Shown piece after piece: positions 1 to 32,407 of a stretch of 32,407 bases of DNA. Position 1 is the first letter of the stretch. Every line of letters begins with the position of its first letter. Under the pieces are notes generated by a model. The model saw nothing but the letters and a program-made list of their open reading frames with translations, made no database searches and was not told where the DNA came from. The translations under genes and the position numbers were made by a program. Source of the DNA: Eledone cirrhosa (lineage: Eukaryota); contig CAXHJY010000813.1 of assembly GCA_964016885.1 (NCBI GenBank), forward strand, positions 1 through 32,407. The letters are read 5' to 3'.

Positions 1-74
1 ACTGTGACAGCCAGAGCTGAAGTGCCTCAGCGGGGAGCTAAGTGACACTGGGACACTCTACACCACTTAGCCTG

Positions 75-108
<34 letters not shown>

Positions 109-219
109 TATATATATATATACATATATATATATACACGTATGTATGAATATATGTGTATGTGTATATCTGCGAGCTCATACGTGTCTATGAATATACA
201 TATATATATATATATATAC

Positions 220-272
<53 letters not shown>

Positions 273-389
273 CATATATATATACATATATATACATATA
301 TATATATATTATATATATATACATATATATACATATATATATATATATATTATATATATACATATATATACATATGTATATATATATAT

Positions 390-420
<31 letters not shown>

Positions 421-505
421 AAATATATAGATATACGTGTGTGAGTGTGTATGTGTGTGTTTCTGTGTGTGTGTGAGAGTGTTTGTGTGTGTTTGTGTGT
501 GTGTG
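75..505. repeat. Compound microsatellite, (TA)n grading into (TG)n
   Basis: Directly visible dinucleotide runs with TACA/TATG interruptions. Confidence 0.95.
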
Positions 506-835
506 TTTATGTCCCTTTTTCCCTATCAAACCCTCAGCCAATCTCCCCTAGTGTCTGTTAATGAGTGATTAATTGGTCCTAGTGGGAGCTGGATTTAAGT
601 GGTGTAATACTTCCCTTTCTCTTGTAAAGCAATATCTTCTTCTTCTTCTTCTTCTTCTTCTCCCCCCCCCCCCTTCTCCATTTGGAATAGTCTTCACTCC
701 GTCTCTAGGCTAAATGTTCCCGTTATTCGATCAAGTAGCTGAGCAATTCACAGACACGTGTAACCTTCATGTAATTCCGATACACGGTCTTTAACAAGGG
801 GCGAACCATTGAATTACTGGTACAAGTCTATCGGA

Positions 836-975
836 CAGGCTTCCCAAAATTTCCCGGCTATCTAATGTCACTCACACGGAAGGGGTCAACCCAAGGCTAT
901 TGTAAATAAGACTTGCCCAAGACACCATGGTGTGGGATTGAACCAGGGACCTAAAGATTTTGTAACGAACTTGTG
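836..975 (-). mobile_element. Degenerate tRNA-derived (CORE-type) SINE 5' part
   Basis: The minus strand reads GGTTCAATCCC (B-box) then TCTTGGGCAAGTC, resembling the TTCTTGAGCAAAACAC core of the SINE at 9491. Confidence 0.6.
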
Positions 976-1261
976 TCTACTCTATAAATACAACTACTTT
1001 GTATTTCTTCTCAGTTTACACACACGCTTGCCATTTGCATATATGTATATATATATATATATGTATATATATGTGTGTGTGTGTGTATTATATATAAATA
1101 TATATATAAGATATATCTATTATATATAAATATATATAAAATATATATTATATATATATATAAAATATATATATATATATATATAAAGGACGGTGCCCCA
1201 GCATGGCCTCAGCTGGATGGCTGGAATAGGTAATATATTATATATATATATTATATATATA

Positions 1262-1331
<70 letters not shown>

Positions 1332-1332
1332 A

Positions 1333-1424
<92 letters not shown>

Positions 1425-1429
<5 letters not shown>

Positions 1430-1810
1430 ATAATATAAATTTGAAGACTAAAATCCAAAGAGGGCTCGATAAGGATAAATATATATCAAATATATAAGAA
1501 CCGTTATTAAAATAACAGATTAAAGTTTAAGCAAAGAATGGCTGGTTTCACCCTTAACGGGATCTTCTGAAACTAACAAAGTCAATCTGTAAACGCAGAA
1601 GTGGATATTTCAAAAAACGTTGCAACCGGAGGAAGACAGGAAGACGATACTCTGGTTCGTGGAAACGTCCCCTATGCAAATAAGTAATGGTATAAACTTT
1701 AATCTGTTATTTTAATAAATATTTTCTCTACGGTTCTTATATATTTGATATATATTTATCCTTATCAAGCCGTCTTTGGATTTTAGTCTTCAAATTTATT
1801 ATTATTACTA
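1425..1810. mobile_element. Family A (TA)n-flanked fold-back element with ~105 bp inverted arms (MITE-like or Penelope inverted pseudo-LTR)
   Basis: 1425-1529 is the reverse complement of 1693-1810, apart from a 12 nt insert (1719-1730) and a few mismatches. (TA)n lies on both sides. Related copies at 6121, 20481 and 23720. Confidence 0.85.
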
Positions 1811-1812
1811 TA

Positions 1813-1845
<33 letters not shown>

Positions 1846-2008
1846 ATGAAAAGCAGAAGAACTGCGAAACCGGTAAGGGAACCAAATAAATATATATATT
1901 TTTTTTAAAAATAAGACTCCAGTTGCATTTTCGATTTCATCTTTTTTTCTTTATACTTTCACTCGTGTAGGACACCTCGGTTATTTTTCATTTTGTACAA
2001 AACCTCAC

Positions 2009-2053
<45 letters not shown>

Positions 2054-2429
2054 TATGTATATATATATAGAGAGAGAGAGAGGCAGAGTGTATTGGGGAG
2101 AGCTGATATGAACACAAAATGAGTGAGGAAAATCAGTTTTAAAATGAAAGTAGATAGCTGTGAAATTTAATAAGATCGATAACTGTAAATCTATACAGTT
2201 AAGGCTGTTACTACATTTCGATATTTCTGTATTTCTATCTATAGTGTATTGTAGTGATTGATTACAATAGGGGGCAATTCATTTACAATGTGGAAATGTG
2301 TAATTTCTCTCTATCCCTCTATTTTATATATATATATATATATACAGTATCTCTCTCTCTCTGTATGTATGTATGTATGTATGTATGTATGTATGTATGT
2401 ATGTATGTATGTATGTATGTATGTATGTA

Positions 2430-2471
<42 letters not shown>

Positions 2472-2577
2472 TGTGTGTGTGTGGCACTGAATATGACCAA
2501 GTTGGACATTTGAATTACATGTACAATCTATTGAGGGGAAATAAAGTATCACAAAATGTTTCATCATATGTTGTAGC

Positions 2578-2925
2578 TTAGCCCTAAGTGAACCCTGATT
2601 GAGAAGGCATTTGAGAATATTTAAGCCGTAGATAAACTCTGATTAAGCTGGCCTTTGGTGATAGCTTTGCCCTAAGTCAACCTTGATTGAGCAGGCCTTT
2701 GAGGATATTTAAGCCTTAGATCAACCCTGATTAAGCAGACCTTTGGTGATATTTTAGGCCAAGGTCAACCTTGATTAAGCTGGCCTTTGGTAATAGCTCA
2801 GCCCCAAGTCAACCCTGGTTGTGCAGGCCTTTGAAGTTATTTAAGCCATAGGTCAACCTTGACTAAGCAGGCCTTTGGTGATACTTTAGTCCTAGGTTAA
2901 CCTTGATTAAGCACGCATTTGAAGA
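2578..2925. repeat. Tandem array of ~8 diverged ~44 bp units
   Basis: A unit like TTAGCCCTAAGTCAACCCTGATTAAGCAGGCCTTTGGTGATAT recurs about every 44 bp. Confidence 0.9.
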
Positions 2926-3054
2926 CAGACCTTCCAGTCATGCCCATTTTACCATTATTGCTTACCAGACAATATATATGGCATTTAAGACTAAATCGTC
3001 AGACATGAGAGTGATTTGAAGGAAATTTAATTTTGATTCTTATTTTAACGGATC

Positions 3055-3440
3055 TACTCTTTTGATACACCCTCCCTAAAACCTCCCCTGGTTCTACAAT
3101 ACAAAACCATTTATTCTCAATTATTTCTATTTATCTAAAAATGTTTCATTATAATTTTATGTTTTGATATTAGCGAAATAATGAGAAAGGTAGTTATACT
3201 GTATTACAAAAAGCTTCGGAATAATTGATTATTTTCAAAATTATTTGATATCATAAGACAGTGATTCTCAGTAGAATATGTATTTTCTAAGCATGTGTCT
3301 GTAACGCAAGTTTAAGTCTTAGTGTTGCCGTAGTGAACTCGAAGTATAGACTGCAAGAACGAATACTACAAAACAATCTCTCTGACATACTAATGACTCT
3401 GATAATTCGCTGCTTGGAAATATGTTAAGGAAAGGGTTAA
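3055..3440. mobile_element. Possible piggyBac-type (TTAA) MITE
   Basis: Ends in AAAGGGTTAA (3431-3440). The left end (TACTCTTTTGATAC) is only a decayed match to TTAACCCTTT. Confidence 0.4.
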
Positions 3441-3970
3441 CTTTTTAGTAATTAAAGCGGCCATATCCGGCCAGAATTCTCTCACTTCTTTTTATTCAAA
3501 CCGGCCATAACCAGCTGTCCATACTTATATTAAGATATTATTCTCAAAATAAATAATATCAAAATCTCGTAGATTCGATATTATATGAGATAAGTATGTA
3601 AGATAAAGCCTTTACCACAAAAATACAATAGTAAATATAGAATAATTGTTTCTACTTTTGGCACAAGGCCAGCAATTATCCCAGTGTATTAATGGAGGTT
3701 AACTTTGCCTTTCATCCTTCCGGGATCGATAGAATAAAGTACCAGTAATGCATTGGTTAATTGCTGGCCTTGTGCCAAAAGTAGAAACAATTAATGACAC
3801 TTTATTTTATCGACCCCGTAAGGATGAAAGGCAAAGTTAACCTCGGCGGGATTTGAACTCAGACCATAAAGGGCCGTAACTCTTTGCTGCAAAGCATGGC
3901 GTCCGACCTTCTACCGATACTGCCAATACACCGCAGTAAATATCGAATAATGTCAATTTTAAAGGGTTAA
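3437..3970. mobile_element. piggyBac-type (TTAA) MITE interrupted by SINE insertions
   Basis: Imperfect TIRs TTAACTTTTTA ... TAAAGGGTTAA with TTAA at both ends. Contains the SINE at 3647-3934. Confidence 0.55.
3647..3934 (-). mobile_element. tRNA-headed SINE (family S2) with 17 bp TSD and an internal inverted S2 fragment (3696-3795, +)
   Basis: Minus-strand A-box TGGCAGTATCGG and B-box GAGTTCAAATCCC. TSD AGTAAATAT(A/C)GAATAAT at 3630-3646 and 3935-3951. Confidence 0.85.
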
Positions 3971-4260
3971 AGCAACAGAAAACTTCCCTACTAGATCAGT
4001 TTCTTCACCAGTTTAGGCAGTAGCTAGTAAAAGTTTAGTTTTTCTCTTACTGCAGTTTACAAATACTGCATTAAGAGTGGAACTTAGCCAAAATAAGTTG
4101 CATGAAGGTTCATGGATATAATCTTTAAATCAATAGGTCTGATTGCATTATTATTGGGTAAGACTGGCTATTTCATGAAAGGCCAAACAAAGAAATGTTT
4201 TGATCATTGAAAGAGGAAAGAGAAAGTTAGAGAGTCTATAGGAGACAGGAAGAGACAGAG

Positions 4261-5330
<1,070 letters not shown>

Positions 5331-5357
5331 ATTTATAAAGAACCACAGACAAATAAC

Positions 5358-5539
5358 TGTTTCTACTTTAGGCACAAGGCCAGCAATTACCCAGTGCATT
5401 ACTGGTACTTTATTTTATTGACCTCGTAAGGATGAAAGGCAAAGTCAACCTCGGCGGGATTTGAACTCAAATCGTAAAGGGACGTAACTATGCTGGAAAG
5501 CATGGTGTCTGACCCTCTACCAATACTGCCAATCCACCG
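5358..5539 (-). mobile_element. Full-length family S2 SINE with 11 bp TSD
   Basis: A-box TGGCAGTATTGG and B-box GAGTTCAAATCCC on the minus strand. TSD AGACAAATAAC at 5347-5357 and 5540-5550. Confidence 0.9.
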
Positions 5540-6088
5540 AGACAAATAACATGCCCAATACATAAAGTAGAGAAGCTACAAGTTTAGTTCCTTAAAAAAT
5601 AACTTCTACAAGATTAGTTCTGTTTCATTCAATGAAAATCACCTAAAATGTCCTGATGGTTTCAAAGTTATGAATTTTGAAACATTTCTATCTGAAAAAC
5701 ATGACAACAAAACTATAATGATCAACAGACGACAGCCATTGAGCGCGAATTATCTCCTACGAGTTCTCACCCACGTTTCTTTTTAAATTAAAGATGAAAA
5801 AAATCTTACCTCAACACTTAATTTTAAATCTTTAATCTTTCGTTTTTAATTCTTATTAATTCTTTTAAATTGTAATACTTAACATTTGATGAGATGAATT
5901 TTACTAATACATTGAAACGGGTAATAATTTATATACTTTATATACGTTATATACTTTATATACATTTTATACTTTATAAAACTCTTGTTTAAAAGAATTG
6001 TCCCTCTCATTTTTTCAATAATGTCACTTTAACGAATCAATGAAAGGAGAAAAAAGAAAAAAATAGATTTTCAGTGGTATTTCCAATT

Positions 6089-6120
<32 letters not shown>

Positions 6121-6124
<4 letters not shown>

Positions 6125-6238
6125 AAAATAACAGATTAAAGTTTAAGCAAATAATCGCTGCTTTCACCCTTAACGGGATCTTCTGCAACTATCGAGGCCT
6201 CTTCGGATTTTAGTCTTCACATTTATTATTATTACTAT
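6121..6238. mobile_element. Family A internally deleted copy in (TA)n
   Basis: TATTAAAATAACAGATTAAAGTTTAAGC...CCCTTAACGGGATCTTCTG joined to GGATTTTAGTCTTCA...ATTACTA, both matching 1425-1810. Confidence 0.8.
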
Positions 6239-6484
6239 ATATATATATATATATATTTCTTATTGGCAACATGACCCTCCCAAAGTATAACAATATATAT
6301 ATATATATATATAGTAATAATAATAAATGTGAAATTTTACCTTTCTCTTGACGAAAACACAGCGACCGTACCTGCTATTAACTAAATGTGTGTACTCTGA
6401 ATGGCTGATTGCAATTGCATTACTGCAATTCGGCAGATTCCTTGAGTGAGCTAGACACTGGCCGAAAATACCAGCGGTCTTCGT

Positions 6485-6543
<59 letters not shown>

Positions 6544-6695
6544 GAGTTTTGGAGCTTGCTTGAAGCATTGTTTAATAGGAGATAAATTTAAGAATCTCAC
6601 CTTAGCAAATTTAGCTAAGGTAAGATTCTTTTGTTATCTTAGCAATTTAACAATCTTCATAACGCATTGTTTGGTCTTCAAAATTTAAATTTGTG

Positions 6696-6759
<64 letters not shown>

Positions 6760-6807
6760 ATATACATATATATATATACATATACATATATATATACATA
6801 TATATAA

Positions 6808-6838
<31 letters not shown>

Positions 6839-6839
6839 A

Positions 6840-6870
<31 letters not shown>

Positions 6871-6965
6871 AATATACATATATATATATATATATAAATA
6901 TACATATATATATATATATATAAATATACATATATATATAAATATACATATATATATAAATATAC

Positions 6966-7000
<35 letters not shown>

Positions 7001-7156
7001 TATAAATATATATATGTATATGTGTGTGTGTGTGTGTGTTGTGTATATATTTATCAATATATATAAATACTCATTACATCAAATACGAGCCCCTCTCGTG
7101 TTTCCATGAGTCACGTACTCGAGGAAAGCATACAGATCGGATTTATTAGAATATAA

Positions 7157-7239
<83 letters not shown>

Positions 7240-7241
<2 letters not shown>

Positions 7242-7349
7242 CGAAGGAAATGTGGTAAGGAACCAGATGGACCATAACGCACCAAAGTACTCAATACTTA
7301 GGGTAGTAGAGTGGGTAATAGGAGCGAGTAGGGGTCGGGGTCCTACTCG

Positions 7350-7352
<3 letters not shown>
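7240..7352. mobile_element. Family B (TA)n-flanked element ending in a hairpin
   Basis: AACGAAGGAAATGTGGTAAGGAACC...GGGTAATAGG is near-identical to 19281-19376 and reverse-complementary to 24761-24845. Confidence 0.8.
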
Positions 7353-7401
<49 letters not shown>

Positions 7402-7743
7402 ACTATTTATAATTATGTATATAGTATAAACAACTATAAACAGGAAGGTCAGTAATTTCTTAATTGCCTTATTACCAGTAAGAGAAATAGCTCAATGTAT
7501 GAACATCAGTTGTTTTACAGAGCAGTTATTATATATATATATATTTATATGTATATATGTACGTATATACATATATATATATATATCTGTGTGTGTGTAT
7601 GTATATATATATATATAAATATATATATATGTATATATATGTGTATATATATATATATATTATATATATATATATACATATATATACATATATATTTATT
7701 TATATATATATACATACACACATATATATATATATATAAATAC

Positions 7744-7806
<63 letters not shown>

Positions 7807-8127
7807 TTGATAAAAATGTAAATACCTATATATGAGTGTGAGTATGCCTGTGTGAGTATGCCTGTGTGAGTGTGAGTGTATTCAAACATAGATATATACA
7901 CATATTTCTCTTCCAATATCTATATATGATATTGTTGCAAAACTTATCGATACCATCTCTGTATGAAATGAGCAACTCAGTTCTATATCACTTGTTTCTA
8001 TCAATATCGATCTATTTGAATAGATCAATTATCAAATTATTATGCACCGATTAATTGACTGTCTGATCTGTTGCACGATAGTTCCAGCAACATCGATCCG
8101 TACACACATGAACTCACATAAATTCAT

Positions 8128-9480
<1,353 letters not shown>

Positions 9481-9490
9481 GTGTGTGTGT

Positions 9491-9763
9491 GGAGGCACGT
9501 GGCCTAGTGGTAAGAGTGTTAGACTTACGATCATAATGTCGTGGGCTCGATTCCTGGGTTGCGTGTTGTGTTCTTGAGCAAAACACTTCATTTCACGTTG
9601 CTCCAGTATACTCAGCTAAAAATAAGTACCAGTAATAGCTGAGGTTTAACCCTGCGATGGACTGGCGTCCTGTCCAGGGGTGTATTGTACTCTCAGTCGC
9701 TTCACGCCATGATACCGAGATAAGCATCGGCCAAATGAGCCTTCTGGCTTAAGACAGACTTTA
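9491..9763 (+). mobile_element. Near full-length tRNA-derived CORE-type SINE (family S1)
   Basis: A-box TGGCCTAGTGG, B-box-like GGGCTCGATTCC, core TGTGTTCTTGAGCAAAACACTT, and 3' segment CCTGCGATGGACTGGCGTCCTGTCCAGGGG. Confidence 0.85.
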
Positions 9764-9822
9764 GACATATATATATATACGCATAGATAAATATTTATAT
9801 ATGTTTATGTACATGTATACTT

Positions 9823-9868
<46 letters not shown>

Positions 9869-10102
9869 TAATACAAGACTAGAACTGTTTCCTTCGAAGG
9901 AAATCATCAGGAAATCTTTCCTATGTTGTTCCTGTGTACCTTAATTACTATGTTACCTGTAAACCTGGGATACACACATACACACGTATATATATATGTA
10001 TATATAAGTTTATCCCGGGTTCAATCATGGGGTAACCACAGTAAGTAAGGTACTCAAGACATTGCAGAGTATAAATGAAAGAGTTCTAGGCATGGAGAAG
10101 CC

Positions 10103-10173
<71 letters not shown>

Positions 10174-10214
10174 GAGAGTAAAACAAAGAATCCTTTAATA
10201 CATCAAAAGTTTTT

Positions 10215-10260
10215 ATTAGCCGACAATGTTTCGTCCTATTAAGGACTCATCAGGGCAATC
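10215..10260 (-). ncRNA. Minimal type I hammerhead ribozyme
   Basis: Minus strand: GATTGCC-CTGATGA-GTCCT-TAAT-AGGAC-GAAA-C-ATT-G-TC-GGCTAAT. Intact core, perfect 5 bp stem II, GUC cleavage triplet, stem I GCC/GGC. Confidence 0.75.
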
Positions 10261-10311
10261 AAAAAAACAAGAGGTAATATCGGCAGATACAGCCAGAAAC
10301 TCACTTGAGCT

Positions 10312-10360
<49 letters not shown>

Positions 10361-10596
10361 AAGCTCAAGTGTTTTTGTATGACCCATATATATAATGAAC
10401 ATATTCATTCAAGTTGTACAAATGTAAAATGTTGAATCCTATATAAAACTCCAATCAAGGTTTTAAGGAGGAATATCACATTTTTATAGATTTTACTTAG
10501 GTTTCACGTTTTCCATTTTTTTTTGTAATCCTTTTAGTAAAAATATGGAATTAAATTCAAATACAGATTGAAAACGTATGAAAAACTATTAAATGT

Positions 10597-10708
<112 letters not shown>

Positions 10709-10877
10709 GTGTAACATGGTCGCTGTACAATAGAGTTTATTTAAAGTATTAACAATGAGATAATATAATTTTATCTTATTATCTTATATCAGGACTCTAT
10801 TAACTCAAGCTTGCATTGCCCCCCCCCCCCGACTAGTTGGATTATCTTAAACGATATCTTATCTTTTATATATATAT

Positions 10878-10913
<36 letters not shown>

Positions 10914-10973
10914 CTATATATATATATATATGTATACATATATATATATATATACATATATACTATAATATAC

Positions 10974-11007
<34 letters not shown>

Positions 11008-11063
11008 GTATACATATATATATACATATGTATACATATATATATACATATATACATATATAT

Positions 11064-11096
<33 letters not shown>

Positions 11097-11111
11097 TATA
11101 TATATACATAT

Positions 11112-11156
<45 letters not shown>

Positions 11157-11167
11157 TATATACATAT

Positions 11168-11276
<109 letters not shown>

Positions 11277-11559
11277 GGTTTGTTGGTTCACCACTGGATA
11301 GAACTGGTCATTCCGTATTGTCAACCTTGATGTTATATTAGGGAGAGCACTCGACGTAATGCTCTTTGCGTTTCAGCCCCTTAGATTGTGTCTATTATTA
11401 TATTCCTTTGTTGGATAAATTTCGGAATACCTGATGATGTCACTCCCGGATTCATACTGAACCCCGTCATTGAAATATTCAGAGTATAATAAATCTTTAA
11501 GACACTACACCAGTCCAGCCTTCTGTCATTTTATAATTATATATATACATTAATATATT

Positions 11560-14264
<2,705 letters not shown>

Positions 14265-14822
14265 TGGTGGCTGCCAACTCGTTTTCGAGTACGGCCACTA
14301 CTTTATATCCATGTAGGAGAACCCCTACCAATGCGCTGAACGAGTGTGACTTTTTAGTCCAGCCAGCGACTTGAAAACTCTGGTACAAACACTACACTTG
14401 TGACAATTATTGACACACAGTGCTGGGCCCATGGTACCATGTGACGACAAGTGCAGAGAGATCTCCAGATATAAAGCAATGCCTGTGCCGTGAAGCTTTT
14501 ATAGTGAGCAAAGGCACTGCACAAAGCCAGTCCCACTCTCTTAACCAAGATGATATTTACCAAAAAGAAGAACAAGTCAACATCATTGGATACCATCAGA
14601 GTTGCAGGTGTTATATCAGAGTTTTCCTTCTCCTAGAATTCTGCCTTGACAAAGGCTAAGGGGTCATCTCTCCCGGTGATTTTGGATGGCCATTGACTCT
14701 TAAGAGCTCCTTTGCCCTTTGACAGGTTTTGTTTTTAGTCCTGCAGGATGTCCAAAGTCACCCTCCTCACCAAGAAACCTTGGTGGGGTTGCCAGTTTAG
14801 TCGCCAACGACCCGACCATGAG
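14265..14822 (-). mobile_element. Interspersed repeat, probable RTE-type LINE 5' UTR derivative
   Basis: Minus-strand motifs CATGGTCGG..TTTGGACA..GTCAAAGG.CA.AGGAG..CTAGGAGAAGGAAAACTCTGAT are collinear with 22990-23240 (+). The RTE assignment comes from recall of the GGAGAAGGAAAACTCTGAT motif. Confidence 0.55.
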
Positions 14823-14844
14823 ACATACATATATACATACATAC

Positions 14845-14896
<52 letters not shown>

Positions 14897-14900
<4 letters not shown>

Positions 14901-15011
14901 AGGCGTGTGGCTGAGTGGTTAGAGAATTGGATTCGTAAGGTCGTGAGTTCAATTCCTGGACCGGGCGATGCGTTCTGTCCTTGAGCAAGACACTTTATTT
15001 CACGTTGCTCC
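14897..15011 (+). mobile_element. 3'-truncated family S1 SINE
   Basis: A-box TGGCTGAGTGG, B-box GAGTTCAATTCC, and core TCCTTGAGCAAGACACTTTATTTCACGTTGCTCC as at 9491. Confidence 0.85.
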
Positions 15012-15261
15012 TTCTACCTGGAGTTGCGACCGATAGATAGTATTAGCAATTGGAAAGACCAACGGAAACACTGTTTCGTCGGTCGATTTGACGAAAGTCG
15101 ATCGTTTTTTTTTTTATATATACAGTGAAAGAGGGAAGAATAACATGGTCGGTTGTTCAAAAGGGTTTTTTTACAGTATTAACAATTGTTTCATTGATCA
15201 GGTGAGTCTAAAGACCGCTGATAACTCGAAGTTGCGTCACGCGACATTAAATACAGTATCG

Positions 15262-15321
<60 letters not shown>

Positions 15322-15527
15322 ATTATACATATGCAGAAATACAGTCTAAATAAACGCTATTTTATTACAGTTCACAGTTATGCACCAGTCATGCACGGTT
15401 ACACCTCGAGTCGAGAAGGTATCTCTTTTAAAATGATATTGGTCCGTGTCGTACCATCAATAGCAATATTTAATGAAGAGAGAGAGAGAGAGAGAGAGAG
15501 AATGAAGTATAACATGGTCGGCTGTAC

Positions 15528-15598
15528 GGGGTCGATAAAATAAAGTACCAGTAATGCACTGGGTAATTGCTGGCCTTGTGCCAAAAGTAGAAACAATT
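15528..15598 (+). mobile_element. Family S2 SINE 3' fragment
   Basis: GGGGTCGATAAAATAAAGTACCAGTAATGCACTGGG...GTAGAAACAATT. Confidence 0.85.
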
Positions 15599-15610
15599 AT
15601 TATATATAAA

Positions 15611-15797
15611 TATGCTGGATTGGCAGTAATCGGAGAGCGTCAGACATCATGCTATGCAGCATAGAGTTATGGCCCTTTACGTTTTTAATTCTTATCCCGC
15701 CGATGTTAACTTTGTCTTTCATCCTTACGGGTCGATAAAATAAAGTACCAGTAATTCACTGGTGTAATTGTTGACCTTGTGCTAAAAGTAGAAACAA
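15611..15797 (+). mobile_element. Full-length family S2 SINE with 13 bp TSD
   Basis: A-box TGGCAGTAATCGG and a decayed B-box. TSD TATTATATATAAA at 15598-15610 and 15798-15810. Confidence 0.85.
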
Positions 15798-15900
15798 TAT
15801 TATATATAAACTAAAGATTTTATCGATTATATGTTATTTAGAATTTCCGGGTAGGCAGGTCTGTCTCTAAATAGGGTTTGGGGGGCACCTAGGTATTACG

Positions 15901-15961
15901 TGGCCCGTGAGATGGCGCTATGGATATTACGTCGCCGTCAGGTGGCCACGAGGTGGCGCTG
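15901..15961 (+). promoter_or_regulatory. Cluster of three co-oriented CTCF-like motifs
   Basis: TGGCCACGAGGTGGCGCTG (15943-15961) matches the CTCF consensus TGGCCACCAGGGGGCGCTA at 16/19. Weaker copies at 15902-15920 and 15932-15950. Confidence 0.5.
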
Positions 15962-16255
15962 TGGCCCCAAAAGATTAAGAACCTGTTCTAACCACCTGGT
16001 CACATGCCTTAAAGTAAGATGTCATTGGTTGTAATGAACATTTCAGCAGGTAACATACATTCGGGTGGATGGAGGAACAATGGTATTTATATGAACAGAT
16101 ATTGTATAATCGGTAGAGCATCGACTTCCTTATCGTTCAAGGTTATATGGTTATCTCCCTTTATGTCAGATGTTGCTGTAACAAAATATATGGCTGGAGA
16201 TAGCGAGAGAATTTAACACATTGATGGAGAGATAGACATACAGTGTGGTAGATAC

Positions 16256-16354
<99 letters not shown>

Positions 16355-16386
16355 GGAGAGAGAGGCGGGAGAGAGAAGTATGCATA

Positions 16387-16464
<78 letters not shown>

Positions 16465-16471
16465 CAAGAGA

Positions 16472-16540
<69 letters not shown>

Positions 16541-16651
16541 TGTAGAAGGTGAGTAATATAGAACAATAAAACTATGCATATATCAGATAAGTAGCACTCA
16601 ACAGTTGGTAGAACTTGAGTAGATATAATAAAGAAGAAATTTTAATTTCTT

Positions 16652-16744
<93 letters not shown>

Positions 16745-17007
16745 GAGGGGAGAGAGAGAGAGAGAGAGAAATAAATAGGCAGATAGATGGGTAGATAGAT
16801 AGATATATAATGTTAGTGTCAATAGAAGTTAGTATCTAATGTATAATATTGGTGATAATACAGGAATTCATATGAAATAAGTGTATTGATAATGTTGGCG
16901 ACTATATACGATATTATATATAAGTATATTAATAATGGTGATTATAGGGGAATCTATATAACAGTAGGTATTAATAATGTTGGTGACTATATAAGTATGT
17001 TATATAT

Positions 17008-17112
17008 AATTGTTTCTACTTTAGGCACAAGGCCACCAATTACCCAGTGCATTACTGGTACTTTATTTTATCGACCCAGTAAGGATGAAAGGCAAAGTCA
17101 ACCTCGGCGGGA
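17008..17112 (-). mobile_element. 5'-truncated family S2 SINE
   Basis: Matches 5358-5460. Confidence 0.85.
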
Positions 17113-17138
17113 TTAGTTACTATATATATATATATATA

Positions 17139-17327
17139 CATGCAGAGTTGACATTGCACTCAGTGCTCCTGTGGGAGCCCCTACATGGACACACGAGAAG
17201 ACGAAGACCAAGGTTAACGTATGTTGATGCCCTAAGGACAGACACTGGTCTGTTGGAGACTCAGGACATGGCAGCGATAATGAGGGACAGAGACCGCTGG
17301 AGAGAACTCGTCCATGGATCTCGGCAA
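17139..17327 (+). mobile_element. RTE-clade LINE ORF C-terminal remnant
   Basis: Translation HAELTLHSVLLWEPLHGHTRRRRPRLTYVDALRTDTGLLETQDMAAIMRDRDRWRELV fits the LLW-P..G.R..GRP..TY.D.L..D....M.DR..WR C-terminus of RTE reverse transcriptase ORFs. Confidence 0.8.
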
Positions 17328-17460
17328 TTTTACGCCTTATATGTAGATACATGCATATATAGTCTATATTAATAATAAATTTAGAGGCAATATATAAATA
17401 TATTTAATTAATAATATTGATGGCTATATAACAATGTATATAATAGCATGTGTATAATGT

Positions 17461-17500
<40 letters not shown>

Positions 17501-17573
17501 CATATATATTATCATTAATACTGATAATATCTTATATATACATGCATATATATATATATATACATGCATATAG

Positions 17574-17622
<49 letters not shown>

Positions 17623-17699
17623 GCATATAGTATGTATATATATATATATATATAATATCAGTATTAGTGATAATAATTTAGGTATTGTCTAGAAAGGTT

Positions 17700-18188
17700 T
17701 TCCAGTAAGCACATTAAAGACAGCACAAGATGGTAGTGAGGGTTTTTCTGGAGATATATACCAGGGAGAGATAACACAAAATGGAAGAAAAATAGTTACA
17801 ATAACATTGAAATAAAGAAAATATTCCCAAATTTAGTGGAGACAATCTAGGGCTATTCTTGATAAAACCAACAAAATTTCCGGATCAACCTGACCACTAA
17901 GGAGGCACCTTCTCCCTGTTTTTCTCCAATTTACAAGTGCATGCTCAGAGCAGGTCCGTTCACGCGAACCAAGGCTGCCAATCTTATCCACCATTTAATA
18001 AATATGTTGGACGGCAGCTCTTCCCTCACCAGTGCTAATTTCCTTTTCAAAAAGAAACTGATGCAGGCTTGGCCAAATGAGAACCCTTAAGTCTTTCAAT
18101 CACCTCCTCTTCACGATTTCTTGGGCAATGCCGACCTGATATATAAAACTCGCTGACCTTTCTGGCTAAATGAAATTGGTGGGCGATC

Positions 18189-18190
<2 letters not shown>
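17700..18190 (-). mobile_element. Degenerate L1/Tx1-like LINE ORF2 C-terminus and probable 3' UTR
   Basis: Minus-strand pieces SFSQKGQRV / QVGIAQEIVKRR*LKDL / FLKRKLALVREELPSNIFIKWWIRLAALVRVNGPALSMHL* (stop 17931-17933) resemble an L1/Tx1 C-terminus from recall. Frameshifts and a stop are present. Confidence 0.55.
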
Positions 18191-18251
<61 letters not shown>

Positions 18252-18280
18252 GTGTGTGTGGAGATCGCCCCACCAATTTC

Positions 18281-18372
<92 letters not shown>

Positions 18373-18373
18373 T

Positions 18374-18613
18374 TGTATATCAAAATGAAGTATATATAAA
18401 GTATATATATATATATATATGAAGTATGTATATATATATGTATATCAAAATGAAGTATATATAAAGTATATATATATATTTGTATATCAAAATGAAGTAT
18501 ATATAAAGTATATATATATATATGAAGTATGTATATATATATGTATATCAAAATGAAGTATATATAAAGTATATATATATGTATATATATATATATGTAT
18601 ATCAAAATGAAGT
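18374..18613. repeat. Minisatellite TGTATATCAAAATGAAGTATATATAAAG(TA)n
   Basis: Five TGTATATCAAAATGAAGTA cores separated by variable TA runs. Confidence 0.9.
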
Positions 18614-18735
18614 AAGGGAGTCAGAAACTCGCGTTAGTCCCTGTAATTCACGAGCTCAAAGGGAAAAGAATCCTTGGCTCATCAAATATAATATAGAGTT
18701 GTTTTATATTATATATATATATGTGTATATATATA

Positions 18736-18863
18736 TGTACCATAACTCACCAGAGTATTCGATACTTGGAGCAGTAGACTGGGTAAGATGAACAATCCAG
18801 AACCCAGAGCTCCTGCCGCTAGCTGTTGAAACGGCAGGAGCTCAGCCGTAGGCGCCACCAATT

Positions 18864-18868
<5 letters not shown>
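18736..18868. mobile_element. Diverged family B copy with terminal hairpin
   Basis: ACCATAACTCACCAGAGTATTCGATACTTGGAGCAGTAGACTGGGTAA aligns to ACCATAACGCACCAAAGTACTCAATACTTAGGGTAGTAGAGTGGGTAA. Hairpin at 18807-18843. Confidence 0.7.
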
Positions 18869-18929
<61 letters not shown>

Positions 18930-18980
18930 GTATAAATATTAATAAAATAGATGTTCTTTTGATCAATTATGTCATGTATC

Positions 18981-19043
18981 ATTATATTTTGTCTGATGAG
19001 GACGTACTGTTGTACATCCGAAATATGTATAATAAAATGTAAT
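18981..19043 (+). ncRNA. Minimal type I hammerhead ribozyme (Penelope-like architecture)
   Basis: ATTATATTTTGT-CTGATGA(18993-18999)-GGACGTAC-TGTT-GTACATCC-GAAA-T-ATGT-A-TA-ATAAAATGTAAT. Stem I 12 bp with G.U pairs, stem II 7/8 bp, 1 bp stem III with a tetraloop, AUA triplet (cut after 19031). Confidence 0.8.
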
Positions 19044-19170
19044 TGATAAAAAAAACATCTATTTTATTAATATTTGTATTTTAATATTAATAACTCCGGA
19101 AAATTATTTTTCCGTAGAGTTGGTTTCAATCGACTGTAAAACTCATTCTTTGACATAATCATTGAATATC

Positions 19171-19232
<62 letters not shown>

Positions 19233-19280
19233 CGAAGGAAATCATTGAATATCGTTTAACACTTTAATATATATATATAT

Positions 19281-19371
19281 AACGAAGGAAATGTGGTAAG
19301 GAAACAGGTGGACCATAACGCACCAAAGTACTCAATACTTAGGGTAGTAGAGTGGGTAATAGGAACTCGTT

Positions 19372-19376
<5 letters not shown>
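19281..19376. mobile_element. Family B copy
   Basis: Near-identical to 7240-7323. Ends in the mini-hairpin ATAGGAAC-TC-GTTCCTAT. Confidence 0.8.
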
Positions 19377-19431
<55 letters not shown>

Positions 19432-19604
19432 TATCATTCTATAACCCACTTACTTTGTACGGTTTCCTAAACACATCGATATGTCATCGTTATACGCCTC
19501 AATGCTTCAAGCAAACTACTACACCTTATATATAATAAGTGAAGGTAGCATCATATATGTAATATGTAATGGATGTACTCTTTCCTAAGTATTATAGCTA
19601 TTAT

Positions 19605-19643
<39 letters not shown>

Positions 19644-19690
19644 AAGGAAAAGCGAAGTAGTTTCAGATGTTCAAGTCCTTTAATAATAAT

Positions 19691-19764
19691 GCTGTGATAT
19701 ATATTTCAATGGCGAAAGTGGCCACACTGTTCTGTGCGCCAGTCTCGCGACATCGTCAGACAGC
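19691..19764 (-). ncRNA. Type I hammerhead ribozyme variant with extended stem II
   Basis: Minus strand: GCTGT-CTGACGA-TGTCGCGAGAC-TGGCGCAC-AGAACA-GTGTGGCCA-CTTTCGCCATT-GAAA-T-ATAT-A-TC-ACAGC. Perfect 5 bp stem I, palindromic ATAT loop III, AUC triplet. The base of stem II is imperfect. Confidence 0.7.
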
Positions 19765-19827
19765 TTGTTACATAATAAGGGTATGGAGGCAATCCAAATT
19801 GAATCGACATGGGAACGTATATGTATG

Positions 19828-19880
<53 letters not shown>

Positions 19881-19883
<3 letters not shown>

Positions 19884-20120
19884 TAAAAAGGAAAAGAAAA
19901 TGCTGACAAAATAGTTTAATTAGGAATAACTATAAATCAGTAATTTTTGAATTGCGCAACCGGTAAAAAAACTTAAAACTAACACTGAGTACTAACCATT
20001 ACTTATTACTTGTACCTAAAGTAGAAATAATTACTTATTACTGATTTATACTTATTCCTAATTAAACTATTTTTCACTGGAAAAAAATCTGTCAGCATTT
20101 TCTTTTCCTTTTTACTAATA
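19881..20120. mobile_element. Fold-back element with ~64 bp inverted arms next to (TA)n
   Basis: 19881-19944 is the reverse complement of 20037-20118, apart from a ~17 nt insert in the right arm. Confidence 0.8.
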
Positions 20121-20245
20121 TATCACAACTCGTGTGTCACACCTCTATTTTTTTAAATATATATATATATATATATATATACAAAATACTCTGTGTCTCT
20201 CTAAAGATATATGGCACTTTCTATCTCTCTCTCTCTCTCTCTCTC

Positions 20246-20300
<55 letters not shown>

Positions 20301-20306
<6 letters not shown>

Positions 20307-20413
20307 CCAGTGTAGTAATTAACCATTACTACATCTAGGATAATCCTATACCTAATATATATATATATCCAGTGTAGTAATTAACCATTACTACATCTAG
20401 GATAATCCTATAC

Positions 20414-20423
<10 letters not shown>
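20301..20423. repeat. Tandem duplication of a ~62 bp unit
   Basis: ATATATCCAGTGTAGTAATTAACCATTACTACATCTAGGATAATCCTATACCTAATATAT occurs twice. Confidence 0.9.
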
Positions 20424-20455
<32 letters not shown>

Positions 20456-20480
20456 CATATATATATATACACATATAGAC

Positions 20481-20569
20481 AGTAATAATAAAGGTGAAGA
20501 CTAAAATCAGAAGAGAACTTCATAATGATTATTTATATATAAAATATATATATATAGGTATGTATGCAT

Positions 20570-20618
<49 letters not shown>

Positions 20619-20730
20619 CAGATTAATGTTAAGCAAAGAATCGTTGCTTTCACTCTTTTATGAGTTTCAGAAGATCGTGTAAAAGGGTGTAAGCAGCGAT
20701 TCTTTGCTTAACCTTTATCTGTACATATAA
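20481..20730. mobile_element. Diverged family A copy with ~50 bp-arm hairpin (20610-20730)
   Basis: AGTAATAATAAAGGTGAAGACTAAAATC start. TGTACAGATTAATGTTAAGCAAAGAATCG is inverted against CGATTCTTTGCTTAACCTTTATCTGTACA. Confidence 0.75.
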
Positions 20731-20834
20731 TATATATATATATATATATATGTATACATATATTCCTTGTAATTATATATATATAATATACATACATATA
20801 TTTATACATATATATACATAATGTATATATATGA

Positions 20835-20955
20835 AGGACGGTGAAAGGCAAATTTGATCCTGTTGGGATTTGAACTCAGACGAGCCGGCACAAATACTGC
20901 TAATATTAGCACAACAAATACTGTCGGACGCTCTACCGACTCTGCCAATCCAACT
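20835..20955 (-). mobile_element. Family S2 SINE 5' half
   Basis: Minus-strand TGGCAGAGTCGG A-box and GAGTTCAAATCCC B-box. Confidence 0.75.
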
Positions 20956-21233
20956 CTGTCTATAGAAATATATCTTATAATAAATGTATTTATAATCACG
21001 ATAGTAACTTGAGAATATGTCAATATTTAGTAACATTGATATAACGATATCTATGATATTAACTATATTATATATAATAATTGTAAGATAGGTCCATGGC
21101 CAGTAATTCTAGATGAGAGGAATGTGGTTAAATTGAACCCAGTATATTACTGGTATGAGTATTATATTTTATCAGACCGGTATGAAGAAAGGCAAAATTG
21201 ACCACGGATAATATATATAAATATATATATGTA

Positions 21234-21282
<49 letters not shown>

Positions 21283-21285
21283 GTA

Positions 21286-21322
<37 letters not shown>

Positions 21323-21520
21323 GTATGTATATATATATATACATATATATATGTATGTATATATATATATATATACATATATATACACATATATATACAT
21401 ATACATACATATATATACATATATACACATATATATACATATATACACATATATATACATATACATACATATATATATACATACATATATATAAATATAT
21501 ATGTATGTATATATACATAC

Positions 21521-21551
<31 letters not shown>

Positions 21552-21709
21552 CCTATATACATATTTATATATAAATATATATATCTATATATATAAATAT
21601 ATATATATATATATACATACATTATTTATATATGTATAAATTATATATATATTAAGTATATTATATATATGAATGTATATATTATATATTATATAATATA
21701 TAATATATC

Positions 21710-21762
<53 letters not shown>

Positions 21763-21857
21763 CATTATATGCTTATATATATATACATATCTATATATTA
21801 TATTGTATATATATATATGTATATATATTCTATAATATATATATATATCATGTATAT

Positions 21858-21890
<33 letters not shown>

Positions 21891-21930
21891 ATAAAATTAT
21901 ATATATTTATTATATAATATATATATATAT

Positions 21931-21977
<47 letters not shown>

Positions 21978-22011
21978 TATATATGATAGTAGTATATATT
22001 AATATTAATAT

Positions 22012-22066
22012 AATTGTTTCTATGTTAGGCACAAGGCCAGCAATTACCCAGTGTATTACTGGTATT
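22012..22066 (-). mobile_element. Family S2 SINE 3' tail fragment
   Basis: GGCACAAGGCCAGCAATTACCCAGTGTATTACTGGTA. Confidence 0.75.
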
Positions 22067-22403
22067 TAGTGTGTTATATTATATTAATATTAATATAATA
22101 CAACACGATAAGAATATAAAGTGATATCAACTACATCTTCCTGGACGACTGCGTAAATAGAAGCCAGGTCCAGGTACCACATGTTCCCTCCTCTCGAAGA
22201 ATATAAACTAAAACTGACCCTAATTATAATAACGTACCACAACAACGTATCATAGACAAGGTGTTGGGGGATATTAAGTAATAAACCCCTCAGTGTATGA
22301 CTGGTATCAATTTTGCATAAAAGGGTAAATATTGCAGTTAGACATCCCCCGTTTCTGATGACAACTGTTCCAATTGATTTGATCAACGGAGCTGCCTGCT
22401 CGT

Positions 22404-22678
22404 GAAATTAACATGCAAGTGACTGAGCATACCACAAAAGGGCAGAGCTCTTGACGTAGTTCTCACGGAGATTCAGTGTGACACAGTATTTCGGTTGATT
22501 GGAATTAATATACAAGTGACCGCGCATTCCGCAGATATATACATCTTTAACGTAGTTCTCAGGAAGATCCAGAAATGACACAGTATTCGAGTTGAAATTA
22601 ATGTGCAAACGGTCGAACATTTCACAGACATCTGTACTTTTAACGCAGTTCTCAGGGAGATTCAGCGTGACACATTGG
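22404..22678. repeat. Three tandem ~93-97 bp units of an interspersed-repeat segment
   Basis: GAAATTAA.GTGCAAGTGAC...TAACGTAGTTCTCAGGGAGATTCAGCGTGACACA occurs three times. A single related copy lies at about 735-780. Confidence 0.8.
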
Positions 22679-22833
22679 GTAACATTGCGGGTAATATATG
22701 GAGAATAGAAATGGCTGTGTAGTTGCTATTTAAGGTAACTTAAAATGCAGTGGGAATACGAAGAAAGCAAGAACGCGGTGGGGAGTTTTTTTCATCAGTT
22801 ATCTACTGGGGGTCACGGATATTTCTACGCTTA

Positions 22834-22901
<68 letters not shown>

Positions 22902-22902
22902 A

Positions 22903-22936
<34 letters not shown>

Positions 22937-22969
22937 TAGAACACTCTCCAGCGCTCTCTCCAGCGCTAT

Positions 22970-23420
22970 TGGAAACATGTAACCCTGTAAAACCTGTCAC
23001 ATGGTCGGATCAGCGACGACTGACTCGGCAAACCTAAAACCTGGTTGGGAGAGGGGGGGGCGGATTTTGGACACAGAGAGGGATGGAATACAAATAAAGT
23101 CAAAGGACAGAGGAGATTCACCTGACATCGAAACTTGAAAAAAAAGCCCAATAAAGAAATAAGCAAAAAACGGTAGACATTGCTATGAAGCCATAATTGG
23201 CACTGCTTCTTGGAGAAGAATCACTCTGATTTCAAAACCAAACGAGATAAGAATCATTCATCACTATGGTGAAAACGTTTCATGTGGCCAAAGTTTCCAA
23301 GTTTGTGATAAAGGGAGAAGAACTGTGACTCGATTGGCAGATTCTGCTCCAAGGTCGGACGGAATAGAAATCGGTACCCACAGAGTATGTAAATCATGGA
23401 CTAACAAGATCATAAAATAT
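22970..23420 (+). mobile_element. Diverged relative of the 14265-14822 repeat (probable RTE-type 5' region)
   Basis: Collinear motifs CATGGTCGG, TTTGGACA, GTCAAAGGACAGAGGAG and TTCTTGGAGAAGAATCACTCTGATTTCAAAACC. Confidence 0.55.
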
Positions 23421-23439
23421 AAACATATACTATCATATA

Positions 23440-23501
<62 letters not shown>

Positions 23502-23550
23502 ACTATATATATATTTATATAAGTATATATATTTATAATTATATATATAC

Positions 23551-23601
<51 letters not shown>

Positions 23602-23655
23602 ATATATATAAATAAGTATAGGCATATAGATATATTTATATATATAATTATGTAC

Positions 23656-23976
<321 letters not shown>

Positions 23977-24311
23977 TATATATATATATATATATATATG
24001 CATATTATTTCAAAATGTTACCAAATGAAAAATATTCGCATAAATCAAAATATATACTTTATTATATATATTTCAAAGGTACTGTGCTGTTTTTTTCAGT
24101 ATGTATATATGTACATATATATGTACATATATATATATATACATATATATATGTTCATATATATGTACATATATATGTACATATATATATATAAAGATGT
24201 GTGTGATTATGTAGAAAGTCCCAGTCAGTAAAATTTTGTAAGAATCTATCAAATACTCGGTAAATAGCAAAATGATAAACATTTAATTCAAATTCTTCAC
24301 TATATATATAC

Positions 24312-24349
<38 letters not shown>

Positions 24350-24403
24350 TCCATATATACATATATTCATACATACAGATGTTGTATATATATATATATA
24401 TAC

Positions 24404-24464
<61 letters not shown>

Positions 24465-24620
24465 GTATATGCATGCATATATATATATATGTATATATAT
24501 ATATATGTGTGTATATATACATACATATATATGTATATATATACATACATACATATGTATATATATATAGATGTAGATATATATATATATATATATATAT
24601 ATAGATATATATATATATAT

Positions 24621-24652
<32 letters not shown>

Positions 24653-24657
<5 letters not shown>

Positions 24658-24845
24658 AAAATGTATGACCCCGACGGCAGAACTCAAGCCGTTTCGACAG
24701 CTATTTCTGGACTGAAATAGCCGTCGAAACGGTTGAGCTCTGCCGTCGGGGTCGTATATTTTCCTATTTCCCACTCTATTACCCTAAATATTGAGTACTC
24801 TTGTGCGTTATGGTCCATATGGTTCCTTACCACAACTCCTTCGTT
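24653..24845. mobile_element. Family B copy, opposite orientation, with a ~55 bp-arm hairpin
   Basis: 24653-24707 pairs with 24714-24767. 24761-24845 is the reverse complement of the 7240 copy. Confidence 0.85.
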
Positions 24846-25054
24846 ATATATATATATATATATATGAACTATTATTCACAAAATGTTCATATTCATTGGT
24901 AGGTGTATATATACATGTTTTAAGTGTTACGTATTTCCATAGAAAAGGTAAAGGAAATATAATTATTCCATTCCGTCTAATCTCCTGAGACCTTTGGTAA
25001 TGGAATAATTATATTGTGTTGTATATTATGTAATTAAATATATATATGTATTTA

Positions 25055-25085
<31 letters not shown>

Positions 25086-25091
25086 TTGCAC

Positions 25092-25127
<36 letters not shown>

Positions 25128-25434
25128 TATATAAATTTGCACTATATGTATATATATATTTACACATACGTATACATATGCATATACGTATATATATGCA
25201 TATAGACAATGATATGCATGCAAACATTCAAGGTGATTATAGTTCAATAGATATCAATTCAAAATGTGATATAGTAGGAAAAGTCTTTTAATGTTTCGGA
25301 CACACGTCCTTCTTCTAAAGATAGAATGAGAGCTGGAAAAATAAGTCAAATGATTAATGAGGAGGAAAATGGAAGAAAGGGGTTAAACGTGTGAGTTGGT
25401 CAGCCAATTTAATGAATTGCTTGTAAGAAATTTA

Positions 25435-25502
<68 letters not shown>

Positions 25503-25875
25503 TGTATGCTCACTCGCAAGTATATATCTATATTTATATTTATATATATATATATATGTTTCCATATACATCTATGCATATATATATATATATATATTTA
25601 TATTCATGCATATATATGTATACATACACACACATATATATATACATGCAATCATGTGTATGCATACGTATATTTGCAGATATGTATATGCATACATGCA
25701 TATGTATATGTTTATATATATATGTTATATACATACACATATATATATTTATGTATATTCATATATATATATGTAAGTATATACATACACATATATACAT
25801 ATGTATATTCATATATATATATACACACACACATATATATATAATAAAATAAAACAAGGACGAGTTATATATATA

Positions 25876-25952
<77 letters not shown>

Positions 25953-26125
25953 ATGTATATATATGTATGTATGTATGTATACTGTGTGTAGGTATGTTAT
26001 ATAAGGTAATAAAGACGTGTTGCAAACTAAAACAACTCCGGGAACGCAATATTCCTGGAAGAGCGAAAGAATGATACATAAAAAAATAGAGGAATATTTA
26101 TGTAATATTTAAATTAACTTAAATG

Positions 26126-26253
<128 letters not shown>

Positions 26254-26296
26254 GTATATATATATATGTATATATATATATGTATATATATATATG

Positions 26297-26468
<172 letters not shown>

Positions 26469-26469
26469 A

Positions 26470-26640
<171 letters not shown>

Positions 26641-26705
26641 AATGATAGAGAAAGAGAAAGAGATATATACATACATATATTTTATATTCACATATAAGCA
26701 TATGC

Positions 26706-26736
<31 letters not shown>

Positions 26737-26761
26737 TATACACACACAATATATATATGTA

Positions 26762-26793
<32 letters not shown>

Positions 26794-27008
26794 CACAATA
26801 TATATATGTATACATATATACATACATACATACACATATATATATATAATTATACATACATACATACATACATACATACATACACATGTTAATATGCATG
26901 TATATAAACAATAAAAAATAAACATATAAAACATATACACACATATATATAGAGATACACAATATATTAAACAGAAAATGGAAATATATAAATATGAATA
27001 AATCTCAC

Positions 27009-27048
27009 CATTTTTGCAGACCAGTTGGTCTTGCCACATGTCTTGTTG
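27009..27048 (-). CDS. Speculative 40 nt internal exon ([13 protein letters not shown] in phase 0)
   Basis: CTACCTTAG acceptor and GTGAGA donor around a unique island with no stop codon in any frame. Confidence 0.3.
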
Positions 27049-27077
27049 CTAAGGTAGTTTCAATTATATACACACAC

Positions 27078-27150
<73 letters not shown>

Positions 27151-27261
27151 TTCACTCGGTCTTAGCTGTTCTTACTTTTGTAGTTATTATATTTGTTATG
27201 ATGTTGTTGCTGCTGTTGTAGTTGTAGTAGTAATTGTAGTTGTTCCTTTTTTCCTTCTTAC

Positions 27262-27309
27262 TTGTGATAGACTTTGTAGTAGTAGTAGTATTTCTACCGT
27301 TCCAAACAT
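27262..27309 (-). CDS. Speculative first coding exon MFGTVEILLLLQSLSQ
   Basis: GCTGCCATG start context, CAG acceptor upstream (27318-27320), GTAAGA donor at 27261. Confidence 0.25.
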
Positions 27310-27549
27310 GGCAGCCACTGTCATAATAATGATATAAACACAAATATTGATACTACTACCACCACCACCACCACCACTACTACTACTACTATCAGTGCTA
27401 ATGTACCTTACATTAACACTACCACTAATGCTGCTGTTGTTGTTGTTGTTGTCATTATTGTTGTTGTTATTCATTTGTATGTAAACTTTCTGGAAACATA
27501 ACTTGTTTGTTGTTTTGATGTATTTTTGAATTTTTTTTCCAGAATTTTT

Positions 27550-28438
27550 AGTGGTGTTGTTAGTGGTGGTGGTGTTGTGGTGGCTTTGTGGTGGTGTTGT
27601 GGTGGTGTTGTGGTGGTGTTGTGCTGGTGTTGTGGTGGTGATGTGGTGGTGTTGTGGTGGTGTTGTGGTGGTGTTGTTAGGGGTGTTGTTAGTGGTGTTG
27701 TGGTGGTGTTGTTAGTAGTGTTGTGGTGGTGTTGTTAGTGGTGTTGTGGTGGTGTTGTTAGTGGTGTTGTGGTGGTGTTAGGTGTGTTGTTTGTGGTGGT
27801 GTGGTGGTGTTGTGGTGTTTTTAGTTGTGTTGTTAGTGGTGGTGGTGTTGTGGTGGTGTTGTGGTGTTTCTAGTTGTGTTGTTAGTGGTGGTGGTGTTGT
27901 GGTGGTGTTGTGGTGGTGTTGTGGTGGTGTTGCTAGTGGTGTTGTCTGTGGTGGTGTTGTGGTGTTGTTGGTTGTGTTGTCTGTGGTGGTGTTGGTAGTT
28001 GTGTGGTGGTGGTGTTAGTGGTGGTGGTGTTGATAATGTTGTTAGTTGCAGTTGTGGTGGTGGTGGTGTTGTTAGTTGTGGTGGTGTTGTTGTTAGTGGT
28101 GGTGGTGTTGTTAGTGGTGGCTGTGTTGTTGTTTGTGGTGATAGTGTTGTTAGTTGTGTTGTAGTGGTGATGTAGCTGGTTGTGATGTTGTTGTTAGTGG
28201 TGTTGGTGTTGTTAGTTGTGTTGTGGTGGTATTGGTGTTGTTAGTGATGGTGGTGTTGTTTGTGGTGTTTTTGTTAGTGGTGCTCTTGTTGTTAGTAGGA
28301 GTGGTATTGTTAGTTGCGGTAGAGGTTCTGGTGGTGGTGTTTAGTGGTGGTTGTATTGTTTAGTGGTGGTGTTGTTGTTAGTGGTGGTAGTGATGCTAGT
28401 TGTGGTGATGATGGTAGTGATGTTGGTGTTAGTGGTGT
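27550..28438. repeat. G/T-rich low-complexity tract, (GGT)n/(GTT)n/GTGGTGTTGT
   Basis: Visible directly; strongly strand-asymmetric. Confidence 0.9.
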
Positions 28439-28684
28439 AAAACAATTAATACATGAATTTCAGAAATTATTTCTAAGTAATTGTTGGAGTTTGTGTGTCT
28501 ATATGGATAATCTTCTATATTTATTTTTATTGATTTAATATTCTTTAAATATTTACCTAATTAATTTGTAGAAAATTAATAAATAATTTCTGTAAAAACA
28601 ATATCGTTAACAACCGTAAAATAATGATGTAATATTGTTGGTGCTGATCATGATGTATCGACTCTTTTACAAATTATATTATTA

Positions 28685-29112
28685 GGTTAACTTTGCCTTT
28701 CATCCTTATGGGGTCGATAAAATAAAGTACCAGTAATACACTGGGTAATTGCTGGCCTTGTGCCAAAAGTAGTAACAATTATTATTATTATTTTGAACTC
28801 AGATCCTTTCCATTCTGAGTTCAAATCACACCAAGGTTAACTTTGGCTTTCATCTTTATAGGGTCGATAAAATAAAGTACCAGTAATGCACTGAGATAAT
28901 TGCTGGCCTTGTGCTGAAAACGTAGAACAATTATTATTATTATTACTATTATTATATATGTAATCCCCCACTGTCCCTCTCTATTCTATTGTCCCCTATA
29001 TGTCGGCCCTTGTGGCCAATAAAGAAATTATTATTATTATTATTATTATAAAATAAAGTACCAGTAATATACTGGTTAATTGCTGGCCTTGTGCCTAAAG
29101 TAGAAACAATTA
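28685..29112 (+). mobile_element. Head-to-tail cluster of truncated family S2 SINE pieces separated by (ATT)n tails
   Basis: Copies at about 28685-28780, 28815-28932, 29005-29030 (variant tail) and 29048-29112. Confidence 0.85.
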
Positions 29113-29369
29113 TTATTATTATGTGAGCCTTTGAGGTTAAAAAATAATGAATTATTACTATTATAGTTATAATTCTTATTGGTGTTGTTGTTACTGTTGT
29201 CTTCTTTGATGTTCCCGGTATAAAATTCTTTTTTTTTTTTTTTTTTTTGCGGTTATTTTACACAAATATAATTATTTGTGTAAAATCTTTGTATTTAATG
29301 TTTTTAAATTCCCAGTTGTTGCTATTTTCTACATCATTTTCTTCCCGTTTTCACCGCCAAATCAAAATA

Positions 29370-29830
29370 TATATTTATATTCGAACATATACATATATTT
29401 ATTCATACGTACATGTATATAATATAAATTCATATACGAACATATATATATACATATATTTATTCATACGTACATGTATATAAATTTATAGACGAACATA
29501 TACATATATTTATTCATACGTATATGTATACATACGTATATACGAACATATACATATATTTATTCATAAGTACATGTATATATACTCATATACGTATATG
29601 TACATATATTTATTCATATATACACATATATATATATTTATTCATACGTACATGTATATATACTTATATACGAGCATATACATATATTTATTCATACGTA
29701 CACACTCCTATACGTACATATAAACATATTTATTCATACATACATGTATATATACATTTATATACGTACATATAAATATATATTTATTCATACGTACATG
29801 TATATATATTTATATACGTACATGTACACA
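29370..29830. repeat. ~50 bp AT-rich minisatellite
   Basis: TATTTATTCATACGTACATGTATATA...CGAACATATACATA recurs. Confidence 0.8.
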
Positions 29831-29888
29831 TATTTATGTATACATAGATGTGTGCATATCTATGAATACTTACATGTATATATATATG

Positions 29889-29928
<40 letters not shown>

Positions 29929-30429
29929 GAGAGGTAGCTATATAATGGTAGATATTTATGTGTATATATGTATAATGTAAATATTTGAACATTATTTTTT
30001 TTCTATTGGAAAATTTTGCCTCCTTAAATTAAAATATTCTTATATATACATGCAGGTGTATATATTGACACATATGTACATGTGATATATATTTATATAT
30101 GCGTTTGTGTATATATGTAAATACGTAGAAATATTTTCCAATTTCTCGTTTGGATTTTGTGTAATGTTATGTTGGGTATATAATAAATCCACTGGACTAT
30201 TAATTATTATTGTTATTTTTACGATTATTATTGGTATTATTATTAGTAGTAGTAGTAGTATCAGTAGTAGTGGTGGTGGTAGTAGTAGTATCAGCCGTCA
30301 TTGAATGTTGTCCGTGTATAATAATATAAACTCCATTAGCTTAGAGAACGACAGAGAATGGCGGAAAGGGGAAGGCTGGCTGTCGGCTGATAGCTTTACC
30401 AATGGGGGAGTTGAGTGAACTCAGAGAAG

Positions 30430-31270
30430 GATAGAGAGGGGGGTGAGAGAGTGAGGGTGTGAGAGGTAACGACTGTGTTAGGGAGAGGGGAGGAGAAAGA
30501 TACAGAGTGGGAGAGAGAGTGAGGGTGAGAGAGGTAATGACTGCGATAGAGAGGGGGTGAGAGAGTGAGGGTGTGAGAGGTAATGACTGCGATAGAGAGG
30601 GAGTGAGAGAGTGAGGGTGTGAGAGATAATGACTGCGATAGAGAGGGGGTGAGAGAGTGAGGGTGTGAGAGATAATGACTGCGATAGAGAGGGGGTGAGA
30701 GTGAGGGTGTGAGAGAGGTAATGACTGCGATAGAGAGGGGGTGAGAGAGTGAGGGTGTGAGAGATAATGACAGCGATAGAGAGGGGGTGAGAGAGTGAGG
30801 GTGTGAGAGATAATGACTGCGATAGAGAGGGGGCGAGAGGTAATGACTGTGATAGAGAGAGGGGGAGGTGAAAGATATACAATGGGCGAGAGAGTGAGGG
30901 AGTGAGAGGTAATGACTGTGATAGAGAGAGGGGGAGGTGAAAGATATACAATGGGCGAGAGAGTGAGGGAGTGAGAGGTAATGACTGCGACAGAGGTGGA
31001 GGGAGGTGAATAAACTGAGTGAAAGATATATTGAATGAACGAGAGAGTGAATGTGTGAGAGGGAAAGACTGCAAGAGAAAGAGGGGGAGGGGGAGAGGGG
31101 GAGAGGGGGAGGTGGAGGAACTGAGGAAAAGATAATGTGGGAAAGAGTGAGTGAGTGAGAGGTAATAACTGGGAGAGAGAGGGGGATGAAAGACAGAGAG
31201 AGTGAGGGAATGAGAGGTAATGACTAGGAGAGAGTGAGTGAGGGAGGGAGGGAGGGGTAATGACTGGGAG
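30430..31270. repeat. Purine-rich ~42 bp minisatellite
   Basis: Unit GAGAGGTAATGACTGCGATAGAGAGGGGGTGAGAGAGTGAGGGTGT with variants. Confidence 0.9.
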
Positions 31271-31425
31271 AGAGAGAGGCGTGTGAATAGACTAAGTGAA
31301 AGAGAGAGGGAGAATCTAAACGAGCTGGAGAGTAGTAGTAGCAGGAATCATGAATATACAGAGGGGCTTGGTGGTGCAAAAGGAAGGGGAGTGTGTTATG
31401 ATCACACACACTCTCTCTCTCTCTC

Positions 31426-31468
<43 letters not shown>

Positions 31469-31687
31469 GTCTCTCTCTCACTTTATCTCTGTCTCTCTCT
31501 GTCTCTCTCCCTCTCTCTCTCTATCTCTCTCTCTCCCTGTCTCCCTCTATCTCTCTCTCTCCCTGTCTCCCTCTATCTCTCTCTCTCCCTCTCCATCTAT
31601 CTGACTCTCTCTCTCACTTTATATCTATATATATTTCTCTCTCACTCTCACTATATATATATACCTTTATATATATATATATACCTT

Positions 31688-31748
<61 letters not shown>

Positions 31749-31766
31749 ATATATATATATATATAC

Positions 31767-31834
<68 letters not shown>

Positions 31835-31840
31835 ATATAC

Positions 31841-31907
<67 letters not shown>

Positions 31908-32054
31908 TTCACAGAGTGAGAGAATGAGTGTGTGTTGTTTCAATGTATTTACCTATACGTTTGTGTATGTGTGGTTGTATAGGGTGAAATATGTTACGTA
32001 TGTATATATGTGTATAAACTGGCTGGTAAAGTGGGTGTATATGTTGTTTCATTG

Positions 32055-32290
32055 TGTGTGAGTGTATATATATATGTTGTGTGCGAGTGTATATATATTA
32101 TGTTGTGTGTGAGTGTATATATATATGTTGTGTGTGAGTGTATATATATATGTTCTGTGTGAGTGTATATATATGTTGTGTGTGAGTGTATATATATGTT
32201 GTGTGTGAGTGTATATATATTATGTTGTGTGTGAGTGTATATGTATTATGTTGTGTGTGAGTGTATATGTACTATGTTGTGTGTGATTGA
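32055..32290. repeat. ~25 bp minisatellite GTTGTGTGTGAGTGTATATATATAT
   Basis: About 9 visible units. Confidence 0.9.
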
Positions 32291-32367
32291 GTACAGAGAG
32301 ATGGACGGTATAGAAGGAAAGAAGAAAAGAATGATAGACACAATTATATGAAAAGAAACGGTACACA

Positions 32368-32399
<32 letters not shown>

Positions 32400-32407
32400 C
32401 ATATGTA

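What the first reader, a model, noticed from the sequence alone, without database searches (positions are those of the whole stretch)
10171..10315. Third hammerhead, unrelated in sequence, in another (TA)n-bounded island (minus strand)
Seen: CUGAUGA-GUCCU/AGGAC-GAAAC-AUU-GUC with stem I GCC/GGC. Its stems share no sequence with the other two hammerheads, so this looks like an independent family using the same catalytic core. Loop III is only 3 nt.
Basis: partly seen in the sequence, partly recalled or inferred. Interest (0 to 1): 0.75.

Follow-up and report, generated by a model that had tools for sequence, protein, structure and literature searches.

The report
Hammerhead in a truncated Penelope retrotransposon
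This hammerhead ribozyme motif is real, but it sits in the 135-base leftover end of a known kind of jumping gene (a Hydra-type Penelope-like element with over 1,000 copies in this genome), and the less ordinary point is a small repeated RNA hairpin that likely tells the element's copying enzyme where to start.

Summary
The motif is real: a complete type I hammerhead at 10256-10219 (minus), cut site 10222/10221. It is not a stand-alone ribozyme family. Window 10302-10169 is the last 135 bp of a ~4.8-kb Penelope-like retrotransposon, whose 897-aa protein has a telomerase-like RT, a weakly matching C-terminal GIY-YIG domain and the Hydra-clade motifs. The 36-nt ribozyme occurs 1,033 times exactly. 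The core is conserved in subfamilies down to 65% protein identity, with one compensatory stem I pair. The 'loop III' is a near-palindrome predicted to need a dimer. No RNA data were available, and 5' ends are not enriched at the cut site. Hydra elements with hammerheads and (TA)n targeting are published. The less ordinary part: 114 of 118 copy ends fall at two sites, each about 5 nt before a duplicated bulged hairpin. The same hairpin is visible in published coral and sea-cucumber Hydra consensi, and is likely the signal that places reverse-transcription starts. I found no paper describing it, but this scan noted it before on another piece of the same genome (e1-9869566). Verdict: new member of a known kind.

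The parts
10169..10302 (-). 5'-truncated 3' end (pLTR positions 54-188) of a Hydra-clade Penelope-like retrotransposon; ends at the first of the family's two 3' end sites
   Evidence: 135 bp, 98.5% identical to both pLTRs of full-length copy L031; same 3' end as 34 of 49 sampled arms
10219..10256 (-). Type I hammerhead ribozyme motif: 3-bp stem I, 5-bp stem II, near-palindromic helix III segment
   Evidence: 98.4% of 250 cells paired in 25 sequences, one compensatory pair
10221..10222 (-). Predicted self-cleavage site, 3' of C17 (GUC)
   Evidence: position by hammerhead numbering; residue 17 is C, U or A in all 25 aligned rows; cleavage not tested
10223..10229 (-). ACA-U-UGU segment, predicted to pair with the same segment of a second copy (dimeric helix III)
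   Evidence: 3 flanking pairs invariant in 25 of 25 rows while the centre base is U, A or C; monomer stem III probability 0.0003
10110..10170 (.). (TA)n target microsatellite at the 3' junction (2-nt overlap with the element end)
   Evidence: sequence; most sampled copies also run into (TA)n
10302..10316 (.). 15-bp inverted copy of the flank at 10357-10371, joined to the element's 5' end with 1 shared base; not part of the element
10317..10371 (.). (TA)n loop (40 nt) and the original flank sequence that is copied in inverted form

Best explanation
The island is the last 135 bases of a Hydra-clade Penelope-like retrotransposon lying in a (TA)n repeat, likely left by reverse transcription that stopped early, and its hammerhead is the element's terminal-repeat ribozyme, predicted to cut well only as a dimer or with help from the element's protein. 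Shown: sequence identity to full-length elements, the RT and Hydra motifs of their protein, conservation of the ribozyme, and two discrete 3' end sites each about 5 nt before a bulged hairpin. Inferred steps: (1) the GIY-YIG domain cuts (TA)n; (2) the protein docks on a GGCUC/GAGCU hairpin with a 2-nt bulge in the RNA downstream of the ribozyme, and the cut TA end primes at a short AU patch just 5' of it; (3) two hairpins give two start sites, hence the ~100-nt 'tail', and when both DNA strands prime, one at each site, an inverted two-armed insertion results; (4) here only the site-1 arm was made, stopped after 135 nt, and was joined to the other DNA end, which had likely folded back on its TA repeat and copied 14 nt of flank; (5) this copy lacks the ORF and both hairpins and is likely inert. 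The ribozyme is under selection in the active lineage and most likely processes precursor RNA, but cut linear RNA does not appear to be the usual template.
For: 98.5% match to the pLTRs of L031; direct repeats 4,841 and 4,862 bp apart flank a 897-aa ORF in L031 and L032. AlphaFold model (pLDDT 82) matches telomerase RTs best: Foldseek E 4e-10, Z 17.3, rmsd 4.6, 367 aligned. C-terminal domain: Pfam GIY-YIG E 2e-4, 22.0 bits against a cut-off of 22.6. Hydra motifs present (against PMC8557442 section 11). Ribozyme 237-262 nt upstream of the ATG in 38 of 70 loci chosen by protein, not by ribozyme; the other 32 begin inside or 3' of it. Core identity 99.6/100/99.2/95.6% against flank 93.7/85.2/75.3/51.4% in four subfamily bins. 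114 of 118 arm ends at two sites in three subfamilies, tracking hairpin spacing. 15 of 15 classifiable two-armed insertions pair site 1 with site 2. Two internal start sites and a protein-assisted ribozyme were shown in vitro for a Poseidon element (PMC11167929).
Against: No cleavage or expression data. Clade placement rests on motifs and by-eye comparison with published sequences, not on a tree with named references. The GIY-YIG call is weak: below Pfam's cut-off, and no fold match under E 0.001 (best T4 EndoII, E 0.5). Hairpin covariation within this genome is weak (1 pair, 3 cells) and its descriptor was written after seeing the motif. It was not seen in 2 of the 6 published Hydra consensi. 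Ribozyme covariation is one pair, probably one or two events. The fold-back junction was detected as inverted flank in only this one of 49 arms and lies on a 32-kb unplaced contig, so an assembly artefact at that junction is not excluded.
Confidence: 0.88

Rival explanations
1. The island is an independent small ribozyme-bearing element (a retrozyme or mini-element) that spreads as its own ~145-nt unit.
For: It is a short TA-bounded island with an intact ribozyme; the genome does hold a separate 469-bp tandem repeat with its own hammerhead.
Against: The 5' ends of 49 sampled arms scatter from 12 to 4,805 nt upstream of the core, with no shared 5' end at this position. The sequence is part of a protein-coding element. 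No tandem array here, and no BLAST similarity between the 469-bp repeat and this element.
Confidence: 0.03
2. Same element, but the two 3' ends are set only by AU microhomology between the RNA and the (TA)n primer, or by DNA-level cutting; the hairpins are conserved for another reason (promoter, translation or RNA stability).
For: Every end site has a short TA-like patch. Covariation inside the genome is weak, so a DNA sequence motif is possible. Earlier work tied the tail to endonuclease recognition (as cited in PMC11167929).
Against: Other AU patches in the same region are hardly used (4 of 118 ends elsewhere). End spacing follows hairpin spacing (92, 100, 101 nt). The upper stem differs wholly in sequence between the two copies, the 18993 family and published Hydra elements yet still pairs.
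Confidence: 0.3
3. The ribozyme makes unit-length circular RNA, which is the real template; this would explain partial tandems and long copies ending at site 2, whose hairpin lies only at the 5' end of a single element.
For: Proposed in PMC4209133. No excess of 5' ends at the cut site (9 against 17 and 16) fits a ligated template. Long copies ending at site 2 exist (L031, L282, L285, L287, L289, L291).
Against: Full tandem copies exist as an alternative linear source (C1002 pair 5,095 bp apart). Uncut RNA explains the lack of cut-site ends equally well, and was the main substrate in vitro in PMC11167929. 5' end matched the 3' end site in only 2 of 9 hand-picked full-length copies.
Confidence: 0.25
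4. The motif is a catalytically dead relic kept only because the family is young.
For: The predicted monomer fold mispairs the core (-13.2 against -8.7 kcal/mol for the active fold); PLE ribozymes were weak in vitro.
Against: Majority differences from the young subfamily: 1 of 15 core sites against 140 of 294 flank sites in the 65-67% group (P 0.0009), 0 of 15 against 64 of 294 in the 73-79% group (P 0.025).
Confidence: 0.07

Closest known systems
Hydra-clade EN+ Penelope-like elements (Craig et al. 2021, PMC8557442; e.g. Hydra-1_Obim, Hydra-2_Amil, Hydra-1_Ajap)
   Same: Single ORF with RT and C-terminal GIY-YIG; RW(K/R), DKT, CxCx5C, CxxC and CxH motifs; hammerhead in the 3' repeat; (TA)n insertion; tandem and inverted structures; a short loop III also listed for Hydra-1_oBim (1 nt).
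   Different: Longer (4.8-kb unit against <3 kb) because of a ~140-aa disordered insert and a ~1.8-kb 3' UTR; tail ~100 nt rather than the 30-40 bp given for PLEs; over 1,000 copies; RWR for RWK. The bulged hairpin is not mentioned in that paper's main text.
PLE hammerheads with a small palindromic helix III (Cervera and de la Pena 2014, PMC4209133)
   Same: Type I, in the pLTR, mostly found as single truncated motifs, palindromic 15.2-16.2 segment, predicted dimer.
   Different: Stem II is 5 bp with no extra base between positions 9 and 10.1, unlike their minimal consensus; this particular sequence has not been assayed.
Poseidon element PAc of Anolis (Frangieh et al. 2024, PMC11167929)
   Same: Two internal start sites whose interval is the tail; both strands cut; AT-rich target; no trace of ends at the ribozyme cut site.
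   Different: [quoted passage not shown]
Non-LTR retrozymes (PMC7229834; bioRxiv 10.64898/2026.07.22.740005)
   Same: Type I hammerhead with weak helix III, PLE-related.
   Different: Those are non-coding tandem repeats of 150-450 bp; this is a solo truncated end of a coding element.

Membership tests
Type I hammerhead ribozyme | CUGANGA, GAAA and UH core with stems I and II | tested here: met
   RF00163 31.7 bits, E 1.7e-6, below gathering score 34
Type I hammerhead ribozyme | Helix III | tested here: inconclusive
   2 bp as monomer with probability 0.0003; modelled dimer -21.9 kcal/mol, close to two inactive monomers at -10.6 each; pairs invariant
Type I hammerhead ribozyme | Conservation and covariation across relatives | tested here: met
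   (one compensatory pair, 17 C-G against 8 U-A)
Type I hammerhead ribozyme | Self-cleavage | not testable with these tools
   needs an in vitro assay or RNA end reads
EN+ Penelope-like element | Single ORF with telomerase-like RT | tested here: met
   897 aa, YRDD at 360; best fold matches are telomerases
EN+ Penelope-like element | C-terminal GIY-YIG endonuclease | tested here: inconclusive
   Pfam PF01541 E 2e-4, 22.0 bits against cut-off 22.6; VY..YIG motif and conserved Y, G, K, H; top fold rows include GIY-YIG nucleases but at E 0.5 or worse. Likely met.
EN+ Penelope-like element | pLTRs, partial tandems, inverted 5'-truncated copies, one-sided tail | tested here: met
EN+ Penelope-like element | Hammerhead in the pLTR | tested here: met
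Hydra clade | RWK motif, DKG changed to DKT | tested here: met
   RWR at 38 and DKT at 129; RW(K/R) 112 of 121, DKT 112 of 121, DKG 0 of 121
Hydra clade | CxCx5C linker; CxxC and CxH around E and N; no CCHH | tested here: met
   CxCx5C at 748 (100 of 121), CxLCxxE at 846 (109 of 121), CxH at 874; only one Cys between the two GIY-YIG strands, read by eye
Hydra clade | Insertion into (TA)n | tested here: met
Hydra clade | Monophyly with named Hydra RTs | not tested
   no named reference proteins were available to the tools; by-eye motif agreement with Hydra-1_Obim, -2_Amil, -1_Ajap
Non-LTR retrozyme | Non-coding tandem repeat of 150-450 bp, one ribozyme per unit | tested here: not met
   solo fragment of a coding 4.8-kb element; scattered 5' ends

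The most novel reading that the evidence does not exclude
Hydra-clade Penelope elements carry a clade-wide, duplicated bulged RNA hairpin (4-5 bp GCUC/GAGC-type stem, 2-nt 3' bulge, variable upper stem) that acts as a ruler, fixing each of two reverse-transcription start sites about 5 nt upstream; a protein dimer bound to both primes the two cut DNA strands, which explains the tail and the one-tailed inverted insertions of PLEs.
Probability: 0.55. Interest if true: 0.62.

Novelty: new member of a known kind. Interest (0 to 1): 0.33.

Why it matters
The ribozyme itself adds one more member to a known class. What could matter is the mechanism it led to. How Penelope-like elements, the closest mobile relatives of telomerase, choose where to start copying is barely known, with one in vitro study. 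A short conserved hairpin at a fixed distance from both start sites, in an apparently recent family with intact ORFs, gives a direct test of RNA recognition and of the origin of the tail. The lack of copies starting at the cut site also narrows what the ribozyme can be for.

Tried and rejected
Whole-window Rfam scan: the 150 listed rows were microsatellite-driven miRNA-type hits; uninformative. Rfam on 8 other candidate stretches, including 18993: no hammerhead hit. Pfam and PDB sequence searches with the whole protein or its profile: nothing useful. RNA evidence: no RNA holder listed. Three runs of one sample and unknown kind were laid: contigs only, one low-depth joint, no piece across the window's 5' junction; no conclusion on expression, splicing or the junction. 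An upstream GCCGAUA segment as a competing fold: pairing probability 0.015-0.09, rejected. Excess of 5' ends at the cut site: not found. 5' ends of ORF-bearing copies near the hairpins: 5 and 3 of 32 within 10 nt, against about 1.5 each expected; post hoc and noisy. 5'/3' end matching in 10 hand-picked copies, 9 scorable: 2 same site, 7 other site; not significant. ORF for the 18993 family: none in 12 loci and no read-through match. Sequence and place look-ups in the scan's notes gave nothing. AATAAA at 10217 as a poly(A) signal: absent from the 65-67% subfamily, not pursued.

Full report
Observation. The motif is present as described on the minus strand: a 3-bp stem I, CUGAUGA, a 5-bp stem II with a 4-nt loop, GAAA, C-AUU-G, then UC, with the predicted cut between 10222 and 10221. 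Rfam's type I model matches at 31.7 bits, E 1.7e-6, under its gathering score of 34. A loose descriptor hit twice in the window and in 2 of 200 shuffles. The whole 145 nt is not unusually stable (z -0.46).

What it belongs to. A DNA search of the window's genome (3.0 Gb; organism not determined here) gave 1,445 candidates, of which 40 were scored: the window itself and 39 at 98% identity. The 36-nt ribozyme occurs exactly 1,033 times, the reversed control 0 times. Two same-strand pairs, 4,841 and 4,862 bp apart, flank one long ORF. Window 10302-10169 is 98.5% identical over 135 bp to both terminal repeats, and the window holds no part of the ORF. In 41 loci (the window and 40 stretches taken in order along contig C1), the 49 ribozyme-bearing arms have 5' ends from 12 to 4,805 nt upstream of the core. 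The island is thus one of many 5'-truncated copies.

The protein. It has 316 relatives at E 0.001 or better, none usefully named; 120 were listed and used. The AlphaFold model (mean pLDDT 82, residues 489-627 disordered) matches telomerase RTs best. The C-terminal 156 aa match Pfam GIY-YIG just under the cut-off; the fold search for that domain was weak, with GIY-YIG nucleases among the top rows at E 0.5 or worse. The motifs that PMC8557442 uses to define the Hydra clade are present: RW(K/R), DKT in place of DKG, CxCx5C, CxxC and CxH. That paper also reports hammerheads in all Hydra elements and (TA)n insertion for almost all. I did not build a tree with named references.

Is the ribozyme under selection? 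I chose 70 of 150 loci by protein match, not by ribozyme: the best 30 and 40 hand-picked more divergent ones. 38 carry the ribozyme 237-262 nt before the ATG; 32 start inside or after it. Core identity stays at 96-100% while flank identity falls to 51%. In 25 distinct rows 98.4% of cells pair; the stem I pair next to the core switches C-G to U-A in 8 rows; the three helix III pairs never vary while the centre base is U, A or C. This is one covarying pair among related sequences, so it is modest evidence. A 1-nt loop cannot close a 3-bp stem, so the pattern points to a dimer. As a monomer the active fold is 4.5 kcal/mol worse than a mispaired fold; a modelled dimer (-21.9) is about level with two inactive monomers. 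This fits the published low activity of single PLE ribozymes (PMC4209133) and the protein-assisted cleavage seen for PAc (PMC11167929).

Does cut RNA serve as template? Matched patterns for 5' truncation gave 9 true truncations of 13 hits at the cut site, 17 of 20 fetched (22 hits) 6 nt downstream, and 16 of 16 five nt upstream. There is no excess at the cut. This goes against the idea in scan notes e1-8622537 and e1-9504305 for this family, and agrees with PMC11167929. It cannot separate uncut from re-ligated circular template.

The two 3' ends. In three subfamilies 114 of 118 arm ends fall at two sites (50 of 51, 35 of 36, 29 of 31; 4 read-through arms left out; the queries for the two older subfamilies favoured tailed copies). 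Each site lies 1-7 nt before a hairpin with a GGCUC/GAGCU stem, a 2-nt bulge and a short upper stem; by my reading all are compatible with 5 nt once TA overlap is allowed for. Hairpin spacing (92, 100, 101 nt) tracks tail length. A descriptor written after the fact hits the 4,841-nt unit exactly twice on the sense strand and once on the other, against 0.08 per shuffled unit. Two checks are more independent. The sequence-unrelated 18993 family shows an ACUC/GAGU version 7 nt after its first end in 11 of 12 tailed arms. And by eye the motif is clear at or beside the 3' end in 3 of the 6 published Hydra consensi (Hydra-2_Amil, Hydra-2_Ajap, twice in Hydra-1_Ajap), variant in Hydra-1_Crog, and not seen in Hydra-1_Obim or Hydra-1_Amil. 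Covariation inside this genome is weak. Of 41 loci, 16 have two opposed arms; 15 of 15 classifiable ones pair a site-1 with a site-2 end. I read this as two primings, one per DNA strand and one per hairpin; the twin-priming reading is taken from scan note e1-9597315.

This copy. It ends at site 1 and so lacks both hairpins and the ORF. Its 5' junction carries a 15-bp inverted copy of the flank across a 40-nt TA loop, sharing one base with the element; fold-back of the TA end is my inference, and an assembly artefact is not excluded.

Novelty. The ribozyme, the clade and the TA target are published. The hairpin is not mentioned in the main text of PMC8557442 (0 hits for hairpin or stem-loop) or the text supplements of PMC11167929, and five library searches listed no paper whose title or abstract start describes it; subscription papers and figures are not covered. 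I reached it before looking at the scan's notes, but note e1-9869566 reports the same on another piece of this genome; that is a repeat, not support.

Papers seen. PMC8557442: passages, section 11, supplement hits and parts 52-53. PMC4209133: parts 1-2 of 4. PMC11167929: parts 1-2 of 4 and a supplement search. bioRxiv 10.64898/2026.07.22.740005: part 1 of 5. PMC7229834: passages. Hammerhead numbering is as in PMC4209133 and from recall.

Verdict. Real, ordinary in kind, with one testable mechanistic lead. Interest 0.33.

Noticed in passing
window 18925-19170 (+): Second hammerhead family (1,627 candidates) with the same design: TA flanks, two 3' ends, bulged hairpin at 19093, short inverted arm at its 5' side. 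No ORF found in 12 loci; may be non-autonomous.
   Followed up: partly
window 7415-7530 (-): TA-bounded island that starts just before a GCUC/GAGC bulged hairpin (7523) and resembles a tail-only piece of another Hydra-like family.
   Followed up: no
window 7312 (-), 19353 (-), 24773 (+): Three copies of a short repeat that holds an ACUC/GAGU bulged hairpin, without a hammerhead found nearby; possibly a passenger of the same enzyme.
   Followed up: no
window 25317 (-): Degenerate minimal hammerhead-like core with an extra base before stem II; a similar intact one lies upstream in L165.
   Followed up: no
L099, L100, L102 (G000 C1): A 469-bp tandem repeat with a type I hammerhead per unit, compensatory stem II variants, inverted ends and TA flanks: a non-LTR retrozyme-like family. 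A loose core pattern has 4,717 matches genome-wide.
   Followed up: partly
window 9880-9910 (-): CUGAUGA followed by a palindromic hairpin ending in GAAAC, but no stem I; probably not a ribozyme.
   Followed up: partly
window 3698-3841: Long imperfect inverted repeat; related short motifs at 1571, 6206 and 23788. Looks like another dispersed repeat.
   Followed up: no
L031 5' flank (about 7489-8226): A 309-bp inverted duplication in the DNA just upstream of the full-length element, reminiscent of the window's fold-back junction.
   Followed up: no
L031 ORF, residues 489-627: A ~140-aa disordered insert absent from most of the 120 listed relatives; open-frame lengths vary from about 800 to 970 aa among copies.
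   Followed up: no
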